64,000 nucleotides of DNA. It comes from Acidimicrobiia bacterium (GTDB lineage: Bacteria; Actinomycetota; Acidimicrobiia; Spongiisociales; UBA11373). The stretch is from contig JAZGDZ010000040.1 in assembly GCA_036478235.1 (NCBI GenBank), positions 12,841 to 76,840 of the forward strand, given 5' to 3'. The translations under genes were made by a program, and so were the position numbers. Below, in pieces: positions 1-64,000 of this stretch (position 1 is the stretch's first letter; each line of letters starts with the position of its first letter). The notes under the pieces were generated by a model. The model made no database searches and was not told where the DNA came from. It saw only the letters and a list, made by a program, of their open reading frames with translations.

Positions 1-937
1 GGATGGCGAAATTGTTGAAAACCGCCTTCTCGGCGAGAGATTCCCACTCGACATGGGACAATCGCCCATCGCTGAAGATCGACGGGTCGAACGACGGCAG
101 TGAGGCCATCGCGATCACGGACCCGTCCTGGGGATCGAGCACGACGACCGAGCCCCGCAGCACCGGCTCCCCGTCCTGACGGGCGAGCTTGATCGCCGAC
201 ACGAGCGTGTCTTCGACGAAGCGCTGAGTGTCGAGGTCGATCGTCGTGATGATCGAACCTCCCGGCTGCGGAGGAATCTCCTCGAGGATCCCGAGGATGT
301 CTCCATCGGCGTTCACCCGGTAGGTGACCCGCCCCGGGGTGCCTCGCAGCAGGCGGTCGTACCAGCCCTCGACGCCGAACTTGCCGACCTTGTCGTTGAT
401 GTTGATCTCGGGCCGTGCCAGGTCGGAGTCGTCGGGTGCGCCGATGTAGCCGACTATGTGGGCCGCCGTCTCCCCGAGCGGGTAGACCCGGAACGGAACC
501 GGCGCGACGGTCACACCCGGGAAGTCCTCGATGTTCTCGAGCACGAAGATCCCTGTGGACTGCGTTATCTGGTCACCGAGCGGGAACCGCCCTCCCGGGC
601 CCTGCCTCTCGAACTCCTGCCTGATCTCGGAGGCCGGCATGGCGAGCAGGGCAGAGAGGTTCTGAATGAGAAAATCCTCGTCCTCGACCTCGACGAGCTT
701 GCGATCCACCACAACCCGTAGCGTGGCGACGGTGCCGACCATCAGCTCCTTCCCGAAGCGATCAAAGACGTCCCCGCGGGGCGCCTCGATGGTGACGACG
801 CGTATGCGCTGATCGGCGGCAACCTGGAGCGACGATTCGATGTCGGTGACCTGGAGGAACCACATTCGAAGCACCAGAATCCCAAACAGAGCCGCTACGA
901 ACATCCCGACGACGACCAGCCGCCAACCGAACGTCAT
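1..937 (-). CDS. mrdA: Penicillin-binding protein 2 (peptidoglycan D,D-transpeptidase MrdA), N-terminal part; the gene runs past the window start
   Basis: Hand translation of the minus strand from ATG 937..935 gives MTFGWRLVVVGMFVAALFGILVLRMWFLQ...VTIEAPRGDVFDRFGKEL...VVVLDPQDGSVIAMASLPSFDP. That is a TM anchor followed by PBP dimer/transpeptidase motifs. No stop before position 1. ATGA start/stop overlap with mreD. Confidence 0.8.
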   Translation of the reverse strand, partial: MTFGWRLVVVGMFVAALFGILVLRMWFLQVTDIESSLQVAADQRIRVVTIEAPRGDVFDRFGKELMVGTVATLRVVVDRKLVEVEDEDFLIQNLSALLAMPASEIRQEFERQGPGGRFPLGDQITQSTGIFVLENIEDFPGVTVAPVPFRVYPLGETAAHIVGYIGAPDDSDLARPEININDKVGKFGVEGWYDRLLRGTPGRVTYRVNADGDILGILEEIPPQPGGSIITTIDLDTQRFVEDTLVSAIKLARQDGEPVLRGSVVVLDPQDGSVIAMASLPSFDPSIFSDGRLSHVEWESLAEKAVFNNFAI

Positions 938-1455
938 ACCTCGTAGGGGGACGCGCTCAAACGGCCGGCCCCAAGCGCCCGGGTGGCAAATGGGAGCACG
1001 ACTCCGGCGAGAACGAGGTTGTAGATGGAGGGCAAAAGGATCTTCCTCACGAGTCCCGCATCGGCCAGCGTCTTCTCACCGAAGATCGTACCGAGGACCA
1101 CAAACAGTGTGATACCGCCGACGGTGAGCCCGAAGGCGAAGGGAACCAGCAGGCTGAAATCCGCCTCCATCCGGGTCCTCGTGCGGACCACTACATAGGC
1201 GACCGCTGTGAGCGTCAACGCCCAGAGTCCGAGAGCGGATTGGGAGAGGAGGTCCTCCAACAGTCCGGCGGCGAAGCCCGTGAAGATGGCGAACTCGGCC
1301 GAAAGGTGGCGTGCCAGGGCCACGACCACCAGCAACACGAGAGCGGGCGCGGTGTCGAAGGGCCGCACCCTCACGAACAGCGTGGTCTGCAAGGCGGCGG
1401 CCGCGATGACGATGGCGGCCGTCACGGCGGCCCGCCGGTATTTGGCGAGGTTCAT
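934..1455 (-). CDS. mreD: Rod shape-determining protein MreD
   Basis: 173-aa polytopic membrane ORF immediately downstream of mreC. 4-nt overlaps on both sides. Confidence 0.7.
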   Translation of the reverse strand: MNLAKYRRAAVTAAIVIAAAALQTTLFVRVRPFDTAPALVLLVVVALARHLSAEFAIFTGFAAGLLEDLLSQSALGLWALTLTAVAYVVVRTRTRMEADFSLLVPFAFGLTVGGITLFVVLGTIFGEKTLADAGLVRKILLPSIYNLVLAGVVLPFATRALGAGRLSASPYEV

Positions 1456-2447
1456 CCTCCTCCCCCGCCTCCGCCGCCCCCGGTGACCCCTTCGCCCTCG
1501 CCCTCTCCGGTCGGGATGCTCGTCTCGGTGGGCGGGCCTTCGTCGGATTCGCCTTCGGCGGGCTCGGCATCGTCGGGGATGATGACCGGGGCCCGCTCGA
1601 ATTCCTCGAGGTCCTGGATGCCGGCTTGGTCCCGGGTGAACACGAGCACCCGTACGAAGTCGATACGGGTCAGCTCGGCAGTCGGCTCGGCGGTGGTCCG
1701 AAGCGAGAAGCCGACCTCGGACCGAGCCGGCTCGAGAACGCGGGCCACGGGAATGCCGGCCGGGAACCTCCCGTCGGCCGTGACGAGTCGGTCGCCCTCG
1801 ACGACGGCGGCATCAGTGTTGAACATCTCCAACACCATCGGCCCCGAACCGCGCCCGGTGAGAACTCCCGTCTCCCCGGTCCGTTCGACTCGCACGGCGA
1901 CCCGAACGGTCGGATCGGTGACGAGGCGGACCCGGGCCACCTCATCGGTGACGGCAACGACCCGACCCACCAGCCCGCCTTCGTCCACAACCGGCATGTC
2001 GACCGTGATGCCGTCACCGCGGCCCTTGTCGATCACCCTCGTGTGATCGAACTCGGAGACACCCACCGCGAGAACCTGGGCCGTGATCGAGTCGAGCTCC
2101 TCTGGAGGTTCGATGCCGAGAATTGCCTCGAGTTCGCCAACCCGGATCTCCAGGCCCTCGGCCTCGTTCAGTTGGCGCTCGAGCTCGGCGACCTGACCGC
2201 GCAGACGACGATTGTCACCACGAAGGCTGAAGATGTCCGACAGATCTTCGAAGAAGTCCGCCACCGGGCGTGTTGCCGACGACACAACCCTCTGCACGGG
2301 GGTGAACACCGACTGCACGCCCTCGCGCAGTGTGCCGCCGATCCCTGCTCCGCTGGCGCGCAAGTCCACGGTGATCAAGGCGAGGGCAACGATCACCAGA
2401 CCGATGAACACTCCCGTCGGCCGGTCGACGTTTGAGGGCCGCCACAC
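1452..2447 (-). CDS. mreC: Rod shape-determining protein MreC
   Basis: N-terminal TM, a coiled-coil (RRLRGQVAELERQLNEAEGLE) and a beta-rich C-domain. Position between mreB and mreD. Gly-rich C-terminus. Confidence 0.8.
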   Translation of the reverse strand: MWRPSNVDRPTGVFIGLVIVALALITVDLRASGAGIGGTLREGVQSVFTPVQRVVSSATRPVADFFEDLSDIFSLRGDNRRLRGQVAELERQLNEAEGLEIRVGELEAILGIEPPEELDSITAQVLAVGVSEFDHTRVIDKGRGDGITVDMPVVDEGGLVGRVVAVTDEVARVRLVTDPTVRVAVRVERTGETGVLTGRGSGPMVLEMFNTDAAVVEGDRLVTADGRFPAGIPVARVLEPARSEVGFSLRTTAEPTAELTRIDFVRVLVFTRDQAGIQDLEEFERAPVIIPDDAEPAEGESDEGPPTETSIPTGEGEGEGVTGGGGGGGGG

Positions 2448-2459
2448 TGCGGCCTCCCC

Positions 2460-3491
2460 TTAGAGGCGGCCCGCGGTCGTCGTCAGGATGTCCTGGAGCA
2501 TGTCGAACTCCTCCAGGCACCGACCCGAGCCGATCACCACCGAGTGCAGCGGCCGATCAGAGGTGACGACCGGGGTGCCGGTCTCGTTGGCGATCCGAAC
2601 ATCGAGGCCGCGCAGCAACGCGCCGCCACCGGTGAGGACGATCCCGCGTTCCATGGCATCCGCCGAGAGCTCCGGCGGGGTCTTGTCGAGGCAGTACTTG
2701 ACGGCGTCGACCATCCCCTGGACCGGCTCCTCGATCGCCTCGCGCACCTCGGCCGCCGTGATGATGACGGTCTTGGGGAGGCCGGTGACGAGGTCACGTC
2801 CCCGAATCTCCGCATTTGGCTCGTCACTGAAGGGCCAAGCCGAGCCGATGGCCATCTTGAGCTGCTCCGCTGTGCGGTCCCCCAGCAGGAGGTTGTACTC
2901 CTTCTTCACGAAGTCGACGATCGACTCGTCGATCTCGTCACCGGCGATGCGAGAAGTGCGGGCGACAACGATGCCCCCGAGGGAGATCACCGCCACCTCG
3001 GTCGTGCCTCCGCCGATATCGATTATGACGGAGCCGGCCGGCTCGTGGACCGGGAGGTCCACACCGATCGCCGCAGCCATCGGCTCCTCAATCGTGTAGG
3101 CGCGACGGGCGCCGGCGTGATAGGCCGCCTCCTCCACCGCGCGGCGCTCCACGCCGGTGATCCCGGACGGCACGCACACGATGATGCGGGGACGGGCCCA
3201 ACGACGCGGCTGCACCTTCTTGATGAAGTAGCGCAGCATCTTTTCGGTGATGTCGAAGTCGGCAATGACACCGTCGCGCAGCGGCCGAATCGCCTGGATG
3301 TGAGACGGAGTGCGACCGATCATCCGTTTGGCCTCGAGGCCCACCGCCAACGCGGAGTTGTCGCGCGTGTTGATGGCCACCACCGACGGTTCGTTGAGCA
3401 CGATGCCTTGTCCGCGGACGTAGACGAGCGTGTTCGCCGTTCCGAGGTCGATCGCCATGTCACGGGTCGCCAGCGACATCAATGAGGACAT
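2460..3491 (-). CDS. mreB: Rod shape-determining protein MreB (actin homologue)
   Basis: 343 aa with MSSLMSLATRDMAIDLGTANTLVYV...DIGGGTTEVAVISLGGIV, the actin/Hsp70 fold motifs of MreB. Confidence 0.92.
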   Translation of the reverse strand: MSSLMSLATRDMAIDLGTANTLVYVRGQGIVLNEPSVVAINTRDNSALAVGLEAKRMIGRTPSHIQAIRPLRDGVIADFDITEKMLRYFIKKVQPRRWARPRIIVCVPSGITGVERRAVEEAAYHAGARRAYTIEEPMAAAIGVDLPVHEPAGSVIIDIGGGTTEVAVISLGGIVVARTSRIAGDEIDESIVDFVKKEYNLLLGDRTAEQLKMAIGSAWPFSDEPNAEIRGRDLVTGLPKTVIITAAEVREAIEEPVQGMVDAVKYCLDKTPPELSADAMERGIVLTGGGALLRGLDVRIANETGTPVVTSDRPLHSVVIGSGRCLEEFDMLQDILTTTAGRL

Positions 3492-3538
3492 GAGGAAGAG
3501 CCCCTATAGAATCTGGGGAAGTGTAACCACTGCGGTGG

Positions 3539-3937
3539 CTATGCGAAGAAAAGCCGGATTTCGCGCTCCGCGCTGTCGAGCGAATCCGATCCGTGCACGA
3601 TGTTCTCCGTGATGACGGTGCCGAAGTCGCCGCGAATCGTTCCGGAAAGTGCCTCCCCGGGGTCGGTTGGACCCATCAGCGACCGGACCACGGACACGGC
3701 GTCCGGGCCGGACCATTCAATGGCCACGACCGGGCCGCTCGTGATGAAGGACACGAGGTCGGCGAAAAACGACTTGTCGGTGTGCTCGGCGTAGTGGCGC
3801 CCGGCGAGATCCTCATCGATGGTGAGCATCCGCATCCGCTCCAGGCGCAGGCCCTCGTTTTCGAAGCGGCCGATCACCTCGCCGACCAACCCGCGCCGAA
3901 CACCATCGGGCTTGACCATCACGAAGGTGTGTTCCAT
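3539..3937 (-). CDS. ndk: Nucleoside diphosphate kinase
   Basis: [26 protein letters not shown]...NIVHGSDS. The ORF track extends to 3985 (MTDDYSP...), but the conserved NDK N-terminus begins at MEHTF. Confidence 0.9.
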
Positions 3938-3980
3938 CGCTGTGCTCTCTTCGGTGGATCCGGCGGGAGAGTAGTCATCG

Positions 3981-4080
3981 GTCACCAGTCACCAGTCACC
4001 AGTCACCAGTCACCAGTCACCAGTCACCGAAGAGCCATAACGCGTTCTGGCTGGGGACTGGAAGCTGGAGACTGGAGACT
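3981..4080. repeat. Heptanucleotide tandem repeats: (GTCACCA/CAGTCAC)x~7 at 3981-4027, then GACTGGA-like x~4 at 4056-4080. Together they form an imperfect inverted pair
   Basis: Read directly: ggtcaccagtcaccagtcaccagtcaccagtcaccagtcaccagtcacc...ggactggaagctggagactggagact. Sits between the folC stop and the ndk start. Confidence 0.9.
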
Positions 4081-4082
4081 CT

Positions 4083-5363
4083 TCAGAGCCCCAGCGCGGT
4101 CCGCGCCTCCCCGGCCACGTAGAGCGAGCCGGTCACGAGCACAGGGGCCCCCGATTCCCGCGCCGCGGCGACGGCTTCGGCCACCGATCCGTGGGCCTCG
4201 GTCGGCAAGCCGAGGCTCCGTCCTGCCACGGCTGCGACTTCGCCGGCGTCCCGGGCTCGCCCGGACCGGGCCGCCGCCGCATGGACCCGTTCCACCAGGC
4301 CGTCGAGATGTTCGAGCATGCTCTCAACGTCCTTGTCGGCCATGACACCCAATACCAGGACCCACCGCTTGGAAGGGAACTCGAGCCGTAGCGAACCGGC
4401 CAACGCGGCCATCGCATCCGAATTGTGAGCACCATCGATCATCAGCAATGGGTCATCGTCCAGGATCTCCATCCGGCCGGGAGTCGTGATCGTTGCTGCC
4501 GCCTCGCGCACACCGGCCTCATCGAGGGAGCGGCCGAACAGGGCCTCCACCGACGCCACCGCGACCGCAAAGTTGTCTACCTGATGACGGCCCCGGACTC
4601 GCAGTTCGACGTCGCTGTACTCGTCGAAGGCCGACCGCAGATCAAAGGCCCAGCCTCTCGAAGCCCAGCGCAGGTCGGTGACCTCGAACTCGACACCTTG
4701 CCGAAACCACCGGCCGGCGCGTTCTGCGGCTATGTGTTCTGCCCTCTCCAGGGCCTCCGGGGGCAGATCCCCCGTTACCAGCGCAGCGCCCTCGTCGAGT
4801 ATCGCCAGCTTCTCCCCGGCGATTTCTCCCAGCGAGTCTCCGAGGTACTCGGTGTGCTCGAGCCCGATAGTCGTCACGACCGCCACCTCCGAGTCCGCTG
4901 CGTTGGTGGCATCGAGCCTTCCGCCGAGCCCGACCTCGATCACGGCCACATCGACCGACCTCTCGGCGAACCAGGAGTGGGCCATCGCCGCGGTCAGCTC
5001 GAAGTACGTGGCACCATCGCCGGTGCGCTCCGCGAGCATGTCGGCGATGGGGGCGATCTCGGAGATGACCGCGGCGAGCTCGTCGCCTGTCATGACCTGC
5101 AGCCCGTACTCGTATCGTTCTTCGACACGTTGCAGGTGGGGTGATGTAAACGTCCCCGGGGTCAAGCCGTGGCCCGATAGCAATTGGGCCGTCATCCTCA
5201 CCGCACTGGTCTTTCCGTTGGTCCCGGCGACATGGACGATCGGATAGCCGAGTTCGGGGTTCGCCAGCGCGTCGAGCAGCGCGGTGATCCTGTCCAGACC
5301 CGGCTTGAGGCCCCGGCCGATATGGCGATCGAGGAAGGCGATGGCTGCTGTGTAGTCCGTCGT
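4083..5363 (-). CDS. folC: Folylpolyglutamate synthase/dihydrofolate synthase
   Basis: Mur-ligase family. The ORF-track start (5201) is a GTG downstream of the P-loop. Hand translation upstream in frame gives ...YTAAIAFLDRHIGRGLKPGLDRITALLDALANPELGYPIVHVAGTNGKTS, open up to the valS TAG at 5364-5366 with no ATG/GTG/TTG. The 5' boundary is therefore uncertain. Confidence 0.75.
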   Translation of the reverse strand, partial: TTDYTAAIAFLDRHIGRGLKPGLDRITALLDALANPELGYPIVHVAGTNGKTSAVRMTAQLLSGHGLTPGTFTSPHLQRVEERYEYGLQVMTGDELAAVISEIAPIADMLAERTGDGATYFELTAAMAHSWFAERSVDVAVIEVGLGGRLDATNAADSEVAVVTTIGLEHTEYLGDSLGEIAGEKLAILDEGAALVTGDLPPEALERAEHIAAERAGRWFRQGVEFEVTDLRWASRGWAFDLRSAFDEYSDVELRVRGRHQVDNFAVAVASVEALFGRSLDEAGVREAAATITTPGRMEILDDDPLLMIDGAHNSDAMAALAGSLRLEFPSKRWVLVLGVMADKDVESMLEHLDGLVERVHAAAARSGRARDAGEVAAVAGRSLGLPTEAHGSVAEAVAAARESGAPVLVTGSLYVAGEARTALGL

Positions 5364-7955
<2,592 letters not shown>

Positions 7956-8215
7956 GCTCGTTCATCTGCAGTCGAAGATGATAGGCCGAGTCCCGGCACG
8001 GGTCGAAGATCGGAGCCTGCAGACCTGCGACCGCCGGACAGGCACGAGGCCGGCGCAGCTGCGCCGGCCTCGAGATCCCTTCCTCTGGTCCGGAGCGGAT
8101 GATTCCGGACCACGAATTAATGAGGAGATAGCCCGCTAAGACCATAAGCCGAACCGCGACGCGCTACAACGGCCATTTCCCGCGGTACCGACGGACTAGT
8201 CAAGCGGCGTGACCA

Positions 8216-8580
8216 AGAGCGTCCGCAAATAGGCGGACGCTCTTTCGCGATGTTGATGGCTCTTCGCCGTACGGCTCATCGCTGGTTTGGCTACGGCTTT
8301 CGGGATTTGGCTCCGTATTTGGCTGCGGCGTTCGGGTCCTATCCGGCCCCGAGACGCCTCCGCATGGATGAGCCGCCCTGCGGGCGGCGCTCCGTTCTAC
8401 GTTCGAGTCCTGCTCGGCCTGGAAACGCCTCCGCATGGTGGATCCGCCCTTCGGGCGGACAGCGTTCTACCTGTTCGGCCCCGAAGAGCCTCCGCATGGT
8501 TGTGCCGCCTTGTAGGCGACGCAGTGCTCTACTGCCCGAGGGCCCCAGCCCCAGGCCGCCGAGTCCGCGCCTATCGGCGC
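8216..8580. repeat. Array of modular intergenic repeats. A hairpin module (AGAGCGTCCGC-loop-GCGGACGCTCT, 8216-8243), then an ATGGCTCTTCGCCGTACGGCTCATCGCTGG module, then three tandem ~60-bp units (8338-8527) each with a GCCGCCC-TGC-GGGCGGC hairpin, then a GGCCGCCGAGTCCGCGCCT module
   Basis: Direct reading. The same modules recur at 12048-12179, 36378-36600, 40323-40670 (reverse complement), 50955-51085 and 51923-52092. Confidence 0.9.
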
Positions 8581-8585
8581 GCCCT

Positions 8586-9860
8586 CTAAGCGCTGCGCTC
8601 TTCGGGCAAATCCTTGCCGATGTCCTGCATCGGGATGAGCGTCGGATTGACGCGCTCGCGCACCACGTCGCCGTCGATCATCACCCGGGCCACGTCCTCG
8701 CGACCCGGCAGCTCGTACATCGTGTCGAGAAGGACCTCCTCGAGGATGGCCCTCAACCCTCGGGCCCCGATGGCACGCAGCATCGCCTGATCGGCCACGG
8801 CCTCGAGAGCGTCGTCGGAGAAGACGAGCTCCACGCCGTCCATCTCGAAGAACTTGGCGTACTGCTTGACCAGGGCGTTTTTCGGCTCGAGCAGCACCCT
8901 TATGAGCTGCTCGCGGTCCAGATCGTGCACCGTCGTGGTCACCGGGAGCCGGCCGATGAACTCGGGGATCAGGCCGAAGGTCATCAGATCCTCGGGAAGC
9001 ACGTCCGAGAGGGTGTCTGCGTCCCGGTCCCGGTCGCTGTGAACGTGAGCGTCGAAGCCGATGGCGCGCTTACCCACCCGACGCTCGATGATGTGCTCCA
9101 GCCCCGAGAAGGCCCCGCCGCAGATGAACAGCATGTTCGTGGTGTCGATCTGCAGGAACTCCTGGTGAGGATGCTTTCGCCCACCCTGGGGCGGGACGGA
9201 GGCGACGGTTCCCTCGAGGATCTTCAGGAGCGCCTGCTGAACGCCCTCGCCCGAGACGTCGCGGGTGATGGACGGGTTCTCCGCCTTGCGAGCGATCTTG
9301 TCGATCTCGTCGATGTAGATGATCCCCGTCTCGGCTCGCTTGATGTCGTAGTCCGCCGCCTGAATGATCTTCAGCAGAATGTTCTCGACGTCCTCACCGA
9401 CGTACCCGGCCTCGGTGAGCGCCGTGGCGTCGGCGATGGCGAACGGGACGTTCAGCGTCCGCGCCAGAGTCTGGGCGAGCAGGGTCTTGCCCGAACCCGT
9501 CGGCCCGATGAGCAGGATGTTGGACTTCTGCAGCTCGATGTCGTCCTTTGATCGCTGCCCGACCCGCACCCGCTTGTAGTGGTTGTAGACCGCCACCGAG
9601 AGGACCTTCTTGGCCAACTCCTGCCCCACCACGTAGTCCTCCAGGAAGGTGTAGATCGCCGCGGGCTTGGGAAGCTCGTCGAAGGGCGTCTCCTCGGTCG
9701 TGGCGAGTTCCTCCTCGATGATCTCGTTGCAGAGATCGATGCACTCGTCACAGATATAGACACCCGGACCGGCGATGAGCTTCTTGACCTGCTTCTGCGT
9801 CTTGCCGCAGAAGGAACACTTCAGAAGGTCACCGCCGCCGGTCTCACCGAATTTCGACAT
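8586..9860 (-). CDS. clpX: ATP-dependent Clp protease ATP-binding subunit ClpX
   Basis: N-terminal C4 zinc finger (CSFCGK...CDEC), Walker A GPTGSGKT, and ClpX motifs. Confidence 0.95.
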
Positions 9861-9877
9861 CCGAGTCTCCCTTCGGC

Positions 9878-10495
9878 TCAGCCGGCCACTGCCTTGAGTT
9901 CGCGACCTTCGAGCACCGTGTCGACCACTCCGTACTCCTTCGCCTCCGGGGCGGTCATCCAGAAGTCGCGGTCGGTATCGGTACTGATCCTCTCGAAATC
10001 CTGGCCCGTGTGGCTTGCCAGTATCTGGTTCATCTCCTCCCGCACTCGCAGGATCTCGCGGGCGTGGATCTCGATGTCTGTCGCCTGCCCCTCGAGACCA
10101 CCGATGTGGGGCTGATGGATCATCACCCTGGCGTGCGGCAACGCAAAGCGCTTCCCGGGAGCGCCGGCGGCGAGCAGCACCGCCGACGCCGAGGCGGCCT
10201 GCCCCATGCAGTAGGTGGCGACGTCGGGCTTGATGAAGTGCATCGTGTCGTAAATGGCCATGAGGGAAGTCATCACGCCACCGGGTGAGTTGATGTACAG
10301 CGCTATGTCCTTATCGGGCTCGTCACCCTCGAGATGGAGCAGCTGGGCCATTATGAGATTGGCCACGGTGTCGTCGATCGGAGTCCCGAGAAAGATGATC
10401 CGCTCGCTGAGCAGCCGGCTGTAGATGTCGAAGGCGCGTTCACCGCGACTCGTCTGCTCGACGACCGTGGGGACGAGATAGCTGTTGTTGATCAT
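9878..10495 (-). CDS. clpP: ATP-dependent Clp protease proteolytic subunit
   Basis: 205 aa with a ClpP Ser-His-Asp fold (GQAASMAS-like GQAASAS). ATGA overlap with tig. Confidence 0.93.
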
Positions 10496-11952
10496 TCGTC
10501 GACCTCCGCGGACACCCCCCCGTCAGTGGGGCGGTCCTTTTGATTGATTTGGTTGCTTGATTCGGCCGCGTCCCTCGCCTCGCCCGACCGCTCTCCGTCC
10601 CCGTCGGCCTCATCGGCCGCTCCCAGCGGTGCGGGCTCGTCGATTTCGATCTCCAGATCGATCTCGTTGCCGCCGACGTCGACCGGAACCGCCAGCTCGA
10701 GGACACGGTCGACAGCCTTGCGGCGTAGGATATCACCGGATAGAGCCTGTTCTCGATCACCTTCGGCGAGCGCGCTGCGATACTCCTCCACCTCCATCCC
10801 CGACACGCCGGCCAGCTGAGTGATCGCCTCTTCCACTTCTGCGTCATCGACCTCGATCTTCTCGAATTCAGCCACGGCTTCGAGCATGACCCGCGTCTTG
10901 AGGTTGAGTTCGGCCTGTGACCTGAGATCGGCGAGGAACGATTCTTGATCCTGCCCGGTGAGTGCCAGGTACTGGCCGAATTCGACCTCCTGTTGCTCGA
11001 GCCGGTGAGCGAAGCGATGAAAGACTGAGTCCATCTCCACCTGGAGCAGTGCCTCCGGAATGGTCAGATCGAGGTCGTCGAGCAACTCCTGGAGCAGCAG
11101 TCGCTCGTAGTCGGCGCGGAGACCGGAAGTGCGAATCCTGATCAGCTGCTCCTCCAACTCCCGCCTCATCTCGGTGGCGGTCTCGAACTCGGTCATGTCG
11201 TCGACCCACTCGTCGGTGAGCTCGGGAAGCCGCTTCGCCTTCACCTGTTTGACCAGCACGCGCACACTGACCTCGGTCCCGCCGTCGTCGCCGAACGACG
11301 GCGGAAGAGTCGTGACGAACTCCTCGATTTGCCCGGCGGCCTTGCCGCGAAGCGCGTCGTCCATGCCGTTCAGAAACATCCCCGATCCGACCTCGAACAG
11401 CATGTCGTTGGCCGATCCGGCGGCGAACTCCTCGCCGTCCTTGGAGGTCGCCACGTCGACGATGGCGAAGTCACCGTCGAACGCCTCACGGTCCACGTCT
11501 TCGAGCTCGGCGAACTGGTTGCGTATGCGCTCGATCTGATCCTCGACGGCGGCGTCGTCCACAGGAGGGGCGTTCAACTCCACCTTGCGCTTCCGGTACT
11601 TCGGAAGCTTCTTGACGGTCGGCCACAGGGTGACGAGAACATCGACCTCGACGCCCCCATCCCGATCCCTGATGTCTTCGAGCTTCGGCATGACCGCCGG
11701 GGCGAGTTCTGTCTCGGCAATGGCGTCCGTGAGCACGGCCGGAAGGGCATCGTCGATTGCCTCTCGCCGCAGGGTGTCCGCCCCCACCGCTGATTCGATC
11801 ACCTTGAGCGGCGCCCTGCCGGGGCGGAAGCCCTTGATCTTGACCTCACCGGCGAGCCGTCGCGCCGCCGTCTTCTTGGCGGCGTCGATCGCAGCCTCTT
11901 CGATGGTCAGCGTGAGGATCCGCTCGAACGGACCGGCCTTTCGCACCTTCAC
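10492..11952 (-). CDS. tig: Trigger factor
   Basis: PPIase chaperone architecture with an acidic C-terminal tail. Start assigned to GTG 11952, preceded by GGAGGAG. The ORF-track N-terminal extension covers a repeat element. Confidence 0.85.
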
Positions 11953-12047
11953 TTCTGCTCCTCCATCGAACACAACAGAGCGAGACGGCGCCCATGCCGC
12001 CTCGCCGAATCTCATCGCCCTTCACCATACGGCCCATCACCAGTCTG

Positions 12048-12179
12048 GCTCCGACGCTCGGGATCTGGCTCCGAGACGCCTCCGCACGGTGGTGCCGCCC
12101 CAAGAGGCGGCGCCATATTCTACGACCCGGGTCCCGGCCCAGGCCGCCGAGTCCACGCCTGTCGGCGTGTGCTCTTCGG
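12048..12179. repeat. Copy of the modular intergenic repeat (GGCTCCG...GAGACGCCTCCGCACGG...GCCGCCGAGTCCACGCCTGTCGGCG)
   Basis: Sequence similarity to 8280-8580. Confidence 0.8.
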
Positions 12180-12256
12180 GGTGACCGAGGGGATTTGAAC
12201 CCCCGACATCCGGGACCACAACCCGGCGCTCTAACCTGACTGAGCTACGGCCACCA
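12180..12256 (-). tRNA. tRNA-His (GTG)
   Basis: Reverse complement GGTGGCCGTAGCTCAGTCAGGTTAGAGCGCCGGGTTGTGGTCCCGG...GGTTCAAATCCCCTCGGTCACC. Anticodon loop TTGTGGT. Extra 5' G typical of tRNA-His. Confidence 0.85.
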
Positions 12257-12270
12257 TGACAGAGAGCCTG

Positions 12271-12343
12271 TGCCCCCGGAAGGATTCGAACCTCCGACCA
12301 AGAGCTTAGAAGGCTCCTGCTCTGTCCACTGAGCTACGGGGGC
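12271..12343 (-). tRNA. tRNA-Arg (TCT)
   Basis: Reverse complement GCCCCCGTAGCTCAGTGGACAGAGCAGGAGCCTTCTAAGCTCTTGGTCGGAGGTTCGAATCCTTCCGGGGGCA. Confidence 0.8.
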
Positions 12344-12371
12344 GATAGTCCGACCGTGCCGGTCTCTCTGG

Positions 12372-12442
12372 AGCGGGTGAGGGGAATCGAACCCCCGTAG
12401 CCAGCTTGGAAGGCTGGAGCTCTGCCGTTGAGCTACACCCGC
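12372..12442 (-). tRNA. tRNA-Gly (TCC)
   Basis: Reverse complement GCGGGTGTAGCTCAACGGCAGAGCTCCAGCCTTCCAAGCTGGCTACGGGGGTTCGATTCCCCTCACCCGC. Confidence 0.85.
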
Positions 12443-12521
12443 ACAGCGATCGGGAGATTAGCTCGGCACCTGCACGTACCAACTCAACGCCAGTCTCCAG
12501 CCTCCAATGCGGGGTTGGCCG

Positions 12522-13361
12522 CTATTTGGGTGGTCCGGCGGCGACTCGATCGAAGGCTTCGTCGTAACTGCCTCGTCCCCAGTCGATGAGTTCAACCCAC
12601 CAGGTCGCACCCGCCTGCCTGTAACTCTCGACCTTTTCTCCGTCGTCGGGTTGGGATACGTCGGCCCAGGCAATGTCGTAGGGCTGGTCAGTGTCTCTCT
12701 CGGTCTCGATGGTTCCACGGAAGGAGGCCAGGTCATTGGGGGTCCATTCTTTACCCCAAGGATCAGAAGGACCGATCCAACCATCCCAGCGTGCTGCCCG
12801 GCGGAGGGCTGCGGGGCTGTCTCCGCCAACCCATATCGGAACCCGAGGCTTCTGCACGAGGTTGAGATCGACTGCTACCCCAGCCACCTCGTAATGAGTG
12901 CCTTTGTGGTTGACCTCATCGCCGGACCACAGTCGGGTCACGACATCCAAACTTTCGTCGAGCATTTCGCCGCGAACGCGTGGGTTGCCGGATTCGCCGA
13001 ACACCTCGAACTCGTCGGCAAAGAAACCGATGCCGACTCCCAACGTCATCCTGCCCTCCGAAAGAACATCGAGACTCGACACGGTGGTTGCGAGAGTCTG
13101 CGGTTTGTAGCGAGGAACGATCGCTACGCACGTACCGATCCTGATGGTCTTCGTGGCAGCAGAGACCGCACTCAGAACGACCCAAGGGTCATAGACCGAC
13201 GGAACGCCGTCCCGCCAGAAAAACAAAGAGTCCCACGTGAAAAAGCCGTCCCAGCCGGTTTCCTCAGCGGTCCGCGCTAGGGAAGCAGCGTCGCGTGGAT
13301 GACCAAACCTCTCGGTGTTCGGACAACAAACAGCGAACTTCAATCGCGGTGCGTCAGACAT
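12522..13361 (-). CDS. LLM-class F420-dependent oxidoreductase (luciferase-like monooxygenase family)
   Basis: TIM-barrel LLM motifs (MSDAPRLKFAVCCP..., GIGFFADEFEVFG). The window also carries fbiA/cofE. Start taken at ATG 13361. Confidence 0.75.
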   Translation of the reverse strand: MSDAPRLKFAVCCPNTERFGHPRDAASLARTAEETGWDGFFTWDSLFFWRDGVPSVYDPWVVLSAVSAATKTIRIGTCVAIVPRYKPQTLATTVSSLDVLSEGRMTLGVGIGFFADEFEVFGESGNPRVRGEMLDESLDVVTRLWSGDEVNHKGTHYEVAGVAVDLNLVQKPRVPIWVGGDSPAALRRAARWDGWIGPSDPWGKEWTPNDLASFRGTIETERDTDQPYDIAWADVSQPDDGEKVESYRQAGATWWVELIDWGRGSYDEAFDRVAAGPPK

Positions 13362-13668
13362 CGCCGTGCCAATCTTATCCCCCGCCAGACACCCGATCGG
13401 GCTCGCCATGTGCCAGGAAGACAACCCTTCTCCGCGTCGGGCGTGACCCTTCTCCGCGACAGCCAACGCCTCGCGATGCTGCTCCACTACGAAGAACTAG
13501 CACGAGCCGCCAGATAGGAGGGAAGCAACCCGGAACCCGTAGCGTGACCGACCCGTTCGAGACCGAGCAGGCTCGAACGGGGTCGGACCCCCCAACCAAT
13601 CGAGCTCCGCTCGATTGACTCCCCTCGAGCGGTTCGAGACCGGGTAGGACTCGAACCCGCGAGATGAG

Positions 13669-13742
13669 TCGGGCTGGCCGGATTTGAACCGGCGACCCCC
13701 TGCTCCCAAAGCAGGTGCGCTGCCAAGCTGCGCCACAGCCCG
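13669..13742 (-). tRNA. tRNA-Pro (TGG)
   Basis: Reverse complement CGGGCTGTGGCGCAGCTTGGCAGCGCACCTGCTTTGGGAGCAGGGGGTCGCCGGTTCAAATCCGGCCAGCCCGA. Confidence 0.8.
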
Positions 13743-13764
13743 TTGAACGGCATTGTGCCAGCCA

Positions 13765-13835
13765 CTCGTGCGGGCGGTGGGATTCGAACCTTCTCCGCGC
13801 CACCGGCGAGCCGCGATGCTCGCTCCCTCAAGAGA
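13765..13835 (-). pseudogene. Degenerate duplicate of the tRNA-Leu 3' half (T-arm and acceptor 3' strand) fused to a shared GGAGCGAGCATCGCGG...CGCGGAGAAGG module
   Basis: Reverse complement ...GGGAGCGAGCATCGCGGCTCGCCGGTGGCGCGGAGAAGGTTCGAATCCCACCGCCCGCACGAG. The last 24 nt equal the 3' end of tRNA-Leu at 13937-13960. No 5' half. Confidence 0.6.
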
Positions 13836-13936
13836 GTGAGGACGAGAGTAGCTGGGGATGAGGGGAGTGGGGCGTTGTGGCGAGGGGAGCTTCGAGGCCG
13901 AGCAGGACTCGAAGTTCTCCGACCTCGTATGCGTCC

Positions 13937-14025
13937 TGGTGCGGGCGGTGGGATTCGAACCCACAGCGGGTCTGAGACCCACCGGATCCTAAGTCCGGCG
14001 CCTATGCCGGTTCGGCTACGCCCGC
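13937..14025 (-). tRNA. tRNA-Leu (TAG), class II with a long variable arm, CCA encoded
   Basis: Reverse complement GCGGGCGTAGCCGAACCGGCATAGGCGCCGGACTTAGGATCCGGTGGGTCTCAGACCCGCTGTGGGTTCGAATCCCACCGCCCGCACCA. Confidence 0.85.
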
Positions 14026-14084
14026 GCAGATCCCAGGGTATCGGCAGACGATCTCACCGTTTGCCAAAACGCTATTCTCGCCGC

Positions 14085-14157
14085 GGGTCGCTAGCTCAAC
14101 CTGGCAGAGCAACGGACTCTTAATCCGCAGGTTCGGGGTTCGAATCCCCGGCGACCC
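14085..14157 (+). tRNA. tRNA-Lys (CTT)
   Basis: GGGTCGCTAGCTCAACCTGGCAGAGCAACGGACTCTTAATCCGCAGGTTCGGGGTTCGAATCCCCGGCGACCCA. Confidence 0.8.
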
Positions 14158-14264
14158 ACCGGCTCGCGAACGAATCCCGCGGCACATCGCCGCCGACTGG
14201 CGGCGACGCTTGCTCCCCACCAATCGACGAGAACCTCATCCCCCGCGGCTCGCATCGGCGCCTC

Positions 14265-14331
14265 CGGACGGAGCGAGCATCGCGGATCGCGAGAACGCGG
14301 AGAAGGTTCGAATCCCCGGCGACCCACCGGC
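14265..14331 (+). pseudogene. Duplicate of the tRNA-Lys 3' half preceded by the same GGAGCGAGCATCGCGG...CGCGGAGAAGG module
   Basis: cggagcgagcatcgcggatcgcgagaacgcggagaaggttcgaatccccggcgacccaccggctcgcgaacgaat. About 65 nt are repeated directly from 14130-14198. Confidence 0.6.
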
Positions 14332-14363
14332 TCGCGAACGAATTCCGCGGCACATCGCCGCCG

Positions 14364-14389
14364 ACTGGAGACTGAGGACTGGTGACTCT
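14364..14389. repeat. Heptamer tandem repeat GACTGGA GACTGAG GACTGGT GACTC
   Basis: Direct reading. Adjacent to the USP gene stop. Confidence 0.8.
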
Positions 14390-14400
14390 TGCGGCCAGTC

Positions 14401-14844
14401 TTACGGCACGACCATCAGCGCACAGGGGGCGTGGTGGGCCAACCGATCGGCCACGCTACCGAGCACGAGGCGCTCGACCAAGCCGGCGCCGCGCCGACCG
14501 ACGACGAGCAGGCCTGCGCCCACCTGTTCGCAATAGGCCGACAGGGCGCTCGCCGGATCGCCGATCTCCTCGGTGACGACAACGTCGAGCCCCTCGGTGT
14601 CGATGGCGCTCATGGTCGTGTCGAGCACCGAGCGCTGGGCCCGCTCCATGGAAGCCGACAACGCATCAGCCGGCGGAGGGGATCCCACGACGCCCCACCA
14701 TCCCTCCGGAGGGCGGACCACGGTGATCACGTCGAGCTTCGATCCGTGCAGCCTCGCCATTCCGGCGGCGACCCGGGCGGCCCTGATGCTCTGCTCGGAC
14801 CCATCGACGCCGACGACGATTCGAACCGGATCCCAAACGGTCAT
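14401..14844 (-). CDS. Universal stress protein (UspA family)
   Basis: 147 aa. VRIVVGVDGSEQS ... GSVADRLAHHAPCALMVV is the USP fold signature. Confidence 0.85.
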   Translation of the reverse strand: MTVWDPVRIVVGVDGSEQSIRAARVAAGMARLHGSKLDVITVVRPPEGWWGVVGSPPPADALSASMERAQRSVLDTTMSAIDTEGLDVVVTEEIGDPASALSAYCEQVGAGLLVVGRRGAGLVERLVLGSVADRLAHHAPCALMVVP

Positions 14845-14895
14845 AAGGGACCTCCCCGTCTGTATCTCCAGGATACGCTCGGGGTGCCGCCACGG

Positions 14896-15495
14896 CTAGG
14901 GCAGATGGTCCTCCGAGAGCGCGGTGAGCGCCGCGGCCAGGGCCTCGAAGGCCCTCCTGCGATGGCTCATCTGATTCTTTCCTGTACCGCTGATATCGGC
15001 AAGCGTGTGCTCGTCGTCCACTTCGAAGACGGAGTCGTACCCGAAACCGCGCTCGCCGTGTTCGGCCAGGGCAATCCGCCCCTCGAGCACCCCCTGCACC
15101 ACGAGGCTGAAACCCGCGGGGGTGACGATGGCCACCGCGGTGCGAAAGCGGGCGGAGCGATCATCGACTTCGTCGAGCGCCCGCAGCAATGCGGACCGGT
15201 TCTCCGCATAGGTGGCGTCGGGCCCGGCAAATCGGGCCGTGTGGACACCAGGAGCCCCTTCCAGGGCGTCCACCTCCAGACCGGTGTCGTCGGCGATGGC
15301 GGGATAGCCGGTGGCCTCCATCACAGCCCGAGCCTTCAGGAGGGCGTTCTCCTCCAACGTTGCACCCGTCTCCTCTACATCGGGCCAGACGACGCCCTTC
15401 ACGATCGTGATGCCCGGCAAGACCTCGCCGAGAACGGCTTCCATCTCGACCACCTTGTCCGGATTCTTGGTGGCGATGACGACGTCGGCGATCAC
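14896..15495 (-). CDS. rdgB: Non-canonical purine NTP pyrophosphatase (dITP/XTP pyrophosphatase, Ham1/RdgB)
   Basis: [10 protein letters not shown]...FGYDSVF are Ham1 motifs. ATGA overlap with rph. Confidence 0.9.
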
Positions 15496-16190
15496 GCCAG
15501 GGCGGCCTTCTGGTACCCGACCAACTGCTCGATGCCGGAAGCGGCCAGATCGAGCAGCGCGGCGAGATCGGCGCGGCTGAACGGCTCCCCCTCCGCGGTT
15601 CCCTGGATCTCGACGAGTCCCCCCGAGCCGGTCATGACGACATTCATGTCCACCTCCGCGCCGGCATCCTGTTCGTACGCCAGGTCCAGGCAGGGCTCGC
15701 CGGCGACTATCCCCACGCTGACCGCGGCCAGGTGATCGCGCATGGGATCAGCAGCAATCATCCCCTCGGCGAGACCGTGATTGAAGGCGTCGCGCAGCGC
15801 CACCCACGCTCCGGTTATCGCCGCGGTCCGGGTGCCGCCGTCCGCCTGGAGGACATCGCAATCAAGCCTGACGGTCGTCTCTCCCATCGCCTCAAAGTCC
15901 ACAACTGCTCGAAGAGACCGGCCGATCAAGCGCTGAATCTCCTTCGTGCGGCCGCCGCTGATGGCGCCCCGGGGGACCCGCTCCGGGCTCGAACCCGGCA
16001 GCATCGAGTATTCGGCCGTGACCCAGCCCCGACCCTGATCGCGCAGCCAACGCGGGACTTCTTCGGTGATCGATGCGGTGCACAGCACCCTGGTACGGCC
16101 CACATCGATGAGGACCGATCCGGGCGTCATCTCGGTGTAGCCGCGGCTGATGTGAACCGGCCGCAACTCGTCTCGGCCTCGCTCGCTCAC
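15492..16190 (-). CDS. rph: Ribonuclease PH
   Basis: RNase PH motifs ([17 protein letters not shown]...[14 protein letters not shown]). GTG start overlapping the MBL stop (GTGA). Confidence 0.9.
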
Positions 16191-16927
16191 ACCTCGACCT
16201 CCATCCCCGGAATCGCATGCACCACCGGCCCTTCGAATCGACCGGCCGCCTCGGCCACCGAGACGCTCGGATCAAGAGTAGGGGCCACGTGCGTCACGAT
16301 CAGACGGCCGACGCCGGCACGCGCCGCCAACTCCCCCGCCTCCACCGCGTGGAGGTGAAATGGGAATCTGTCAGGCGGAGGCTCACCCTGGTGGGTCGCC
16401 TCGCACAGCAGGACATCGGCGTCGCCCGCCAGCGTGGCGAGGTCCCCGCCGGGACCGGTGTCGCCGCTGTAGACGAGCGCCTTGGTCCCGTCGGTGACGG
16501 CGACGCAGACCGCAGGAACGGGATGGGCCGCGGCTCCAAAGGTCAAAACCAGATCGCCGAATCGGATCGAATTCCCCGGGGCGACGACCTCGGGGGCGAA
16601 CACCTCGAAAAAGGCATGGTCCGGTCCCGCCCCGATGAAGGAGGCAAGACACTCGACTACACCCCTCGGTGCCAGCAGCGGGATCCGGCGCACATCGGGG
16701 CGGTCGAATCGCAGGTGATTGAAGAGCGGCAACAGGTCCAGGCAGTGGTCGCCGTGCCGGTGGCTCAGGACGATCGCATCCGGCGTCACCCCGCGCTCCA
16801 GCAGAACGGGGAAGGTTCCCGGACCCAGGTCGAGCACCAAGTCGACATCGGCCCGCACGAGATAACCCGATGCGGGCCGGCCTGCTGTTGGATAAGTCCC
16901 GCTCGAGCCGAGAACCGTCAGACGCAC
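16187..16927 (-). CDS. MBL-fold metallo-hydrolase
   Basis: HxHxDH motif ([10 protein letters not shown]). Conserved partner of rph/rdgB in actinobacteria. GTG start assumed 3 nt after the permease stop. Confidence 0.7.
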
Positions 16928-16929
16928 GG

Positions 16930-17700
16930 CTACGAGATGACCTTGCGAAATGCAGCGGTGGCTGCAGTGAAGGTGACGACGGCCAGCCCGGCGGTGACGC
17001 CTAGAGCCTTGCCGATGGCGCCCCAGTCCCACCCCACATTCACCAGTGCCCGAACCGCCTCGACGATGTAGGTGATCGGGTTGAACGTCGCCACCGTGTC
17101 CAGCCAGCCGGGGAGAAGGCTGCTGGGCATGAACGAGGTCGAGAGGAACAGCACGGGGAAGGTGATGAGAATGCCGATCATCATCGTGACCTCGCCGTTG
17201 CCAGTGAGAAGGGCAATCACGTTCGACAGCCCGGCCCAGGCGATTCCGAAGAACACCGCAAGCACGATCATCATGGCGACTCCGAGGACCCCGGTCTCGA
17301 ACCTGGCCCCCATTGCCAACGACACTCCGACGATGATCGTCGCTTGCAGGGCCATGCGGGTCGCATCGGCCATGACCTTCCCGAGGAGGATGCTCGAGCG
17401 GCGGATAGGAGCGATGAGGAACTTGTCGAGCAGTCCGTCCTCTATGTCCGTCACCATCCCGATCCCGGACTGGAAGGCCGAGTTGAGCGCGGTGAGAGCG
17501 ATGATGCTGGGCACGAGGAACTGCAGATACGAGTCGTAGGCAAATCCGGGCAGCTGGTCGAGCCGAGCGAATACCTGGCTGAACAGAAAGAGGAAGAGCA
17601 GCGGCTGGAACAGCGCGAAGAAGAGCAGGAGCCTCACCCGCACGATCTTCTTGAGCAGCCGACCCCACAGCACCGTGGACTCCTGCAGTGTCCTGATCAT
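16930..17700 (-). CDS. ABC-2 family transporter permease
   Basis: 256 aa with 6 TM segments, ABC-2 type. ATGA overlap with the upstream ATPase. Confidence 0.8.
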   Translation of the reverse strand: MIRTLQESTVLWGRLLKKIVRVRLLLFFALFQPLLFLFLFSQVFARLDQLPGFAYDSYLQFLVPSIIALTALNSAFQSGIGMVTDIEDGLLDKFLIAPIRRSSILLGKVMADATRMALQATIIVGVSLAMGARFETGVLGVAMMIVLAVFFGIAWAGLSNVIALLTGNGEVTMMIGILITFPVLFLSTSFMPSSLLPGWLDTVATFNPITYIVEAVRALVNVGWDWGAIGKALGVTAGLAVVTFTAATAAFRKVIS

Positions 17701-18693
17701 CGGCGGCTGAATCCCGGCATTCGGCTGCGCTGCTTGACCTCTTCCACCCGCATCTTCGCCCCCGTGTGGCGCAGGAACACGTCGTCGAGCGTCGGCTCGG
17801 AGACTTCCAGGCGGGCCACCGAGATCCCCTCACCGTCGAGGGCACGCACGACGTCGGCGAGACGCCCGGCCGCGTCGTGGGTGAACACCCGGACGGCGTG
17901 ATCGTAGGTCCGGGCGGTCCCGGCATCCGAAAAGCGGCTCAACAACCCCGAAATCCGCTCCACATCGCCCGGAGGGGTCTCGGCGCCGAGCGTCACGGTT
18001 ATGGCGTCGCCACCGAGGTCGTCTTTCAAGGCAGTCGGAGTCCCCTCGACTGCGATCTTGCCGTTGTCGATTATCGCCAGCCGGCGCGCCAGTGTGTCGG
18101 CCTCCTCCAGGTACTGGGTGGTGAGAAAGATCGTGACCCCGCGGTCGTTGAGCTCCCGTAGATAGGCCCAGAGCGCCCGGCGATTCTGTGGATCGAGCCC
18201 GATTGTCGGCTCGTCGAGGAACAGCACCCGCGGATCATGGGCCAGAGCCTGGCCGAGGTCGAGTCGACGGCGCATCCCCCCGCTGAAGGTCCCCGCGCGG
18301 CGATCTGCGGCGTCCGTGAGCTGGAGGATCTCGAGCAACTCATCACCTCGAGCCTTCGCCTGGGCCTTGGAGAGGCCGTGCAGCCGTCCCTGGAGAACCA
18401 GGTTCTCGCGGCCCGTCAGGTCGTCGTCGACACCGATGAACTGGGCCGCGTACCCGACCCGCTTGCGCACCTCCTCGGGGTCCTCGGCCACGTCGATGCC
18501 GTCCACCCGAGCCGTTCCCGACGTCGGGGTGAGGAGGGTCACGAGAATCCTGATCGTGGTCGTCTTTCCGGCCCCGTTGGGTCCGAGGAATCCGAAGATC
18601 TCCCCCTCGTCCACACCGAACGTGATGTCGTCGACCGCTCGGATATCCCCGGGATAAACCTTGACGAGGTCGATGACCTCGATGAGAGCCATG
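17697..18693 (-). CDS. ABC transporter ATP-binding protein (DrrA-like)
   Basis: Walker A GPNGAGKTTT, signature FSGGMRRRLDLG, Walker B VLFLDEPT. Start at ATG 18693 (MALIEVIDLVKVY). The longer ORF-track N-terminus is an artefact. Confidence 0.85.
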
Positions 18694-18915
18694 AGCAACG
18701 AGGTTAACCCGCGGCGAGGCGGGCGCCGACGCCGGCTTGATCGCGAGCAAGGCCACAACCGACCGCTGGGTCGAGCGGCGCCACTCCGCGGATTGGCGAG
18801 GATGGTCCCGAGGAGGCCGATCCACGGCAGGCCGTGACCGAGAGCGCGAGGATTGCGACGAACAGCCGCATCGGTTCGACGGTTCAGGTTTCCCGATGCA
18901 CACTTGACGCCCGCA

Positions 18916-20901
18916 ATGAGGAGAGCAGTGACGACCGACCCGACCCGGCCCCACCAGCAGGTCGCCGGACACGAGTGGTTCCGGGTCGATCCCGGTGACC
19001 TCGAGATCGGGGAGGTAACCACGGTCATAGCCGCCCAGCGAGCCGTCGCCATCACCCGGACCGAGGCCGGCTACGGAGCGCTCGACAACCGCTGCCCGCA
19101 CCAGGGCGGTCCGTTGGGTGACGGCCAGATCGAGGGGACCTGCCTGATCTGCCCCTGGCACGGCTACGAGTACGACCCGCTCACCGGCCGGCCCCCGGAC
19201 GACTACTCGGACGCCGCCACCCCCTATGACATCGAGGAGCGCGACGACGGGCTCTACGTGCGGCTCCCGGTGGTCGAGCGGATGCCGACCGTGATGGATC
19301 AGATGGTCGACACGATGACCGAATGGGGGGTGGACTCCGTGTTCGGCATGGTCGGGCACAGCAATCTCGGTCTCGCCGATGCATTGCGCTTGGCGCAGGA
19401 AGACGGCCGCCTCGAGTACTTCGGAATCCGCCACGAGGGGGCGGCAGCATTCGCAGCCAGCGCATACGGGAAACTCACCGGGAGACCGGCCGCCTGCTTC
19501 TCGATCGCCGGACCGGGTGCCACCAACCTCCTCACCGGCCTCTGGGACGCCAAGGTCGATCGCGCCCCCGTACTCGCCCTCACCGGCCAGGTGGACACCC
19601 AGGTGCTCGGCCCGGGTGCCTTCCAAGAGCTACCGCTCGCCGAGGCCTTTGCCGCCGTCGCCGAGTGGAGTCAGACGGTGCTGCGCCCCGAGAACGCCAC
19701 CGAGTTGATGGCGCTCGCCCTGAAGCACGCCATCGTCAATCGCGATGTCGCCCATCTGATCTTCCCCGATGAAGTGCAGAATCTGCCGGGACTAGCCGAT
19801 CCTCCGAGGCGACCGATGGAGGGCCGGCTGGCGACTACCCGGATCGCTCCCCCGCGCCATGAGCTCGAGGCCGCTGTCCGGCTGCTCGAAAGGGCAGAGC
19901 GCCCGGCAATCATCGCCGGCAACGGCGCACGCCAACACCGGGAGGCGGTCATCGCCCTGGCGGAGCACCTGGACGCCCCGATAATCACCACCTTCAAGGC
20001 CAAGGGCCTCGTGGCGGACAGCCACCCCTTGGCGGCGAGCGTCCTGGGACGCTCCGGGACCCCGGTCGGTTCCGCCGTGATGGGGCGAAGCGACGCATTG
20101 CTGGTGCTGGGGGCGTCGTTCTCCGATCACACCGGGATCTCTCGCAACAAGCCGACCATCCAGGTGGACTTCGATCGGATGACGCTCGGCAAGTTCCATC
20201 CGGTCGACATCCCCCTGTGGGGCGAGATCGAAAGAACCGTCGCCGAGCTGATGGCCGCCGTCCCCGGGGTCGACCGACCCGACGTCAGGAGAGATCTTGC
20301 GGCGCGGTGGGAGAGGTGGCGGAAAGAGAAGCGACGTCGTGCCGGTCTGACCGATGAGCGGGGCCGCCTCCATCCCGCAGCCGTGTTCGACGTGATGAGC
20401 GAGGTGGTACCGGGCGATGCAATCCTCCCGGTCGACGTCGGCAACAACACCTATGCCTTCGGCCACTACTTCGAGAGCGGGCCGGACCAGGACGTTCTCA
20501 TGTCGGGGTACCTCGGATCGATCGGGTTCGCCCTTCCGGCGGCGATCGGCGCCTGGGCCGCCACCCGAGGCAGCCGGCCGATCGTCTCGATCTCCGGCGA
20601 CGGCGGGTTGGGGCAGTATCTCGCCGAGATCACCACCCTCGTCAAGTACGACATGGACGTGACCCACGTCGTGCTCAACAACTCGGAGCTCGGCAAGATC
20701 AGCCGCGAGCAGGTGTCGGCGATCCGCCCGGTGTGGCAGACATCCCTCGTCAACCCCGACTTCGCCGCATTTGCACGGTCTGCCGGGGCGATGGGACATC
20801 GGGCCGAAACCGCCGAGAAATTTCGGTCGGCACTCGAGGAATCCCTGGCCCACCGGGGCCCGGCACTGGTCGAGGTGGTCACCTCGCCCATGGAGGTCTG
20901 A
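18916..20901 (+). CDS. Rieske [2Fe-2S] domain fused to a thiamine-diphosphate enzyme (pyruvate oxidase/acetolactate synthase-like)
   Basis: N-terminus has CPHQGGPLGDGQIEGTCLICPWHGYEY (CxH...CxxH Rieske). Then a TPP PYR domain (GIRHEGAAAFAASAYGKLTG...AGPGATNLLTGLWDAKVDRAPVLALTGQ), a middle domain, and a PP domain with GDGG...NNSELG. Confidence 0.8.
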   Translation: MRRAVTTDPTRPHQQVAGHEWFRVDPGDLEIGEVTTVIAAQRAVAITRTEAGYGALDNRCPHQGGPLGDGQIEGTCLICPWHGYEYDPLTGRPPDDYSDAATPYDIEERDDGLYVRLPVVERMPTVMDQMVDTMTEWGVDSVFGMVGHSNLGLADALRLAQEDGRLEYFGIRHEGAAAFAASAYGKLTGRPAACFSIAGPGATNLLTGLWDAKVDRAPVLALTGQVDTQVLGPGAFQELPLAEAFAAVAEWSQTVLRPENATELMALALKHAIVNRDVAHLIFPDEVQNLPGLADPPRRPMEGRLATTRIAPPRHELEAAVRLLERAERPAIIAGNGARQHREAVIALAEHLDAPIITTFKAKGLVADSHPLAASVLGRSGTPVGSAVMGRSDALLVLGASFSDHTGISRNKPTIQVDFDRMTLGKFHPVDIPLWGEIERTVAELMAAVPGVDRPDVRRDLAARWERWRKEKRRRAGLTDERGRLHPAAVFDVMSEVVPGDAILPVDVGNNTYAFGHYFESGPDQDVLMSGYLGSIGFALPAAIGAWAATRGSRPIVSISGDGGLGQYLAEITTLVKYDMDVTHVVLNNSELGKISREQVSAIRPVWQTSLVNPDFAAFARSAGAMGHRAETAEKFRSALEESLAHRGPALVEVVTSPMEV

Positions 20902-20905
20902 CCCT

Positions 20906-20960
20906 CAGTCTTCCTCTTCCTGCTCTTCTTTTTCTTCTTCTTCCTCCTTTCTTCTTGTCG
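20906..20960. repeat. 55-nt polypyrimidine (CTT/CTC-rich) tract, locally low GC
   Basis: cagtcttcctcttcctgctcttctttttcttcttcttcctcctttcttcttgtcg, with only 3 purines. Confidence 0.9.
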
Positions 20961-21481
20961 CTCAGGGACCCGAGAAGGACGCCCTGCTCGACGACGTCGA
21001 GCTGGTCGAGCGGGCCGTCGATCGCGTCATCTCCGATGCGCGTTCCCGCGGGTCCGACGCACCCCGCAGCGCCGATCTGAGGGCCATTGCCCGCGAGCGC
21101 GCCGCTTTCTGGAGCGCGCTCGCCGTCGATCAGCAGCGCAGGCTGAAGATCGACGTGCCGACCTCAGTGCTGAACGTCCACGCCACGAAGGACGACATCG
21201 GTCGCGTCCTCGACACCCTCATGGAGAACGTCTTCGCCCACACCGAGCCCGGTACCGAGATCTCGATCACCGTCACCTCGACTGGAGTGCTCCTCATCGA
21301 GGACGGCGGTGCCGGATTCGAGCCATCGGCGGCGGAGCGCGGTGCGAGCGGAGGCGGCTCCACCGGGCTCGGCCTCGACATCGTGCAGCGCATCACCGAT
21401 CGCAATGGAGGGACGTTGACGATCGATGCCTCGTCGCTGGGCGGCGCCCGGGTCAGCGTCGCCTTCCGGACCCGCCCGTAG
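20954..21481 (+). pseudogene. Histidine-kinase remnant: HATPase_c domain with the tail of the dimerisation region, no sensor, no H-box and no usable start
   Basis: ...LDTLMENVFAHTEPGTEISITV...IEDGGAGFEP...GGGSTGLGLDIVQRITDRNGGTLTIDAS are the N/G1/G2 boxes. The in-frame region upstream is the polypyrimidine tract and the end of the TPP gene. First in-frame ATG/GTG lie inside the ATPase domain. Confidence 0.6.
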
Positions 21482-21519
21482 CCCGAGTGCGGGGCCCGCA
21501 AGGGGCCCCCGCCCGATGA

Positions 21520-23223
21520 TCAGCCCTGCGGTCGCCTCTCGGCCCTAGCGACGCCACCCCGGACATGATCGCGCAGGACGTCGAGACCGACGGCCCCGAC
21601 CTCGAGCAGCCGCGAGTGGAAGGCCTTCTGGTCGTACCCGGCACCGAGCCGTGCCATCTCCTCGCTGCGCAGGTCGCGGATCGCCTGCTGCCCGACCTTG
21701 TAGGAGATCGCCTGCCCGGGCCAACCCAGGTAGCGATTCATCTCCGAGACGGACATGGCGTGATCCTGAGCGGCGTAGGCGTCGAGCATCTCGACTCCGC
21801 TCTCGAAGGTCCAGTGCTCGCCCGGGTGGAAGGGCTGCCCCTGAGGAATCTGCAGCTCGAGGTGGGAGCCGATGTCGATCACCACGCGGCACGCCCGCAG
21901 CATCTCCGATGCGAGCTTGCCCATCACGTAATCGGGCTTTTCGAGATAGCCGAGCTCTTCCATCAGGTCCTCGGCATACAGCGCCCAGCCCTCGCCCGAT
22001 CCCGAGTACCAGATCAAGAGCTTCTGCATACGAGAGACGCGGTCGCCGGCCGTCAGCTGCAGGCCGGTCTGCAGGTGGTGCCCGGGAAACCCCTCGTGGT
22101 ATGCGGTGCTGATCTCGTCGAACAGGGGAATCTGCTGCTGGTCCCCCTTCGACCAGTAGATGGTTCCGGGCCGCTTGAAGTCCTCGCTCGGCGAGTAGTA
22201 ATAGGCGCCGAGCGAGCCCCCCGGCGGCGTCATCTTGACGTCGATCGATTTGATCTCGTCCGGGACGTCGAAGTGCTCGCCGTCCAGCTCCCGCAACGCG
22301 ATCATCTGGCGTTGCAGCATGAGCTCGGAAAACTCGTCCTGGCTCTTCGCCGCCCTCCCCGGGTCCGTCAGCAGCAGCTCCAGGGCGGCCGCGAGACCGC
22401 CTCCGGGAAGGATCTCCTCGGCCAGATCGGCCATCCTCGCCCGGAGGCGCTCGACCTCTTCCCATCCCCACTCGTAGGTCGCGACGGGATCGATCTGCGC
22501 GCCGAGGAACCTGGCGGCCAGGTGGGCGTACCGTTCCGGCCCGACCGCGTCCCGCTCGGCGGCCGCCGGCAAGTACTCCTGCTCGAGATAATCGGCGATG
22601 CGGCCGAATCCGGAGCGGGCGAGTTCGACTCCGGCTGCCAGCCGCCGCAGCAGAGCGGCGTCTCCAAGGCCCGACTCGGTGAGCGAGGCGGGGTACGTGG
22701 TGAAGTGGGAGTCTGCTCCTGCGTGATTGCGCGCCTGTCTGACGACCTCCTCCACCTGACGCCGAGCCACGGTCGATCCGCGCCCCTTTCCCGCGTTCAT
22801 GCGAGAGACGTACTCCTCGGCAGCGGCCGGGAGCCGCTCCAGCCGCGAAGCAATGTTCTCCCAGCCCTCGGCGCTCGACTTGTCCATCTGATCGAACGTG
22901 TCGCGTAGATCCTGCGGCGTCGAGGCAATGCTGTTGAGGTCGAGATAGTGCTCACCGAGATCGTGATCGGCGAGATCGCGCTCCAACTCGGCGACCACGA
23001 CCTCCCCGGCAAGCTCGGCCCATTCGTCGTCCGCGTCGGGCAACGACCGCACCCGCCGAATCTGATCCCTCATCATCCCGGCGACGGCGTCGTATCCCTC
23101 GACCGAGAAGTCATTCCACAAGTGGTCGTATCCGGGAATGCCGAGATAGGTGGCGAGTATCGGGACGGCCGCCACGATCTCGTCGACGATGTCGCTGCTG
23201 AGGGAGTAGATGTCCTCGTTCAA
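21520..23223 (-). CDS. DUF885 family protein
   Basis: 567 aa with the DUF885 signature ...AYHEGFPGHHLQ.... Confidence 0.7.
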   Translation of the reverse strand: MNEDIYSLSSDIVDEIVAAVPILATYLGIPGYDHLWNDFSVEGYDAVAGMMRDQIRRVRSLPDADDEWAELAGEVVVAELERDLADHDLGEHYLDLNSIASTPQDLRDTFDQMDKSSAEGWENIASRLERLPAAAEEYVSRMNAGKGRGSTVARRQVEEVVRQARNHAGADSHFTTYPASLTESGLGDAALLRRLAAGVELARSGFGRIADYLEQEYLPAAAERDAVGPERYAHLAARFLGAQIDPVATYEWGWEEVERLRARMADLAEEILPGGGLAAALELLLTDPGRAAKSQDEFSELMLQRQMIALRELDGEHFDVPDEIKSIDVKMTPPGGSLGAYYYSPSEDFKRPGTIYWSKGDQQQIPLFDEISTAYHEGFPGHHLQTGLQLTAGDRVSRMQKLLIWYSGSGEGWALYAEDLMEELGYLEKPDYVMGKLASEMLRACRVVIDIGSHLELQIPQGQPFHPGEHWTFESGVEMLDAYAAQDHAMSVSEMNRYLGWPGQAISYKVGQQAIRDLRSEEMARLGAGYDQKAFHSRLLEVGAVGLDVLRDHVRGGVARAERRPQG

Positions 23224-23302
23224 GCTGCTCTGCTCCGGGGAAGGCCCGGAGCGACGATAGCCCCGAAGAGTGCAAGAGACGGGCCGTTATCGTCTCCGGT
23301 TC

Positions 23303-23992
23303 ATGTCACCGCGACCGCCGGCACGGCCATCCATTGCAGGGATCGTCGATATCGCCCCCATCCTCATCGGAGTGGTCCCGTTCGGGATCATCGCCGGCAT
23401 CGCTGCGGTGGAGGCCGGACTGGGAACGTTCCAGGCGTATGCCGTTTCGCCTCTGGTCTTCGCCGGCGCCGCCCAGTTGGCGATGACGGACCTGATCTCC
23501 CGCGACGCGGCCGCGATCGTCGTCGTCGCAACCGCCCTCGTGATCAACTCCCGTTTTGCGATGTACAGCGCGTCGCTGGCGCCGACATTCGGGCGGGTGG
23601 GCGCGATGCGCAAGGCGGTGGCGGCGTACCTATTGACCGATCAGGCTTTTGCGGTGAGCGTCGTCCGCTTCGACCGGGTCGACGAACCGATTTCAGCGCG
23701 CTACGCCTACTACCTCGGGGCGGGGATGGCCCTGTGGGTCACCTGGCTGGTCTCCTCGGCCGTCGGAGTGGTGGTGGGCGCGGGCGTTCCCGCTGAGTGG
23801 TCGCTCGATTTCGCCATTCCTCTGGTCTTCATCGCCTTGCTCTTCGCGGCGGTCAACGACCGGGGAACTGGGATCGCCGCCGTCGCAGGTTTTGTTGCCG
23901 CGGTGGCTTTCGCCGGACTCCCCCTGAACCTGGGACTGCTGGTGGCATCGGGTGTGGGTATCGCCGCCGGGGTCGTCGGACAGAGACGATGA
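23303..23992 (+). CDS. azlC: AzlC family branched-chain amino acid permease subunit
   Basis: Polytopic membrane protein, AzlC-like. Immediately followed by azlD with an ATGA overlap. The start could instead be GTG 23270. Confidence 0.7.
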   Translation: MSPRPPARPSIAGIVDIAPILIGVVPFGIIAGIAAVEAGLGTFQAYAVSPLVFAGAAQLAMTDLISRDAAAIVVVATALVINSRFAMYSASLAPTFGRVGAMRKAVAAYLLTDQAFAVSVVRFDRVDEPISARYAYYLGAGMALWVTWLVSSAVGVVVGAGVPAEWSLDFAIPLVFIALLFAAVNDRGTGIAAVAGFVAAVAFAGLPLNLGLLVASGVGIAAGVVGQRR

Positions 23993-24318
23993 CGACCCAC
24001 TCGACGGCGACGATATGGCTCCTCATCGGTGTGACCGCGGCGGGCACGTGGCTGATCCGCATCTCGTTCATCGCCCTGCTGGGGCGGGTATCGGTGTTCC
24101 CCGACCTGGCGATGCGGGTGCTGAGGATGATCCCTGCGGCGGTGCTCGCGGCACTCATCGGCCCGTCGCTTACGCAGGCCGAGGGTGCTTTCGACCTCGG
24201 AACCGAGCGATTCCTGGCCGGGCTGCTGGCGGGCCTGGTCGCATGGCGCACCAGGAACGTCCTGGCGACCATCGGGGTGGGAATGGGAGGGCTCTGGCTC
24301 TTGCAGGCGGTCGGCTAG
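23989..24318 (+). CDS. azlD: AzlD family branched-chain amino acid transport protein
   Basis: MTTHSTATIWLLIGVTAAGTWLIRISF... 109 aa, 3-4 TM. ATG 23989 overlaps the azlC TGA. Confidence 0.7.
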   Translation: MTTHSTATIWLLIGVTAAGTWLIRISFIALLGRVSVFPDLAMRVLRMIPAAVLAALIGPSLTQAEGAFDLGTERFLAGLLAGLVAWRTRNVLATIGVGMGGLWLLQAVG

Positions 24319-24430
24319 TCGATCCGAGAACGATGAGCAGCCGCTCTTGTTCCACGGTCCATACGCCCGAGATTGGGCCCCAAGCCCGGCACCGGCGTTA
24401 TCCTCGAAATCACCCTCCCCCGGAGTCCCG

Positions 24431-25579
24431 ATGCTGATCGCAGCACTGGATCCAGAGATCTACTTGAAGTCGCAGCGCACTCAGCGGCGAATGGTCGGCG
24501 CCCTCGTGTCGGCCATCACGGACTCGTTCGGAGGCGACGTTGAGCTCAGGCGTCTCGCCGGCCACCGGCTGGCGGTAGCCACCGAGCGCTCCGATGCAAT
24601 CGACCGGCTCGCTCACATCTTCGGTATCCGCGCCGTCGAGACCGTCGAACCGGTCCAGATCACCACGGTTCGGCAGCTTGCCGAGACCGTAGCCGAACGG
24701 TTCGCCGACCGGGTCGAGGGAAAGACCTTCGCCGTTCGCCCGACCCGCATGGGGTCGCACGACTGGTCGTCACAGGATCTGGCCGTGGCTGCCGGATCGC
24801 TGCTCGTCGAGGCGGGCGGGTCCGTCGACCTCAGCCGGCCCGAGTACACGGTTGTCGTCCGGGTGGTCGACGACGTGGCGTACCTGACCCTCGACGTTGC
24901 GCCCGGGGTCGGGGGGCTGCCCCCCGGGACCCAGGGCAAGGCCCTCATGCTCTTCTCCGGAGGCATCGACTCGCCGGTGGCCGCCTTCCTCATGGCGCGC
25001 CGCGGAGTCGCCCTCGACTACCTCCACTTCTCGCTCGGGTGCGGCCAGGCCGATCACGCCGCCGGTGTCGCTCACCTACTGACGGATCGCTACGGGGCGG
25101 GTACGGACCCGATGCTGCACGTCGTCGATCTGGAACCGGCAGTCGCCGAGATCCAGCACCGGGTCCCGGCGCGGGAACGGCAGATGGCTCTCAAGGGGGT
25201 CATGTACCGGGCATCCGCCGCCGTCGCCGGTGCCGACGGGACGGTCCGAGCACTGGTGAACGGCGAGTCGCTCGGACAGGTGTCGACACAGACGCTCGAC
25301 AACGTCGCCGCACTGGATCGACTGATCAGCATCCCGATGCTGCGCCCCCTCATCGGGCTCTCCAAGGAGACGATCATGACAAAAGCCCGCGAGATCGGGA
25401 CGTTCGAGGTCTCGTCCCGCACCAGGGAGCTGTGTGACATCGCCGGAGGCGCCAGGGTGTCTGTCTCGACGAGGCCGGCCAAGCTGGCAGTCATCACCGA
25501 AGGGCTCGGCGATCTCGTGGACCACGCAGTGATGACGACGAAGTCGATGCGCCTGACCGACTGGATGCCCGGAGGCTGA
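24431..25579 (+). CDS. thiI: tRNA 4-thiouridine synthase ThiI (THUMP + PP-loop ATPase)
   Basis: PP-loop LFSGGIDSPVAAFLM. The THUMP region is upstream. Start at ATG 24431 preceded by GGAG. Confidence 0.85.
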   Translation: MLIAALDPEIYLKSQRTQRRMVGALVSAITDSFGGDVELRRLAGHRLAVATERSDAIDRLAHIFGIRAVETVEPVQITTVRQLAETVAERFADRVEGKTFAVRPTRMGSHDWSSQDLAVAAGSLLVEAGGSVDLSRPEYTVVVRVVDDVAYLTLDVAPGVGGLPPGTQGKALMLFSGGIDSPVAAFLMARRGVALDYLHFSLGCGQADHAAGVAHLLTDRYGAGTDPMLHVVDLEPAVAEIQHRVPARERQMALKGVMYRASAAVAGADGTVRALVNGESLGQVSTQTLDNVAALDRLISIPMLRPLIGLSKETIMTKAREIGTFEVSSRTRELCDIAGGARVSVSTRPAKLAVITEGLGDLVDHAVMTTKSMRLTDWMPGG

Positions 25580-25706
25580 GATACCGGGGATGTGGACATC
25601 CCGAAAACCACCGAGCCGGACCCGTCGAAGTCGAACCTGCCCACGCTCTTAGAGGGGTATCGACCAGAAGCGTTCCATCACTTGGGGGCACTACCGTATC
25701 CGCCTC

Positions 25707-26633
25707 ATGGCCGAAGCACTGGTGCACGCCCGCGACCTCAAGAAGGAGTTCGGAGAGCTCGTCGCTGTGGACGGGATCGACTTCGAGGTGAGGGTCGGCG
25801 AGGCGTTCGGATTCCTCGGCCCCAACGGGGCGGGCAAGTCGTCGACGATGAAGATGATCGGCGCCGTATCCCCCAAGACCGCCGGGGAGCTGACGGTGCT
25901 CGGGATGGATCCGGGCGTGGACGGGCAGAAGATTCGGGCCCGGCTCGGAGTCATCCCCCAGGAGGACAACCTCGATCTCGAGTTGACCGTCTACGAGAAC
26001 CTCCTCATCTACGGCCGCTACTTCGGGATGAGCCGGAAGGTGATCAACGAACGCATCGACGACCTGTTGGCATTCACGCAGCTGGATGAGCGGCGCAACA
26101 GCCGGGTCGAGCCTCTGTCGGGCGGGATGAAGCGGCGGCTCACGATCGCCCGCGGGCTCATCAACACGCCCGAGCTCCTCATCCTCGACGAGCCGACCAC
26201 CGGACTCGACCCCCAGGCCCGCCATCTCCTCTGGGACCGCCTCTACCGCCTCAAGCAGGAGGGAGTGACGCTCATCATCACGACCCACTACATGGACGAA
26301 GCCGAACAGCTTTGCGACCGGCTCGTGATCATGGACAAGGGCAAGATCGTCGCCGAAGGGTCACCCGACGAGCTCATCGAAAAACACACCAAGCGGGAGG
26401 TCCTCGAACTTCGATTCCCGGTGGGAGCGCAGGAGAAGCATGTCGACGTGCTGAATGACCTGGCGGCGCGGGTCGAGGTGCTCCCCGACCGCGTGCTGCT
26501 CTACACCGACGACGCCGACAAGACGGGCGACGAGATCCACGAGCGAGGAATCTTCCCCGAGTCCACGGTCAGCCGCCGCTCAACGCTCGAGGACGTGTTC
26601 CTCAGGCTGACGGGCCGAACCCTGGTCGACTGA
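25707..26633 (+). CDS. ABC transporter ATP-binding protein (DrrA/NodI-like exporter)
   Basis: Walker A GPNGAGKSST, signature LSGGMKRRL, Walker B LILDEPTTGLD. Confidence 0.9.
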   Translation: MAEALVHARDLKKEFGELVAVDGIDFEVRVGEAFGFLGPNGAGKSSTMKMIGAVSPKTAGELTVLGMDPGVDGQKIRARLGVIPQEDNLDLELTVYENLLIYGRYFGMSRKVINERIDDLLAFTQLDERRNSRVEPLSGGMKRRLTIARGLINTPELLILDEPTTGLDPQARHLLWDRLYRLKQEGVTLIITTHYMDEAEQLCDRLVIMDKGKIVAEGSPDELIEKHTKREVLELRFPVGAQEKHVDVLNDLAARVEVLPDRVLLYTDDADKTGDEIHERGIFPESTVSRRSTLEDVFLRLTGRTLVD

Positions 26634-27409
26634 TGCTCCTCGCCCATCCCGGACGTGTCGTCGAAGCCTCCGCCCGGGTCTACCGCCGCACCTGGCGCGG
26701 CAGCGTGATCAGTACCTTCTTCAATCCGATCCTGTACCTGCTGGCGATGGGCGTCGGCCTGGGAAAGCTGGTGGACGAGGGCGCCGGTACCACATCTCTG
26801 GATCTGCCGTACCTGACGTTTCTGGCGCCGGGTCTCCTTGCGGCCACTGCGATGATGACCGGCGCTGGCGACGCCTCGTGGCCGGTGATGGCCGGGATCA
26901 AGTGGCGCAAGACCTACGAGGCGGTGCTAGCCACTCCCGTCGGGGTCGGCGACCTCGTCATCGGCCATCTGTCCTGGGTGGGAGTGCGCCTGGTCTTCGT
27001 GACCGTCGTGTACTCGGGTGTGATGACGGCCTTCGGGGCGACGACCGTGGCCGAGGGCCTGCTCTCGATCCCACCGGCCGTGCTCACCGGCCTGGGGTTC
27101 GCAGCCGTCATCACCGCCTACACCGCTCGGCTCAAGGACGAGCAGGGCTTGGCGGCCTTGTTCCGATTCGCCGTGATGCCGCTGTTCCTCTTCTCGGGCA
27201 CGTTCTTCCCCCTGGACCAGCTGCCGGCCTGGGCACAGCCGGTCGCCGCGGCCACACCGCTGTACCACGGCGTGTCGCTGTGTCGGGGCCTCGCCCTCGG
27301 AACCGGCTTCGAGGTTCACCCCGCCGTCAGCGTCGCCTATCTCGTCGCCATGGTCACGCTCGGGACGATCCTGGCGATCCGCCTGATGGCCAGGAGGCTG
27401 GTCACATGA
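26633..27409 (+). CDS. ABC-2 type transporter permease
   Basis: 258 aa, 6 TM. TGATG junction with the ATPase. Confidence 0.8.
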   Translation: MLLAHPGRVVEASARVYRRTWRGSVISTFFNPILYLLAMGVGLGKLVDEGAGTTSLDLPYLTFLAPGLLAATAMMTGAGDASWPVMAGIKWRKTYEAVLATPVGVGDLVIGHLSWVGVRLVFVTVVYSGVMTAFGATTVAEGLLSIPPAVLTGLGFAAVITAYTARLKDEQGLAALFRFAVMPLFLFSGTFFPLDQLPAWAQPVAAATPLYHGVSLCRGLALGTGFEVHPAVSVAYLVAMVTLGTILAIRLMARRLVT

Positions 27410-28221
27410 GGGATTCGGCCACGCTGAGCGCCCGGGTCATTCCGCCTCCCGTTCTCGCCGGAGGTGGGGCCACCAAGATTCTGGAGAGGAACTTCCTCGT
27501 CTACCGCAGGATCTGGCTGATCGTCTTCTCAGGCTTCTTCGAGCCGATCTTCTACCTGTTCTCGATAGGGATCGGTCTCGGCAAACTGATAGGAGACGTC
27601 GCCGGTCCCGGAGGGGAACCGATCGAGTACGCCGCCTTCGTCGCCCCGGCGCTCCTCGGGGCGTCGGCGATGAACGGCGCCATCTACGAGTCCACCTTCA
27701 ACATCTTCTTCAAGCTGCGATACGGCAAGGTGTACGACGCGATCCTGGCCACTCCGATGCTGCCTCGCCACATTGCGGTCGGCGAGATCTCCTGGTCGCT
27801 CGGCCGCGGCGCCCTCTACGCGAGCGCCTTCCTGGTCGTGATCACGGCCTTCGGCTACGTGCACTCGACCTGGGCTCTCATGGCGATCCCGGCCGCAGTC
27901 CTCATCGGATTCGCCTTCGGAGCCGTCGGGATGGCGACGACGACGTTCATGAAATCCTGGCAGGACTTCGATCTGGTCAACATGGTCGTGCTGCCGCTCT
28001 TCCTGTTCTCGGGAACCTTCTACCCCCTCGAGGTCTACCCGGACATCTTCCGGGTGCTCACCAGGTTCTCCCCGCTGTACCACGGTGTCGAGCTGATCCG
28101 AGCCCTCACCCTCGGCGTCTTCGACTGGAGCCTGGTCGGCCATATCGGGTTCCTTGTCGCAATGGGAGCGATCGGCGTGGCCATCGCCTCGCGCCGCCTC
28201 GACAAGCTGCTGCTGGCGTAG
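27406..28221 (+). CDS. ABC-2 type transporter permease (second subunit)
   Basis: MRDSATLSARV... 271 aa, 6 TM. ATGA overlap with the preceding permease. The ORF-track version is fused to an upstream frame. Confidence 0.8.
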   Translation: MRDSATLSARVIPPPVLAGGGATKILERNFLVYRRIWLIVFSGFFEPIFYLFSIGIGLGKLIGDVAGPGGEPIEYAAFVAPALLGASAMNGAIYESTFNIFFKLRYGKVYDAILATPMLPRHIAVGEISWSLGRGALYASAFLVVITAFGYVHSTWALMAIPAAVLIGFAFGAVGMATTTFMKSWQDFDLVNMVVLPLFLFSGTFYPLEVYPDIFRVLTRFSPLYHGVELIRALTLGVFDWSLVGHIGFLVAMGAIGVAIASRRLDKLLLA

Positions 28222-28290
28222 TTGGTGGGTCCCCAGGGACCCCCCTCCGGCAGCGGCGGCAAAGCCGCCTCCGCCCTCTCCCCCCTCAGG

Positions 28291-28325
28291 GAGGAGAGCA
28301 CACAAAGACCCGCCCATCGAGGGCG
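28291..28325. terminator. Bidirectional intrinsic terminator hairpin serving the ABC operon (+) and tmRNA (-)
   Basis: caaagacccgccc-tcgat-gggcgggtctttg, a perfect 13-bp stem with U/A-rich flanks. Confidence 0.8.
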
Positions 28326-28333
28326 GGTCTTTG

Positions 28334-28683
28334 TGGAGGTGCGGGGAGTCGAACCCCGGTCCTCTGAGGCTTCGGCGTCGGCATCTCCGAGCGCAGCCGA
28401 TAGCGAGCTTCGGAACGCGGGGCCCTATCGGCGGGTGGTCCTGCGCCCTAGCCGGAGTTGGTCTTGACCCGCCGGTCCCGGCATCCCGGCGGAGGCATCC
28501 CCTATTGCGACGCCCGGACCTGGTGAGAGGGGAACCCTCCAGACGGACGGACTGCGTTGTTAGGCAGCCAGTGCGAAGTTGTCTTCGGCACTTGGTTTGT
28601 TTCCCGGCTCTTTAACGAGGACTCCGGGGACCTCGGCTCGCTTCCGACGCTTCAACCCTCAAAGTCGAAACCATGTCACCCCC
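28334..28683 (-). ncRNA. ssrA: tmRNA (ssrA)
   Basis: Reverse complement starts GGGGGTGACATGGTTTCGACTTTGAGGGTTGAAGCGTCGG and ends GACCGGGGTTCGACTCCCCGCACCTCCA. Tag ORF ...GCCGAAGACAACTTCGCACTGGCTGCCTAA gives (A)EDNFALAA*. Adjacent to smpB. Confidence 0.9.
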
Positions 28684-28751
28684 GTGAGGGTGCGCAAAGC
28701 GCACTCGCAAGATACAACGATCGGCAGGCGAAGGTGGATTCCTGAAGGAGG

Positions 28752-28905
28752 GAAAGTCTCCAGTCTCCAGCCAGCGTCGCTGTCGATCGCCCGCCCCACG
28801 ATCGCCCGCAAAGCGATTGCCCGCCGAGCCCAGCGAGGCGATTGCCGGAGGCTCTCTGGGAGCCGACGCTTAGCAAGTTGCCAGCTGCCAGCTGCCAGTA
28901 GCTTC
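28752..28905. repeat. Cluster of short tandem repeats: (TCTCCAG)x2, CGATCGCCCGC/GCGATTGCCCGCC family x3-4, (GCCAGCT)x3
   Basis: gtctccagtctccag...cgatcgcccgccccacgatcgcccgcaaagcgattgcccgcc...gaggcgattgccgg...ttgccagctgccagctgccagtagc. Confidence 0.85.
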
Positions 28906-28919
28906 TCAGTCCACGCTCC

Positions 28920-29077
28920 TGTGCCGCATCGCCCGTTGCATCCCCATGCCCATGGCTCTTCGGCTCACACCTCATCGCAGTGTCGCCCGGGTCCCTGCCC
29001 GGGCGACCGAGATGCAACGATGTGCCACCGCTACATCACATCAATCGATGTCCTTGTGCCGCATCGCCCGTTGCATC
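28920..29077. mobile_element. 112-bp hairpin-containing insert (repeat-family module ATGGCTCTTCGGCTCACACCTCATCGCAG + GTCGCCCGGG-tccctg-CCCGGGCGAC hairpin) flanked by a 23-bp direct duplication (TGTGCCGCATCGCCCGTTGCATC) at the smpB 3' end
   Basis: Copies at 28920-28942 and 29055-29077. The second copy encodes MQRAMRH of SmpB, and the insert supplies the final KDID* codons. The outer copy would encode ...MQRAMRHRSVD*. Confidence 0.7.
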
Positions 29078-29499
29078 TCTCTGTCGGCCTGGCGGCGCCT
29101 GAGGGTCTCGCGCTTGTCACGATGCGCCTTGCCCTTGCCGAGGCCGAGCTCGATCTTGGCCTTGCCGTCCTTGAAATACAGCTTCGTCGGAATGAGGGTC
29201 AAGCCGCGTTCGGCGAGCTTCGACGCGATCTTGCTGATCTCGCGCTTGTGCAGCAGGAGCTTTCGCTCGCGCTCCGGCTCGTGCCCCCCGTCCCTGGCGA
29301 ACTCGTACGGCGCGATGCGCAGGCCGACAAGCCACAGCTCGCCGCCACGCACGACGCCATAGGAATCCTTGAGGTCGGCGCGACCCATCCGCAGACTCTT
29401 GACCTCGGAACCGAGAAGAACTATCCCGGCCTCGAAGGTCTCCGAGATCTCGTAGTTGAAGCGGGCTCTGCGGTTGGTGGCAATCGTCTTGACGCTCAT
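29041..29499 (-). CDS. smpB: SsrA-binding protein SmpB
   Basis: MSVKTIATNRRARFNYEI...GSEVKSLR...KLLLHKREI, a canonical SmpB. Start ATG 29499. Confidence 0.92.
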   Translation of the reverse strand: MSVKTIATNRRARFNYEISETFEAGIVLLGSEVKSLRMGRADLKDSYGVVRGGELWLVGLRIAPYEFARDGGHEPERERKLLLHKREISKIASKLAERGLTLIPTKLYFKDGKAKIELGLGKGKAHRDKRETLRRRQADREMQRAMRHKDID

Positions 29500-30680
29500 C
29501 ACAAGTACGGTGCCGGGTCGACCGGGGTCCCGCTGAGCCTCACTTCCCAGTGGAGATGGCACCCCGTCGACACCCCCGTAGTCCCGACAAGCCCGATCTG
29601 CTCGCCGGTGCCGACCATCTGCCCGTAGGAGACACCGAGCGATGATTGGTGGGCATACAGGGTCGCGAGTCCTCCGCCGTGGTCGATCATCGTGGCGAGT
29701 CCGTACCCGCCTTTCCATCCGGCGAAGATCACCCGGCCGGCACCGGCGGCCACGATCGGTGAGCCGCAGGAGCCGTGCATGTCCCAGCCGGTGTGGAGGA
29801 GCTGCGTGCCGTAGATGGGATGGATTCGGTAGCCGAACCCGCTCTCGACCGCCCCGGGCACCGGCCGGAGCAGGACTCCGGGAGCCACTCCGCCAATGCT
29901 CTGCTCCTGTGCGATCAGCAGACGGATCGCCTCCTCGTCCCGTGCCAGAGCGACCAGCTCGCCCTCGATCTCTCGAATACGGCGATCCATCTCATGCAGC
30001 AGGGCGTGCTGCTCGACCAGGCGAGCCTCGACCTCGGCCGCCCTCACAGCGACTGCGGCCGCGGCGGCCTTTCGCTCCTGCTCCTGCGCGGCCAGAGTGG
30101 TGCGATAGTCCTCGGCCCGGGCCCGATCAGCGGCGAGCCGATCGGCCTCCTGCTGCTCCTGATAGCGGTGGAGCTCGTACTCGGCGATCACCCGGTCCGC
30201 CACGTTCTGGACACGATTGGCGTACACGAGACCAACACCGGCATCGGGACTGTCCCCGCCGGCAAACACGACCGACACATCAGCGTGGGCGGACATGTAG
30301 ATGTCGACGGCTCGAGCCAACGCCGCTTCCCGTTCGACCCGGGCCCTGGCGCGGAGATCGATGATGATCCCTTGACGCTCTTCGATCCTCTCGACCAAGT
30401 CGCTCAACAGCGTCTCGGTGGCACCGATCTCCGCCTCGGTGGCGGCCAGTTGCTGCTCGGCCGCGGCCAGCTCGGCGACCACCGCTTTCAGCGCCCGGGC
30501 CGTCTCGAGTACTTCGGCAGCGAACTCGGTGCGTGCACCCTCCGCCGCTGCAATGGCAGCCTCGAGGTCCTCGATCTGCAATTCGACCTCGGCCAGGTCC
30601 GAGTCGAGGTCGGCAGCGGCCGGAGCCGCCAGCAACAACAGGACGACGGCGGCGACTGCCGGCGTCAGGAAACGCCGCAT
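29499..30680 (-). CDS. M23 family metallopeptidase with an N-terminal coiled-coil (EnvC/PcsB-like murein hydrolase regulator)
   Basis: Signal/[25 protein letters not shown], long coiled-coils, C-terminal LysM-less M23 domain (HTGWDMHGS...GLVGTTGVSTGCHLHWEV). Start ATG 30680 overlaps the ftsX stop. Downstream of ftsEX as in other Gram-positives. Confidence 0.85.
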   Translation of the reverse strand: MRRFLTPAVAAVVLLLLAAPAAADLDSDLAEVELQIEDLEAAIAAAEGARTEFAAEVLETARALKAVVAELAAAEQQLAATEAEIGATETLLSDLVERIEERQGIIIDLRARARVEREAALARAVDIYMSAHADVSVVFAGGDSPDAGVGLVYANRVQNVADRVIAEYELHRYQEQQEADRLAADRARAEDYRTTLAAQEQERKAAAAAVAVRAAEVEARLVEQHALLHEMDRRIREIEGELVALARDEEAIRLLIAQEQSIGGVAPGVLLRPVPGAVESGFGYRIHPIYGTQLLHTGWDMHGSCGSPIVAAGAGRVIFAGWKGGYGLATMIDHGGGLATLYAHQSSLGVSYGQMVGTGEQIGLVGTTGVSTGCHLHWEVRLSGTPVDPAPYL

Positions 30681-31567
30681 CAGTCCCGGAGGAATCCCCA
30701 CATCCCGAAGACGCTCCCTGCGAGACCGGTCGCCGCACCGAAGCCGAGGATGAGAAGGCCGTTGCGCACCAGGAAGTCGACCGGGACCGCGAGAGCACCC
30801 GGGCTGGTCGAAGTAGAGAACAGTTCCGCGATCGACCCGCTCACACCCCAGACGAGTGCCACCGAGAGAGCGGCGCCGACCAACCCCTCGACGATGCCCT
30901 CGAGAAAGAACGGTATCCGCACGAACCAGTTGCCGGCACCGACGAGTTTCATGATCCCGATCTCCTCGCGTCTGGCGAAGACCGCTATGCGAATCGTGTT
31001 GGCGATCAGGATCACCGCGGCTGCTCCGAGGACCACCACGATCCACACCGCGAACGTCCTGAGCCGGTCGGAACGAGCCACGAGGGCATCAATCGCCTCA
31101 TCGGCCGCCGACACCTCCCTGATACCCGGGATGACGACAAGCCGATCGGTGATCGCCGAGTAGTCCGCGGCCGCCGTCGGCCGGATCCTGAGGGAAGCCG
31201 GCAGGATCGACGGGTCCTCCTCCACTACATCGATCAAAGACTGCTGGTCCGCGAAGAGTTCCCTGAACTCGTCGAGCGCCTCGGCCTTGGAAAAGTACTC
31301 GACCCCTTCGACCTGCTCCCAAACCTGGAGGTCGCGCTGCAGCGAATCAATCTCTTCGAGGGTCAGCTCATCACTGAGAAAGGCGATCACGCGGACGTTG
31401 TCGTCCCACCTTCCGATATCCTGGTCGATCGACCACCTGAGCACGATCGTCCCAAACACCAGGGTGAGCATCACGAGAACCGCCACGACCGCGGAGAACA
31501 CGACCAAGACATTCCTGCGGAGATTGGCGGCCGCCTGCCCGAGCAGGTATTGGAACCTCATGCTCAA
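30680..31567 (-). CDS. ftsX: Cell division ABC transporter permease FtsX
   Basis: 295 aa, 4 TM with a large extracellular loop. Paired with ftsE. Confidence 0.88.
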
Positions 31568-32268
31568 GCCTCGACGATCGGCTGGTCCGAGGTCTCATAG
31601 GCACCGCGCGACTGGTCGCGCACAACTCGCCCGCGCTCCAGGGCTATCACCCTGCGCCTCATCGCATCGACAATCGCATGATCGTGAGTGGCCATGACGA
31701 CGGTGGTCCCCGTACGGTTGATCCGATCGAGCAAGCGCATGATCCCCACCGAAGTCGCCGGGTCGAGATTCCCGGTCGGCTCGTCGGCGAGGACGATCAG
31801 CGGCCGATTGACGAATGCACGCGCGATCGAAACACGCTGCTGCTCACCGCCCGACAGCTGGTTCGGCAGGCGGTCGGCCTTCGCCGCCAGGCCCACGAGC
31901 TTGAGTACCTGCGGCACCTGATTTCGGATCACGTGCCGGGGCCGGCCGATGACCTCCAGCGCAAAGGCGACGTTCTCGTAAACCGTCTTGCTCGGAAGGA
32001 GCTTGAAGTCCTGGAAGACCGTCCCCACCGAACGGCGCAACAGCGGCACCTTCCAGGACGGGAGCTTGGAAGTCTGCTTGCCGGCCACCCAAATCGCCCC
32101 ATCCGTCGGCAGCTCCTGGCGCAGAATGAGCCGGATGAGCGTCGACTTGCCGGAGCCCGACGGGCCAACGAAGAAGACGAACTCACCCTTCTGGATCTCG
32201 AGTGAGACGTCGCTGACCGCGACGGTGACACCGTCGTATACCTTGGTCACGTCTTGCAGGCGGATCAT
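31564..32268 (-). CDS. ftsE: Cell division ATP-binding protein FtsE
   Basis: [11 protein letters not shown]...[10 protein letters not shown]...[14 protein letters not shown]...ADEPTGNLD. Confidence 0.92.
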
Positions 32269-32380
32269 GAAGCCTCTCGGGCACCTTGCGGGAATCTCGG
32301 CGGCTCCCCCTCTAATCCGTCGACGCCCAGGCGAGATTACTAGGGGTCCCGTTTAGTTCCGCGTATCTCCGAAACGGCCG

Positions 32381-33488
32381 TCATGCCCCGGCCGCGGCCC
32401 TCCTCCATTGCAGATAGGCGTCGGAGAACCCCTCCAGGCTCCCGTCGAGCACGGCCTGCACGTTCCCCACCTCGAGGTCGGTGCGGAGGTCCTTCACCAT
32501 CTGGTAGGGCTGCAAGACGTATGACCGGATCTGGCGTCCCCAGGCGGCTTCACCCTGCTCCCCGCGTATCTCATCGATCTGCTCGATCTGCTCCTGCCGA
32601 GCCCGTTCCGCCAACCGAGCCGCGAGGAGGGCCATCGCCCGATTGCGATTCTGCAGCTGCGATCGCTCCGCCTGGCAGGCCACGACTATGCCTGTCGGCT
32701 CGTGAGTGATCCTGACGGCCGAATCGGTCACGTTGACGTGCTGGCCTCCCGAGCCCGACGAACGAAAGACATCGATGCGCAGATCGTCCGGATTGATCTC
32801 GACCTCCTCCACCTCCACTTCGGGTATCACGTCCACGCCGGCAAATGAGGTGTGACGCCGCGAGGCGGCATCGAATGGGCTGATTCGCACCAGACGGTGC
32901 ACGCCCCGCTCCGACTCGAGGACCCCGTAGGCGTGGTCACCGCGCACTGTCAACGTTGCCGATCGAATGCCGGCCTCCTCCGCTGGGAGTACCTCGTCGA
33001 CCTCCACCTGGAGCCCACGCCGATCCAGGTAGCGCAAGTACATCCGAAGCATCATCTCCGCCCAATCGGCGGCATCGACTCCCCCGGCGCCGGCGTGAAT
33101 GCTCAGAATCGCGGCTCGATCGTCGTACTCCCCGAAGAAGAGGCTCTCTCTCTCCAGTTCGCCGAGATCGGAGGCCACCGATTCCAGTTCCGCTGCCACA
33201 TCGACGGCGGCGGCCGCATCCTCCTCTTCTGCGGCCAAGTCGAGCAGGACCTCGGCGTCGTCGATGGCGCCCGCCAAACGCTCCACCCGATCGATGATGC
33301 CTTCGTACTTGGCGAGGGTGCGAGTCACCCGGAGCGCCCGCTGCTGGTCGTCCCACAGGTCGGGCGCGGCCGCCTGCTCGTTCAGGCTCTCGAGAGCCTC
33401 GAGCTTGCCCGGCACGTCAAAGGAACCTCCTGGCGTCGTCGAGGCGCGCTCGCAGGGATGAGATTGTGGCTCGGGGGTCCTGGTCCAT
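32381..33488 (-). CDS. prfB: Peptide chain release factor 2, expressed via programmed +1 frameshift (frame 0: 33488..33422, then 33420..32381)
   Basis: Frame-0 reading MDQDPRATISSLRARLDDARRFL then CTT TGA C, preceded by the AGGAGG SD-like element. The downstream frame carries DVPGKLEALES...SGSGGQHVNVTDSAVRITH (the GGQ motif). Confidence 0.9.
33418..33429 (-). promoter_or_regulatory. prfB autoregulatory +1 frameshift site (AGGAGG-TTC-CTT-TGA-C)
   Basis: Minus-strand sequence ...gccaggaggttcctttgacgtg.... A UGA stop in frame 0 after 23 codons. The shifty CUU U motif and the internal SD match the classical prfB site. Confidence 0.85.
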
Positions 33489-33523
33489 GGCGCGGCGGAG
33501 GATAACCAGTTGGCCATTGGCCA

Positions 33524-33596
33524 GGCATCAGGCATTAGGCACCAGTCACCAGTCACCAGAAGGATGACGCGCCCTGACTGGAAACTGGAGACTCGA
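33524..33596. repeat. Heptamer tandem repeats (AGGCATY)x3, (CACCAGT)x3, (GACTGGA-like)x3 in the prfB upstream/secA downstream spacer
   Basis: aggcatcaggcattaggcaccagtcaccagtcaccaga...gactggaaactggagactcga. Confidence 0.85.
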
Positions 33597-33703
33597 AGGG
33601 TGCAGGGGACCCGCCGGGAAAAGACAACACGGCCGCGGTGGGCCAACGGGCCCCACCATGCGGAGGAGGCGGGGTGCAGTGGACCCGCCGGGAAAAGACA
33701 CGG

Positions 33704-36331
33704 CTACGTGACTGCTCCATGACACTTCTTGTACTTCTTGCCGCTGCCGCAGTGGCACGGATCATTGCGGCCGATCTTGTCGCCGGCGTTTGCCTGACGC
33801 TTGAAGGCGGCCCCGCCGGTGCCGCCGAGCCTCACGACGGGGTCGGGACGGTTCTGCTGTTCGACCACCTGGCTGTGGAACAGGTACCGGACACTGTCGA
33901 CCTTGATGCTGTCCACCATGTCGGCGAACATGTCGTAGGCCTCCCGCTGATACTCGGTCAGAGGGTCGCGCTGCCCCATGGCGCGCAACCCGATGCCCGA
34001 CCGCAGGTAGTCCATCTCGGCGAGTTGCTCCCGCCACTTGGTATCGACGATCGACAGCACCACGGTTCGCTCCAGAGTGCGCAGCAGTTGGGCCCCGAGC
34101 TGCTCGCCTCGAGCCGTGTACACCTCCTGGGCATCCTCCGCCACCCGGTCCACGACGGCCTCACGGTCGTCGCCCGGCTTCACCAGGTCGCCGACCTCCA
34201 GCCGAATGGGATAGATGACCTCCAGCCTTCGATGCAGCTCCTCGGCTTCCCATTGCTCCGGAGCGATCTCATCCGAGATGGCGTTGCCGGTCTCGATGTC
34301 GATCACCTCGTCGACCCAATCGCGCACCAGCTGTTCGGTGTCGCGGCCGGTGAGAACCCGCTGCCGCCAGTCGTAGATCACCTCACGCTGACGGGTCATC
34401 ACCTCGTCGTACTTGAGGACGTTCTTGCGAATCTCGAGGTTCTGCGACTCCACCTGGCGCTGGGCCCTTTCGATGGCGTTGGTCACCATCTTGGCCTCGA
34501 TCGGGACGTCTTCGGGGATACGCAGCCGTTTCATGATCGATTGCACGCGATCGGTGGCGAAGCGACGCATGAGATCGTCCTCGAGCGAGAGGTAAAAGCG
34601 CGACTCGCCCGGATCGCCCTGGCGCCCCGACCTTCCCCGGAGCTGGTTGTCGATGCGACGCGCTTCGTGCCGCTCGGTGGCGAGCACGTAGAGCCCGCCG
34701 AGTTCGATCACCTTCGCCATCTCGGCGTCGGTCTCGGCCTTGAGAGTCTCGAAGGCCTCGGAATAGACCCCTTCGTACTCTTCGTCGTCGGGGGAGGTCC
34801 CGCGTTTGCTCATCTCCTGAACGGCCATCGCCTCCGGGTTGCCGCCGAGCCGGATATCGACGCCGCGTCCCGCCATGTTCGTGGCCACGGTGATCGCGCC
34901 CAAGCGACCAGCCTGGGCGATGATCGGACCCTCTCGTTCGTGTTGTTTGGCGTTGAGGACTTCGTGGGGAATCCCCTTCTTCTTGAGGACCGCGGACAGC
35001 CGCTCGGAGTTCTCGATGCTGATCGTGCCGACGAGCACCGGCTGCCCGCTGGCGTGACGCTCCACGAGGTCCTCGGTGAGAGCATTGAACTTGGCGTCCT
35101 CGGTCATGTAGACGAGATCGGGCTGGTCGAGGCGGACGATCGGCTCGTTGGTCGGAACCACCACGACGTCGAGACCGTAGATCTCGTTGAACTCACCGGC
35201 CTCTGTGATCGCCGTCCCGGTCATGCCCGCCAGCTTGTCGTACAACCGGAAGTAGTTCTGCAGCGTGATGGTCGCCAGCGTCTGGTTCTCCTCCTTGATC
35301 CGGACGCCCTCCTTGGCTTCGATCGCCTGATGAAGGCCCTCGCTGTAGCGCCTCCCTTCGAGGATCCTGCCGGTGAACTCGTCGACGATCTTCACCTCGC
35401 CGTTGGCTACCACGTAGTCGATGTCCCGCTGGTAGAGAGCCTTGGCTTTCAAGGCCACGTCGAGATGGTGGATGAAGTCCACGTTGGTGTGGTCGTACAT
35501 GTTCTCGATGCCCAGGAAGCGTTCGACCTGAGTGACTCCCCCCTCAGTCGTGATCACCTGCCGCTTCCCTTCGTCCACCTCGTAGTGGGTCTCGGCGTGG
35601 AGCCTTTGAGCCATGCGGGCGAAGTCGCGATACCACTTGGCAGTCTCGCCAACCCGGCCGCTGATGATGAGCGGAGTCCTCGCCTCGTCGATGAGGATGG
35701 AGTCCACCTCGTCGACGATCGCGTACTGGTGCCCCCTTTGCACCATGTACTTCGGGTCCATGGCCATGTTGTCCCGCAGGTAGTCGAAACCGAACTCGTT
35801 GTTGGTGCCGTAGGTCAGGTCGGCCGCATACGCCGGCCTGCGCTCCTCCGGCTGCATGTCGGCCTGGATGAGCCCGACGGTCAGCCCAAGGAACAGGTAC
35901 ACCCCGCCCATCCACTCGGCGTCCCGCTTGGCGAGATAGTCGTTGACCGTTACGACGTGTACGCCCTTGCCCTCCAAAGCGTTGAGGTAAACCGGCATGG
36001 TGGAAACGAGCGTCTTGCCCTCCCCGGTGCGCATCTCGGCGATCGCATGGCGGTGAAGGGCTGCCGCGCCGATGACCTGGACATCGAAGTGGCGCTGGCC
36101 GAGCACCCGCCGGGCGGCCTCGCGTACGACGGCAAACGCCTCGGCCTCGATGTCGTCCAGCGTCTCCCCGTCCGCCAGCCGCCTGCGAAACTCATCGGTC
36201 TTGGCCTTGAGAGCCTCGTCCCCGAGAGCCTCAATCTCGGGCTCGAACCCGTTGACGGCGTCGGCGACCCTCTCGAGCTCTTTGAGCTTCTTGCCCTCGC
36301 CCGCGCTCAGGATCTTCTTCAGCAGGGCCAT
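33704..36331 (-). CDS. secA: Preprotein translocase ATPase SecA
   Basis: [20 protein letters not shown]... DEAD motor and a C-terminal Zn finger [14 protein letters not shown]. The ORF-track N-terminal extension ([12 protein letters not shown]...) is encoded by an intergenic repeat module, so the start is set at ATG 36331. Confidence 0.93.
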
Positions 36332-36377
36332 GAGAACGCCATCATATCGGTGGGGTCGCGCTGCGGAATAGAGGGGT

Positions 36378-36600
36378 AAAGAGGGCGCACCGACAGGCGC
36401 GGACTCGGCGGCCTGGGGCTGGGGACCCCGGGCCGTACAGCGATGAGCCGTAAGGCGAAGAGCCATCGACAAAGAGGGCGCGCCGCTAGGCGCGGACTCG
36501 GCGGCCTGGAGCGAGCGCCGTAGCCAAACCAGCGATGAGCCGTAAGGCGAAGAGCCATCAGCATCGGTTGAGAGTCCGCTTCATAAGCGGACACTCAACG
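36378..36600. repeat. Two tandem ~94-bp copies of repeat module (AGAGGGCGCRCCG-AGGCGCGGACTCGGCGGCCTGG...CAGCGATGAGCCGTAAGGCGAAGAGCCATC) plus a terminal hairpin (TTGAGAGTCCGC-ttcataa-GCGGACACTCAA)
   Basis: Direct reading. Homologous to 50955-51085 and, in reverse complement, to 8216-8300. Confidence 0.85.
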
Positions 36601-37920
36601 CTCTATGCGCTCGCCGTGTTCCAGGGACTCGAGAAGCGATCCGGGATCCACTCCGGCCTCTTCCGCCATCATCTGCGACACCACCGTGACGCCGGTCAGA
36701 TCGATCGGTTCAGGCGTCTCCAGCACCTCACCCTCGGCCGAACGCACCACGAACCCGCGGCGCATTCCTTCGCCGACGGCGCTCACCAGCACCACCCGTC
36801 CCCCCGGGATCTGCAGCAGCGATCCCGGCGGGTATTCGCCGGTCATCTGGATGAAGAGCCTGAGCAGGTCCGGGTCGTAAGCGGTCCCGGCGCCCTCGAG
36901 GAGCACCCGCAGCGCCTCGTTGGGGGTGCGGGCCGAGCGATAGCTGCGGAAGGAGGTGATCGCATCGTATGAATCGGCGATGGCCACGATCCGGCTGAAG
37001 AGGTGCGGCCTCCTGCCGGCGAGGTCCGGATAGCCCGTGCCATCGATTCGAGCATGATGCTCGAGCGCGATAATCGCAGCTTTCTCCTGTCCGCTGCCGG
37101 CCGCGGCCATGATGGTCGCCGCGCCCTCCTGCGGGTGCAGCCGGACCTGGGCCCAGTCCTCGTTCGACAGCCGGCCCGGGTTGCGCAGAGCGGCCTCGTC
37201 GACGATGACCCGGCCGATGTCGTGAAGCAGCGCCCCGAGGCCGAGCTGCCTCACGTCCTCGCGCTGGAAGCCGGCGAACCGGCCCAGAGCCATCGAAAGA
37301 AGGCACACATTCACCGAGTGGTAGTAGGTGACCTCGTCGTGGTTCTGCACAGTTGCCAGGAGCATGGATGAGCCGGCGTCAGCAGCTCCTCCATCGATGA
37401 ATTCGTCCACCGCCTCCATCACCCCGTCGAGGTGGAGAGACTCACCGCGCGAAACACCCCGCAGCGTGTCGAGGGAGAAGGCGTACGACCGGCGGAGGCC
37501 GTGCAGCGGCCGAATCTCGAGGTCAGACGGGCGTAGCGACCGTTCGTTGAGCCGAACGGTCCCCTCGGCCGGAAGGTCCTCCGAAACCCCCGCCACCAGC
37601 GCTGCCAGATCGGCGAGGTCGTTGCTGCTCGTGCCCCGCAACATGGTGATCGAGTCAATCTTGAGATCCTTGAGGTCGGCCAGCATGGAATCGAACTCGG
37701 TGCTCGCATGGGCCAGCATCTTGCGACCGAGATAGAAGGCGTCCCCGACTATGGACAGCACCGCCTCGTCGGGACCCGCCACGAGGACTTCGGCTGAGCC
37801 ACTCAAGGCGGCGACGGCATCCTGAACGGCGGATTCCGAGTCGCCACGGGCCATCCGCTGGGAAGCGTTGGACAACGCCCTCAGGAAGTTGCGCCCCAGA
37901 AGTTCACTCATTCCGGCCAC
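36595..37920 (-). CDS. HD-GYP domain c-di-GMP phosphodiesterase with an N-terminal uncharacterised sensor domain
   Basis: HD...ALLHDIGRV...ALEHHARIDGTGYPD are the HD-GYP signatures. 441 aa. Confidence 0.8.
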   Translation of the reverse strand: MAGMSELLGRNFLRALSNASQRMARGDSESAVQDAVAALSGSAEVLVAGPDEAVLSIVGDAFYLGRKMLAHASTEFDSMLADLKDLKIDSITMLRGTSSNDLADLAALVAGVSEDLPAEGTVRLNERSLRPSDLEIRPLHGLRRSYAFSLDTLRGVSRGESLHLDGVMEAVDEFIDGGAADAGSSMLLATVQNHDEVTYYHSVNVCLLSMALGRFAGFQREDVRQLGLGALLHDIGRVIVDEAALRNPGRLSNEDWAQVRLHPQEGAATIMAAAGSGQEKAAIIALEHHARIDGTGYPDLAGRRPHLFSRIVAIADSYDAITSFRSYRSARTPNEALRVLLEGAGTAYDPDLLRLFIQMTGEYPPGSLLQIPGGRVVLVSAVGEGMRRGFVVRSAEGEVLETPEPIDLTGVTVVSQMMAEEAGVDPGSLLESLEHGERIER

Positions 37921-38960
37921 CTCTCGAGTTCGGCCCGAGCCGCGTCGCGTACAGCCTTGGAGGCTCCGAGCGCAAACTTTCTCGAGGAAAGCCGCTCCAG
38001 GGCCTCACGCACCTGCGGGCCGCGCCGCTCGGCGATGATGTCCACCAGTCGGCGGGCGTCGTCGGCCGAACCGGTCCCTGCCTCGAGTGCCTCGACGATT
38101 CCGGGCACCACCGAGTCTGCCGCGCTCGCCCTGAGGAGGGAGGCCGCCGCCTGGCGGACCCGGGGACTCGAGTCGCTCAGGAATCGCAGCACCCCGGGCA
38201 CCGCACCGTCGCCCTTGAGAGCGGCAATGGCCCGGATCACCTCGACCCGCACACGATCGTCCTCGTGGTCGGCGATGGATTCGAGAGCCGGCAGCGCCGA
38301 GACCCGGCCAGCCTTTCCGATCGCGGTGGCGACGTTGCGAACGACAAACCAGCGCGAATCCGCCAACCGCGCAGTGAGATGGCGGGCATCACCCCTCCCT
38401 GCCATGCCGAGGAACTCGACGATGTGACGACGGTTGACGATCGATTCTTCGACAACGATCTGTCCGATCAGGTACTCGACCAGCGGCTCGCCCCAGGCAG
38501 CCAGTACCGGAGCCGCCGAAACGGGGCTGTCCGTCTCGACCAGGCCGGTGACGAGATCGGAGAACAGCTCGTCGCCGGAGAGATCGCGCCGCGCCTCGGC
38601 CACCAGGTGGGAGAACTCCTCGGCGAAGACCGGAGCCGAGGCGAGCGCTCGCATCCACATCCCCGCCTTCTCGTACTCACGGGCACGGACGGCGCCTGCC
38701 ACCTTGCCGGTCCAGATGCGCAACAGCCGTCGAAAGCGGTCGGCGCGATGCTCCACGCGGAGTAGATCCCGGAACACCCCGATGCTGGCCACGAGATCCT
38801 CCGGCCCATCGGGAAGCTGGGCGAGAACCTTGTCGCGTAGGTCGGCATCCGCGGCCGCGGTATCCACCGAGTCGAAGACCGCCCGAACGCGCTGCAGTTG
38901 TTCGTCGTGCCAGTCGACGCCGACAGTATCGAGTTCCGCCGAGCCGTTGCCGCCGGCCAT
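37908..38960 (-). CDS. HEAT-repeat domain protein
   Basis: 350 aa of repeated ~30-aa alpha-helical units (VRNVATAIGKAGRVSALPALESIADHEDDRVRVEVIRAIAAL...SPRVRQAAASLL). Overlaps the HD-GYP start by 13 nt. Confidence 0.6.
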   Translation of the reverse strand: MAGGNGSAELDTVGVDWHDEQLQRVRAVFDSVDTAAADADLRDKVLAQLPDGPEDLVASIGVFRDLLRVEHRADRFRRLLRIWTGKVAGAVRAREYEKAGMWMRALASAPVFAEEFSHLVAEARRDLSGDELFSDLVTGLVETDSPVSAAPVLAAWGEPLVEYLIGQIVVEESIVNRRHIVEFLGMAGRGDARHLTARLADSRWFVVRNVATAIGKAGRVSALPALESIADHEDDRVRVEVIRAIAALKGDGAVPGVLRFLSDSSPRVRQAAASLLRASAADSVVPGIVEALEAGTGSADDARRLVDIIAERRGPQVREALERLSSRKFALGASKAVRDAARAELERWPE

Positions 38961-38962
38961 GG

Positions 38963-39610
38963 CTACAGCTCGATCAGTTTCTCGCGGACGGCGTACAGAA
39001 CCGCTTCGTTGCGGGAATGCAATCCGAGCTTGTCGAGGATGTTTCGCACGTGGTTCTTCACGGTGTTCTCACTGATGAATAGCACGTGACCGACTTGCTT
39101 TGATGTCATTCCGCGGGCGACATGCTTGAGCACCTCGATCTCGCGACCGGTCAGAGTGGGCTTGCGCGGGGCCAGAAAGTCCTGGTGCCGGAGCAGCTGG
39201 TTGAGGACATCGAGCAGCTTGCCGGTCATCGTCGGCGAGATCGACGCTCCGCCGTCCGCCACATCATGGAGGTCGCGGGCGAGGTCGGAGAAGGGAACGT
39301 CCTTGACGAGGTAGCCGCGGGCACCTGCCTTGATGCACGCCAGGAGATCTTCCTCGGACTCGCTCGCCGTCAGCATCACGATCGCCGTTGCCGGAGCCAC
39401 GGCGAGGATCTTCTCGACCGCCTCGAGCCCGGAGACGCCCGGCATCAGGATGTCGAGCACGACTAGATCGGGCTGTTCGGCTTCGGCCAGCGACACGGCG
39501 TGCTCGGCGTCCGCCGCCTCACCGCACACCGTGAAGCCCGCCCCGGAGAGGGCGGCCGAGAGACCGGTCCGGAACAGGTCTACGTCGTCTACGACTATTA
39601 CACGGCTCAC
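38963..39610 (-). CDS. NarL/LuxR-family response regulator (REC + HTH), orphan
   Basis: MSRVIVVDDVDLFRTGL...DLVVLDILMPGVSG... then GREIEVLKHVARGMTSKQVGHVLFISENTVKNHVRNI. ATGA overlap with hpf. Confidence 0.88.
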   Translation of the reverse strand: MSRVIVVDDVDLFRTGLSAALSGAGFTVCGEAADAEHAVSLAEAEQPDLVVLDILMPGVSGLEAVEKILAVAPATAIVMLTASESEEDLLACIKAGARGYLVKDVPFSDLARDLHDVADGGASISPTMTGKLLDVLNQLLRHQDFLAPRKPTLTGREIEVLKHVARGMTSKQVGHVLFISENTVKNHVRNILDKLGLHSRNEAVLYAVREKLIEL

Positions 39611-40159
39611 TGTGGTTCGATCAGCCCGAGCGTGCCTCCGCGGCGCCGGTACAACACTCCGTACCGGTCTGTCTCCGCGTTGAGGAACAGATAGAAGCTG
39701 TGTCCAAGCGTCTCCATCTGAAGGGCTGCCTCCTCTGGCGTCATCGGCTTGACGGCGAACTGCTTGATCCGCTCGATGCGGAGTCCGCGGTCTTCATCGT
39801 TGGTTACTTCGACGCCAGAGGCGGGGCCATTGAGTCGTTTCTCACCGCGCCGGTGCCGGGAGATGAGCCGCTCCTTGAGCCGCCGCAAGGTTCGCTCGAA
39901 TTTGTCCACAGCCCTGTCGAGAGCGGCACGCTCGTCGAACTCGGCCGCTTCGACTCTCACCGTGTGACCTGCCGCCGCTGCGGTGATCTCGACGCGGAAT
40001 CGTTCCGAAGCGATTCTGGGGTTGTGCTCCTCGGAGAATTCGACGTCGGCGAACGCAGCATCGTCAAACACCCTGGACGCATGGATGACCTTCTCTTCGG
40101 CAAGGATCCTCAGGTCGTCGTCGAGGGACATGTGATTGCCGTGGATACGAACCTCCACC
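39607..40159 (-). CDS. hpf: Ribosome hibernation promoting factor, long form
   Basis: VEVRIHGNHMSLDDDLRILAEEKV... plus a C-terminal dimerisation domain. GTG start 40159 with AAGGAG 5 nt upstream. The ORF-track 5' extension was rejected. Confidence 0.8.
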
Positions 40160-40322
40160 GTGTCTCCTTTCGCAGACGCGTCAGAACACCGTTTGGGCGC
40201 GGTCGGTGTGGCGAGCGTTGGGCCGGTAACGATGCGGGGCTCTTGGCACCCGTCCTCCCGTAGCTCTCGGTCCCCGTCTCGGGGGCTCACTACATCCTAC
40301 GGATGATCCGGGAGTTGCGTTG

Positions 40323-40670
40323 GCCAGGAGTCTGCTGAGTGATGCCGTTGCTCAGATCGTGGAACACAGCGCCGCCCGCAGGGCGGCTCAATCATGCGGA
40401 GGCGCTTCGGGGCCGAGCAGGACCCGAACGCCGCAGCCAAACCGGGCCAGGCGCGCCAGTCGCCAGGATCTCGGGTTCGCCACTCCTCGCGCAGGAATGG
40501 CGGGACCGTGGACACCGCTAGTGGCGATGTAGATCACAGCGCCGCCCGCAGGGCGGCACGTCCATGCGGAGGTGCTTCGGGGTCGAGCAGGACTCGAACG
40601 CCGCAGCCAAATACGTAGCCAAATACGGAGCCAAATCTGGACGTCGAGATGAGTGACATGTATTGCTCAG
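40323..40670. mobile_element. MITE-like non-autonomous element (~350 bp) with ~17-bp imperfect terminal inverted repeats (GCCAGGAGTCTGCTGAGT ... TGCTCAGCGGGCTCCCAG) and an internal tandem duplication of a ~130-bp hairpin unit
   Basis: Termini read directly. Interior is the reverse complement of the 8280-8420 modules. A shorter derivative lies at 51923-52092. Confidence 0.7.
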
Positions 40671-40681
40671 CGGGCTCCCAG

Positions 40682-41704
40682 TCAGCAGGGTCCCACCGCA
40701 CACGAGGGAGGCGGTACCGGGGCCCGGGCAACATGATCGACGAACCTCTTGATCGACGACACGAGGGATACGTCGATTTTCACCCGGTGACCCTGGGGCA
40801 GCCATATGTACCGGACGCTGGTACCCAGGTCACAACCGAACCAGAATCCCGCCTGGCCGCCCGTGTGCGTGGTCGTGATCGGATCCTCTGCGGAGCAGCC
40901 ATTCCGATCGACCCAGCGCCGGACGGTCTCTTCGGCAGACGGATATGGCGCCCACACCTCGTTCAAGACTGACAGGCTGCCGCCTCTGAAGGAGACGGCT
41001 CGATCGTAGATGCCGTGAACGTGCAGGACGCTCACGGGGTATGACGGGGTGCAAGCGGAGGGGTCCCAGGGTTCGACACCCGAGATGGCAACCACCGCGG
41101 TGACCAGATCAGAGATGTCGCAGGCGAGCCGGTAGGCCATGAAGGCGCCGTTGGAGAGCCCCACAACGATCACCCGGCTGGGGTCTACGGGGTAGCGCTC
41201 GATGGCCTCCGTGATGAATTGCCGAAGATAGGACACGTCGTCGTTGCCCCGCAGATAGCGATCGCAGCAGGTCGGAGTCGCGTTCCAGTACGGCCGCCCC
41301 AGAGCGTCGGTCAGACCGGCGGGGGCGACGATGATCCAGCCCGATGTCACCGCGACCTGCCCGATGGCAAAGTTGTTGACGACGTCCTCGACGCGTCCGG
41401 AATACGAATGCAGCAGCACGATGAGGGGCCGCTCCCGGTCTCCCAGATCCGGCGGCAGCAGCTTTCCAGGGATCCGCTCCTCGGAAGAGGCCTCCACGGG
41501 CGCGGCGCTCTCTGGTTCGCTCTCACCCCGCAGGATGACAGGATCCTGACGGCCACCCCGGTCCTCCTCTGCCCCGGCACTCTCGGGGATGGAGGCAGCA
41601 CCCGGACGCGGCGCCACCACCAGGCCGATCGTCGCGGCACAGACCGCCAAGACGAGTGCGGAGCGAACCTTGCGATGGTGAGAAAGAAATCGCATGGGTG
41701 TCAT
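40682..41704 (-). CDS. Secreted alpha/beta-hydrolase (PHB-depolymerase/LpqC-type esterase)
   Basis: Signal peptide, GLSNGAFM nucleophile elbow, and an esterase_phb-like fold. Confidence 0.75.
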   Translation of the reverse strand: MTPMRFLSHHRKVRSALVLAVCAATIGLVVAPRPGAASIPESAGAEEDRGGRQDPVILRGESEPESAAPVEASSEERIPGKLLPPDLGDRERPLIVLLHSYSGRVEDVVNNFAIGQVAVTSGWIIVAPAGLTDALGRPYWNATPTCCDRYLRGNDDVSYLRQFITEAIERYPVDPSRVIVVGLSNGAFMAYRLACDISDLVTAVVAISGVEPWDPSACTPSYPVSVLHVHGIYDRAVSFRGGSLSVLNEVWAPYPSAEETVRRWVDRNGCSAEDPITTTHTGGQAGFWFGCDLGTSVRYIWLPQGHRVKIDVSLVSSIKRFVDHVARAPVPPPSCAVGPC

Positions 41705-41713
41705 CCCACCCTA

Positions 41714-42286
41714 TTACACACCCGGATCACGGCCGAGCCGACGGCACGCGGCCGTCGCGGTCACCGCCCGGACAACCCCGGATACGGCTGTGGCCGCCCT
41801 GATGGTGGATCCGGTCGTGACGACATCGTCCACGAGCACCGATCCCGGAGGGATCGGCGCGGCCCGGGCGAACCCGGGCACACCGCGCCGCTGACCGCTT
41901 GCCGATCCGGCTCGTCGCCGGCGCCACAGGCCCGGCCGTAACGCCCGCACGACCGGGAGACCCGACAATGCAGCCACGGCCTCGGCCAATTCGACAGCCG
42001 AATCGACGCCGTAGCGGCGGCGGCGCACAGAGACCCGGGGAAGCGGGATCAGCGCCGTACAGTCCGGAGGAAGCAGCGGCACCATCGCCCGAGCGAGTCG
42101 TTCGGCGACACCTGACACCGCCTCGTATTTCAGTCGGTGAACGAGTCTCCTGGCCGCGCCCTCGTGCGCAAAGGCACTCCGCACCAAGACACGCCCGACG
42201 AGCCGGTCCGGAGCCGGCGCCAGAGTCGCCAAGCAATACCGACACAGGGAGTGCGCAGAAGCTCGGCGGCAGGCGACACACGTCAT
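41714..42286 (-). CDS. comF: ComF family protein (phosphoribosyltransferase-like)
   Basis: N-terminal Cys cluster (CVACRRASAHSLCRYC) and a C-terminal PRT motif VLVDDVVTTGST. Conserved upstream of hpf/secA in actinobacteria. Confidence 0.75.
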   Translation of the reverse strand: MTCVACRRASAHSLCRYCLATLAPAPDRLVGRVLVRSAFAHEGAARRLVHRLKYEAVSGVAERLARAMVPLLPPDCTALIPLPRVSVRRRRYGVDSAVELAEAVAALSGLPVVRALRPGLWRRRRAGSASGQRRGVPGFARAAPIPPGSVLVDDVVTTGSTIRAATAVSGVVRAVTATAACRRLGRDPGV

Positions 42287-42445
42287 GCGGCACCAGGTTG
42301 AGCTTCCGATGTGACATGCCTGCGCGATGACTAGTCACCTGCGCCGCGAGACAATGACCCGACTCCAAACGCGTAGCGCGTTGAGCGACCACGGAGCGTG
42401 ATCTAGGGTGGGCTCCCTGGAGGAGACAGGAGAAAGGGAGGGCGG

Positions 42446-44233
42446 ATGCCGCTCGACGTTCAGGTGACGCGGGAACGGCAGCGGCGACGCCGGCTGCGCC
42501 GAATCGCATGGCTTCTCGCCCCCTTGGTGACCTGGCTGTGGCTACGCCTGATCTTCGACACCCCGGTCTCGCCCGGATGGCCCGAACTCCCGCCGGAGGC
42601 CATGTTCTGGCTTCCCGGGGTCCTCATCATCCTGCTCCTCGGTGTGGTGCTGATTGCTCCGATGATCGGCAACGGACGGTCTCCGGAGGTCGTGTTCCTC
42701 CCGGAGCAGATCGACGTCTCGTTCGAGGACGTCAAGGGACTCGGGCCGGTGCTGACGGAGGTTCGTCACACGCTCGACGTCTTCTTGAACCATCAGCAGT
42801 TTCGCGATCAGATGGGCGGGCAGCCGCGTCGCGGCATCCTGTTCGAGGGCCCGCCGGGCACGGGCAAGACCCACACCGCCAAGGCGCTTGCCAGGGAAGC
42901 GGGGGTGCCGTTTCTCTTCGTCTCGTCGACGGCATTCCAGAGCATGTGGTACGGCGCCACCGCCCGCAAGATTCGGGCGTACTTCCGCCGCTTGCGCAAG
43001 GTCGCCCGGCAGGAGGGCGGAGCGATTGGGTTCATCGAGGAGTTCGACGCCATTGGAGGACGCCGCGGCAGCATGCAGCGGGCGCTACCGGCGGAGGACC
43101 GGCTGAATCGGGCTGCAATCTCCGAAGGTATCGGTGGAGTGGTCAACGAACTGCTCGTGCAGATGCAGTCGTTCGACGACCCTCCGCGTAGCGTCCGGTT
43201 CGGTAACGCCCTCAAGCGAACGGTAAACAAGTTGCTGCCGTCCCACCGCCACTTCAGGACGAGCAAGCCTCAGTTCGCCAACATCCTGCTCATCGGTGCG
43301 ACCAACCGGGCCGAGGCGCTCGATCCCGCCCTGCTGCGTCCCGGCCGATTCGATCGCGTGTTTCACTTCCCCCTCCCGGCCCGCAAGGAAAGGCGCGAGC
43401 TGATCGACTTCTTCCTGACGACCAAGGCCCACGACGACACGGTCGATGACACAGCCCGCGACGATCTCGCCGCGACCACGATGGGGTACTCGCCGGCTTC
43501 CCTGGAGCGGCTCTTCGACGAGGCACTCCTCTTCGCGTTACGGGAGGACCGCGACAGCCTGGGGGTGACCGATCTGCACAGGGCGCGCCTGGATGTGGAG
43601 ATCGGTCTGGCCGAGCCCACCGAGTACACCGAGGAGGAGCGGGAAAATATCGCCGTCCACGAAGCCGGGCACGCGGTAGTCGCCTATTTGGCGGGCAAGG
43701 GCCGGAAAATGAACTTCCTGTCGATCGTCAAGCGCAAGGATGCCCTCGGGCTGCTGGCTCACAGCGAGACCGAGGAGCGCTACACGAAGCGGCGAAGCGA
43801 GACTCTGGCACTGATGCAAATAGCGCTCGGCGGCATGGTGGCAGAGGAGCTCTTCTTTGGAGAGTCGGGAACCGGCCCGGTGAACGACTTGGCGACGGCG
43901 ACCAACATCGCGGTCGAAATGGTCGGATCCATGGGTCTCGGATCCTCTTTGATCTCCTTCCGAGCAGTCGATCAAGGCATGGTCGGCGGAAATCTCGTCG
44001 CCAAGGTTCTGGCCGACGACAAGGCCCGGGACGCGGTGGACGCGCTGCTACACGAACAGAAGGCAGTGGTTGTCGCCCTGCTGAGGGATAATCGGCATCT
44101 CATCGAGGCGTTGCGCGACGCCCTTGTCGACGGTGACGAACTCGCCGGACGCGAGATCGTCGAAGTCCTCGACGCGGCGCGCGATGGGCAGGAAGCAACG
44201 ATCGATCTGAGGGAGGAAGGTGTTAGGAGTTAG
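42446..44233 (+). CDS. Divergent FtsH-family AAA+ zinc metalloprotease (short periplasmic loop, insertion in the AAA module, M41 HEAGH site)
   Basis: 2 TM, Walker A GPPGTGKT, Walker B IGFIEEFD, SRH IGATNRAEALDPALLRPGRFDR, HEAGHAVVAY. Strong RBS GGAGGAGACAGGAGAAAGGGAGGG. Confidence 0.8.
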   Translation: MPLDVQVTRERQRRRRLRRIAWLLAPLVTWLWLRLIFDTPVSPGWPELPPEAMFWLPGVLIILLLGVVLIAPMIGNGRSPEVVFLPEQIDVSFEDVKGLGPVLTEVRHTLDVFLNHQQFRDQMGGQPRRGILFEGPPGTGKTHTAKALAREAGVPFLFVSSTAFQSMWYGATARKIRAYFRRLRKVARQEGGAIGFIEEFDAIGGRRGSMQRALPAEDRLNRAAISEGIGGVVNELLVQMQSFDDPPRSVRFGNALKRTVNKLLPSHRHFRTSKPQFANILLIGATNRAEALDPALLRPGRFDRVFHFPLPARKERRELIDFFLTTKAHDDTVDDTARDDLAATTMGYSPASLERLFDEALLFALREDRDSLGVTDLHRARLDVEIGLAEPTEYTEEERENIAVHEAGHAVVAYLAGKGRKMNFLSIVKRKDALGLLAHSETEERYTKRRSETLALMQIALGGMVAEELFFGESGTGPVNDLATATNIAVEMVGSMGLGSSLISFRAVDQGMVGGNLVAKVLADDKARDAVDALLHEQKAVVVALLRDNRHLIEALRDALVDGDELAGREIVEVLDAARDGQEATIDLREEGVRS

Positions 44234-44273
44234 GAGTCAGGTTTTCCTAATACCTAATACCTAATATCTAGGT
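44222..44273. terminator. Bidirectional terminator hairpin built from heptamer repeats (GTTAGGA x2-3 / CCTAATA x3) between the convergent ftsH-like gene and ahcY, with both stop codons inside it
   Basis: tgttaggagttaggagtcagg-ttttc-ctaatacctaatacctaatatctagg. The arms are near reverse complements. Locally AT-rich. Confidence 0.7.
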
Positions 44274-45515
44274 CCCTTGCTCCCAGCTCGCCAGATACTC
44301 CTCCTGCTCCGGCGTGAGCGTCTCGAGCCCTCCACCGATCGCTTCGAGGGCGATCGCAGCCACCTCGACATCGATGCTCTCGGGTAGCCGATGAACCCTG
44401 TTCTCAAGTGCGGCACCTTCGCTGATCAGCCACTCGGCCGCCAGCGCCTGATTGGCGAACGACATATCCATGACCTCGGCAGGATGTCCCTCGGCCGCAC
44501 CGAGGTTGACGAGGCGTCCTTCGGCGATCACGTGGAGTCGCCGGCCGTCGGGCATGGTCCACTCGTCGAGCTCGTGGCGCATCCGACGCTTTCCGGTCGC
44601 GGTGGCTTCGAGGTGGCCCAGATCGAGCTCCACGTCGAAGTGGCCGGCGTTGGCGAGAATCGCACCGTCCTTCATCAGATCGAAGTGCTCGCCCCGCAGC
44701 ACCCGTAAGTTCCCGGTGACGGTGATGAACACGTCGCCCGATCGGGCGGCCTCATCGGCCGTAGCAACGGTGTATCCCTCCATCGCGGCGGAGAGCGCCC
44801 GCACCGGATCAATCTCGACCACGACGACTTTCGCCCCCAGGCCCGCTGCTCGAGCAGCCACCCCGACCCCACAGTCACCGAACCCGACGACGACGACAGT
44901 CTTACCGGCAATGAGGAGGTTGGTGGCCCGGATGATCCCATCCATGGCGGACTGGCCGGTCCCGTGACGATTGTCGAACAGATGCTTGGTGGCCGAGTCG
45001 TTTACGGCGACGACCGGGAACCGGATGACCCCGTCCTGTTCCATAGCGCGCAAACGAATGACTCCGGTCGTGGTCTCCTCCGTGGATCCAATCGGTTGCT
45101 GATCGGGACGCTCCTTGAGCAGCATGGTCACAAGGTCAGCGCCGTCGTCCATAGTCACGTGAGGGCCTGCGTCCAGGACCGCCCGAAGATGTGAGTAGTA
45201 CGTTTCGTTGTCCTCGCCGCGGACGGCGAACACCGGAATCCCGTCGGCCACCAGCGCAGCGGCGACGTCATCCTGGGTCGAGAGTGGATTCGAGGCGCAC
45301 AGCATGACCTCCGCCCCTCCGGCGCGCAGCGTGGCCATCAGGTTGGCGGTCTCCGAGGTCACGTGGAGACAGGCCCCGATCCGCTTCCCGGCGAGCGGAG
45401 TCTCCTTTTCGAATCGCTCCCGGATGGAGGCCAGGACGGGCATCCTCCCCCGAGCCCACTCGATCCGGAGGGCACCCGCTTCGCCCAGGGACAGATCGGC
45501 TATGTCGTAGTTCAT
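44268..45515 (-). CDS. ahcY: Adenosylhomocysteinase
   Basis: 415 aa, NAD-binding GFGDCGVG, strong SAHH similarity throughout. Confidence 0.95.
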   Translation of the reverse strand: MNYDIADLSLGEAGALRIEWARGRMPVLASIRERFEKETPLAGKRIGACLHVTSETANLMATLRAGGAEVMLCASNPLSTQDDVAAALVADGIPVFAVRGEDNETYYSHLRAVLDAGPHVTMDDGADLVTMLLKERPDQQPIGSTEETTTGVIRLRAMEQDGVIRFPVVAVNDSATKHLFDNRHGTGQSAMDGIIRATNLLIAGKTVVVVGFGDCGVGVAARAAGLGAKVVVVEIDPVRALSAAMEGYTVATADEAARSGDVFITVTGNLRVLRGEHFDLMKDGAILANAGHFDVELDLGHLEATATGKRRMRHELDEWTMPDGRRLHVIAEGRLVNLGAAEGHPAEVMDMSFANQALAAEWLISEGAALENRVHRLPESIDVEVAAIALEAIGGGLETLTPEQEEYLASWEQGT

Positions 45516-46507
45516 TCGGACTCTCCTGCGAGACGGATCTTGAAGTCTTCGATGATGTCGACCGGCATCGGGTCGGACGCCGATCGCTCGGCGAGAGCGA
45601 GCGATACGAGGTCGCCCACGACGGTCAGCGAGAACAGGCGGGCAACAGTACTGATTCCGCGCGAAGCCACAACTTCCGCCCCATCGACCATTCCTTCCAT
45701 CAGCCTTCTGGTCAGCCGGCCGCGAAGCGAGACGCGGGGATGGTCACCGGAGTCGCTGAGGAACACCGCCCCGAACGAGCCGGCCGAGAAGTCGGGGTGG
45801 GCCGTCCATCCGACGATGTCGTTGTGATCGGCTTCGGGGAGCGGCACCCAGGCCGCCGGGGCCTTGGCGTTCTCGTTGATCTGGGTCTTCCACCGGTTGG
45901 CGGCTACCGATGCCGGGCCGCTTCCCCCGTATACCACCGTCATCCGGCCTGCCAGAGCCTCGGCCAGGCGGGCTGCAGTCTCCGGCCCCTCGCCGTCGAG
46001 GATCGCCCCTGTGACGTCTGCGGCCTCCCGCAAGTCTTCCGATTGCGGCCCGACTATCCCGGCAGATTCCAATACTCGGAGGGTGGCTCCGACCAAGTGA
46101 CCGAAGGCGGCGCGCGGCTGGGGGCAGGGAGGGACCACGACCGTCGAAAACCCCACTTCCGCGGCCCGCTCTGCCATCGCTCCTCCCGTCGTCACCCCCA
46201 CGAGCGCGAACCCTCCGGCGAGGGCGGCCGACACCGAAGTCGCCGTCTCTTCGGTATTGCCGCTGTGTGACACCGCGACGACCAGATCCTCCGATCCCAC
46301 CCAACGAGGCAGGTCATAGGACTTGTGAACGACGACCCGGCGACCGGCCTCCTCGGCGACGACCGCGGCGACATCGCCGGCGATCCCGGACCCACCCATG
46401 CCGGCGACTATCGCTGCCTCGGCCGAGGGCGTGTCAGGAATCTGGAGATCGGCCGCCCAGCGGAGCTGCTCGGGGAGCTGCTGCACGAGTTGCAGCATCG
46501 TCGTCAT
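45512..46507 (-). CDS. SIS-domain bifunctional phosphoglucose/phosphomannose isomerase
   Basis: Two SIS domains (GMGGSGIAGD, SHSGNTEET). Position is equivalent to manA next to manB. Start ATG 46507 (MTTMLQL). Confidence 0.75.
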   Translation of the reverse strand: MTTMLQLVQQLPEQLRWAADLQIPDTPSAEAAIVAGMGGSGIAGDVAAVVAEEAGRRVVVHKSYDLPRWVGSEDLVVAVSHSGNTEETATSVSAALAGGFALVGVTTGGAMAERAAEVGFSTVVVPPCPQPRAAFGHLVGATLRVLESAGIVGPQSEDLREAADVTGAILDGEGPETAARLAEALAGRMTVVYGGSGPASVAANRWKTQINENAKAPAAWVPLPEADHNDIVGWTAHPDFSAGSFGAVFLSDSGDHPRVSLRGRLTRRLMEGMVDGAEVVASRGISTVARLFSLTVVGDLVSLALAERSASDPMPVDIIEDFKIRLAGESE

Positions 46508-46673
46508 TCGGGGTCGGGGCGGTAGGCGGATTCGAGCAACATCACCGGGATCCCGTCCACGACCGGGAAGTGCAGTCCGCACCCGGTGCAAACGAGATCC
46601 CCCTCGCCCGCTTCGAGCGTGGAACGGCACTCGATGCATCGCAGGATCTCGAGCAACTCCTCAGGAACCGCCA
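46504..46673 (-). CDS. Trm112-like small zinc-ribbon protein (DUF343), 56 aa, not in the ORF track
   Basis: Hand translation (GTG 46673) gives MAVPEELLEILRCIECRSTLEAGEGDLVCTGCGLHFPVVDGIPVMLLESAYRPDPE*. ATGA overlap with the downstream gene. Confidence 0.7.
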
Positions 46674-48013
46674 CTCTCGACCTCCTCGATCAGGGACCGG
46701 ACCCGGGAGATCAGTTCGTCGAGGCCCTTGCGGTCTGCCGCCTCGACGTTCAGCCGGAGTACCGGCTCCGTGTTCGAAGGCCTCAGGTTGAACCACTTGT
46801 CGCCCAGATCGACCGTGATGCCGTCGAGCCTATCGCCACCCGAGAACACCTTGGCGACCCTTTCGATCTCGACTTCGGGGTCGGCAACTCTCATGTTGAT
46901 CTCTCCGGACTGGACATACGGTTCGAATCCCCGGCGCAGTTCCGAAAGTGGGGTCCCGGCCTCGGAGAGCAGGCGCATCATCACCAGCATGGTGAGCAGC
47001 CCGGAGTCTGCCCCATAGTTGTCCCGGTAGTAATAGTGGCCGCTGTGCTCACCGCCGAAGACCGCCCCCGTTTCCCGCATGATCGCCTTGATGTACGAGT
47101 GCCCGACCCGGGTCCGAACCGGCAAACCGCCGGCGGCCTTCACGGCCTCGGGCACTGCCCGCGAGCAGATCAGATTGTGGACGATGCTCTCCCCGGGGTG
47201 ATCCTTCAGGAACCAGTCGGCAACCATGGCGGTCACGGTGCTGCCGGGGAGGGCGACGCCCGTGTCGTCGATGAAGAACGCTCGATCGGCGTCGCCGTCG
47301 AAGGCGACCCCTAGGTCGGGTTTCTCGCGGCTCATGAGCGTCGAGAGATCGATGAGGTTCTCGGGCCGCATCGGATCCGGATGGTGATGCGGGAAGGTCC
47401 CGTCCGGCTCGAGGTAGAGGCCGATCAGGTCGGCGTCGATCAGGTCGAAGAGTGACGGCACCGCGACCCCGGCGACGCCGTTCCCGCCGTCTACCGCCAC
47501 GCGGAGACCGGCTATCGCCCCGGCTCCGGACACATCGATCAGGTGCTGCACATACGAATCGAGGAGCGAGACAGGAGCGGTTTCTCCACCGGAGAGGCGC
47601 GGGGGCTCGTCGGCGGCGAGCGCTCTGACCTCACCGAGGCCTGAATCTGCTCCGACGGGAGCGGCACCCGACAGACACAGCTTGATGCCGTTGTGACCCT
47701 TGGGGTTGTGAGAAGCCGTGATCATGGCGCCCGGCTCGTCCAGATGCCCGGCGGCGAAGTAGACCATGTCCGTCGTGATCATCCCGAGGTCGTCCACCGC
47801 TACCCCGGCGGCGTGGATTCCGTCGATGAGCGCCGTGGCCAGGATGGGCGATGACAGTCTGGCGTCGCGGCCGACGGCGATGCGTTCGGCCCCGGCGAAT
47901 CGGGCGAAGGCGTGGCCGATCCGGCGCGCCGCCGCCTCGTCGAGCTGGTCCGGTACGACACCGCGCACGTCGTACGCCTTGAAGATCGCGTCGAGGTCCA
48001 TGAATCGCGACAT
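46661..48013 (-). CDS. manB: Phosphomannomutase/phosphoglucomutase
   Basis: MSRFMDLDAIFKAYDVRG... with TASHNP active-site Ser and GGEHSGH. Confidence 0.92.
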   Translation of the reverse strand: MSRFMDLDAIFKAYDVRGVVPDQLDEAAARRIGHAFARFAGAERIAVGRDARLSSPILATALIDGIHAAGVAVDDLGMITTDMVYFAAGHLDEPGAMITASHNPKGHNGIKLCLSGAAPVGADSGLGEVRALAADEPPRLSGGETAPVSLLDSYVQHLIDVSGAGAIAGLRVAVDGGNGVAGVAVPSLFDLIDADLIGLYLEPDGTFPHHHPDPMRPENLIDLSTLMSREKPDLGVAFDGDADRAFFIDDTGVALPGSTVTAMVADWFLKDHPGESIVHNLICSRAVPEAVKAAGGLPVRTRVGHSYIKAIMRETGAVFGGEHSGHYYYRDNYGADSGLLTMLVMMRLLSEAGTPLSELRRGFEPYVQSGEINMRVADPEVEIERVAKVFSGGDRLDGITVDLGDKWFNLRPSNTEPVLRLNVEAADRKGLDELISRVRSLIEEVESGGS

Positions 48014-48052
48014 TCTACGGGTCGCAACCCCATCCCTAGACTTCACCGGCCG

Positions 48053-48775
48053 ATGCCCGATTCTCCCGCCATCAGTGCCGTGATCCCGGTCCACAACGAG
48101 GCGAGCTTCATCGGCGGCGCACTCCCCCGTCTCGTCGCAGCCCTCGAGAGCGTCGACCGGTCGTTCGAGGTCATCGTGGCCGAGAACGGGTCGAGCGACG
48201 ACACCGCCCGCATGGCGACCGAGGCGACGGCCGGTGACGACCGGATCAGCGTGATGCGCCTCGCCGAGGCAGATTACGGCGCCGCCATGCGGGCCGGGTT
48301 TCTCGCCGCGAGCGGAGACTGGGTGGTCAACTTCGACATTGACTACTTCTCGGCAGAGTTCCTCAGGGCGGGATTCGAAGTGGCGGATTCGGCGGACCTG
48401 ATCCTCGCCTCCAAGCGGGTGCACGGCGCCGACGATCGCAGATCGGCCTTGCGGCGGCTCGGCACATGGGGGTTCACCCTCATGGTTCGGCTGCTCCTCC
48501 GGTCGAAGGTGACGGACACCCACGGCATGAAGATGGTGCGGAGGTCGGTAGTGGATCGGGTGGTGCCTTCCGTGCGCTCGACCGAGGACCTGTTCGATAC
48601 CGAGCTCGTCGTGCGTGCCGAGCGTCAGGGCTTTCGCATCGCCGAGGTTCCTGCCGTTGTCGAAGAGATGCGGACGGCGCGCTCCTCACTCATCGGCCGG
48701 GTCCCGCGCACCGTTTGGGGACTGCTGCGAATCCGGAGGCAGCTGCGCAAGGAAGCGCGGTCAGGCGACCTCTAA
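48053..48775 (+). CDS. GT2 polyprenyl-phosphate glycosyltransferase (Ppm1/GtrB-like dolichyl-phosphate mannose synthase family)
   Basis: ISAVIPVHNEASFIG...IVAENGSSDDT...DIDY are GT-A DxD motifs. 240 aa soluble catalytic domain. Confidence 0.8.
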   Translation: MPDSPAISAVIPVHNEASFIGGALPRLVAALESVDRSFEVIVAENGSSDDTARMATEATAGDDRISVMRLAEADYGAAMRAGFLAASGDWVVNFDIDYFSAEFLRAGFEVADSADLILASKRVHGADDRRSALRRLGTWGFTLMVRLLLRSKVTDTHGMKMVRRSVVDRVVPSVRSTEDLFDTELVVRAERQGFRIAEVPAVVEEMRTARSSLIGRVPRTVWGLLRIRRQLRKEARSGDL

Positions 48776-50914
48776 TCCCACCCGGCGTTTGCGGCGAACG
48801 GCCCACACAGCCAGACCGACGATCGTGCCCAGCGACAGCAGCTTCCCGACGGTCTCAAAAATCCGATCCTTGAACTCGATGACCACATCCGGTTCAGTGG
48901 GCACGACGATCATGAGGGAAGGAGCCGCCCGATAGGGACCGCTCGCCCCTGTGGCCACCCAGTTGGGGAACCAGGAGACCTTCACCAGGTGGGGCACACC
49001 GATCGCCGTCGTCGTGAACGAGATTCGGTGGTCGTCGAGGACCACGTCGGTGACCGCCGTCGCGGCGGAGAGGCGCCGGCGGCTCAGCAGGGCGACGTCG
49101 TCGATGCGCCTCCACGCCTCGGGCCCCGACTCGACGATCCACCTGTCGAGCCCGTTGACGTTGTCGTACCACTCGAGGGCCGCATCGACGAACGACTCTT
49201 CGCCCGCCCACACCACAGGTTCGAACGCCCCGATCTCGACCAGAGGGGTCTCCGGCAACCGGAACACCGTGAAGGGCTTCGAGAGGGCCGCGACGTCGAG
49301 GCCGTACTCGTGAGCGGCTTGTGTGGCGGATTCGGTGAACGAAACGTAGTAAGCGACGTCATACACCGCCAGGTGCTTGACCGCCCGATCGAAGTCCATC
49401 CCCGAGTATGGAAGTCCCGGGATCGGGTTGGAGGGTCGCTGGCTCACCTCCGAAGCATTGACGAAGTGAAACGGTGTTGTGAGCGACGACTCGAAGAGCA
49501 GGCCTTCCATCGACGGATGCCCCTCCGACCAGTACCCGGTCAGCATGAGCGCCATCGGAGTGCCGTATCGGTTGAGATCGCTGTTGGCCTCCCACATGAC
49601 CCTCCCATCGGGGAGCCGGTCGAGCGTCGCCATCAGCCCGGAGTACTCGGACCAGCAGTCGCCCTGGATCTGCTCGCCGTCTTCGCCGCATTCGATGGCG
49701 GCCTTGTCCTCGTACCCGCTGAAGTTCCAGCCCGCCCACTTGGGCGCCTTGTTGATCCCGAGCCCGGCTGCCGTGAGGAAGAAGACCGCGCCGATCGCGG
49801 CTGCCACCCACCTCACCTCGGGGCCACCACGCAACCGCACCGCCATCGACCGCGCCGCCGCACCGACCGCCACCCCGGCGAGAACGAAGGCCGTGAAGTA
49901 CCAGAACGGGAGGAGACGAGCGTTGTATAACTTTCGGAAGTCGAGGTACTCGATGATGAAGTAGCCGGCGACCGGCAGCACCAGCAGGGCGATCGTCGGC
50001 CCGAGCGTGGCCCGCCGCCATATCGCGTAGATGACGCCGGCCGCAGCGAGGACCAGCACCGGCCACAACTCCCGCGGAAAGACGGCCTCGAAGCCCTTCA
50101 CCGGAAACCATTTCATGTCGGTCGTGTACGACAGCGTCGCCAACAGCGGAAGGGCCCAGAAAGCGGAGATGCCGAAACCGACCGCCCAGCCGCCGGCGAG
50201 CGTTGTGGGACCGCGACGCTTGAACAGGAGCGGGAGAGAAACCAGCACGATGACCGCGGTCGTGATCAAGTGACTGAGCGCGGTGAGGGCAAGAATGATG
50301 CCCGTTCCGACCGTAAACCCTCTCCCCTCCCTCAGGTTGCCCATCAGCATCCCCAGGTAGAGGAACGCGAAGGCAAACGACCAGGAGAACGAATACTCCC
50401 CGGCCAGCGTCGACAAGGTATTCCCGCCGAAGATCGAAAACGACTCCATGAAGACGAACGTTCCGCCGGCGACTCCGGCTACCACAGCCACCGATCGGGC
50501 GAATCCCATCCCCCTGGCGAACACGTAGGCGGCGAACGGGAGCGCCACCAGCCCGGCCACCGTCACGAGTTTGAAGGCGACTCCATAGGGCAGGAACACA
50601 TCGAGCAGCACGATGGTGAACGCCGGCAGCGGGAAGTAGAAGTAGAGGACCGGAAAGCCGGCGTACCAGTCGTTGCTCCACCCCAGAAGGCGCCCACCGG
50701 GGAGCAGGCTGTCGCGCACATAGGCCGGGACCAGAACGTGAGCCCCCATGTCGCCTCCGGCCGGAGTGTTGGCGAGGAAGATGCGATCTGGGCGCATGTA
50801 CCCGAATGCCATCGCCGCGCCGAGCGCCAGGATCGCAGGCACGACGAACCTCAGCCACGGCCTGGTCGAGTCGGGCCGGGTCAGACGCGGCGGAGCCTGA
50901 GTCGAGGCGGTCAC
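48761..50914 (-). CDS. Large polytopic membrane protein (717 aa), candidate GT-C fold glycosyltransferase using the lipid-linked sugar made by the adjacent GT2
   Basis: About 11 N-terminal TM helices, then a ~330-aa extracytoplasmic domain, then a C-terminal TM anchor. Convergent with the Ppm1-like GT2. No recognisable named family at sequence level. Confidence 0.5.
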   Translation of the reverse strand: MTASTQAPPRLTRPDSTRPWLRFVVPAILALGAAMAFGYMRPDRIFLANTPAGGDMGAHVLVPAYVRDSLLPGGRLLGWSNDWYAGFPVLYFYFPLPAFTIVLLDVFLPYGVAFKLVTVAGLVALPFAAYVFARGMGFARSVAVVAGVAGGTFVFMESFSIFGGNTLSTLAGEYSFSWSFAFAFLYLGMLMGNLREGRGFTVGTGIILALTALSHLITTAVIVLVSLPLLFKRRGPTTLAGGWAVGFGISAFWALPLLATLSYTTDMKWFPVKGFEAVFPRELWPVLVLAAAGVIYAIWRRATLGPTIALLVLPVAGYFIIEYLDFRKLYNARLLPFWYFTAFVLAGVAVGAAARSMAVRLRGGPEVRWVAAAIGAVFFLTAAGLGINKAPKWAGWNFSGYEDKAAIECGEDGEQIQGDCWSEYSGLMATLDRLPDGRVMWEANSDLNRYGTPMALMLTGYWSEGHPSMEGLLFESSLTTPFHFVNASEVSQRPSNPIPGLPYSGMDFDRAVKHLAVYDVAYYVSFTESATQAAHEYGLDVAALSKPFTVFRLPETPLVEIGAFEPVVWAGEESFVDAALEWYDNVNGLDRWIVESGPEAWRRIDDVALLSRRRLSAATAVTDVVLDDHRISFTTTAIGVPHLVKVSWFPNWVATGASGPYRAAPSLMIVVPTEPDVVIEFKDRIFETVGKLLSLGTIVGLAVWAVRRKRRVGLEVA

Positions 50915-50954
50915 GGTCTCAGCAGGCTAACGCCGCGGCCTGCCAAAGGGTTCA

Positions 50955-51085
50955 GAGAGGGCGCGCCGACAGGCGCGAACTCGGCGGCCTGGGGCTGGGG
51001 CCCCCGGGCCGCACAGCGATGAGCCGTATGGCGAAGAGCCATCGACAATGCTGAGAGCGTCCGCCTATTTGCGGACGCTCTCAGC
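50955..51085. repeat. Copy of repeat module (AGAGAGGGCGCGCCGACAGGCGCGAACTCGGCGGCCTGGGGCTGGGG...CAGCGATGAGCCGTATGGCGAAGAGCCATCGACAA) plus a 15-bp-stem hairpin GCTGAGAGCGTCCGC-ctattt-GCGGACGCTCTCAGC
   Basis: Direct reading. The hairpin abuts or overlaps the stop codon of the 51081-51278 gene, so it is a likely terminator. Confidence 0.85.
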
Positions 51086-51278
51086 GGCGTCGGGCCTTCT
51101 CCAGGACGGTCGTCAGGTCCAGGACCTTGGCGCCCGACTTCCACCAGCGATGCTCACACCGGTGGCAGGAGTTGAACGTCACATCAGACTCGTCCGGAAG
51201 AGTGATCTCGATCTGGATCGCATCGGTGGCCCCACACTCGGAGCACTCGATGGTCACGGGCTCGCTTCTCGGGCTCAT
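51081..51278 (-). CDS. Small 4-Cys zinc-ribbon protein (65 aa)
   Basis: MSPRSEPVTIECSECGATDAIQIEITLPDESDVTFNSCHRCEHRWW... CxxC-x22-CxxC. ATGA-coupled to the upstream gene. Confidence 0.55.
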   Translation of the reverse strand: MSPRSEPVTIECSECGATDAIQIEITLPDESDVTFNSCHRCEHRWWKSGAKVLDLTTVLEKARRR

Positions 51279-51604
51279 TCCCTTCCTCCTGTGTCTGCAA
51301 TCCGGGCAGGCTCGGCATCGAGAACCCGGTCATCGTCTCGCTCATCCTCCAGCTTCCCCACGTAGCGGGAATGCCGCCTTCCGCCTTCGCGCCAGAACGC
51401 GTACCAGTACGGACCGTGAGGACATTTTGTGCACGACTCCTTGCCGCACCGCACCCACTGTTGCCGCAAACGTACGCTCGGCCCTCCGGTTTCGAAGGCC
51501 ACCCCGTGGTTCTCGAGCCGCGCCTTGGCGAGGATGACGAGCCGGCGCAGATCGTGCTCATCCATCTCGCGGACGGCCTCGAGGACGTCACGATCGATCG
51601 GCAC
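51275..51604 (-). CDS. Hypothetical protein with a CGKESCTKCPHGPYWYAFWREGGR zinc-finger-like motif
   Basis: 109 aa. A conserved-looking C-x4-C-x2-C-x-HGPYWY segment. Confidence 0.55.
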   Translation of the reverse strand: MPIDRDVLEAVREMDEHDLRRLVILAKARLENHGVAFETGGPSVRLRQQWVRCGKESCTKCPHGPYWYAFWREGGRRHSRYVGKLEDERDDDRVLDAEPARIADTGGRE

Positions 51605-51607
51605 CGG

Positions 51608-51835
51608 TCAGGCGACTTCGAGCGAGACGAACAGCGGCCGTACCGCGGTCCGGCGATCGACCAGGGTCCATCCGACCGGCGGGGTCAGACGGCCGGCATG
51701 CTCCTCGCACATCGGATAGCCGGCTCCGGGCATGATCGGATCGGCCAGGTCGTCAAGCCACAACAGCCGATCGTCGTAGGCGAACGACATGACGATTCCG
51801 GCCGGGGCGGCGCAACGGACGCAGTGCTCGGTCAT
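51608..51835 (-). CDS. DUF3499 family protein
   Basis: MTEHCVRCAAPAGIVMSFAYDDRLLWLDDL...PMCEEHAGRLTPPVGWTLVDRR. Resembles the conserved actinobacterial small protein encoded near manB. Confidence 0.65.
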   Translation of the reverse strand: MTEHCVRCAAPAGIVMSFAYDDRLLWLDDLADPIMPGAGYPMCEEHAGRLTPPVGWTLVDRRTAVRPLFVSLEVA

Positions 51836-51922
51836 AGCCGGGAAGATTAATCACATAGATGTGATTAGCGGTGGAGGCAACCCGATCGCGGGCCCGCCCT
51901 CCGAGAGAATGTCGGTCAGCCC

Positions 51923-52092
51923 GCCAGGAGTCTGCTGAGTAATGCCGTTGCTCAGATCGGCGGCCAGACGCGCCACTCGCCAGGACCTCGGATTCGCCAC
52001 TCCTCGCGCAGGAATGGCGGGACCGAGGACACCGCGAGCGGTGATGGATGGTCGCCGAGATGAGTGACATGTATTGCTCAGCGGGCTCCTAG
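51923..52092. mobile_element. Short (~170 bp) derivative of the 40323-40670 MITE-like element with the same termini
   Basis: gccaggagtctgctgagtaatgccgttgctcag...gagatgagtgacatgtattgctcagcgggctcctag. Its right end supplies the last 5 codons and the TGA of the 52078-52458 gene. Confidence 0.7.
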
Positions 52093-52458
52093 CCTCACCG
52101 CGCTCCGCAGCCTGCGCCTTGAAACCTTCCCGGCGAGACGAGCCAGTTCGACGCCGTCCGCATCCCTCACCACGACCAGTGGTACCCCGATCACCCCAAC
52201 GCGGCGCTGCAGGTCGGGGGAATCCGAATAAGAGATCTCCCTGTAGTCGACACCGAGACGGTCGAGTTCGGCCCGCACCGCGTCGCATCTCGAACACACG
52301 GAGTCGCTGAAGAAGAGGATGCGCCCCTCGACACCGGTCAGATGAAGCGCCGTCCGCAGCACATTTCGCCGATCTCGGCTACGGGCGGCCGCGGCGACGA
52401 GCAGGGCGACACCAAGTGCCCCGCCCACCAGCGCCACCCGGGGAAGGAGCTCAATCAT
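52078..52458 (-). CDS. Membrane-anchored glutaredoxin/thioredoxin-like protein
   Basis: N-terminal TM (LLPRVALVGGALGVALLVAAAA), CxxC (FFSDSVCSRCDAV), glutaredoxin-like fold. Confidence 0.65.
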   Translation of the reverse strand: MIELLPRVALVGGALGVALLVAAAARSRDRRNVLRTALHLTGVEGRILFFSDSVCSRCDAVRAELDRLGVDYREISYSDSPDLQRRVGVIGVPLVVVRDADGVELARLAGKVSRRRLRSAVRLGAR

Positions 52459-53782
52459 CGACGACGGGGAGGCCCCCCGAGAAAGCGGCCCCCGACGGTC
52501 CTTGGATCGACCATGCCGCGGTGAAGGGATCCGAGGCCTCGACCAACACACCCAGGGCATCGGGCTCGACGATCTGGATGGCTACCTGCGTCCCGGGCTC
52601 GACGAGAATCTGGGTGTTGATTGCGGCGACGCCGGTCAGCTCACTGACCGTGACTGAAATCTGCTCGAAGCTCGAGTTGAGCAGCCACAGCGTCCCCTCG
52701 TTGAGGCCGAGGGTGCGCAGACCGGGCAAGAGCCAGGTCCGCGCGGTGACCGGGGCGCCGCCCGTCACGGCGGTCCCGGCTCCTCCCGCCGCCACCACAC
52801 CGGCAACGACCGGGGTGGAAGCCGCCACCCGGACGCCGACCACGTCGTCGGTCACTTCACCGAGGCCGATCCGCAGCGGGGCCTCCGGGGGCACGGTGAA
52901 CTCGAATGCAGCCCGCTGTGGTCCCTCGCTGGTGTACAGATCGACGGTGACGGTGACATCGACGAGATTGGGGTTTCCGACGACGATCGCAGCGTCTTCG
53001 AGACCAGCGACCCGAGCAACGGGAAATTCCCACTCTGTGGACAGGTCGGTTCCCAACCACCAGGCCTCGTCCTCTCCCGCGGTGTAAGACATGGCGGGCA
53101 CCACCAGCCCTTCGTCGACCCGTACCGAGATGATCAGAGCCTGGCGCTGACGCAGCATCTCCTCGAAGTCGATATCGCGCCACGACCGCGGGTTGATCGA
53201 GATCGACCGCAACTCGCCCAGTGCCTCGACCCCGATCTCACTGAATCCCGTCACCGTGACCTTCGCCGTCTCCGGGAACGGGTTGAAGAGGCGCAGCCTC
53301 ATCTTCTCCCCGACGAGTGTCGAACCGCCCGCAAAGAACCACTCGTCGGGCCCCTGGGCGACACAAGTGTCCGCCGTGACAACGTCGCCGATGACCGTTA
53401 CGCCGACCGCCGCAGGCCCATCGCTGAACTCCACGAAGCCCGGCGAATCCCCCCGCTGGGCGATGTCCGACAGGGTCACCACTGCTGCTCCCGGCCCCAA
53501 CGTCTCGACCGAGGCCTCGTCCGGTGGTTCACCCGGAATCGCCACCGGAAGTGTGAATTCGGCGTCGGCATCGGTCAGCGTCGCCACACCGAAGAACGAG
53601 TCTCGAGATGCGTTTGCTTGGGCCCACGGGCAATACCAGATGCTGGCGTCGACCGGTGACTCGATCCCGGGCCGGATGATCACCAGGCTGGCGAGAGGAT
53701 CGGGCGGTGCCTCAGGAGCCGGCAGGATCGCCGCGATCCCGCCGAGACCGAGGACTAGCCCGACAACGAGAAGGCGCCTCAC
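52451..53782 (-). CDS. Secreted or anchored hypothetical protein (443 aa)
   Basis: N-terminal signal-anchor MRRLLVVGLVLGLGGIAAIL, beta-rich. GTG start overlapping the stop of the upstream GT gene (GTGA). Confidence 0.5.
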   Translation of the reverse strand: MRRLLVVGLVLGLGGIAAILPAPEAPPDPLASLVIIRPGIESPVDASIWYCPWAQANASRDSFFGVATLTDADAEFTLPVAIPGEPPDEASVETLGPGAAVVTLSDIAQRGDSPGFVEFSDGPAAVGVTVIGDVVTADTCVAQGPDEWFFAGGSTLVGEKMRLRLFNPFPETAKVTVTGFSEIGVEALGELRSISINPRSWRDIDFEEMLRQRQALIISVRVDEGLVVPAMSYTAGEDEAWWLGTDLSTEWEFPVARVAGLEDAAIVVGNPNLVDVTVTVDLYTSEGPQRAAFEFTVPPEAPLRIGLGEVTDDVVGVRVAASTPVVAGVVAAGGAGTAVTGGAPVTARTWLLPGLRTLGLNEGTLWLLNSSFEQISVTVSELTGVAAINTQILVEPGTQVAIQIVEPDALGVLVEASDPFTAAWSIQGPSGAAFSGGLPVVDD

Positions 53783-56586
53783 ATCCTCCCCCTCGCCGTC
53801 CGTCGCACTGCAACCCCGGCCCCGATGAGGAACAGCCACACAAGCGCACCGATCGCGGCCGCTCGTCTCGGACGGTAACTCGCAAAGGACACTTCGTCGC
53901 CCGCATCCGACACCCGGTTGCCCCAGTCGGCCTGCGACCACTCCCCGGGCCCCCACCTGAAGTCGGCGTTGGCCGCCACAAATACCTCCCCACCCGACCT
54001 TCCCGACGGCGCGGCGAACCCTGAGCCGGACGGCGACCACACGTCCCCGTCGGGCGAGATCGCAATCGCCGCTACGACCTCGTTCCTGAACACGGGGAAG
54101 TCGAGGGACCGAAGCGTGACGAGATCGAGCTGGGATTCGAACACCTGCTCGAGCGGGCTGGGCTCGGTGAATGCGATCCACCCGATCCCGAAGCCGGCCA
54201 GTTCCGCTCCGGCGCGGCGCGAGCGGCCGTCGACGATGTCCTCGAGGGCGCCGTGCAGCGCCTCATCGCCGATCCGCTCCTGGTTGAGGTAGGCCTCCCA
54301 AGAAGCGGGGAAAGGGGGGACGAACACCCGGTAACCGATGCCGTCGAGGTCGCGGGCCGTGCCGGGCAGACCCTCGGCAGGGCCGAACAAGAGCACTCGG
54401 CTCGGTGGCACCCCCTCGGGGGCGGCGAAATTAAATTTTCCGGTGAGCTCGTCCTCCGGTAGGCCGGCGCGGCCGGGGCCGGCCAGCGCCAGAGTCCCCA
54501 GGATCAGGACCACCGCTCCAGCTCCGGCCACCACTGCGGCCACCGGGCGCAGACCCCCGAAGTCGCGCCTTCGCACCGCTGCCTCGAACGCCGCTCCGGC
54601 CGCGACCGCCACCCCGAGCCCGTTGAGAACGAGCCCCGCCAGCAGCGTGTCGACCCCGGCACCGAGTTCCCCGCTCCGCGCCACCAGCGCGCCGCTCACC
54701 GCCATCACCGCTCCCCACGAGCCCACGGCCGAGATCGTCCGGTCACCGGCCAGGACCGCACCGAGCGCTGCCGCCGCCACCGCCGCCACCGCCGGCCAGG
54801 CCGGCTCCCAGAAGGCGGGGGAGCCGGATTGCAGGAGCCGAGCCGGGTCCACGTAGAGCACCCAGGGCAGCAAGAAAGGAAGGGCAAGAGCGGTCGCCAC
54901 CGCGGCCCTCCCGACGGCGGCGAATCGGTCGCCGACGCCGAGCATTGCCCACAGTGTTACTGCAACCAGCGGAACGACGAGCGCGACCGGCGCGAACACG
55001 GCGACCACGCCTACGGCAAACGTCACTCCGGCGAGGGCTGCAATCCGATCTATCAGCGATTTCCGCGGCGGGGCGAGGGCCGCACGCACCGCCCAGGGTG
55101 CCGCCGCCATAGCCGGGATGATCGTCCAATGGCTGGCTCCGGTGGCCGCGATGATCGCCGGCCCTGCCATGAGGATCGTGCCGGCGAAGTAGCCCGAAGC
55201 CGAGCCGATTCCCCACGTACGCAGCAACCGCCCGACGCCAAACGCTCCAAAGAGAAAGGACGAGACGGTGACGACTGCCACCGCCAGCCCTCCGCTCCCG
55301 AAGGCGACGAGCTGCACGAGCGCCACGGCCCCGATCGCCGGGCGCATCGCCTCAGGCGAGCCGAGCCCGGCCGGGTTCCATCCCCCCGCATACGCCTGCA
55401 GGGTGTCGCCGGCAGAATCGGGCGGGGGGAGCGAGAAGCCGACCAGCGGAAGATGATCGGTCCAGACCTCTCGCGTGGCGACCAGAGCAAACAGCACCAC
55501 GAGAAACCCGACGAAGAACGCCGGGTGGCGGATCCGCTGCTGTCCCGCCTCGACCGCTTCGGCGAACCCGGAGAGGATTCCCTCCGGGAACCGATCCCGC
55601 ACCCGCGTCAGGGTCTCGTCCCAGAGCGCCCGCAACCGGGCAGAACCCGCCACCTGGTATCGAAACAGCTCCTCGTCACCGCACTCCCGTCCCCGACGCG
55701 CCTGGATGCGTTGCCGGACCGCGCTCGGCAGGCGGGGAATGTTCCAGAGCCACGCCGCGAGGACTCCGGGAAGGAGGAAGCGACCGAACAACACTCCAAC
55801 GGTCCCCTCGACCAACCCGACCAGCAACGTGAGCGGAAGGGCCCACAACAGAGTGATTGGGCTGTACGCCTTGATCATCGCCCTGATTTCGCCGGCGCGC
55901 TCCCTCCAGTCGTGAGCTTGGTCCGAGCCGGCGAAGCCGACCACCGCGCCGGGAACGACGACCACCCGAGCGCCCCGCAGCCGGGCCCGCTGGCAGAAGT
56001 CGATCGCCGCCGCCGTCGGAGCCATCGACTGGTCGATCCCCCCAAGACCGTGGTAGAGATCCCGCCTGATGAGCACCGATATTCCCGATACCGCGGCGAC
56101 GTCTCGAATTACGTCGTATTGGGCCTGATCCACCTCGTCGGGCTGCAGCCCGCTGTAGGGGGCATCGAAGACGTCGGTGGCGTAACCCACCGCCACCAGC
56201 CGCTCCGGCTCGTCGATGTCGACGATCTTGGAACCCGCCACGGATGCATCCACCCGGATCGAGTCCTGGACGAGCACCCGCAGCGCCTGCGGATCGGGGA
56301 CGGCCTGCTGCCGCAGCGCCCAGACGAAGGTGAACTCCGGCCCGACCGACGAAACGGCCGCACGAAGGTTCGGCCGCCACATCGCTTCGAACTCCCCCGC
56401 CACATGGCGAACGTCATCGTCGCCGCCAACGACGAAGACACGGGCGGCCCCGTACACTTGCTCGCCGATCGAGGTCAGGCAGCGCCGCAGGGCAACGGGG
56501 TCGGATGCGGAAACGACCGCAGCAACCTGAGGCGCGACGTGACGTTCAGCCGGCACGGTGGAGTCGTTGGACATTCGTCCCAGCAT
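53779..56586 (-). CDS. Fusion of an N-terminal GT2 glycosyltransferase domain with a large C-terminal polytopic membrane domain (935 aa)
   Basis: GT2 region AAVVSASDPVALRRCLTSIGEQ...DQAQYDVIRDVAAVSGISVLIRR, followed by more than 12 TM helices. Confidence 0.7.
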   Translation of the reverse strand: MLGRMSNDSTVPAERHVAPQVAAVVSASDPVALRRCLTSIGEQVYGAARVFVVGGDDDVRHVAGEFEAMWRPNLRAAVSSVGPEFTFVWALRQQAVPDPQALRVLVQDSIRVDASVAGSKIVDIDEPERLVAVGYATDVFDAPYSGLQPDEVDQAQYDVIRDVAAVSGISVLIRRDLYHGLGGIDQSMAPTAAAIDFCQRARLRGARVVVVPGAVVGFAGSDQAHDWRERAGEIRAMIKAYSPITLLWALPLTLLVGLVEGTVGVLFGRFLLPGVLAAWLWNIPRLPSAVRQRIQARRGRECGDEELFRYQVAGSARLRALWDETLTRVRDRFPEGILSGFAEAVEAGQQRIRHPAFFVGFLVVLFALVATREVWTDHLPLVGFSLPPPDSAGDTLQAYAGGWNPAGLGSPEAMRPAIGAVALVQLVAFGSGGLAVAVVTVSSFLFGAFGVGRLLRTWGIGSASGYFAGTILMAGPAIIAATGASHWTIIPAMAAAPWAVRAALAPPRKSLIDRIAALAGVTFAVGVVAVFAPVALVVPLVAVTLWAMLGVGDRFAAVGRAAVATALALPFLLPWVLYVDPARLLQSGSPAFWEPAWPAVAAVAAAALGAVLAGDRTISAVGSWGAVMAVSGALVARSGELGAGVDTLLAGLVLNGLGVAVAAGAAFEAAVRRRDFGGLRPVAAVVAGAGAVVLILGTLALAGPGRAGLPEDELTGKFNFAAPEGVPPSRVLLFGPAEGLPGTARDLDGIGYRVFVPPFPASWEAYLNQERIGDEALHGALEDIVDGRSRRAGAELAGFGIGWIAFTEPSPLEQVFESQLDLVTLRSLDFPVFRNEVVAAIAISPDGDVWSPSGSGFAAPSGRSGGEVFVAANADFRWGPGEWSQADWGNRVSDAGDEVSFASYRPRRAAAIGALVWLFLIGAGVAVRRTARGRM

Positions 56587-56603
56587 TCTATGGAGGGTCC
56601 CCG

Positions 56604-57524
56604 ATGAGCCGAACCACTCTCCTCGCCGGTGGAGTCGGAGGAGCGCGGCTCGCCAGGGGACTCGCTGCCGTTCTCGAACCGGCCGAACTCACAGTCATCG
56701 TCAACGTGGGCGACGACGACATGATCTACGGGACCTACGTCGCCACCGACCTCGATACCGTGACCTATACGCTCGCCGGCCGCCAGGGACCGCATGGCTG
56801 GGGACTGACCGACGACACGTTCACGGTGATGGCTGCGCTCGAGGCGCTCGGGCTGGACACCCGCTTCAGGTTGGGCGACAACGACCTCGCCACTTGCCTC
56901 TTGCGCACAGCCGCACTCGACGGAGGCGAGCCGTTGTCGAGAGTGACCGCAACGATCTGCGACGCCCTGGGAGTGCGTTCGCAGGTGCTCCCGGCGAGCG
57001 ACGATCCGATCCGCACCAAGCTGCTGTCGGCAAGCGGGGAATGGCTCGACTTCCAGGAGTACTTCGTGCGACGCGGCCACCAGGACGAGATAACTTCGAT
57101 CCGGTACGAGGGAGCCGCCACGGCGACCCCGGCTCCCGGCGTGCTCGAAGCCACCACGGACGCCGATCTAGTGATCATCGCTCCGTCGAATCCACCGCTC
57201 TCGATTCATCCCATCCTGGCCGTTGATGCCATCTCCGCAGCGGTGCGGGCCGCCGAGCGAGTCATCGCGGTGAGTCCCCTCTTTGGAGGTAAGGCGCTCA
57301 AAGGTCCGGCGGACCGCGTCATGGCCTCTCTCGGGCTGCCGGCGGGCAATGCCGGGGTGCTGGCCGCCTACGAGGGACTGCTCAGCGACCTCGTGGTCGA
57401 CATCGGTGACTCCGATGACGTCGACGAGCTGGGAGGAATGGTGGCCGTCCACGCCACAGACACCCGGTTCGCAGAAGCCGGGGCCGCGGCTCGGTTCGCA
57501 ACGTGGCTGCTGGGCCTGCCGTGA
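56604..57524 (+). CDS. fbiA: 2-phospho-L-lactate transferase (CofD/FbiA)
   Basis: MSRTTLLAGGVGGARLARGL...VIVNVGDDD...SNPPLSIHPIL. Confidence 0.88.
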   Translation: MSRTTLLAGGVGGARLARGLAAVLEPAELTVIVNVGDDDMIYGTYVATDLDTVTYTLAGRQGPHGWGLTDDTFTVMAALEALGLDTRFRLGDNDLATCLLRTAALDGGEPLSRVTATICDALGVRSQVLPASDDPIRTKLLSASGEWLDFQEYFVRRGHQDEITSIRYEGAATATPAPGVLEATTDADLVIIAPSNPPLSIHPILAVDAISAAVRAAERVIAVSPLFGGKALKGPADRVMASLGLPAGNAGVLAAYEGLLSDLVVDIGDSDDVDELGGMVAVHATDTRFAEAGAAARFATWLLGLP

Positions 57525-58225
57525 CGCTCTGCATCCACCCCCTGGAGGGCATCCCGGAGATCCAGCGGGGTGATGACCTGGCCACAGTGATTCTCGACTC
57601 CATCGAGCGGAGCGGGCTGCATCTTCAAGATGGAGACGTGCTGGTCGTCACGCACAAGATCGTGTCGAAGGCCGAGGGCGCGGTGGTCGCACTCGGGAAA
57701 GGGGATGACGACGCCTACCGCCGGATTGTCCTTGATGAGGCTGCTGAGATCCTGCGGCGCCGAGGGAATCTGGTGATCGCCCGAACCAGGCACGGGTTCA
57801 TCTGCGCCAATGCCGGGGTCGATCGATCCAACGCCGCCGACGGAACCGCGGTGCTGCTTCCCTCCGACCCGGACCGATCAGCCCACGCCATCCGGATGGC
57901 GCTCCAGGCGGTGACCGGAGCCCTCGTGGCCGTGATCGTCTCGGACACATTCGGGCGCCCATGGCGGCGCGGGCTGGTCGATGTCGCCATCGGCCTCTCC
58001 GGGATCGACGCCCTCCTCGACTTGAAGGGCACACCCGACGCCTCGGGCCGGGAGCTCCACGCCACCGAGATCGCCCTCATCGACGAGATCGCTGCGGCGG
58101 CGGACCTAGTGATGGGCAAGGCGGCGGCGATTCCCGCAGCCCTCCTCAGAGGGCTGGCGATTCCTCCCGGCGACGGCCGGGCGACAGACCTGGTGCGACC
58201 GGCCGAAGAGGACCTGTTCAGGTAG
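57521..58225 (+). CDS. cofE: Coenzyme F420-0:L-glutamate ligase (CofE domain only, no nitroreductase-like FbiB C-domain)
   Basis: GTG start in a GTGA overlap with fbiA. ...LVVTHKIVSKAEG...ICANAGVDRSN. Confidence 0.8.
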   Translation: MTLCIHPLEGIPEIQRGDDLATVILDSIERSGLHLQDGDVLVVTHKIVSKAEGAVVALGKGDDDAYRRIVLDEAAEILRRRGNLVIARTRHGFICANAGVDRSNAADGTAVLLPSDPDRSAHAIRMALQAVTGALVAVIVSDTFGRPWRRGLVDVAIGLSGIDALLDLKGTPDASGRELHATEIALIDEIAAAADLVMGKAAAIPAALLRGLAIPPGDGRATDLVRPAEEDLFR

Positions 58226-58230
58226 CGATT

Positions 58231-58305
58231 GGCAACTAAATTCCCGGCCGTGACGCCATTAGCCGTTAGGCGCTAACCATTAGCACTTGCAGCTTGCCTT
58301 CGAGA
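58231..58305. repeat. Heptamer-based repeats and a near-palindrome (CATTAGC/CGTTAGG/CGCTAAC/CATTAGC, ACTTGCA/GCTTGCC) in the fpg upstream region
   Basis: ggcaactaaattcccggccgtgacgccattagccgttaggcgctaaccattagcacttgcagcttgcc. Confidence 0.75.
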
Positions 58306-58325
58306 ATGGCGCCAGACTCAAGAGG

Positions 58326-59210
58326 ATGCCAGAACTCCCCGATGTCGCCGTCTACATCGAGCGGCTCGAAGCCCGGATCGTGGGCGAGCCTCTCGAGCGG
58401 ATCAGGCTGGCCAGCCCTTGGGTGCTGCGTACCTTTGACCCACCCGTGTCTGCCGTCGAGGGAAAGACGGTCACCGGACTGCGGCGCATCGGAAAGCGGA
58501 CCGTCCTGGAGCTGAACGACGATCTGTTCCTGGTGATCCATCTCATGGTCGCCGGCCGCCTCCGCTGGCGGGACCGGGGAGCCGCCGTACCGAAGAAGCG
58601 CGGGCTGGCCGCATTCGACTTCCCTTCCGGGACGGTCCTCTTCACAGAGGAGGGGACCAAGAAGCGGGCGAGCATCCATGTCGTCGCCGGCGAGGACGGG
58701 CTTGCCGAGCACGACCGCGGCGGGCTCGAACCGCTGGAAATGACCGTTGCCGATTTCACCGGTGCCCTGCGGCGAGAACGTCACACGCTCAAGCGCTCCC
58801 TAACCGACCCACGCCTCGTTTCAGGCATCGGTGGCGCCTACGCCGACGAGATCATGCACCGTGCCCGCCTGAGCCCGATCGTGATGACGGACCTGCTCTC
58901 CGACGCCGATCTCGAACGGCTGTACGGCTCGATCGGCGAAGTGCTGGTCGAATGGACGGATCGCCTGCGCGCCGAGGTCGGCGATGGATTCCCCGAAAAG
59001 GTGACCGCATTCCACGACGAGATGGCGGTGCACGGCAAGTTCGGGTCGGAGTGCCCGGTCTGCGAATCTCCGGTGCAGCGGATCGTCTATGCCTCGAACG
59101 AGACGAACTACTGCCCCGGATGTCAGACGGGCGGCAAGATCCTGGCCGACCGAGCCCTCAGCCGGCTGCTGAAGGACGACTTCCCGAGGACTCTCGAAGA
59201 CTTGGAGTGA
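58326..59210 (+). CDS. Formamidopyrimidine/endonuclease VIII family DNA glycosylase (Fpg/Nei)
   Basis: [10 protein letters not shown] (catalytic Pro2/Glu3), H2TH, and a C-terminal zinc finger CPVCESPV...CPGCQ. Confidence 0.85.
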
Positions 59211-59237
59211 GGGACGCGAAGACGGCCGCCGGCGGGG

Positions 59238-59441
59238 TTGGGGCCCCGCTCGGCGGAGGAGGGCCGACCATGTCTTCTCGAGGCGTCTCGACCCCACTCG
59301 GTCTCGAGCCGCCTCTCAATGGAGCCTCGCCAGGCTCGGCGCTCCCCGCTACGCCTGTTCGGCTCGAGCGAAGCGAGGGACGAAGTCGGCCCGGGTGAAG
59401 ACAAGGACGACTTTCCGCGGACACTAGAGGACCTCGAGTAG
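59238..59441 (+). other. In-frame downstream ORF (TTG start in the track) ending in a synonymously recoded copy of the last 12 Fpg codons ([12 protein letters not shown])
   Basis: 59405-59440 aaggacgactttccgcggacactagaggacctcgagtag versus 59172-59210 aaggacgacttcccgaggactctcgaagacttggagtga. Same frame as fpg. Confidence 0.3.
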
Positions 59442-59444
59442 CGA

Positions 59445-59660
59445 CTGGCCGTTGGCCGTTGGCGTCCGGCGATCCTCGCTTCGCTCGGGGCCACCGAAAC
59501 GGGCGATCCGAGCTTCGCTCGGAGCGATCCCCCGGCGAGCACAGCGAGGCGATTGCACGTATGCGATCGCCCGCCGAGCGCAGCGAGCCGATTGCACGTA
59601 TTCGATCGCCCGGCGAGCACAGCGAACCGATTGCCACGGCTCTTGGCTACTGGCTACTGG
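59445..59660. repeat. Repeat block: (GGCCGTT)x2, CGAGCGAAGCGAGG/TCGCTTCGCTCGG motifs, 2.5 tandem ~41-bp units (CGAGCRCAGCGARSCGATTGCACGTATKCGATCGCCCG), (GGCTACT)x2
   Basis: Direct reading. The (GGCTACT)2 repeat overlaps and supplies the stop of the galE-like gene (…SSQ*). Confidence 0.85.
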
Positions 59661-60591
59661 ACCGATACCACTCCACGGTACGCGCCAGCCCTTCGTCGAG
59701 CGAGGTCCACGCCTCCCAGCCGAGAACCGACTTCGCCTTGGAGGCGTCGATCACCGAGCGGGCCACGTCCCCGGGCTTGGGGTCGTCGAACTGGGGAGGG
59801 TCGGCGAAGCCGATGGCGGTGGCGATGGCACCGTAGAGGTCGAGGATCGAGGTCTCTTTCCCGCTGCCGGCGTTGAGCAGGGCTCCCGAGCCGGCGTCGG
59901 CAGCCCGGAGGAAGGCATCGCAGATGTCGGCAACGAAGACGAAATCCCGCGTCTGCGTCCCGTCACCGAAGATCGTCGGCCGTCGCCCCCGGAGCATCGC
60001 CTGCGAGAAGATGGCGACCACCCCGCCCTCGAGGCCCGGGTCCTGGCGCGGCCCGTATATGTTCGCCGGAGCGATGAGGGTGAAGTCCAATTCGTACATC
60101 TCCCGAAACCATCGGAAGTAATCCGAAACGATCTTCTTGGAGATCCCGTAGGGCGACTCCGGCTTCTTGGTCGCAGACTCCTTGACGGGGAGCTTGACGG
60201 CCCCGCCGTAGATCGCGCCCCCGGATGAGGCGAATACGACCTTGCGCACGTCGGCCGCCGCCGCCGCCGAAAGCACCCCGACGGTGCCCAGGACGTTCAC
60301 CTCGGCGTCGTGGAGGGGATCGTCCACCGACGGTCGGACCTTCGACTGGGCGGCGAGGTGGAAAACGACCTCGGGTCCGAACCGCCCGACGACATCGCCG
60401 ATCTCCGGGGCCACGATGTCCGTGATGTGAACGCCGATCTTGGCCCGCTGTCTCACCTCGGCGAGATGATCCATCTTGCCCGAGGAGAGGTCATCGAGCA
60501 CGAGAACGTTCCACCCCCGATCAACAAGCAGGTCGACCAGATGACTGCCGACGAATCCGGCCCCTCCGGTCACGATCGCCTTGCGTGTCAT
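59647..60591 (-). CDS. NAD-dependent epimerase/dehydratase (UDP-glucose 4-epimerase GalE-like)
   Basis: GGAGFVGSHL Rossmann, YxxxK (SPYGISKK), 314 aa. Confidence 0.85.
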   Translation of the reverse strand: MTRKAIVTGGAGFVGSHLVDLLVDRGWNVLVLDDLSSGKMDHLAEVRQRAKIGVHITDIVAPEIGDVVGRFGPEVVFHLAAQSKVRPSVDDPLHDAEVNVLGTVGVLSAAAAADVRKVVFASSGGAIYGGAVKLPVKESATKKPESPYGISKKIVSDYFRWFREMYELDFTLIAPANIYGPRQDPGLEGGVVAIFSQAMLRGRRPTIFGDGTQTRDFVFVADICDAFLRAADAGSGALLNAGSGKETSILDLYGAIATAIGFADPPQFDDPKPGDVARSVIDASKAKSVLGWEAWTSLDEGLARTVEWYRSSSQ

Positions 60592-60598
60592 GCCTTCC

Positions 60599-61639
60599 TC
60601 AGTTCGGGGGGAAGAAGGTTACGTCGCCCTCACCGAGCGTCGCACCGGGGCGGATCTTCATCCCATGATCCAACTCGCACCCGGCGCCCACGGTGGCCTT
60701 CGCCCCGATGACGGATGCCCCGCTCACGATGGTCCCCGGTCCTATCCGGGCACTCCAGCCGACCACCGCGTGCCTGACGACGGCGTCGGCGCCGATCTCC
60801 GCACCCGGAAGCACCACCGACTCCTCGACGACGGCACCGGCGGCCACCGACGCCTCCCGGCCCACCCAGGACCAGGCTCCGGAAACCGAACCCGAGACGT
60901 CGCCCTCGACCAGATGCGGTCCGGCCGGCCTGTGCAGGGCGGTCGCGCCCCTCAGCGTGGCCCCGGTACATTCGAGGTAGAGCTCGGGAGTTCCGATGTC
61001 GAGCCACCGGCCCTCGATCACGACGCCACCCAAGGCCGCGCGCTCCGCCAGATCGGGAAAGACGACTTGCTCGAAGGACAGCGGTCCGGGCGAGTACGGC
61101 TCGATGGCCGACCTGCTCATCACATACATCCCGGCGTTGACGGTTCGGGCCGGCGCTTCGTCCCGCGGTGGTTTTTCGACGAATCGCTCCACGATGCCCA
61201 TGTCGTCGACGACCACGACTCCGTACGCGCTCGGATCATCGACCTCCACGAGGCCGAGCGTCGCCTCGACTTCCTCTGAAGTCGCATCAAGGTATGCGGC
61301 CAGATCGGCCTCGACAACGACGTCGCCGTTGAGAACCATGAAGCGGTCTTCGAGGAGGTCCAACGCTTGGCGCACCGGGCCGGCGGTATCGAGAGGCTCA
61401 TCCTCAACCACCAGCCGGACTCCGTCACGGTTGGAGGAGAAGCCCTCCCAAGCGGCGAGATGGGTACGCCCCACGGCCAGCAGGACATCTGTGATTCCGG
61501 CCGCCGCCAGCTGCCGAAGCTGGAAGTCGAGGAAGGGCAGACCGGCGACCGGAATGAGTCCTTTGGGAACCTCGGCGGTCAACGGCCACATCCGGGTTCC
61601 CCGCCCGCCGACGAGCAGCACGGCCTGGTTCACCGTCAC
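60599..61639 (-). CDS. manC: Mannose-1-phosphate guanylyltransferase (nucleotidyltransferase + left-handed beta-helix)
   Basis: LLVGGRGTRMWPLTAEVPKGL and C-terminal hexapeptide repeats. Confidence 0.85.
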   Translation of the reverse strand: MTVNQAVLLVGGRGTRMWPLTAEVPKGLIPVAGLPFLDFQLRQLAAAGITDVLLAVGRTHLAAWEGFSSNRDGVRLVVEDEPLDTAGPVRQALDLLEDRFMVLNGDVVVEADLAAYLDATSEEVEATLGLVEVDDPSAYGVVVVDDMGIVERFVEKPPRDEAPARTVNAGMYVMSRSAIEPYSPGPLSFEQVVFPDLAERAALGGVVIEGRWLDIGTPELYLECTGATLRGATALHRPAGPHLVEGDVSGSVSGAWSWVGREASVAAGAVVEESVVLPGAEIGADAVVRHAVVGWSARIGPGTIVSGASVIGAKATVGAGCELDHGMKIRPGATLGEGDVTFFPPN

Positions 61640-61654
61640 GCGGGGCCTCCGCGG

Positions 61655-62974
61655 TCAAGGAAGTGGGGCATCGGACCCGACGATAACGACAAGCTCGGCA
61701 CCCGCCGGAATTCGCCCGGTGGTCGCTTGCCCATATCCGAGAAGGGCGACGACCCGGCGCGCCGCATCCAGCAGTGTGGGCCTGGTCACGACGAGGGTGA
61801 GCTGATAGTCGGACCTCCCTGAATTGATGGTCGACACCACGTCGTAGCCATCCGCCGCCAGGGCCTTCACGATCGATGCCGCCGCGCCCGCACGGCCGTT
61901 CCCGTTCTGGACCTCGATGCGCAACACGTTGCGTTCAAGGACCAGTGACTCCCCGGCTCGGAAGGCGTCGATCGTCGCGTTGGCCTCGGGCTGGCGCTCC
62001 ACGACGTAGGAGACACCGCCCTCGCTGACCACGTTCACCGGAAGCGTCACGGAGTCGAGATCGTCGGCATCAACGGAGCGCATCTCCCAGGCGAGCTGGA
62101 ATATGTCGTCGGGATCCAGAGCGTTGTCGGTGATCACGAACTCGCCGAGTGCGTCGAGCAGCTCGCGGTAGCCCGCCACGGTGCTCGGACGGTCGATCTG
62201 GGTGATCATCGCCATCAGGAGATCCTGCTGGCGACCGGTCCGACCTATGTCGTCGGCGTCGATGGACACCCAGCCCTCGCCGCGCAGTTCCTGGTAGCTG
62301 CGCGACCGAGCGAGGGCGAGCGCCATCTCGCCATCCAGCACTCGCGTCCCGGCGGCGACCTCGAAGCCCGACTTCAGGTCCCGCGCCGCGAACGGAAACG
62401 TCATCTGGACCCCGCCCACGGCGTCCACGATTCCGGCGAAACCACTGAAGTCGACCTGGATGTAGTGGTGGACGGGGAGACCGGTCTCGCTCTGCACGGC
62501 TGCGATGATCCCGGCGGCCCCGCCGAGCGAGAACGAGGCGTTGAGCTTCCGCGATTTCCCTTCCCAGACGATCTTGAGATCGCGCGGCAGGCTGAGAAGC
62601 TGGAGCCGGCCCTCCCCTGGATGAACCTGAACGAGGATGACCACGTCGGCGCGCTCACCGCCGGCATCCCCGAAGTGGTCCGTCAGGTCGCCGAGGTTCT
62701 CCCTGCTATCGCTCCCGATGAGCAGAAAGGTGCGAGGTTGCGACAGCTCGGGCTCACGAGCCAGGTCGAGAGTCTCGGCCGGGATCGTCGACACGGACGA
62801 AGCGACCTGCCTCGCCGCCAGCCATATGACCCCGAGCGCGCCGAACAAGACGACATTGGCCGCGACCAGGAACCCGACGAGCAGGCGACGCACGCGATTG
62901 CGCCTTCGGTCGCTCGGCGGTACTGGCGGAGTTGAGGGGGGCAGCGGCACACTGGCGCGCGATTGTGAATCCAT
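61655..62974 (-). CDS. LCP family (LytR-CpsA-Psr) cell-envelope glycopolymer transferase
   Basis: N-terminal TM, LCP domain (LLIGSDSRE...DVVILVQV...LPRDL), C-terminal LytR_C. Confidence 0.85.
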   Translation of the reverse strand: MDSQSRASVPLPPSTPPVPPSDRRRNRVRRLLVGFLVAANVVLFGALGVIWLAARQVASSVSTIPAETLDLAREPELSQPRTFLLIGSDSRENLGDLTDHFGDAGGERADVVILVQVHPGEGRLQLLSLPRDLKIVWEGKSRKLNASFSLGGAAGIIAAVQSETGLPVHHYIQVDFSGFAGIVDAVGGVQMTFPFAARDLKSGFEVAAGTRVLDGEMALALARSRSYQELRGEGWVSIDADDIGRTGRQQDLLMAMITQIDRPSTVAGYRELLDALGEFVITDNALDPDDIFQLAWEMRSVDADDLDSVTLPVNVVSEGGVSYVVERQPEANATIDAFRAGESLVLERNVLRIEVQNGNGRAGAAASIVKALAADGYDVVSTINSGRSDYQLTLVVTRPTLLDAARRVVALLGYGQATTGRIPAGAELVVIVGSDAPLP

Positions 62975-63047
62975 GAAAACCCGAAGCCGGGGGACGATAC
63001 AACAACTGGGGAGTTCCGCCGTCGCCGCCGGCTAGTGCCTCTCCGGC

Positions 63048-63728
63048 TTAAGCCGCGGCGACCGGGCGCAGAAGGTGGTCGAGGAAGCCGACGATGCGAC
63101 CGAGCCCGTCGGCAGCTGCCTGCGGATCGTGGTCCTCCGACCCGTCGTCGAAGAACCCGGCGCCAACGCCCCCGTACAGCACCCACTCCCCTCTTCCGAC
63201 GGCCTGCTGAGCGGCGCGGACCTCGTCGGCCGGTACCACTTCGTCGGCGGCCCCGTGAAGAACGAGCAGAGCCCCGGAGTAGGCACTCAGGATGTCGGGA
63301 TCCGGTGATGAGCCGACCAGGACCAGCCCGGCCACTGCCGCCTCGGCGGCGACCACCGAGGCGGCAACCCCACCGGCGCCCAGGCCGAGCAGCGCGATGC
63401 GGCGCCCCGACGCCCACTCCGTGCCCGGGATACGGGCGCTGTCGACGGCGTCGACCAGATCGGAGACGTCCCACTCGAAGCCGTCGGGGCCCGCGGCGGA
63501 GCCGCGCATCAGGTCGGGAACAAGCACGGCGTATCCGTGGCGGGCAAGATGTCGAGCGACCGCCTTGGAGGCGGGCGTGATGCCAGCGGCGTCGTGGGCG
63601 ATCACCGTCGTCGGGTGCTCCCCTTCGACGTCGGGCCGGGCGATGTACGCCGAGCGGTGGGGTGGCACCGCCAGGGCGAGCGACCCGAAGAGGATCGGAA
63701 CCCGCCCTTCACCCTTCAATACGCTCAC
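63048..63728 (-). CDS. Dienelactone hydrolase family alpha/beta hydrolase
   Basis: 226 aa, DLH fold (HGYAVLVPDL ... LGLGAGG nucleophile region ... LVLHGAADEVVP). Confidence 0.7.
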   Translation of the reverse strand: MSVLKGEGRVPILFGSLALAVPPHRSAYIARPDVEGEHPTTVIAHDAAGITPASKAVARHLARHGYAVLVPDLMRGSAAGPDGFEWDVSDLVDAVDSARIPGTEWASGRRIALLGLGAGGVAASVVAAEAAVAGLVLVGSSPDPDILSAYSGALLVLHGAADEVVPADEVRAAQQAVGRGEWVLYGGVGAGFFDDGSEDHDPQAAADGLGRIVGFLDHLLRPVAAA

Positions 63729-64000
63729 GCTTCTCCCGATCGGCTGCTGGCAGCGTACCGCTCCCTCTCGACCTCACCTCGGTGATCGCCCCCGAGTGCA
63801 GCCGCCGCCGGCCGGCACCCGTATCCACCAGCAGTGAACCGTCCTCGCCCACGCCCGTCGCCATTCCCGCACCCTCGGGAGCCCAGGTGATCGCCGTCCC
63901 GATGGTCACGCATCGCCTCAGGTATTCCTCGCGACCCCAGTCGTCGGGACCTCGAGCAACTCGTTCGAGGACTGCACCGGCCCAGTGTTCCGCAAGGCGT
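63709..64000 (-). CDS. C-terminal fragment of an unidentified gene running past the window end
   Basis: Minus-strand frame open from 64000 (…AEHWAGAVLERVARGPDDWGREEYLRRCVTIGTAITWAPEGAGMATGVGEDGSLLVDTGAG…) and stopping at 63709. Could equally be high-GC noise. Confidence 0.3.
   Translation of the reverse strand, partial: RLAEHWAGAVLERVARGPDDWGREEYLRRCVTIGTAITWAPEGAGMATGVGEDGSLLVDTGAGRRRLHSGAITEVRSRGSGTLPAADREKRERIEG

Follow-up and report, generated by a model that had tools for sequence, protein, structure and literature searches.

Strain-variable heptanucleotide repeat arrays in intergenic spacers of an uncultured Acidimicrobiia actinobacterium

Heptamer repeat arrays in an uncultured Acidimicrobiia actinobacterium are confirmed here to be real and variable between strains. 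In the stretch of DNA that we analysed (64,000 nucleotides, the window), and at the corresponding sites of related strains, the arrays exceed chance expectation, lie between genes, change in 7-nt steps, replace their repeat unit and keep their position. In three of the five spacers that hold them, two arrays face each other and are predicted to form stable hairpins. The explanation we favour, at roughly even confidence, is that they are slippage-generated heptanucleotide SSRs that would act as RNA hairpins at gene ends.

Results

Heptanucleotide arrays in the window

An exact-run scan of the window identified nine period-7 arrays (at least two copies plus 2 nt) versus 0.63 ± 0.78 expected from 100 dinucleotide-preserving shuffles, whose maximum was three. 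The same scan of the window returned no exact array of period 8 or of period 10, and exact arrays of periods 4–5 were at or below the shuffle expectation. All nine heptamer arrays are intergenic, as had been claimed from the sequence alone, and are spread over five spacers of a window that is ~80% coding; five of the window arrays touch a stop codon or lie no more than 5 nt from one. TRF and exact-run scans both describe head-to-tail repeats of a perfect or near-perfect unit within the 5–11 nt range of LSSRs, and the excess over compositional expectation (9 versus 0.63) is likewise a property of that class.

A CCAGT/ACTGG core recurs in five of the nine arrays. The unit ACTGGTG is found at both 3.98 and 33.5 kb, and ACTGGCT at 59.6 kb as well as in the related strain L002; other window arrays are built on the unrelated units GTTAGGA, CCTAATA, TGGCCGT and CAGGCAT. 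A second, non-heptamer repeat family lies between heptamer arrays at two window loci, one copy being at 28784–28850 between the two arrays of the smpB-ssrA spacer, and also inside the folC-ndk element of strain L004. Rfam covariance models at gathering score matched six tRNAs and the tmRNA in the window and no array, ruling out a known RNA family.

The coordinates of the original prediction were largely reproduced (Table 1). The arrays that it had placed at 3981–4080 were called by TRF at 3973–4028 (period 7, 8.0 copies, 93% matches, unit AGTCACC) and 4051–4080 (period 7, 4.3 copies, unit CTGGAGA), and others that it had listed lay within a few bases of where it had put them (28755–28770, 28879–28898, 33522–33545, 33540–33559, 33574–33596, 44218–44241, 44246–44270, 59446–59463 and 59644–59660). 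Two listed loci fared poorly, since both are degenerate, absent from the TRF calls and fold no better than shuffles: 14364–14389 (z −0.57), a 3.7-copy run that appears to have arisen from a GACTGG motif within one copy of a duplicated sequence, and 58251–58290 (z +0.38). The high-GC actinobacterial host that had been proposed was borne out by a GC content of 63–71% and by a 100%-identical AhcY annotated as Acidimicrobiia bacterium MAG. The HIP1 palindrome is not enriched in the window (6 versus 7.7 expected) and the protein homologues are from Acidimicrobiia, on which grounds a cyanobacterial origin was rejected.

Table 1. Repeat arrays and associated features in the window, with strand where one is assigned.
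Feature	Position	Strand	Description
Array B, folC-ndk	3973–4028	minus	(ACTGGTG)x7–8 on the transcribed (minus) strand, near-perfect; TRF
Loop between arrays A and B	4029–4050	minus	Non-repetitive, CCAGAACGCGTTATGGCTCTTC
Array A, folC-ndk	4051–4080	minus	Degenerate AGTCTCC AGTCTCC AGCTTCC AGTCCCC (minus strand); pairs with array B
Degenerate nascent array	14364–14389	plus	GACTGGA GACTGAG GACTGGT GACTC; within second copy of duplicated tRNA-Lys 3' end
smpB-ssrA spacer array	28755–28770	minus	(AGTCTCC)x2.3; 72 nt from tmRNA 5' end
Second smpB-ssrA spacer array	28879–28898	minus	(TGCCAGC)x2.9; direct, not inverted, relative to 28755–28770
Double array, secA-prfB spacer	33522–33559	minus	(CAGGCAT)x3.4 abutting (CACCAGT)x2.9, plus-strand reading; second array is (ACTGGTG)3 on the transcribed strand
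Degenerate partner array	33574–33596	minus	AGTCTCC AGTTTCC AGTCAG on the minus strand; downstream of secA, pairs with 33540–33559
Hairpin arm 1 between convergent ftsH-like and ahcY	44218–44241		(GTTAGGA)x3.4; includes ftsH-like stop codon 44231–44233
Hairpin arm 2, ftsH-like/ahcY	44246–44270		(CCTAATA)x3.6; includes ahcY stop codon 44268–44270
Period-7 stretch, cofE-fpg spacer	58251–58290	plus	CCATTAG-type, very degenerate, doubtful member
Array 3' of small ORF	59446–59463		(TGGCCGT)x2.6; begins 5 nt past the ORF's stop codon
Array at epimerase gene end	59644–59660		(TGGCTAC)x2.4 = ACTGGCT unit; overlaps epimerase stop codon 59647–59649

Facing arrays and their predicted hairpins

Two arrays face each other at folC-ndk, at secA-prfB and between ftsH-like and ahcY, and their predicted folds consist of 6-bp helices broken by a single mismatch in each 7 nt (z −1.9 to −4.3). 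The near-reverse-complement hairpins that had been described between genes were recovered at 3973–4080, 33540–33596 and 44218–44270 (z −3.4, −1.9 and −3.3), but not at 28.7 and 59.5 kb, where the arrays have direct orientation around a different repeat. At folC-ndk, array A begins 2 nt past the folC stop codon (4083–4085) and array B stops 35 nt before the ATG of ndk (3937), the ndk start and length agreeing with the gene called in strain L001. The two arrays pair in the predicted RNA fold at −52.8 kcal/mol (z −3.37; none of 200 shuffles reached this stability), and z for this hairpin in three strains is −3.4, −4.0 and −4.3, again with none of 200 shuffles as stable. The loop has no second copy in the window with up to three mismatches allowed, and it is recognisably conserved in L005, a 75%-identity relative. 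The secA-prfB double array lies ~52 nt upstream of the prfB ATG (33488), and its fold with the partner array reaches −29.6 kcal/mol (z −1.92), with values of −25.5 on the sense and −20.7 on the antisense strand; the ftsH-like/ahcY pair folds at −25.8 kcal/mol (z −3.33; a stability matched by none of 200 shuffles). The fold of the smpB-ssrA spacer is not significant (z −1.7), and the two direct arrays at 59.5 kb gave no significant structure; the epimerase-end unit of the latter locus, ACTGGCT, is also the folC-ndk unit of strains L002 and L003.

The sense-strand MFE was equal or better in all five sense/antisense comparisons, and at folC-ndk the arm pair native to each of three lineages outperformed all swapped pairs on the sense, not the antisense, strand; the same comparison of native and swapped arms at the ahcY locus was equivocal. 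In L002 and L003, pairing of the degenerate arm is preserved via G.U wobbles that are workable on the sense RNA strand only. In L243, the MFE fold leaves the two arms unpaired. Arm lengths are often unequal (7 versus 4, 9 versus 4 and 10 versus 3 units), so that pairing can do without much of the array. Since direct reading of the sequences revealed no U-run after any hairpin, none is a canonical intrinsic terminator. We also rejected the periodic mismatch as a designed feature, because roughly half of the inverted pairs found in other phyla show perfect complementarity; the mismatch is better read as a by-product of arms homogenised independently.

Variation between strains

The folC-ndk array reads (ACTGGTG)7, (ACTGGCT)9, (ACTGGCT)4 or (ACTGGCG) in at least four copies in related strains, so that the unit differs between strains, is uniform inside each array and always retains the ACTGG core, while copy number shifts in 7-nt steps. 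VNTR-like variability, one of the checks that the original prediction proposed, is clearest between L002 and L003, whose folC-ndk spacers are identical except for nine versus four copies of ACTGGCT (35 nt, five units), a polymorphism in whole units of the kind that characterises LSSRs. Between strains the unit has changed in every copy with the flanking genes 98–100% identical. L244 carries six copies of an octamer variant, CTCCCTAA, an amplification that fits slippage acting on whatever unit exists.

Orthologous ftsH-like/ahcY arrays with other units occur in L243, L244 and L245; L245, a 90% relative, also has (CAGTAAC)5 after the secA stop codon, in the same place as the window array at 33574–33596, and arrays are retained at the same spacers in the relative with 90% AhcY identity. 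Position and pair type are conserved while length and sequence vary at folC-ndk (five assemblies), in the ahcY spacer (four) and at the secA 3' end (two). Relatives at 63% FolC identity have a 43-nt folC-ndk spacer from which the element is absent, and no arrays in 35 kb.

Short-read contigs often stop inside arrays (L004 and L005), and L220 ends in a run of N. The frequency of such breaks would suit an assembly or synthetic origin of the arrays, a possibility that we consider negligible and rejected because at least six independent assemblies contain orthologous arrays, assembled through and with unique flanks on both sides. Orthologous sites with heptamer arrays, the independent check against artefacts, were found in GCA_044232415.1, GCA_044343095.1, two Logan read-set assemblies, ERZ26800495 and GCA_012974985.1.

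Discussion

Origin and possible role of the arrays

We propose that strand slippage in Acidimicrobiia intergenic spacers creates the arrays and alters their length. Where two near-complementary arrays face each other, the transcript, or single-stranded DNA, would be able to fold into a long hairpin. Contraction and re-expansion would homogenise each arm and pass a point change in the founding unit to all copies, which would explain the different yet internally uniform units of close strains. The hairpins are tolerated, and probably kept, we infer, because they are situated at gene ends. If the spacers are transcribed and fold in vivo, as the predicted stabilities suggest, the hairpin may serve the mRNA as a 3'-end or intercistronic stem-loop that lacks a U-tract, and any effect on expression would come from its being a 3'-exonuclease barrier, a partial terminator or an RNase III site.

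It is possible, if doubtful, that the arrays are functionless mutational by-products, with slippage-prone heptamers gathering in intergenic DNA where selection is weak and the matching of arms arising from template switching in quasi-palindromes instead of selection for a hairpin. The very unequal arms with their unpaired surplus copies, the equally ready expansion of the 8-mer variant in L244, the wholly unpaired arrays at 28.7 and 59.5 kb, the unpaired arms in the MFE fold of L243 and the dispensability of the element in relatives at 63% FolC identity are all in line with this, as is Mrazek's polymerase-footprint slippage hypothesis as cited in PMC4692102 and PMC4679880. Against such an origin speak the strong association of arrays with stop codons, the retention of arrays in the same three spacers across relatives of 75–90% protein identity despite complete unit turnover, and the pairing of the degenerate L002/L003 arm through sense-only G.U wobbles. 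We think it unlikely that the arrays are contingency or "rheostat" loci, whose copy number upstream of ndk, prfB or ssrA would tune the downstream gene. The placement of arrays 35–52 nt before the start codons of ndk and prfB and the strain copy numbers of 4, 7 or 9 would be consistent with such tuning, for which H. influenzae hmw1A, where the number of heptamer SSR units and a hairpin processed by RNase III control expression, is the precedent, but the downstream genes are housekeeping rather than surface or virulence genes, equivalent arrays lie between convergent genes with no downstream gene, and strains differ in unit sequence and not in number alone. Similarly improbable is that the paired arrays are "heptad hairpins", a distinct and actively maintained structured class whose arms would be matched by a structure-templated or transcription/RNase III-dependent process (hinted at for hmw1A), and whose CCAGT/ACTGG units in distant taxa (Acidimicrobiia, Streptomyces, Gemmataceae, Acidobacteriota, Poribacteria and, as STRR1, cyanobacteria) would have been spread by a common sequence-specific factor or by horizontal transfer.

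Explanations based on mobility or on protein binding are less probable again. Units shared across loci (ACTGGTG and ACTGGCT) and with distant phyla, together with the second repeat family that separates arrays at two loci of the window and occurs within the L004 folC-ndk element, could suggest that a small MITE-like mobile element, of which the arrays would be the ends, has inserted in several spacers and spreads within and between genomes. This is very unlikely: the folC-ndk interior is unique in the window, interiors are unrelated between loci, orthologous elements swap their unit in situ with the flanks fixed, no transposase was found near any array among the proteins scanned, and no target-site duplication was seen flanking the element in the strain alignment. 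A MITE was rejected on the unique loop and the lack of flanking duplication. We give still less weight to the arrays being bound by a sequence-specific DNA- or RNA-binding protein, such as a SARP-type regulator or an S1-, Csp- or CsrA-type RNA binder. The CCAGT/ACTGG core of five of the nine window arrays and all folC-ndk variants would agree with this, and an RNA binder has been proposed in print for the Beggiatoaceae TAACTGA repeats, but the same genome also contains the unrelated units GTTAGGA, CCTAATA, TGGCCGT and CAGGCAT. In an unselected viral collection, heptamer-array stretches numbered 112 for ACTGG and 82, 64, 19 and 18 for AGTGC, GATGC, CGTAG and GACGT, control cores of the same base composition; since these numbers are comparable, ACTGG enrichment is modest at best and a universal ACTGG-specific factor was rejected. 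SARP sites are heptamers in an 11-nt register at promoters, and the spacing and position of the window arrays, contiguous 7-nt tandems at gene 3' ends, are wrong for them. Two further candidates were discarded: stop codons in three frames, because (GGTGACT)n has TGA in each sense frame whereas (ACTGGCT)n of L002 has no sense-strand stop, and G-quadruplexes, because the units lack G3 tracts.

Slippage-generated SSRs inferred to act as hairpins at gene ends do not amount to a new kind of system. What the spacers provide is a natural series, at fixed sites, of array birth, 7-nt expansion and unit swapping with the arms staying roughly complementary, and hence material for the old question of what makes 7-nt units predominate among the long SSRs of bacteria, and of whether inverted pairs have any function. 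In practical terms, the arrays can be used as strain-typing (VNTR) markers in metagenomes and account for the breaking of contigs when such genomes are assembled from short reads.

Comparison with known repeats

REP/REPIN sequences are 20–40-nt conserved palindromic units spread by the RAYT (IS200/IS605-like) transposase. The window arrays resemble them in being intergenic, hairpin-forming and often at gene 3' ends within operons, where an mRNA-stabilising role has been proposed for REPs; they differ in having no conserved unit longer than 7 nt and interiors that are unique and unrelated between loci. The description of the arrays as STRR-like intergenic heptamers held, and the cyanobacterial STRRs, including GGGGA(C/T)T of Nostoc, are likewise intergenic heptamer tandem arrays. 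The STRR1–3 unit sequences are said to go back to Mazel et al. in 1990, STRR1 reportedly being CCCCAGT (= GGGGACT). The window units (CACCAGT, CTCCAGT, AGCCAGT and others) are at best one mismatch from STRR1; Nostoc GGGGACT (= ACTGGGG; CCCCAGT on the other strand) is one base from CACCAGT and CTCCAGT. The host also differs from the heterocystous cyanobacteria of canonical STRRs, given the Acidimicrobiia MAG annotation and the unenriched HIP1, and inverted pairs are prominent here, whereas Nostoc has only a few (Rehm et al., PMC4692102).

The TAACTGA direct repeats of marine Beggiatoaceae, some Cyanobacteria and Bacteroidetes (MacGregor 2015; PMC4679880) are also intergenic heptamer tandems, of 2–6 copies, in unrelated phyla and with a proposed role at the RNA level. 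They consist of one unit, arranged in 169 direct sets and a single indirect one, and overlie the ribosome-binding site immediately before start codons, whereas the units here are diverse, often in inverted pairs and tend to abut stop codons. The only experimentally dissected heptamer-array hairpin found in our literature search is that of the hmw1A 5'-UTR SSR, (ATCTTTC)n, of H. influenzae, which is transcribed and whose hairpin is cleaved by RNase III (PMC12721329). It shares with the predicted folds here a heptameric SSR as one arm of a long hairpin and a copy number that varies among isolates; its partner arm is a G-rich non-repeat, its gene encodes a phase-variable adhesin in a host-adapted pathogen, and its RNase III processing has been demonstrated, whereas the window hairpins are known from in-silico folding.

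A further counterpart is found in Xanthomonas, a high-GC genome with intergenic, inverted-pair, strain-variable arrays of the unit GGGAATC (Rehm et al. 2015; PMC4692102). There, 89–93% of the repeats are intergenic and close to the end of the neighbouring ORF, 70–75 cases of two convergent (inverted) arrays are able to form stem-loops, the inverted pairs are mostly transcribed, and relatives keep the position and the type (single or inverted pair) while differing in length and sequence. The inverted-pair layout at three window loci, and its conservation in position and type with varying length and sequence, follow this pattern. In contrast, several different units coexist in this one genome, and the G-quadruplex/i-motif property studied for the G-rich Xanthomonas unit is inapplicable to window units without a G3 tract.

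The premise that heptamer arrays are a cyanobacterial speciality, unusual in Actinobacteria, proved mistaken. According to the account by MacGregor 2015 (PMC4679880) of the survey of Mrazek et al. 2007, heptanucleotides are the most abundant class of long SSRs in most genomes, and three Actinobacteria are among the ten genomes richest in 5–11 nt repeats; the text of Huang and Mrazek 2014 contains no particular information on heptamers of Actinobacteria. The Xanthomonas arrays (PMC4692102) bear on the same point, and identical units turned up in two Streptomyces, five Acidimicrobiia-type MAGs and many other phyla when we scanned species-representative genomes. The arrays described here are thus a further example of heptamer repeats already documented in many bacterial phyla, including Actinobacteria. 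As summarised in PMC4679880 and PMC4692102, the prokaryotic LSSRs of Mrazek, Guo and Shah 2007 are near-perfect 7-nt tandems beyond chance, mostly intergenic, variable in length, sporadic in phylogenetic spread (Actinobacteria included) and ascribed to polymerase slippage; on that description the window arrays show no essential difference from LSSRs and belong to the class.

Heptamer Arrays in the Window and Their Host

Exact tandem runs with a minimum of two copies and two further bases were counted for each period from 4 to 12 and compared with 100 dinucleotide-preserving shuffles. The window holds nine such arrays of period 7, against 0.63 +/- 0.78 (maximum 3) in the shuffles, and none of period 8 or of period 10; the slight rise in periods 6 and 9 is that expected from codon repeats. 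All nine are confined to five intergenic spacers of a window that is roughly 80% coding, and for five of them a stop codon is in contact with the array or no more than 5 nt away. Together with the Tandem Repeats Finder (TRF) calls, this excess confirms that heptamer arrays are present as the original prediction had described, and described well; those at 14364-14389 and 58251-58290 are weak, being degenerate and having no TRF call.

Features of the window and of related loci (window coordinates unless a locus is named)
Feature	Position	Strand	Description
folC-ndk repeat region	3973-4080	plus	(CAGTCAC)n, then unique 22 nt, then GGACTGGAAGCTGGAGACTGGAGACT
Array B	3973-4028	minus	(GGTGACT)x7-8; TRF period 7, 8.0 copies, 93% matches
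Array A	4051-4080	minus	AGTCTCC AGTCTCC AGCTTCC AGTCCCC; TRF period 7, 4.3 copies
Further period-7 arrays (TRF)	starting at 28755, 28879, 33522, 33540, 44218, 44246, 59446, 59644
Six-tRNA cluster	12178-14160		His, Arg, Gly, Pro, Leu, Lys
tRNA-Lys 3' duplication	14137-14200 and 14305-14368		Near-identical 64 nt (T-arm, acceptor, downstream), 168 nt apart
Low-complexity repeat	20909-20956		Imperfect, TCT/TCC-rich, period 3/12, 16 period-3 copies; overlaps long-ORF end; probably coding tract
tmRNA	28331-28683	minus	Downstream of smpB; short tag peptide AEDNFALAA
Second repeat family	28784-28850; 59468-59640; L004 2373-2402		GCGATCGCCCGSCGAGC-NCA-GCGAGSCGATTGC
39-nt unit x3	59524-59640		Tandem, second family
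34-nt pair	59468-59525		Related to second family; hairpin CCGAGC-TTC-GCTCGG
prfB frameshift site	33416-33431	minus	AGGAGG-TTC-CTT-TGA-C, classical programmed +1; prfB (ATG 33488) downstream of secA
Long ORF	32381-33646		+1 frame relative to prfB ATG
27-nt direct repeat x2	33600-33626 and 33674-33700		GTGCAGKGGACCCGCCGGGAAAAGACA; 74 nt apart, between secA stop and heptamer hairpin
Octamer expansion	L244 1618-1665		ahcY spacer
(CGATTGC)3	L006 265-285		Sole heptamer array of this relative

Three of the spacers carry inverted pairs. On the transcribed (minus) strand the folC-ndk element runs from the folC stop TGA through 2 nt, array A, the 22-nt loop, array B and 35 nt to the ndk ATG, a layout repeated in the secA-prfB spacer by a degenerate CCAGT-type arm, a loop and a perfect (ACTGGTG)3 arm. 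The third pair, (GTTAGGA)3-TTTT-(CCTAATA)3.6, has units unrelated to those of the other two, and is located where the convergent ftsH-like and ahcY genes meet, taking in both stop codons. The smpB-ssrA and small ORF/epimerase spacers each have two directly oriented arrays flanking a longer, different repeat (GCGATCGCCCGSCGAGC...CGATTGC). That second family was found only between heptamer arrays, in the relative L004 inside the folC-ndk element, and its CGATTGC unit recurs in L006. Both families occupy the smpB-ssrA spacer, which is unusually long at about 360 nt.

Assignment to an actinobacterial host was correct, as indicated by a protein 100% identical to the window's AhcY and annotated 'MAG: adenosylhomocysteinase [Acidimicrobiia bacterium]', and by more remote FolC and AhcY homologs named Acidimicrobiia or Actinobacteria. 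GC is 63-71%, the gene order includes mreD-mreC-mreB-ndk-folC-valS-clpX, and the window shows no enrichment of the cyanobacterial HIP1 palindrome (6 observed versus 7.7 expected). Identical or near-identical flanking proteins were found in GCA_044345325.1, GCA_044232415.1, GCA_044343095.1, two Logan read-set assemblies, ERZ26800495 and GCA_012974985.1. Every one of these independent assemblies has heptamer arrays at orthologous positions, so the arrays are not the assembly artefacts that their absence would have indicated. Short-read contigs tend to stop within arrays (L004, L005; L220, from an Acidimicrobiia genome, terminates in an N run). Read as its reverse complement, JAZHCF011116319.1 1-50830 equals the window's positions 1-50830, and the remainder lies on another contig of that assembly, JAZHCF010615912.1, so the window derives from a record of greater contiguity; no obvious repeat was seen at the junction near 50830.

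Variation Between Strains

The most informative result of our analyses is the comparison of the folC-ndk and ahcY spacers between strains. Array position is kept across substantial divergence, copy number shifts by whole units, and all copies of a unit may differ between strains with nearly identical flanking genes.

Arrays at two orthologous spacers in related strains
Spacer	Locus	Relation to window	Arrays
folC-ndk	window / L001	identical sequence	B (ACTGGTG)7
folC-ndk	L002	MreB identical	B (ACTGGCT)9; arm A replaced too
folC-ndk	L003	FolC 98%	B (ACTGGCT)4
folC-ndk	L004	FolC 97%	B not seen; longer arm A, second repeat family, contig end
folC-ndk	L005	FolC 75%	B (ACTGGCG), at least 4; loop recognizably homologous
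folC-ndk	L006	FolC 67%	B none
folC-ndk	L239 / L240	FolC 63%	B none; spacer just 43 nt
ahcY/ftsH-like	window		arm 1 (TATTAGG)3; arm 2 (TAACTCC)3
ahcY/ftsH-like	L243	AhcY ~100%	arm 1 (CGTTAGT)5; arm 2 ACTAATC / GCTAATA ...
ahcY/ftsH-like	L244	AhcY 98%	arm 1 TATTAGG-type; arm 2 (CTCCTAA)3, then (CTCCCTAA)6
ahcY/ftsH-like	L245	AhcY 90%	arm 1 GCATTAGG, CATTAGG; arm 2 (CCTAACT)4+

The sole difference between the L002 and L003 folC-ndk spacers is 35 nt of copy number (nine versus four copies). In L244, addition of a C has turned CTCCTAA into an octamer that stands at six copies, which indicates that amplification acts on any unit present and is not bound strictly to 7 nt. L245 also has (CAGTAAC)5 directly after secA, the site orthologous to the window's 33.5-kb locus.

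Predicted Hairpins and Pairing of the Arms

None of 200 shuffles was as stable as the predicted sense RNA of the folC-ndk element in the window (MFE -52.8 kcal/mol, z -3.4), L002 (-52.2 kcal/mol, z -4.0) or L003 (-38.7 kcal/mol, z -4.3), nor as that of the 44.2-kb pair (-25.8 kcal/mol, z -3.3). At 33.5 kb the predicted sense RNA had -29.6 kcal/mol (z -1.9, 5/200 shuffles as stable), and at 14364-14389 and 58251-58290 folding was no better than in shuffles. Structure was not significant at the composite loci of 28.7 kb (z -1.7) and 59.5 kb (z -2.3). Three sequence families share a predicted fold of 6-bp helices with one mismatch at each seventh nucleotide: CCAGUC/GACUGG with U.U in the window's folC-ndk element, C-Y-R-GUA/UACUGG with C.C in L002 and L003, and GUUAGG/CCUAAU with A.A at 44.2 kb. 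No U-run follows any of the hairpins, and none has an Rfam match.

At folC-ndk, the native duplex of arm A with arm B was the best on the sense strand in each of three independent lineages: -41.2 kcal/mol versus -32.3 and -37.5 when swapped for the window, -37.8 versus -35.6 and -29.1 for L002, and -31.5 versus -29.7 and -23.7 for L005. This advantage was absent on the antisense strand of the same lineages. Sense-strand MFE was equal or better in five of five comparisons, clearly so in three, and G.U wobbles carry the pairing of the degenerate arm in L002 and L003. From this small sample, the folding models favor a constraint on the arms at the RNA level. The ahcY locus is equivocal because its arm lengths differ greatly, and the L243 arms do not pair at all in the MFE structure. 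Selection for arm pairing is suggested rather than shown; template switching in quasi-palindromes could match arms without it.

Discussion

A likely array birth event is seen at 14364-14389. The first copy of the tRNA-Lys 3' duplication has a plain hairpin, GCCGCC-GACT-GGCGGC, and the second has GACTGGA-GACTGAG-GACTGGT-GACTC in the same spot. The duplication, with its nascent array in the second copy, resembles the att-site type left by integration or excision. The most likely mechanism for the birth, growth and homogenization of arrays is slippage; an array that repeatedly shrank and regrew from a founder unit bearing a mutation would carry the changed unit in every copy. Paired arrays would then yield transcript hairpins at gene ends, plausibly serving, without a U-run, as stem-loops at 3' ends or between cistrons. 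The main rival to such a role, less likely but far from negligible, is that the arrays have no function whatever.

MacGregor (2015; PMC4679880) summarizes Mrazek et al. (2007): in most genomes heptanucleotides formed the largest class of long simple sequence repeats, and three Actinobacteria figured among the ten genomes with the most 5-11 nt repeats. Polymerase-footprint slippage was proposed to explain the 7-nt preference. Our single scan of species-representative genomes with (ACTGGHN)3ACTGG, in which H leaves out the Nostoc unit, found at least 120 stretches versus about 0.5 by chance. Among the matches listed (120 loci, 853 kb) there were 336 period-7 and 14 period-8 arrays and 19 adjacent inverted pairs, such as (TCCAGTC)5...GACTGGC GACTGGA in a Gemmataceae MAG (L208); complementarity is perfect in about half of these pairs, and the periodic mismatch is accordingly no general design feature. 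The matches listed included several cyanobacterial genomes, Acidobacteriota, Planctomycetota, Chloroflexota, Bacteroidota, Desulfobacterales, Poribacteria, Verrucomicrobiota, Omnitrophota and Armatimonadota, and, among Actinobacteria, two Streptomyces, four Acidimicrobiia MAGs and one 'Candidatus Spongiisociaceae' MAG. The actinobacterial matches listed carry the window's units: (CCAGTAG)8 in Streptomyces acidicola (L119), (ACTGGTG)4 in Streptomyces sp. (L219) and, immediately 3' of a stop codon, in Ca. Spongiisociaceae (L212), and (AGTCACC)9 (L220) and a complete inverted pair (L193) in Acidimicrobiia. The ACTGG core is favored at most modestly, as a viral collection held 112 stretches of it versus 82, 64, 19 and 18 for four control cores of the same composition.

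The arrays are genuine and hypervariable, and they are neither random nor artefactual. As heptanucleotide long simple sequence repeats they belong to a kind known from many phyla, Actinobacteria among them, and the proposal that they are unusual in this host does not hold; for their inverted-pair arrangement there is a published precedent in Xanthomonas. In Haemophilus influenzae hmw1A, the transcribed (ATCTTTC)n supplies one of the arms of a hairpin in the 5' UTR that RNase III cleaves and on which both expression and repeat-number change depend (PMC12721329). The Nostoc unit GGGGA(C/T)T (Rehm et al. 2015, PMC4692102) equals ACTGGGG, one base off the window's ACTGGTG. GGGAATC arrays of Xanthomonas are 89-93% intergenic and closer to the end of the 5' neighboring ORF, with two arrays convergently oriented in 70-75 cases, gene context kept in 83% between two species, the single or pair type preserved, and 'extensive length and sequence variation' in mostly transcribed repeats (Rehm et al. 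2015, PMC4692102). The window arrays are alike in every structural respect but G-richness.

Follow-up and report, generated by a model that had tools for sequence, protein, structure and literature searches.

The window analysed here, a 64-kb stretch of DNA from an Acidimicrobiia bacterium, carries valS and folC in direct succession on its minus strand with ndk downstream, and the order valS-folC-ndk-mreB recurs in relatives (Table 1). Translation confirms that valS ends in ...LAELR-TAG (5366-5364, minus strand), as a first-pass annotation of the sequence had read it, and the C-terminus of ValS is normal because the match to NF004349 covers positions 2-860 of the 860 in the model. The folC frame runs straight on past this TAG, the codons directly 3' of it in the same frame being TTDYTAAIAFLDRHIGRGLKPGLDRITALLDALANPELGYPIVHVAGTNGKTS, and remains intact for 426 codons to the stop at 4085-4083. 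The encoded protein scores 324.5 bits (1.2e-96) with the whole-protein HMM TIGR01499 (folC), whose cut-off is 162.65, and covers positions 1-398 of the 400 in that model. This match bears out the earlier reading that a FolC N-terminus with its P-loop continues in the valS frame. PF08245 (Mur_ligase_M) and PF02875 (Mur_ligase_C) are both found above their gathering thresholds, and the alignment to Lactobacillus casei FPGS (PDB 1FGS) is collinear, spanning residues 2-422 of both proteins. Compared with the FolC/FPGS family, represented by TIGR01499, 1FGS, T. maritima 1O5Z and M. tuberculosis FolC 2VOS, the protein is collinear over its full length, retains the P-loop and the Mur-ligase domains, and has an N-terminus that corresponds to Met1 of 1FGS. 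The FolC protein itself thus looks ordinary, and its initiation codon looks to be the sole difference from the family.

Table 1. Features of the valS-folC region, in positions of the window.
Feature	Position	Strand	Remarks
valS (valine--tRNA ligase) CDS including the TAG stop	5364..7955	-	NF004349, 1117 bits, model 2-860/860; TIGR00422, E = 3e-302
Shine-Dalgarno-like GAGG (GAGGU with the T of TAG), within the last two valS sense codons	5367..5370	-	6 nt upstream of the ACG
valS stop TAG	5364..5366	-	3 nt upstream of the folC ACG; in frame with folC here
First ACG triplet: spacer, less likely alternative start	5361..5363	-	Not conserved; 3 nt from the SD
ACG, proposed folC initiation codon	5358..5360	-	Aligns with the canonical starts of relatives and with Met1 of 1FGS
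folC (dihydrofolate synthase / folylpolyglutamate synthase) CDS from the ACG	4083..5360	-	425 codons; stop 4085-4083
folC codons 2-14, DYTAAIAFLDRHI, conserved N-terminal helix	5319..5357	-	Upstream of every canonical start codon
P-loop GTNGKT (ATP-binding motif)	5208..5225	-	5' of the first canonical in-frame start
First canonical in-frame codons, GTG 5201-5199 and ATG 5195-5193	5193..5201	-	Gene callers' (wrong) start; listed ORF 4083..5201
ndk, downstream gene in the conserved valS-folC-ndk-mreB order	3539..3985	-	NF001908 nucleoside-diphosphate kinase, E = 2e-57

No ATG, GTG or TTG lies in frame between the valS TAG and the P-loop, and the first canonical codons, GTG 5201 and ATG 5195, sit just 3' of GTNGKT, both in agreement with the earlier reading. 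The 54 codons that precede the first of them are coding-like, with GC by codon position of 0.65/0.50/0.81. Gene callers and the NCBI annotation pick the internal codons (P0001, P0002), which would leave the FolC-like codons upstream untranslated, or else folC would be a decaying pseudogene; we consider this extremely unlikely. A product begun there would be without the P-loop and without its first ~55 residues, and the internal "start" positions of the called proteins vary among lineages (MKPGL, MLARP, MADPH and others). Codons 2-54, moreover, are under purifying selection: in a codon alignment of 12 genes of the ACG clade described below, pairwise differences number 914/675/1516 by codon position, the amino acids being kept while mainly the third position changes. 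More than 25 lineages of 50-98% identity also keep the frame open through all 425 codons, and the integrity of the frame together with purifying selection across these lineages argues for a functional folC.

In relatives with a canonical start, the start codon directly precedes an N-terminus of the form [D/N/T]-[Y/H]-x-x-A. The codon at this aligned position is ATG in L003, L020, L022 and L086 and in Clostridia (MNY/MTY), GTG in L007-L013, L088 and L094, and TTG in L014, L015 and L092, and in the window the triplet onto which Met1 of the L. casei enzyme aligns is ACG 5360-5358. Comparison of the junction among relatives, which the first-pass annotation had proposed, gave ACG as the start-aligned codon in 25 distinct contexts from independent assemblies (a count that overstates independence, the folC sequences compared being phylogenetically related), with ACC, ACA and ACT each absent from the position; the in-frame TAG is not conserved. 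ACG accounts for 28% of the 380 Thr codons in the same genes, and three other columns of invariant Thr have ACC in 10-11 of 12. An in-frame stop lies 1-17 codons upstream of the ACG with no ATG, GTG or TTG between them in 11 distinct contexts, and the start-aligned position there holds a conserved non-canonical triplet with no canonical in-frame alternative. Canonical codons farther upstream, inside valS and in the folC frame (e.g. L002, L004), were considered as general starts and rejected on account of the stop directly upstream of the ACG in these 11 contexts. L174 has an in-frame ATG or GTG 6 codons, and L168 one 2 codons, upstream of the ACG.

More than 25 independent assemblies show this arrangement, which excludes chance and assembly error, and the recurrence of the same junction likewise disposes of the frameshift or sequencing error that had been raised for this locus. 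Amino-acid identity within the ACG clade is 54-85%, and lineages with ATG are nested in it; at least 12 state switches to or from canonical starts are counted on a tree of 124 sequences. L022, which has ATG, and L119, which has ACG, share 27 of the 30 nt upstream of the start codon. The sister clade, whose proteins start M/V/L-I-x-D-Y, has T, R, A, E or D at residue x, and the ACG column thus appears to be relaxed where a canonical start exists. ACG is no accident of one genome; it predominates in folC across a large clade of uncultured Acidimicrobiia and has long been maintained there. Within the window its use looks gene-specific: when all long open frames in the 64 kb were screened for GC by codon position, no second gene with such an anomaly emerged, and domain-coordinate checks of 16 candidate genes in the window gave no further case.

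Non-canonical initiation, one of the explanations first offered for this junction, is supported by the alignment, with ACG 5360-5358 in place of the ATC or CTG then suggested; the ATC and the CTC/CTG triplets lie inside the first helix and are unconserved. Two ACGs stand in tandem in the window, ATC is among the rare starts accepted for bacteria, and in L161 an ATC directly follows the TAG, so initiation at a near-cognate codon other than ACG 5360-5358, namely the first ACG (5363-5361) or ATC/CTC, may be considered, but it is very improbable. The triplet that precedes the aligned ACG varies, being ACA in L169, ATC in L161, ACC in L174 and CGC, CCC or similar elsewhere, and in L169 it differs even though the FolC protein is 98% identical to that of the window; the first ACG is also separated from the SD by only 3 nt. 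Relatives have CTC, CTT or GTG in place of the ATC at codon 7, which belongs to the conserved helix. In L006, L010 and L016 the GTG at codon 7 could be a start, at a cost of only six residues.

The aligned ACG is preceded by a Shine-Dalgarno sequence at functional spacing, the GAGG lying 6 nt upstream in the window, with a predicted pairing to the 16S 3' tail of -8.2 kcal/mol. All 24 ACG contexts are rich in G at positions -11 to -7, and mean SD pairing is -7.8 kcal/mol at ACG loci versus -3.5 kcal/mol in relatives with canonical starts (Mann-Whitney p = 1.6e-6). Weak starts have been reported to be compensated by stronger SDs (PMC5622118), and the stronger SDs at the ACG loci fit this compensation.

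The valS stop is positioned close to the proposed start throughout the main ACG clade: it is TAG in 21/21 contexts, as against 9 of the 34 stops in the window, and 2-8 nt separate it from the ACG downstream in each of these contexts (3 nt in the window). Such proximity, which would permit translational coupling, is found in the window and the main clade and is absent from L006, L010 and L016. These three loci form a second ACG clade with no valS upstream, an 80-nt spacer containing a hairpin, and a strong SD of their own, GAGAGGAG. The close spacing in the main clade would also suit a codon-independent mode of termination-reinitiation, in which ribosomes ending valS at the UAG would restart on folC and the ACG would be incidental, and the GTGA overlaps by which valS and folC are often joined in canonical relatives show that coupling of the two genes is general. 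We nevertheless regard this account as distinctly unlikely, because an incidental codon would change over time into the preferred ACC or another triplet, yet ACG is found in 25/25 contexts, and because the second clade keeps ACG with its 80-nt spacer and own SD where no valS precedes it. Taken together, the specificity for ACG and the second clade without valS indicate that coupling is best read as a helper to initiation at ACG and not as its replacement. The earlier proposal of reinitiation coupled to valS therefore stands as a plausible contribution in the main clade and falls as a general requirement.

The same junction bears on readthrough of the valS TAG at a low level, by which a ValS-FolC fusion would carry the FolC activity. 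In the window the TAG shares the folC frame, only two codons separating the two proteins, and it is likewise in frame in L081, L090, L161 and L169. These make up 5/21 contexts; in the other 16/21, with spacers of 2, 4 or 8 nt, the TAG is out of frame, and the in-frame L081 has a close relative, L082, that is out of frame. ValS furthermore ends where its family model ends, the second ACG clade offers no upstream valS from which to read through, and the specificity for ACG would be left unexplained. A fusion, as first suggested for this locus, can hence be given next to no probability as the mechanism.

No promoter or terminator was found between valS and folC, and the sole promoter-like site on the minus strand, at 8006-7978, is upstream of valS. 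An Rfam scan of positions 3000-9000 at E <= 0.1 returned no known RNA elements, and the predicted RNA fold of 5420-5310 is unremarkable (z = -0.43). The window encodes tRNAs for His, Arg, Gly, Pro, Leu and Lys as well as a tmRNA, with no Met or initiator tRNA among its 64 kb.

Plant organelle genes such as ndhD and psbL have ACG starts that are made AUG by C-to-U editing. A comparable change of the folC ACG into AUG in the transcript has hardly any likelihood here, although the DNA does carry ACG where homologues have ATG and its strict conservation at the start-aligned position is the signature of edited organelle start codons. Nothing in the window suggests an editing system, and we know of no C-to-U mRNA editing system of the plant-organelle kind in bacteria. 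PMC9845219 mentions start-codon editing in chloroplasts and in the mitochondria of plants.

The model that we favor is that folC, the gene of an essential folate enzyme, is very probably translated from ACG 5360-5358, with assistance from the SD, usually coupled to termination of valS, and with a low output of FolC. On this model valS and folC would be co-transcribed, and the SD in the last valS codons (GAGG, 5370-5367), together with termination at the UAG 3 nt upstream of the ACG, would position a 30S or 70S ribosome. The initiator fMet-tRNA is predicted to pair with the ACG through its first and third positions, leaving a C-A mismatch at the second, and the product would be full-length FolC of 425 residues, its N-terminus most likely (f)Met rather than Thr. 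Output would be a small fraction of the ValS rate, and the weak codon is presumably kept to hold a low-abundance enzyme low in a highly translated operon. Initiation of ribosomes at the ACG, the tRNA used, its efficiency and the reason for which a weak codon is maintained are all parts of the model that we infer. In E. coli, ACG supports initiation at ~0.1-1% of AUG, with an N-terminal Met identified by mass spectrometry (64-codon study; bioRxiv 10.1101/063800), and an AUG-to-ACG mutant of phage T7 0.3 still recruits ribosomes (PMC5499595). The very low efficiencies in E. coli are also a point against the ACG model, since the FolC made at such a rate may be too little.

The proposed folC start can be compared with several known systems. 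Conserved rare bacterial starts (AUU/AUC/AUA/CUG) include the AUU of infC (IF3) and that of pcnB. The folC start resembles those of the infC type in that a housekeeping gene has long kept a weak codon other than AUG, GUG or UUG, has a normal SD, and has its start mis-called by gene finders; in both, decoding would presumably be by initiator tRNA with one mismatch. The AUU of infC is the sensor in the IF3 autoregulatory loop, a role that would be hypothetical for the folC ACG. Unlike the infC-type codons, the folC codon has its mismatch in the middle position, and in E. coli ACG belongs to a 0.1-1% class as against 1-2% for AUN/CUG (10.1101/063800). The arrangement also resembles operon coupling of the kind seen at ATGA/GTGA overlaps and at short stop-start spacers, with the valS UAG 2-8 nt from the folC start and the SD inside the upstream CDS, but differs from it in that the restart codon is non-standard and that a second ACG clade has no adjacent upstream stop. 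AAV VP2 and Sendai virus C' are initiated at ACG by scanning 40S ribosomes in a Kozak context. What folC shares with the organelle, eukaryotic and viral ACG starts is a conserved ACG where homologues have ATG, whereas its context is that of a bacterial, SD-led operon junction.

A further reading, which we think unlikely, is that the ACG, beyond setting a low FolC:ValS ratio, would be a selected sensor that links one-carbon/folate status and FolC synthesis in a loop; no conserved natural ACG initiator on a bacterial chromosome would have been documented before it. Initiation at ACG would depend on the stringency with which IF3 and formyl-Met-tRNA govern start selection, and FolC would supply the folate cofactors for formylating the initiator tRNA, closing a loop analogous to that of the infC AUU. 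A full-text literature search found no report of a conserved natural bacterial ACG start or of a folC start anomaly, an absence that is no proof. If the sensor reading is true, it would argue for the inclusion of ACG in the set of bacterial starts used by gene finders.

Bacterial start codons are taken as NTG, rarely as ATH or CTG, and genetic code table 11, which applies to bacteria, is not known to list ACG as an initiator. Since ACG is not recognised as a bacterial start, public annotations remove the ATP-binding site of FolC. P0001, for example, from NCBI assembly GCA_044343095.1 and 98% identical to the FolC of the window, has its start called at the corresponding ATG (MTAQLL...), which leaves out the P-loop. 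Among the 120 closest FolC protein clusters there are 85 truncated calls and 7 extended into valS, so that ~77% have no canonical start, a class assignment that is inferred from the truncated gene calls and confirmed at the DNA level for nine; all nine truncated database calls traced to DNA (9/9) have ACG at the start position.

About three quarters of the closest public FolC clusters are accordingly mis-called, with the P-loop missing or the protein extended into valS, and gene finders that never consider ACG will repeat the folC error. Metabolic reconstructions of such Acidimicrobiia may as a result wrongly score folate biosynthesis as broken. If initiation at the ACG is true, a housekeeping gene would use an ACG initiator across a deep clade, with at least a dozen switches to or from canonical starts, which would extend the natural start-codon repertoire. 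It would also provide a natural system for near-cognate initiation with a middle-position mismatch, and for the interplay of SD strength and translational coupling.

The valS gene, whose product matches the NF004349 valine--tRNA ligase profile at 1117 bits over model positions 2-860 of 860, is followed in the same frame by ACG ACG GAC TAC ..., encoding TTDYTAAIAFLDRHIGRGLKPGLDRITALLDALANPELGYPIVHVAGTNGKTS, and this frame stays open without interruption down to a stop at 4085-4083 (minus strand). The frame encodes full-length FolC; its product matches TIGR01499 with E = 1.2e-96 and 324.5 bits (cut-off 162.65) over model positions 1-398 of 400 and carries both Mur-ligase domains. No in-frame ATG, GTG or TTG precedes the first GTG listed in the table. 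The first-pass annotation had described this layout, with a valS TAG, a folC frame running on and no canonical start before the P-loop, and proved right in every detail when the sequence was re-read. The gene order is tig-clpP-clpX-valS-folC-ndk-mreB-mreC, and the nearest relatives of the locus are uncultured Acidimicrobiia MAGs. There were no Rfam family matches in window 3000-9000, no terminator or promoter at the valS-folC junction and nothing unusual in junction RNA structure (z = -0.43); the window holds neither an initiator tRNA or tRNA-Met nor a second gene with a comparable start anomaly. Other features of the window, including two rejected open frames and an already known type of frameshift site in prfB, are also listed in the table.

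Features of the valS-folC junction and other features of the window
Feature	Position	Strand	Remark
valS (valine--tRNA ligase)	5364-7955	minus	ends ...LAELR-TAG, stop 5366-5364
SD-like GAGG	5370-5367	minus	6 nt from ACG
P-loop	5225-5208	minus	upstream of the first canonical in-frame codons
First canonical in-frame GTG	5201-5199	minus	3' of P-loop
First canonical in-frame ATG	5195-5193	minus	3' of P-loop
Open frame, 351 aa	4642-5697	minus, other frame	overlaps real gene in another frame; high-GC artefact, not a gene
Promoter-like site	8006-7978	minus	upstream of valS
Interval between valS and clpX	7956-8585		~630 nt; one ORF only, short
Short ORF, 78 aa	8200-8436	minus	sole ORF of this interval
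Open frame, 433 aa	8250-9551	plus, opposite clpX	overlaps real gene, no family match; high-GC artefact, not a gene
Six-tRNA cluster (His, Arg, Gly, Pro, Leu, Lys) and tmRNA	12178-14160 and 28333-28683		tag peptide AEDNFALAA; ordinary
prfB (release factor 2) open frame	32381-33703		PCRF and RF-1 domains carry on in +1 frame
prfB programmed +1 frameshift site, classical	33416-33488	minus	25-codon ORF from ATG 33488-33486, ending ...GCC AGG AGG TTC CTT TGA C; SD-like AGGAGG just ahead of CUU UGA C

Related folC loci (L numbers) were gathered from one-genome-per-species contigs and metagenome contigs, and across them the FolC N-terminus is uniform, with the start codon immediately before [D/N/T]-[Y/H]-x-x-A-[ILV]-x-[YF]-L. 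This codon is ATG in L003, L020, L022, L086 and many Clostridia (MNYSEAL..., MTYEEAL...), GTG in L007-L013, L088 and L094, and TTG in L014, L015 and L092; a few relatives begin 2-4 codons further upstream, for example M-K-L-I-E-T-Y and L-I-R-T-Y. Residues 2-422 of L. casei FPGS (PDB 1FGS), the reference characterised biochemically and structurally, align to residues 2-422 of the window FolC numbered from the second ACG, which puts 1FGS Met1 exactly at ACG 5360-5358.

Aligned with these starts, the window and 14 more loci of the two scans carry ACG; once the DNA behind database proteins is added, ACG is found in 25 distinct sequence contexts from independent projects (NCBI MAGs, JGI, ENA, Logan), and ACC, ACA or ACT in none of the 25. 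ACG accounts for only 28% of the 380 Thr codons of the same folC genes, and three other invariant-Thr columns, compared in 12 ACG-clade genes, carry ACC in 10-11 of 12. That the start-aligned codon is always ACG while other Thr columns favour ACC shows that the constraint is on nucleotides and not on threonine. The triplet just upstream varies, the sequence from the valS stop reading TAG ACG ACG in the window, TAG ACA ACG in L169 (protein 98% identical), TAG ATC ACG in L161 and TAG C ACC ACG in L174, with CGC, CCC or GCA ahead of ACG at other loci; this variability marks the window's second ACG as the constrained codon. Initiation at a non-canonical codon had been proposed with ATC or CTG in mind, and the general idea is supported, ACG being conserved with no alternative; ATC and CTG, which are not conserved and lie inside a conserved helix, were rejected. 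C-to-U editing of ACG into AUG would agree with the conservation pattern, but we know of no bacterial precedent for it.

An in-frame stop lies 1-17 codons upstream of ACG, with no ATG, GTG or TTG between, in 11 distinct contexts (window, L169, L161, L090/91, L081/89, L010, L119, L001, L082, L006 and L016). Pairwise differences in folC codons 2-54 number 914/675/1516 by codon position, and these codons are under purifying selection, which together with the intact frames contradicts a truncated product or a pseudogene. The internal 'start' called by gene finders differs per lineage (MKPGL..., MLARPDE..., MADPH..., MTAQLL...); a real conserved start would have made these calls agree. The sister clade of the window lineage starts M/V/L-I-x-D-[YH], where residue x, aligned with ACG, can be T, R, A, E or D; in this clade, with its canonical start, the position is relaxed. 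The sister lineages L161 (GAGGTAGATC-ACG) and L168 (GAGGTGATC-ACG) are a 1-nt indel apart, which separates an in-frame TAG layout from one with a GTGA overlap and a canonical GTG: L161:1399-1410 reads GAGG-TAG-ATC-ACG, with the valS stop in frame and folC without a canonical start, and L168:1498-1509 reads GAG-GTGATC-ACG, with the GTG two codons upstream of the kept ACG. L022 (ATG) and L119 (ACG) are identical at 27 of the 30 nt that precede the start codon.

If folC starts at ACG, truncated database calls are expected to hide an ACG. Among the best 120 clusters (P0001-P0120) from a protein search in a 5.8-billion-protein collection, 85 are N-terminally truncated calls, 7 extend through the valS end in the folC frame (...WGSTTDY...), and in 28 a canonical start coincides with the conserved N-terminus or slightly precedes it. 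The aligned codon is ACG in 9/9 truncated calls traced to DNA (P0001, P0003, P0019, P0053, P0100, P0074, P0120, P0059 and P0114); P0001, from an NCBI assembly and 98% identical to the window FolC, is annotated from an ATG 3' of the P-loop.

All ACG contexts are G-rich at -11 to -7 from ACG (GGGG, GGAG or GAGG). ACG loci (n = 22) are predicted to pair with the 16S 3' tail at -7.8 kcal/mol on average, versus -3.5 for the 18 relatives with a canonical start (Mann-Whitney p = 1.6e-6), which fits the tendency of stronger SDs to compensate weak start codons (PMC5622118). In the main ACG clade, where valS is adjacent, its stop comes 2-8 nt before ACG and is TAG in 21/21 contexts, versus 9/34 stops in the window; possibly TGA is avoided since, after a G-rich SD, it would make a competing GTG. 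This stop shares the folC frame in only 5 contexts and is out of frame in the other 16, and therefore readthrough of the valS TAG into a ValS-FolC fusion, also proposed in the first-pass annotation, cannot be the conserved mechanism.

In a second ACG clade (L006, L010, L016) valS is absent, the order is clpP-clpX-unknown-folC, and an 80-nt spacer carrying a strong hairpin leads to an 8-nt SD, GAGAGGAG, 6 nt ahead of ACG. Since ACG and a strong SD are kept here without valS, ACG can be used uncoupled; a caveat is the GTG present at codon 7 in this clade. The suggested coupling to valS thus suits the main clade, with its nearby stop, but not a clade that keeps ACG in the absence of valS. Codon-independent reinitiation at folC after valS termination explains neither the specificity for ACG nor the uncoupled clade. 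The hairpin itself, GACGGGCGGG...CCCGCCCGTC (L006:2928-2966), is GC-rich, conserved in L010 and L016, and positioned between an uncharacterised ORF and the folC SD and ACG; the spacer folds at -60.6 kcal/mol (z = -3.47), there is no T-run at the hairpin, and a terminator, processing site or regulator are candidate roles.

In a neighbour-joining tree of complete folC genes, the window's clade (window, L081, L082, L001, L090/91, L085, L083, L004 and L002; 54-85% amino-acid identity) uses ACG throughout except for L022 (ATG), which is nested among ACG lineages, and L006, L010 and L016 form a separate ACG clade. A 124-sequence tree holds 93 non-canonical and 30 canonical starts, for which parsimony needs at least 12 state changes, counts that are approximate given a neighbour-joining tree, related sequences and states inferred from gene calls. 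ACG is thus the majority, long-lived state, in repeated exchange with canonical starts.

The window FolC protein is ordinary, and its initiator is the unusual part. Conserved rare start codons such as the AUU of infC are the closest known kind; folC differs in that ACG is not known as a start codon in genetic code table 11 and ranks, in E. coli, among the weakest class of initiators. Initiation at ACG is feasible, because in E. coli it is measurable, in the class of 0.1-1% of AUG, with an N-terminal Met, sometimes Thr, by mass spectrometry (bioRxiv 10.1101/063800), and because phage T7 gene 0.3 with its AUG mutated to ACG still recruits ribosomes (PMC5499595). Full-text literature of limited scope yielded neither a natural, conserved ACG start in bacteria nor an anomalous start of folC, and an earlier description is possible.

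The sequence comparisons show that ACG is conserved, in what context it stands and that alternatives are absent, and from them we infer that initiation takes place there, how efficiently and to what purpose. The initiator tRNA would start folC on ACG with the assistance of the SD and, in most lineages, with coupling to the termination of valS; full-length FolC would be made at a low rate compared with ValS. The simplest purpose would be a low FolC:ValS ratio set from a single mRNA; a regulatory loop via IF3 or formylation is speculative. The practical consequence is that mis-annotation of folC is widespread in the clade.

Follow-up and report, generated by a model that had tools for sequence, protein, structure and literature searches.

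Repeat loci and their gene context

The window analysed in this work, i.e. the whole stretch of 64,000 nucleotides taken from contig JAZGDZ010000040.1 of an uncultured Acidimicrobiia bacterium, has a GC content of 66% and carries hairpin-rich intergenic repeats at seven loci. On its minus strand the gene orders are tRNA-His, element, tig-clpP-clpX, element, valS, and smpB, element, tmRNA (ssrA). Also read on the minus strand, with the element inverted, are the orders HD-domain gene, element, secA (33704-36331 according to Pfam), and 65-aa ORF, element, gene of a 717-aa membrane protein. The repeat features are given below, scores being those of the covariance model R1 described in the next section.

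8215-8589, minus strand (D to A): whole clpX/valS element, composed of D, three C' units, a 12-mer spacer, B' and A
8533-8589, minus strand: module D (hairpins P1 and P2) of the clpX/valS element; R1 66 bits
8330-8532, minus strand: three tandem C' units (62, 70 and 71 nt), each GTAGAAC, GC hairpin, CCATGCGGAGGCG and second hairpin
8285-8329, minus strand: spacer of 12-mer repeats (AGCCAAAyncgg) accompanying the C' units
8215-8284, minus strand: B' (8256-8284) and terminal hairpin A (8215-8244) of the clpX/valS element, hairpin arms 100% complementary
12014-12176, minus strand: D (12124-12176), one C' (12043-12123) and a degenerate B' (12014-12042); R1 46 bits
28952-29040, minus strand: diverged D-B' copy; R1 42 bits, E = 1e-5
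36380-36598, plus strand: D-B'-D*-B'-A double unit, inverted between the HD-domain gene and secA; R1 101 and 74 bits
40324-40678, plus strand: T1-E-T2 element with two nested C' (40359-40441, 40529-40611) and 12-mer repeats
50954-51084, plus strand: simple D-B'-A unit, inverted; R1 107 bits
51924-52089, plus strand: T1-E-T2 element without C', folding into one long hairpin

The tRNA-His/tig, clpX/valS and smpB/tmRNA elements are oriented D-first, and the 3' end of the tRNA, the clpX TAG or the smpB TGA abuts or overlaps the start of D. The copy at 12014-12176 directly follows tRNA-His, upstream of tig; the clpX stop (8586-8588) shares the first bases of D at 8533-8589; and the copy at 28952-29040, in which P2 is kept by compensatory changes, starts right after the smpB stop (29041-29043), upstream of the tmRNA. 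Both inverted elements hold a stop codon in hairpin A, namely that of the HD-domain gene (TCA, 36595-36597), with the secA start at about 36331, and that of the 65-aa zinc-ribbon-like ORF (TCA, 51081-51083), which together with the 717-aa membrane-protein gene flanks the simple unit. The element at 40324-40678 lies 3 nt from the stop codon of a hydrolase gene, upstream of hpf, and T2 of the element at 51924-52089 contains the stop and last codons of a glutaredoxin-like gene (52078-52560, minus strand).

At least the last 23 nt of smpB are duplicated at both sides of its D-B' copy (28920-28942 and 29055-29077), reading MQRAMRHKDID* in the gene and MQRAMRHRSVD* in the downstream remnant. This duplicate is far longer than the flanking repeats of the other copies.

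Detection of the repeats

The first-pass annotation had described four modules, A to D, recurring at eight or more loci as one repeat family. Direct reading of positions 8100-8700 and of the six other loci found the modules in every place where they had been reported. Repeat finding and self-BLAST of the seven regions against the window returned the same seven loci together with a 25-nt partial match at 13889-13913; of the eight or more loci counted earlier, seven are solidly supported. Shuffled sequence would be expected to hold the 22-nt core of module D (AGGCGYGRACTCGGCGGCCTGG) 0.03 times, and the window has it five times. Model R1, built from 19 D-B' units, scored six window copies at 42-107 bits (E from 1e-5 to 1e-16). 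With the filters off it found nothing below E = 0.005 in the rest of the window except the detached B' at 8256-8288, and it recognised none of about 69 unrelated chance-match control loci. The modules thus recur far more often than chance would allow.

An assembly or binning artefact, with chimeric joins at the repeats, is hardly credible. Repeats do disturb assembly, as seen in the scaffold of one relative (L093), which has 100 N exactly at the clpX/valS repeat; however, the first 19.9 kb of the window are 99.995% identical to the independent record GCA_044345325.1 (L001), the same elements occur with different flanks in many assemblies, and the flanking genes are intact.

Anatomy of the elements

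The seven loci comprise two element types and one module, C', nesting in both. The proposal of a single family has therefore to be replaced by at least two element families plus the nesting module; 40323-40670 and 51923-52092 share only module C. The main unit, of about 125 nt, runs in the order D, B', terminal hairpin A, and six D units are present at five loci. D is made of hairpin P1 (GAG-GG-CGCGCC-GAYA-GGCGCG-GA-CTC) and hairpin P2 (GGCGGCCTGGGG-loop-CCCCGGGCCGC), B' is a 29-nt box (CAGCGATGAGCCGTAnGGCGAAGAGCCAT) with a small ATGGC/GCCAT hairpin, and A is a palindrome which closes the unit. One or more optional C' units stand between D and B'. The second element, T1-E-T2, of about 165 nt, is almost fully palindromic.

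Module C' starts with GTAG(A)AC followed by a GCCGCC/GGCGGC hairpin, the stretch CCATGCGGAGGCG and a second hairpin, its GC stem of 6-7 bp showing covariation and G-U pairs. This "GTAG + hairpin" module of 62-71 nt is found in both element types, singly or in tandem, mostly at the D|B' junction, and AGCCAAAyncgg 12-mers often come after it. The three tandem copies reported at clpX/valS are real, spanning 8330-8532 with units of 71, 70 and 62 nt. A tRNA-derived origin of module C, considered on account of its T-arm-like TTCGAGTCC, was rejected, as ARAGORN and Rfam found no tRNA and the flanks form no T-stem.

The ends of the D-B'-A unit, read inwards (TNAGAGGGCGCGCC against the reverse complement TNAGAGCGTCCGCC), match at about 11 of 14 positions, each end being itself palindromic. 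Inverted, they share the pattern TNAGAG[G/C]G..., with a T-N-A triplet in or next to each of them. In T1-E-T2 the terminal inverted repeats are clear, the whole element pairing end to end, and its two ends (CTAGGAGCCCGC) are likewise similar to each other.

Coding potential

With sizes of 125-370 nt, the elements have no conserved reading frame: an indel in the P2 loop of 6 of the 19 copies breaks the frame, B varies at a second codon position, and Pfam gave no match for the tested ORFs overlapping the elements. In the 922-aa secA ORF the Pfam domains begin at residue 52 and the database SecA has 875 aa, hence the ORF runs on through modules D and B. The first-pass remark that spurious peptides falsely lengthen secA is in this way borne out.

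The reading in which the ATG of module B opens a small ORF (MALR.TAHR...) linking neighbouring genes, i.e. MIRU-like coding or translational-coupling units, is very improbable. It is true that the B-ATG frame of the inverted copies runs in frame into secA, and that it stops at 50911-50914 within a GTGA which it shares with the putative start of the next gene. Against this, the indel and the second-position variation leave no conserved frame, the ATG is antisense to the flanking genes in most copies and preceded by no Shine-Dalgarno sequence, two of the three reverse frames are open merely from GC content, and none of the C' units (62, 70 and 71 nt) has a length divisible by three.

MIRUs are reported to bridge the stop and start codons of neighbouring genes. 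The present repeats resemble them in having tandem units of 60-70 nt in co-directional spacers with varying copy number (three or two in the window versus one in L092 and L096). They differ in that no ORF is conserved through the units, the sequence is unrelated, and there is no stop/start bridging, since the array is followed by other modules and by the promoter-like box of valS itself. Together with the tandem unit lengths of 62-71 nt, this speaks against the MIRU membership suggested earlier.

Stop codons, ends and target triplets

Where the surroundings of a copy could be read, a long ORF terminates 0-2 nt from D at about 13 loci, and hairpin A contains a stop codon at 36595, at 51081 and in L039 and L070. 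An element end which faces a gene end touches or overlaps the stop of that gene, and T-N-A triplets flank both ends. Between convergent genes both element ends abut stops (L004/L080, L042, L030/L070, L050); co-directional contexts are D-first in seven cases and A-first in three, and the L082 copy stands between divergent genes. The copies, earlier assigned to 3' UTRs, do not always lie in sense orientation, 36380 and 50956 being inverted relative to both neighbouring genes.

Of 19 loci, 10 have a T-N-A triplet immediately 5' of GAGGG (P ~1e-11), and 6 of 11 copies have one on the 3' side of hairpin A (P ~1e-7), compared with a background of 2.6%. The junctions fit a duplication of 3-4 bp with one mismatch each, no perfect pair being seen: TAAC (empty) versus TAAG...CAAG; TGAG or TAGG (empty) versus TTAG...TTGG; and TAG (empty) versus TGA...TTA. 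From these few junction comparisons, in which the flanking triplets seldom match each other exactly, we infer that a stop-codon-containing target of 3-4 bp may have been duplicated and acquired one later mismatch.

Empty and filled sites in relatives

A genome scan revealed real copies in two MAGs (L003-L006) and one chance match, and a metagenome scan gave 15 real copies among 83 matches. Their differing flanks correspond to about 19 independent gene contexts. Orthologous sites were reached via relatives of ClpX and of SecA, one of the relatives compared being from deep marine sediment (PMC8319310). The contents of four sites were as follows.

clpX to valS: window, D-C'x3-B'-A; 97-98% relatives, another palindromic element with one C' (L092) or 100 N (L093); 85-93% relatives (L090, L091), stop codon, about 10 nt and the conserved valS promoter-like box; L094, no element, unrelated sequence instead
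HD to secA: window filled; 97-98% relative (L096) likewise filled, some parts being deleted and one C unit being extra; 85-93% relatives (L097-L099), no element in a spacer of 51-93 nt
hydrolase to hpf: window, T1-E-T2 with two C'; 97-98% relative (L096), T1-E-T2 with one C'; 85-93% relatives (L097-L099), absent
smpB to tmRNA (ssrA): window filled; site not covered in the 97-98% relatives; L097-L099 unfilled, with unrelated sequence there

All four sites are without the element in relatives at 85-93% protein identity, and their content varies even at 97-98%. At a further site, AzlC/DUF885, a metagenomic sequence (L082) has a complete unit and there is none in the window (23263-23343) or in L042; the junctions read GA-TAAC-GGCC when empty and TAAG-[GAGGG...CTCTC]-CAAG-GGCC when filled. 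This makes five filled/empty orthologous sites in all. L006 has module C' at the D|B' junction, and its orthologues L050 and L017 do not. No canonical copy was present in about 44 kb of the relative with 93% ClpX identity, the inspection of the L097 half covering three sites. What looked like an empty site at 21480-21520, opposite L042, was rejected as not syntenic, the upstream gene being different.

The palindromic element of L092, the relative with 97% ClpX identity, is a third one (3599-3780, ends GTGCCCTGACCGG...CCGGACAGGGCAC); it carries one C' and occupies the exact clpX/valS position of the D-C'x3-B'-A element of the window.

The tRNA-His/tig copy alone is common to the clade and becomes increasingly degenerate, L090 keeping just a P1-like hairpin. 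The window copy at 12014-12176 is the oldest, syntenically conserved copy, and the only old one. Between genomes, D and B' keep an identity of about 90-95% where the DNA of housekeeping genes agrees at only about 70%; this conservation and the clade-wide tRNA-His copy fit selection at the level of the host as well as recent spread.

The first-pass annotation had stated that an assembly artefact, or ordinary UTRs conserved in synteny, would overturn the repeat interpretation. The gene contexts in independent assemblies, about 19 in number, and the filled and empty orthologous sites speak against both. Its description of a modular, hairpin-rich, dispersed intergenic repeat system abutting stop codons is supported. 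Gains limited to single lineages, one element replacing another at a given site, and nesting together make up the pattern of mobile DNA. An origin from phages or plasmids was considered and dropped, as 50,697 phage and 72,556 plasmid records gave no BLAST match and pattern matches on viral contigs were due to chance, in coding DNA.

Proposed mobility of the repeats

The repeats are best explained as mobile DNA of an uncultured Acidimicrobiia bacterium, in the form of small non-coding elements which fold into hairpins and sit against stop codons. Dispersal to many contexts, filled and empty sites, gain and loss of modules between relatives at 97-98% and hairpins kept by compensatory changes are established, and at a probability of about 0.7 we read them as the marks of lineage-specific, non-autonomous mobile repeats of the MITE/REP-like kind. 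The unit would insert at T-N-A(G) targets. A genome of 66% GC has few of these (2.6% of positions), and they cluster at the stop codons of both strands, which could be the reason that stop-to-next-gene or convergent stop-to-stop spaces are filled by the elements. T1-E-T2 would behave at targets like D-B'-A, while C' would insert into both elements, mostly at the D|B' junction, and expand in tandem. The chemistry is presumed to be that of transposition, no transposase having been found, and the transcribed hairpins may secondarily serve as U-tract-less terminators or protectors of mRNA 3' ends. The elements are probably tolerated at gene ends and possibly targeted there through T-N-A. Neither a transposase or RAYT gene nor a longer autonomous element sharing the ends turned up in about 300 kb of related sequence, and among the called genes none beside any copy encodes a transposase.

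Folding and the terminator question

The fold of a single D-B'-A unit has an energy of -88 kcal/mol (z = -6.2), or of -85 kcal/mol (z = -7.1) for the opposite strand, and the plus strand of T1-E-T2 folds end to end into one hairpin of -117 kcal/mol (z = -10.9). Covariation among near-identical copies is small (1 pair in 25). In an alignment of 30 copies, diverged ones included, which was fitted to the model and is hence biased toward structure, 12 of 25 pairs are changed on both sides and 95.8% of cells pair; none of 500 shuffles attained these figures, and slid controls gave 2-4 pairs. Hairpin A exists in the compensatory variants AGAGCG/CGCTCT, AGGGCG/CGCCCT, GGAGCG/CGCTCC and AGAGAG/CTCTCT. 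Where one side of a stem alone has changed in an intact copy, the D-to-A strand shows G-U about 12 times and A-C once; it has in addition an invariant U-G pair. Since the one-sided changes there are nearly all G-U, this appears to be the strand whose stems are maintained, be it in RNA or in single-stranded DNA, the alternative being a C-to-T bias of the non-template strand. The bias hints at an RNA or single-strand function rather than at purely selfish DNA.

The copies had been described in the first-pass annotation as likely terminators, and this is unproven. A scan for intrinsic terminators found no element hairpin with a U-tract in the sense direction, its sole match being P1 of the second D unit, in antisense. 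Some element-free spacers of relatives (HD/secA in L097, clpX/valS in L090 and L091) have no comparable hairpin by eye, and L098 and L099 carry small hairpins. A terminator or stabiliser role would therefore be dispensable, because relatives have short spacers at these places, some of them hairpin-free by eye. By analogy with REP and Correia elements and with the TRIT motif of mycobacteria, a role as terminators lacking a U-tract or as stabilisers of mRNA 3' ends is plausible.

The TRIT motif of Mycobacterium, described in an actinobacterium with about 66% GC and few classical terminators, is a conserved palindromic hairpin in many copies, with a narrow distribution of positions overlapping the stop codon, bidirectional, and reported only in Mycobacterium (Gardner et al. 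2011, PMC3152330). Our repeats likewise belong to an actinobacterium of about 66% GC, and their hairpin A and P1 show this behaviour. TRIT is a single hairpin, in contrast to hairpins built into a larger modular unit which orthologous sites demonstrably have or lack, and the likeness to the published description of TRIT is functional and positional only.

Alternatively, D-B'-A could be a host-selected RNA element of 3' ends, a terminator (factor-independent or factor-assisted) or a barrier to 3'-exonucleases, copied among gene ends by recombination with no transposase. We hold this possible, though rather unlikely. The exact placement of units at stop codons, the very stable hairpins with compensatory changes, the excess of G-U over A-C changes with the invariant U-G pair, the D-first orientation in 7 of 10 co-directional contexts, the analogy with TRIT, and the tRNA-His/tig site, whose sequence is more conserved than the neighbouring coding DNA, all agree with it. 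It is weakened by the missing U-tract after every hairpin in the sense direction and by three inverted copies and one in a divergent promoter region. Moreover, the 85-93% relatives are without the element at four sites, several of the spacers being just 10-90 nt, which makes it dispensable there, and the G-U bias could come from the C-to-T bias on the non-template strand.

Mobility and host use might also be combined. D-B'-A would then be a stop-codon-homing 'terminator cassette', which targets T-N-A(G) at gene ends, carries stop triplets in both terminal hairpins, lands on or replaces the stop in either orientation and is afterwards retained because a host factor recognises its RNA structure on the sense strand; it may have arisen from the conserved tRNA-His trailer. 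This version is speculative and we consider it improbable, but if it were true the boundaries of transcription units in the clade would be partly mobile.

Comparison with known mobile elements

Scanning the whole window with Rfam at the gathering threshold returned tRNAs and the tmRNA only, E-value scans of three repeat regions had their best hit at E = 0.046, all far below threshold, and no description of this repeat family was found in the searched literature. The repeats constitute an undescribed family of a well-known kind, the kind itself not being new. They work like MITE, REP/BIME and TRIT-type elements, yet are not MIRUs and do not appear to belong to the REP or TRIT families.

The Correia/NEMIS elements of Neisseria and the ERIC/IRU elements of enterobacteria are small, non-coding, dispersed hairpin elements with inverted ends, located near gene ends and showing insertion polymorphism. 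The mobile repeats proposed here agree with these MITEs in being small (below about 400 bp), non-coding and hairpin-forming, with many dispersed, polymorphic copies. As in Correia and ERIC, the ends may be read as imperfect inverted repeats (T1-E-T2 being palindromic nearly throughout), the target-like flanks contain AT, and the copies occupy transcribed spacers near gene ends. They differ in that D-B'-A is an ordered set of distinct hairpins and not a simple long palindrome, the flanks are T-N-A(G) instead of TA, no perfect duplication was seen and there is no sequence similarity; nor was a cognate transposase or an autonomous IS with the same ends found (about 300 kb searched for the ends, genes called near the copies). 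Among DDE transposases, those of the IS5/IS1031 and IS630 families produce duplications of the TNA/TA type.

REPs near stop codons are reported to affect upstream expression and mRNA stability. REP and BIME sequences of E. coli and Pseudomonas, including REPIN-RAYT systems, are modular mosaics of GC-rich extragenic palindromes in both orientations, like the present repeats, and C' resembles them in its 5' GTAG and short GC hairpin and in forming tandem clusters. Set beside the REP description, an imperfect palindrome of 20-40 nt with 5' GTAG, C' has GTAG(A)AC and a 6-7-bp GC stem; D, B' and A do not correspond to it. The main unit is a multi-hairpin element of 125 nt with four distinct parts and unrelated sequence, and no RAYT gene was found in about 300 kb of related sequence, so that REP membership, also suggested earlier, is not upheld.

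It is nevertheless conceivable, if doubtful, that these are REP/RAYT-type elements of the HUH, single-strand DNA kind and not cut-and-paste MITEs, with C' and perhaps D and A moved strand-specifically by a RAYT or an IS200/IS605-like enzyme and the nested mosaics arising as in BIMEs. Such movement would account for the GTAG/GTAGAAC start of C' followed by a covarying GC hairpin of 6-7 bp with G-U pairs, its entry just after G-Y-A with no clear duplication, and the mosaic architecture; the stems tolerating G-T on one strand also fit hairpins of single-stranded DNA. However, RAYT or Y1 transposase genes were absent from the Pfam lists of the fetched loci (called genes, about 150 kb of related loci; about 72 kb of this genome covered), and D-B'-A is far larger than a REP. 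A lagging-strand bias is described for IS200/IS605 elements. Both orientations of our repeats occur on one replichore, the GC skew being uniformly negative; this is unlike the IS200/IS605 pattern and counts against strand-specific movement of this type. A replication-strand bias of the repeats was rejected for the same reason.

The elements matter for annotation, since they create false N-terminal extensions (secA) and false ORFs which a covariance model like R1 would mask, and for assembly, which they break (the 100-N gap in one relative). The empty, filled and differently filled sites form a natural series for small repeats colonising stop codons in high-GC, terminator-poor Actinobacteria. 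This series could serve to test hairpin clusters as U-tract-less terminators, a debated question in Actinobacteria.

Additional observations

The spacer at 21482-21519 of the window, 38 nt between the convergent histidine-kinase gene and the next gene, is an ordinary one, with a GC hairpin (GCGGGGCCC-GCAA-GGGGCCCCCGC) and no U-tract, and is an example of a repeat-free gene end in this genome.

Two leaders next to the repeats are conserved. The valS leader (7956-8205, minus strand) is kept in all relatives (L090-L094) and contains the promoter-like box TTGACTAGTCC, then a hairpin, GAGGCCGGCGC-AGCT-GCGCCGGCCTC, with compensatory changes; in L091 and L094 the hairpin has a T-rich tail. This leader is a candidate for an attenuator or a leader RNA, and Rfam gave no match to it at the gathering threshold. 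The 5' leader of hpf (40159-40320, minus strand), GTAGGATG..CCCC..GGGG..ATCGAGAGCYACGGGAGGACGGGTGCC, is kept in all relatives (L096-L099) independently of the inserted repeat.

In the tRNA cluster at 13480-14420 there are partial 3' duplicates of two tRNAs, namely tRNA-Leu (13765-13790, 96% identical to 13936-13961) and tRNA-Lys with 40 nt of its trailer (14305-14368, matching 14137-14200 at 98%). A shared module at 13806-13834 and 14262-14290 (...GAGCGAGCATCGCGG...GCGGAGAAGGTTCGAATCC) precedes each partial tRNA duplicate; the duplicates look like att-site scars of small integrated elements. Hairpins GTTCGAG...CTCGAAC, similar to part of module C, follow tRNA-Pro and tRNA-Leu.

Intergenic heptamer microsatellites, (AGTCACC)8, (GCCAGCT)3 and (GATGTCT)n, occur at 3973-4028, 33514-33571 and 28880-28900 of the window, at 15390-15460 of L095 and at 17285-17320 of L097, and relatives have other heptamers in the same spacers, e.g. 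(TAGCGAT)5 after smpB. A 39-nt tandem repeat, GCGATCGCCCGGCGAGCACAGCGAGCCGATTGCACGTAT, present in 2.8 copies at 59524-59634 with a related single copy near the tmRNA (28813-28851), represents a further repeat family.

Follow-up and report, generated by a model that had tools for sequence, protein, structure and literature searches.

When an element integrates into a tRNA gene (tDNA), the gene is split and then made whole again by element sequence, while its displaced fragment indicates where the insert ends (PMC4383910). Island searches of the Islander type discard candidates that are shorter than 2 kb or have no integrase gene, and the length range of the islands is 2–200 kb (PMC4383910). CIMEs (cis-mobilizable elements) are att-flanked elements without an integrase gene, in which the genes for integration and transfer are lacking (PMC6323972).

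The locus described here is found in a 64-kb stretch of DNA (the window, whose numbering is used throughout) and displays an arrangement similar to that of tRNA-integrated islands and prophages. An intact tDNA, as though regenerated by the element, followed by a displaced and co-oriented 3′ fragment of the cognate tRNA at the far end is found for tRNA-Leu, tRNA-Lys and the tRNA-Lys of a relative (contig L147), and not for tRNA-Pro. The identity runs from the T-loop to the tRNA 3′ end, sites appear to have been used in tandem, and a related genome (L149, trigger factor about 71% identical) has precise empty sites. Unlike islands and prophages, the interval is 145–170 nt in place of 2–200 kb (the units measure 168–171 nt, and 243 nt behind tRNA-Pro), there is no integrase gene or other gene within it, and essentially one unit is present at three tRNA species side by side. 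Integrases that use tRNA genes are said to fall into sublocation classes (anticodon loop, T-loop and 3′ end), in a scheme reportedly given by Williams in 2002. The block of identity that restores the tRNA starts at the T-loop, one of these sublocations, in all three cases.

The units also resemble the CIMEs of streptococcal ICEs, in that attL- and attR-like flanks are kept without integration or transfer genes (the att function of the repeats is putative), in a presumed dependence on the recombinase of another element, and in being prone to tandem accretion. Known CIMEs extend over kilobases and contain cargo genes, and their parental ICE has been identified. Unlike these, the units have no cargo and no identified parent or integrase, and their size is about that of an attP site. 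On balance it appears probable that the tRNA-Leu, tRNA-Lys and tRNA-Pro genes each carry a miniature integrative unit, about 170 nt long and devoid of genes, inserted at the T-loop and bounded by attL/attR-like ends.

Intact tRNA genes and partial 3′ copies

tRNA-Leu(TAG) is encoded at positions 13937–14025 (−), tRNA-Lys(CTT) at 14085–14160 (+) and tRNA-Pro(TGG) at 13668–13742 (−). All three genes are intact by ARAGORN, and their Infernal scores are 61.4, 65.2 and 65.6 bits, respectively. An earlier note, made from the letters of the sequence, had described the Leu and Lys genes as divergent tRNA genes, each with a partial copy of its own 3′ part, and ARAGORN and Rfam/Infernal call both genes intact.

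A displaced fragment of tRNA-Leu is located at 13765–13790 (−). It runs from the T-loop to the 3′ end and terminates in GCAcga, without CCA (repeat search D5). The 26 nt match positions 13936–13961 with 96% identity, and an exact stretch of 23 nt begins with the T-stem GG and finishes one base beyond the discriminator. A second T-loop-to-3′-end copy of tRNA-Lys, together with 40 nt of Lys-type trailer, is found at 14305–14368 (+) and corresponds to 14137–14200 over 64 nt with 98% identity (repeat search D2). The earlier note gave the Lys repeat a length of about 65 nt, which is close, and placed it at 14130–14198 and 14289–14357, which does not agree with the search. As it described, each copy is of the tRNA's own sequence and in the same orientation; the copies begin 144–146 nt beyond the tRNA 3′ ends, however, and not 110–130 nt.

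Identity starts at the same T-stem/T-loop position, between GG and TTCGAATCC, in the Leu and Lys cases of the window and in the L147 Lys case. Thus the start is at G52-G53/T-loop in three of three cases, with identity extending to one base past the discriminator, where it ends in two of them (23 nt).

Neither ARAGORN nor Rfam/Infernal calls a tRNA in the duplicates (13765–13870 and 14226–14368), even at E ≤ 10, and the tRNA-finder check proposed in the earlier note therefore bears out its view of them as partial sequences. A functional tRNA paralogue, or a pseudogene derived from whole-gene duplication, was considered and rejected. No cloverleaf is called, and the sequence upstream of the duplicates is a module (termed M) that is common to the Leu and Lys copies and thus is not the 5′ two-thirds of a tRNA.

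The displaced Leu fragment lies 22 nt upstream of tRNA-Pro. It retains the native type of 3′ flank (GCAcg...), followed by a conserved, native-type tRNA-Pro leader, and this flank aligns with the Leu–Pro spacers of L149 and of another relative, L121. The intact tRNA-Leu gene encodes CCA (GCAcca), whereas the Leu genes of L149, L121 and L147 do not. The T-loop-to-3′-end sequence of the intact gene (13939–13961) is probably a replacement copy supplied by the element, which would have added the encoded CCA.

The distal Lys copy stops in a hairpin loop at a GACTGG microhomology. Positions 14305–14368 read as the displaced Lys fragment followed by the beginning of another unit that has been truncated, and this is a better reading of the 64-nt duplication than one long att identity block.

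The locus is present in its entirety in an independent metagenome contig (L001, 99.995% identity). The Lys unit is also present in an independent MAG contig (L002, 99.7%), which breaks off inside tRNA-Leu. The structure is thus not an assembly artefact.

Layout of the units and the module M

Read on the tRNA strand, a unit consists of the T-loop-to-3′-end copy, a trailer of about 25 nt, a GC-rich hairpin, a C-rich spacer and M. The module has the form GGAGC(G)AGCATCGC ... CGGAGAAGG and abuts the displaced T-loop-to-3′-end fragment, which is followed by native flank.

In the Leu unit the 22-nt trailer and a hairpin, H1 (CTTCGAGTCCTGCTCGGCCTCGAAG, 13890–13914), occupy positions 13890–13936 (−). 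The junction between trailer and H1, GGTCGGAGAACTTCGAGTCC, repeats the junction between the M-end and the T-loop. The C-rich spacer and module M1, with the invariant blocks GGAGCGAGCATCGC and CGGAGAAGG, are at 13787–13889 (−) (nhmmer E = 5.5e-21; alignments A1 and A3). H1 matches a dispersed repeat family, R. M itself was considered as a part of this family and rejected, as only the hairpin belongs to R.

In the Lys unit the trailer and a hairpin HK (TCGCCGCCgactGGCGGCGA, 14187–14206), followed by GCTTGCTCCCC, are at 14161–14225 (+). Trailer and HK have homologues in L121, in the trailer of tRNA-Lys, and in L147, in that of tRNA-Leu. Module M2 is at 14226–14304 (+) (nhmmer E = 1e-19; repeat search I1 and I2). 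It is inverted relative to M1 because tRNA-Leu and tRNA-Lys are divergent. The GC-rich hairpin of the units is probably the terminator of the tRNA.

The nhmmer alignments give M a length of about 80 nt, at 13787–13868 (−) and 14229–14309 (+) (E about 1e-20). The shared module reported in the earlier note is indeed common to both copies, and is longer than the 30 nt or so given there. The two copies are exact at GGAGCGAGCATCGCGG, at 13811–13826 (−) and 14270–14285 (+). CGCGGAGAAGGKT occurs four times in the window versus 0.36 expected by chance. The window has three copies of M only, all within 900 nt. Spacing from T-loop to T-loop is 171 nt for Leu, 168 nt for Lys, 166 nt (+77) for Pro and 171 nt for L147 Lys. 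Thus the length of the unit is nearly constant across tRNA types and genera.

The units have no coding capacity: the 145-nt interval is non-coding, without an open reading frame or a Pfam match. A tRNA-like or otherwise structured RNA was rejected as an explanation of M. Its folds are no better than those of shuffled controls (z-scores +0.4 to +1.3), alifold yields a weak consensus and little to no covariation, and there is no Rfam match. The lack of RNA structure favours a role at the DNA level. A sigma-70-type promoter was also rejected, as no sites were found in M.

The copy behind tRNA-Pro and the LLM gene

tRNA-Pro is followed, at 13528–13667 (−), by a trailer and two H1-type hairpins (13631–13657 and 13547–13585). 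This region contains a 77-nt tandem duplication (repeat search D7 and D8), and a 22-nt tandem duplication is also found behind tRNA-Pro. Module M3 is at 13424–13527 (−) (nhmmer E = 3.3e-18; alignment 13446–13527) and ends in two tandem CGCGGAGAAGGGT sequences with GTCACGCCCGA-type sequence between them. No clear tRNA-Pro fragment is found after M3; a Pro-like match in the GTCACGCCCGA region falls short of significance (p about 0.19) and was attributed to chance.

The second M-end of M3 is joined directly to a gene unit at 12511–13425 (−) that encodes an LLM-class (Bac_luciferase) oxidoreductase (coding sequence about 12522–13361), and homology to another LLM locus (L130) ends at 13425. The gene unit is not at this locus in relatives and occurs elsewhere in other genomes. 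A candidate tRNA-Pro fragment at the LLM 3′ end (p about 0.015) is also present in LLM copies of unrelated contexts and was set aside as a chance match. The possibility that M natively precedes the LLM gene was likewise rejected, since LLM copies elsewhere have no M. The LLM loci of contigs L124–L126 show neither M nor a tRNA, and a tyrosine integrase gene lies at a distance of 5 kb from the L124 copy, which is 90% identical.

Empty and occupied sites in related genomes

Contig L149 has the order USP-Lys(−)-Leu(+)-Pro(+)-Gly-Arg-His-tig, with gene order and orientation as in the window. Its spacers are 46, 47 and 97 nt, versus 241, 194 and 1225 nt in the window. The Lys, Leu and Pro sites of L149 are all empty, with no M and no fragments. 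Since these sites are in the same gene order, the polarity of insertion is clear; with a trigger factor only about 71% identical, the empty site is not a strain-level polymorphism.

Contig L147 (JAJCYA010000087.1) belongs to another genus (trigger factor 70% identical), and its tRNA-Lys is followed by a unit of 171 nt whose duplication measures 23 nt. AGCATCG is at offset 142 and CGGAGAA at offset 165 both in this unit and in the Leu unit of the window. Their trailers and H1 hairpins are homologous, with H1 at equal offset. The displaced Lys fragment of L147 retains a native tRNA-Gly leader. In the same contig, tRNA-Leu is followed by a Lys-type hairpin and the 5′ half of M, where synteny breaks. 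The fourth copy, in the 171-nt unit at the L147 tRNA-Lys, and the third behind tRNA-Pro sustain the proposal of the earlier note that one element type has been used at different tRNAs. Both copies had escaped that note, as had the near-constant spacing and the empty L149 sites.

Relatives differ in whether they have M, and its distribution is patchy. Besides the window, L147 contains it, whereas the searches of L121, L133 and L149 showed no clear copy, although L121 may hold a decayed one. In L133 another T-loop-bounded tRNA-Lys duplication flanks a 1.1-kb insert. Relatives also differ in the orientation of the Pro-Leu-Lys block, which is bordered by inverted repeats in L121. Two closer relatives do not cover the cluster: the contig with an RdgB 95% identical breaks off or diverges directly after USP, and the contig whose trigger factor is 96% identical begins only a short way upstream of tig.

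Searches for M and for a recombinase

No integrase, transposase or other recombinase gene is found in the 64-kb window, and none is linked to M at any M locus. Scans of genome collections, metagenomes and viral sequences for M gave chance matches only. The genome-collection pattern, AGCATCGCGN{8,18}CGCGGAGAAGG, is too strict to catch the L147 copy. It matched at least 118 stretches, with no homologous locus among the matches listed and retrieved. The metagenome scan, with the same equally strict pattern plus KT, gave four chance matches. Three viral scans gave chance matches, two of them within AT-rich phage tRNA-Gln genes. Blastn of the units against phages and plasmids showed tRNA-Pro matches only. 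A phmmer search with the translated Leu unit, aimed at spurious open reading frames annotated over other unit copies, showed one irrelevant repeat protein among 1.84 billion representative proteins.

Proposed mechanism

The duplications of tRNA 3′ ends and the shared module are real, and the earlier reading of them as traces of an integrating element is partly supported. The attL/attR-like topology that it described, with an intact tRNA, an insert and a co-oriented displaced 3′ fragment, is present with the same T-loop start in both tRNAs. The suggestion that excised islands left these traces does not fit, as precise excision would remove the duplication.

Most likely, the units were inserted by site-specific recombination, with a tyrosine integrase supplied in trans. 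A tyrosine recombinase encoded elsewhere would recognise the T-arm core GG-TTCGAAT-CC, which is common to many tRNAs, and conserved blocks in both M and the trailer may serve as its arm-type binding sites. An attP-like site (M-end, T-loop, tRNA 3′ end and trailer) would recombine with the T-loop of a chromosomal tRNA gene. The unit would then be essentially an integrated attP without cargo, similar to a cis-mobilizable element that has shrunk to its att arms, and its copy of the T-loop, the T-stem 3′ strand and the acceptor 3′ strand would keep the tRNA gene intact. The empty Leu site is expected to read tRNA-Leu ...CCGCCCGCAcgagtggctggcacaatg, and a circle or tandem junction ...CGCGGAGAAGGTTCGAATCCCACCGCCCGCACCAGGACGC. 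If the site was used more than once, this would account for the second, truncated unit behind tRNA-Lys, for the doubled M-end behind tRNA-Pro and for the presence of the LLM gene exactly at the M-end.

Several observations sit uneasily with insertion of such units. Besides the lack of a recombinase gene, the three copies of the window are as close together as local duplication would also place them, a circle of 171 bp is very small as a recombination substrate, and M3 has no clear tRNA-Pro fragment. A new tRNA specificity needs a new tRNA 3′ end, which a simple crossover in a foreign T-loop does not give. The Lys trailer of L121 is similar to the proximal Lys trailer rather than to the distal one, so that the Lys case needs an extra event.

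Alternative explanations

The alternative that survives best is that the tRNA cluster is a hotspot of rearrangement and the locus consists of local scars without a mobile element, formed by segmental duplication, unequal recombination or template switching between near-identical T-loops of adjacent tRNA genes and then inherited vertically. The crowding of all M copies of the window into 900 nt would agree with this, as would the inversion of the Pro-Leu-Lys block and its flanking inverted repeats, the GACTGG microhomology and the tandem duplications behind tRNA-Pro. It is nonetheless unlikely. L147 displays a unit of 171 nt with the same blocks and offsets at another tRNA type; with a trigger factor only 70% identical, neutral intergenic DNA would not remain alignable. 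Three independent cases share one T-loop nucleotide as their boundary, two of these duplications stop where the tRNA does, at its 3′ end, and L149 has clean empty sites.

Less probable again are decayed multi-kilobase islands or prophages, once equipped with an integrase, from which internal deletions removed everything between the att arms. The topology fits, the LLM gene at M3 has its 90% identical copy close to a tyrosine integrase gene in L124, and the genes beyond the 5′ half of M at the L147 tRNA-Leu are non-syntenic and look like cargo. However, independent deletions would not converge on 171, 168, 166 and 171 nt with blocks at identical offsets, and the L124–L126 LLM loci lack both M and a tRNA.

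Lower still stands a tRNA trailer kept by host selection rather than by mobility, i.e. a terminator, a processing signal, a promoter of the next gene or a small RNA, and this is quite doubtful. Discrete invariant blocks are conserved across genera, the unit is always directly behind a tRNA and co-oriented with it, and a co-oriented gene follows 22–65 nt on in three of four cases (tRNA-Pro, LLM and L147 tRNA-Gly). However, the unit is absent in L149 and without a clear copy in L121, where the same tRNAs function without it. In addition, the copy behind tRNA-Lys faces a convergent gene, and the RNA folding, the covariation, the Rfam search and the search for promoter-like sites all speak against such a role.

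Delocalized crRNAs direct type V-K CRISPR-associated transposons to tRNA genes. A homing module of this kind, with M as a crRNA- or omega-RNA-like scaffold and the 23-nt tRNA fragment as the guide of a nuclease or transposase, would explain why a conserved module is immediately 5′ of a 23-nt tRNA-gene match in two genomes, but is very improbable, since the 64 kb contain no TnpB, IscB, Cas12 or Tn7-like gene, M shows neither a stable nor a conserved RNA structure and has no Rfam match, the Lys match is 64 nt and M3 has no tRNA match.

Other small mobile units

Non-coding integron cassettes and attC-only circles are tiny gene-less units built on a recombination site, with a fixed site and a tyrosine recombinase in trans. 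The units share the small, gene-less form and would share the mode of insertion, and the LLM gene unit abuts the site exactly. Unlike cassettes, the units show by eye no attC-like imperfect palindrome and no GTTRRRY core, no intI or attI was found, and the target is the tRNA T-loop with duplication of the tRNA 3′ end. MITEs and IS200/IS605-derived PATEs are likewise short, non-autonomous and non-coding, with hairpins. The units differ from these in having no terminal inverted repeats and a very low copy number, and their duplications (23–26 and 64 nt) are tRNA-specific and at the tRNA 3′ end, in contrast to a short fixed target duplication or none.

Significance

Insertion of miniature units could point to a new class of mobile DNA, a proposal that is put forward tentatively and with more doubt than the presence of the units themselves. 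Gene-less, attP-sized elements of about 170 bp would hop between tRNA genes by way of the near-universal T-loop core, each with a matching tRNA 3′ end and a terminator. They would be mobilised in trans and would serve as landing pads for units such as the LLM oxidoreductase gene.

The units escape island-finding programs by design, because these require an integrase and a length greater than 2 kb. If mobile, the units would amount to a self-propagating att site and would be among the smallest integrative elements known to us. Trailers, terminators and even encoded CCA ends of tRNA genes would then be replaceable by foreign DNA, and tRNA clusters would have a route to become hotspots for the capture of single genes. 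If they are not mobile, the locus would be no more than a well-documented case of att-like scarring, in a tRNA cluster prone to rearrangement, from an uncultured lineage of Acidimicrobiia.

Partial tRNA copies behind tRNA-Leu and tRNA-Lys

The window is from an uncultured Acidimicrobiia bacterium, and its proteins have homologues that carry the name Acidimicrobiia. ARAGORN and Infernal call six tRNA genes and one tmRNA gene in the window, including tRNA-Pro(TGG) (13668–13742, minus strand), tRNA-Leu(TAG) (13937–14025, minus strand) and tRNA-Lys(CTT) (14085–14160, plus strand). A repeat search of the window shows that positions 13765–13790 are a copy of the tRNA-Leu segment 13936–13961 (26 nt, 96% identity), and that 14305–14368 is a copy of the tRNA-Lys segment 14137–14200 (64 nt, 98% identity). 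In the Leu pair 23 nt match exactly; this stretch starts at G52-G53 of the T-stem and reaches the first base after the discriminator. Even at E ≤ 10, neither program makes a tRNA call at the duplicates, and the earlier note of partial duplicates behind these two genes is thus confirmed. Its coordinates for the Lys repeat were slightly off, as was its distance of 110–130 nt; the fragments begin 144–146 nt past the tRNA ends.

The distal Leu fragment is followed by a native-type flank (GCAcg...) and then by the conserved tRNA-Pro leader. CCA is encoded by the proximal Leu copy in the window and is not encoded by the Leu genes of three relatives' loci (L149, L121 and L147). This suggests that the gene's original 3′ end is the distal fragment and that the proximal copy was imported.

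The T-loop 11-mer GGTTCGAATCC has a further exact match at 46920–46936 (plus strand), with CCGGCG after it as in tRNA-Lys, within a phosphoglucomutase-family open reading frame (46661–48523). There is no copy of the conserved module M near it, and we take this occurrence to be due to chance.

Module M and the organization of the unit

The M copies preceding the Leu and Lys duplicates share the identical sequence GGAGCGAGCATCGCGG. The shared module proposed from the sequence thus stands, but its length is not about 30 nt; an nhmmer profile gives M as about 80 nt, with exactly three copies in 64 kb. These are before the Leu fragment (13787–13868, minus strand), before the Lys fragment (14229–14309, plus strand) and behind tRNA-Pro (13446–13527, minus strand), the last having gone unnoticed earlier. 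The motif CGCGGAGAAGGKT occurs four times in the window versus 0.36 expected.

Alignment shows that the Leu, Lys and Pro units are colinear when each is read on the strand of its own tRNA. The order is T-loop to tRNA 3′ end, a trailer of about 12–26 nt, a GC-rich hairpin, a C-rich spacer and M. M terminates in ...CGGAGAAGG, and GG/TTCGAATCC with the tRNA's own 3′ strand is repeated right after. The T-loop-to-T-loop spacing is 171 nt (Leu), 168 nt (Lys) and 243 nt (Pro), the last being 166 nt lengthened by 77 nt through a tandem duplication of the hairpin. The end of the Pro copy of M is two CGCGGAGAAGGGT in tandem, and the second is directly joined to a gene for an LLM-class (Bac_luciferase) oxidoreductase.

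In the Leu and Pro units the hairpin (TTCGAGTCCTGCTCGGCCTCGAA) corresponds to the first of the two in a dispersed repeat family, and it is found at 13890–13914, 13631–13657 and 13547–13585; the Lys hairpin is of a different type. The family is intergenic, about 75–105 nt long, and consists of a GTTCGAGTCCTGCTCGGCCCCGAA hairpin, GCCTCCGCATGG and an GCCGCCCTGCGGGCGGC hairpin. At its start is a T-loop-like GTTCGAGTCC; the family occurs in tandem arrays and is the source of the hairpin in the Leu and Pro units. Copies are at 8299–8539 (three tandem units), 12042–12127, and 40351–40452 and 40522–40630 (both within 40351–40630).

At 13905–13924 of the Leu unit, just before and into the hairpin, GGTCGGAGAACTTCGAGTCC repeats the M-end/T-loop junction CGCGGAGAAGGTTCGAATCC of 13780–13799. 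In L147 the corresponding left motif (3389–3396) is inverted (TCTCCG). The unit may itself consist of two older junctions in tandem, or the repeated motif may be a protein-binding site.

Comparable loci in relatives

Relatives' loci were retrieved via the genes neighbouring the window's tRNA cluster. In L149, whose trigger factor is 71% identical, the genes USP, Lys(−), Leu(+), Pro(+), Gly, Arg, His and tig follow one another in the order and orientation of the window. Its spacers are 46, 47 and 97 nt versus 241, 194 and 1225 nt in the window, and M, the tRNA fragments and the LLM gene are all absent from this cluster.

L147 (GCA_029263095.1, trigger factor 70% identical), from another genus, has the window-type layout behind tRNA-Lys (3297–3371). 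This comprises a 27-nt trailer, the hairpin of the Leu-type unit, M (GGAGCGAGCATCGC ... GGTCGGAGAAGG) and, at 3520–3542, 23 nt copied from the Lys T-loop-to-3′-end; the next 57 nt align with the native tRNA-Gly leader. Both the trailer and the hairpin have their homologues in the window's Leu unit, and are hence parts of the unit itself rather than of the native tRNA flank. The spacing is 171 nt, with AGCATCG at offset 142 and CGGAGAA at offset 165, the same offsets as in the window's Leu unit. Behind the tRNA-Leu of L147 are a Lys-type hairpin and the 5′ half of M, after which synteny breaks. The unit is therefore discrete, of fixed size, and portable from one tRNA species or genus to another, with a patchy occurrence among relatives.

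In L121 (trigger factor 79% identical) the Pro-Leu-Lys block is inverted relative to the window and L149, and lies between inverted repeats of about 25 nt, GATTAGTCC..GTCGTTAGTC (11096–11120, 11612–11648). No clear M is seen in L121, where a decayed copy may be present in the Lys-Gly spacer. The window has a 10-nt inverted repeat, CTGGAGACTG (14364–14374, 12489–12499), that encloses the tRNA block including the LLM gene.

In L133, the 5′ part of tRNA-Lys and 17 nt of leader are duplicated (3225–3317 and 4444–4537), with 1.1 kb between the copy and the intact gene. The duplicated stretch stops precisely at the end of the T-loop (GGTTCGAATCC|TAACC); the duplication encloses two small open reading frames, with no integrase there. 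This is a second kind of T-loop-bounded event at tRNA-Lys.

The LLM oxidoreductase gene

The LLM/F420-type oxidoreductase gene unit is at 12511–13425 (minus strand). The public annotation of the near-identical contig L001 calls this gene as only 175 aa (11796–12323, window 12522–13049); the reading frame and homologues of 278–288 aa indicate a start near 13361. Copies with 85–96% identity are found in quite different contexts in other metagenomes (L124–L126, L130, L131). The copies cease to be homologous no more than about 65 nt before the start codon and 11 nt past the stop, and for the closest copy (L130) the limit is 13425, the M-end junction. In L130 and L131 the gene is bounded by direct repeats of its own, and in L124 a tyrosine integrase gene is 5 kb away. 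From its sequence contexts, the gene behaves like a portable single-gene unit.

The 3′ end of this unit (12508–12528, minus strand; CAAATAGCGGCCAACCC), spanning the stop codon, is similar to the tRNA-Pro T-loop-to-3′-end CAAATCCGGCCAGCCC (shuffling p ~0.015). The likeness is probably due to chance, because LLM copies away from any tRNA have this same sequence.

Origin of the units

The left boundary of the units falls in the T-loop, reportedly one of the classic integration sublocations in tRNA genes. The unit would be an integrated attP-sized element without cargo, in which the T-arm would form the recombination core and M's conserved blocks, together with the hairpin-proximal CGGAGA motif, would serve as arm-type protein-binding sites; a recombinase encoded elsewhere would act in trans. 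No recombinase genes are found in the 64-kb window. Repeated use of the site would give the 64-nt Lys duplication (the displaced fragment and, after it, the initial 40 nt of another unit that breaks off in its hairpin loop, where there is a GACTGG microhomology), the two M-ends behind Pro and the joining of the LLM gene at the M-end.

Local duplication would also give three adjacent M copies in the window. No copy was found beyond the window and L147, the pattern of the genome-collection scan being too strict to match even the L147 copy. Against integration, a circle of only 171 bp would be needed, the model does not account for how tRNA specificity changes, and the polarity of the Lys trailer needs an extra event. 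Excised islands, also suggested in the earlier note, do not fit. A MITE is rejected, as the unit lacks terminal inverted repeats and its duplication, of 23–64 nt, is tRNA-specific. Nor is M a structured RNA: folded singly, the sequences do not surpass their shuffled versions (z +0.4 to +1.3), alifold on the four copies yields a weak consensus, and Rfam gives no match. Coding DNA is out, since the two M copies are out of frame and USP and the Gly-Arg-His tRNA array have no annotated gene between them other than the LLM gene. An assembly artefact is excluded by the whole locus in L001 (a metagenome contig of GCA_044345325.1, 99.995% identical), the Lys unit in L002 (a contig of MAG GCA_030624285.1, 99.7% identical) and the analogous unit in L147; a sigma-70-type promoter is also rejected.

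In tyrosine-integrase integration into tDNA, the imported sequence regenerates an intact tDNA and a displaced cognate fragment is left at the far end (PMC4383910). The topology of the window's units matches this, and the nearest named concept is that of CIMEs (PMC6323972). The best-supported reading is the one proposed from the sequence, a very small integrating element that has been used at more than one tRNA, and we lean slightly towards the units being integrative mini-elements.
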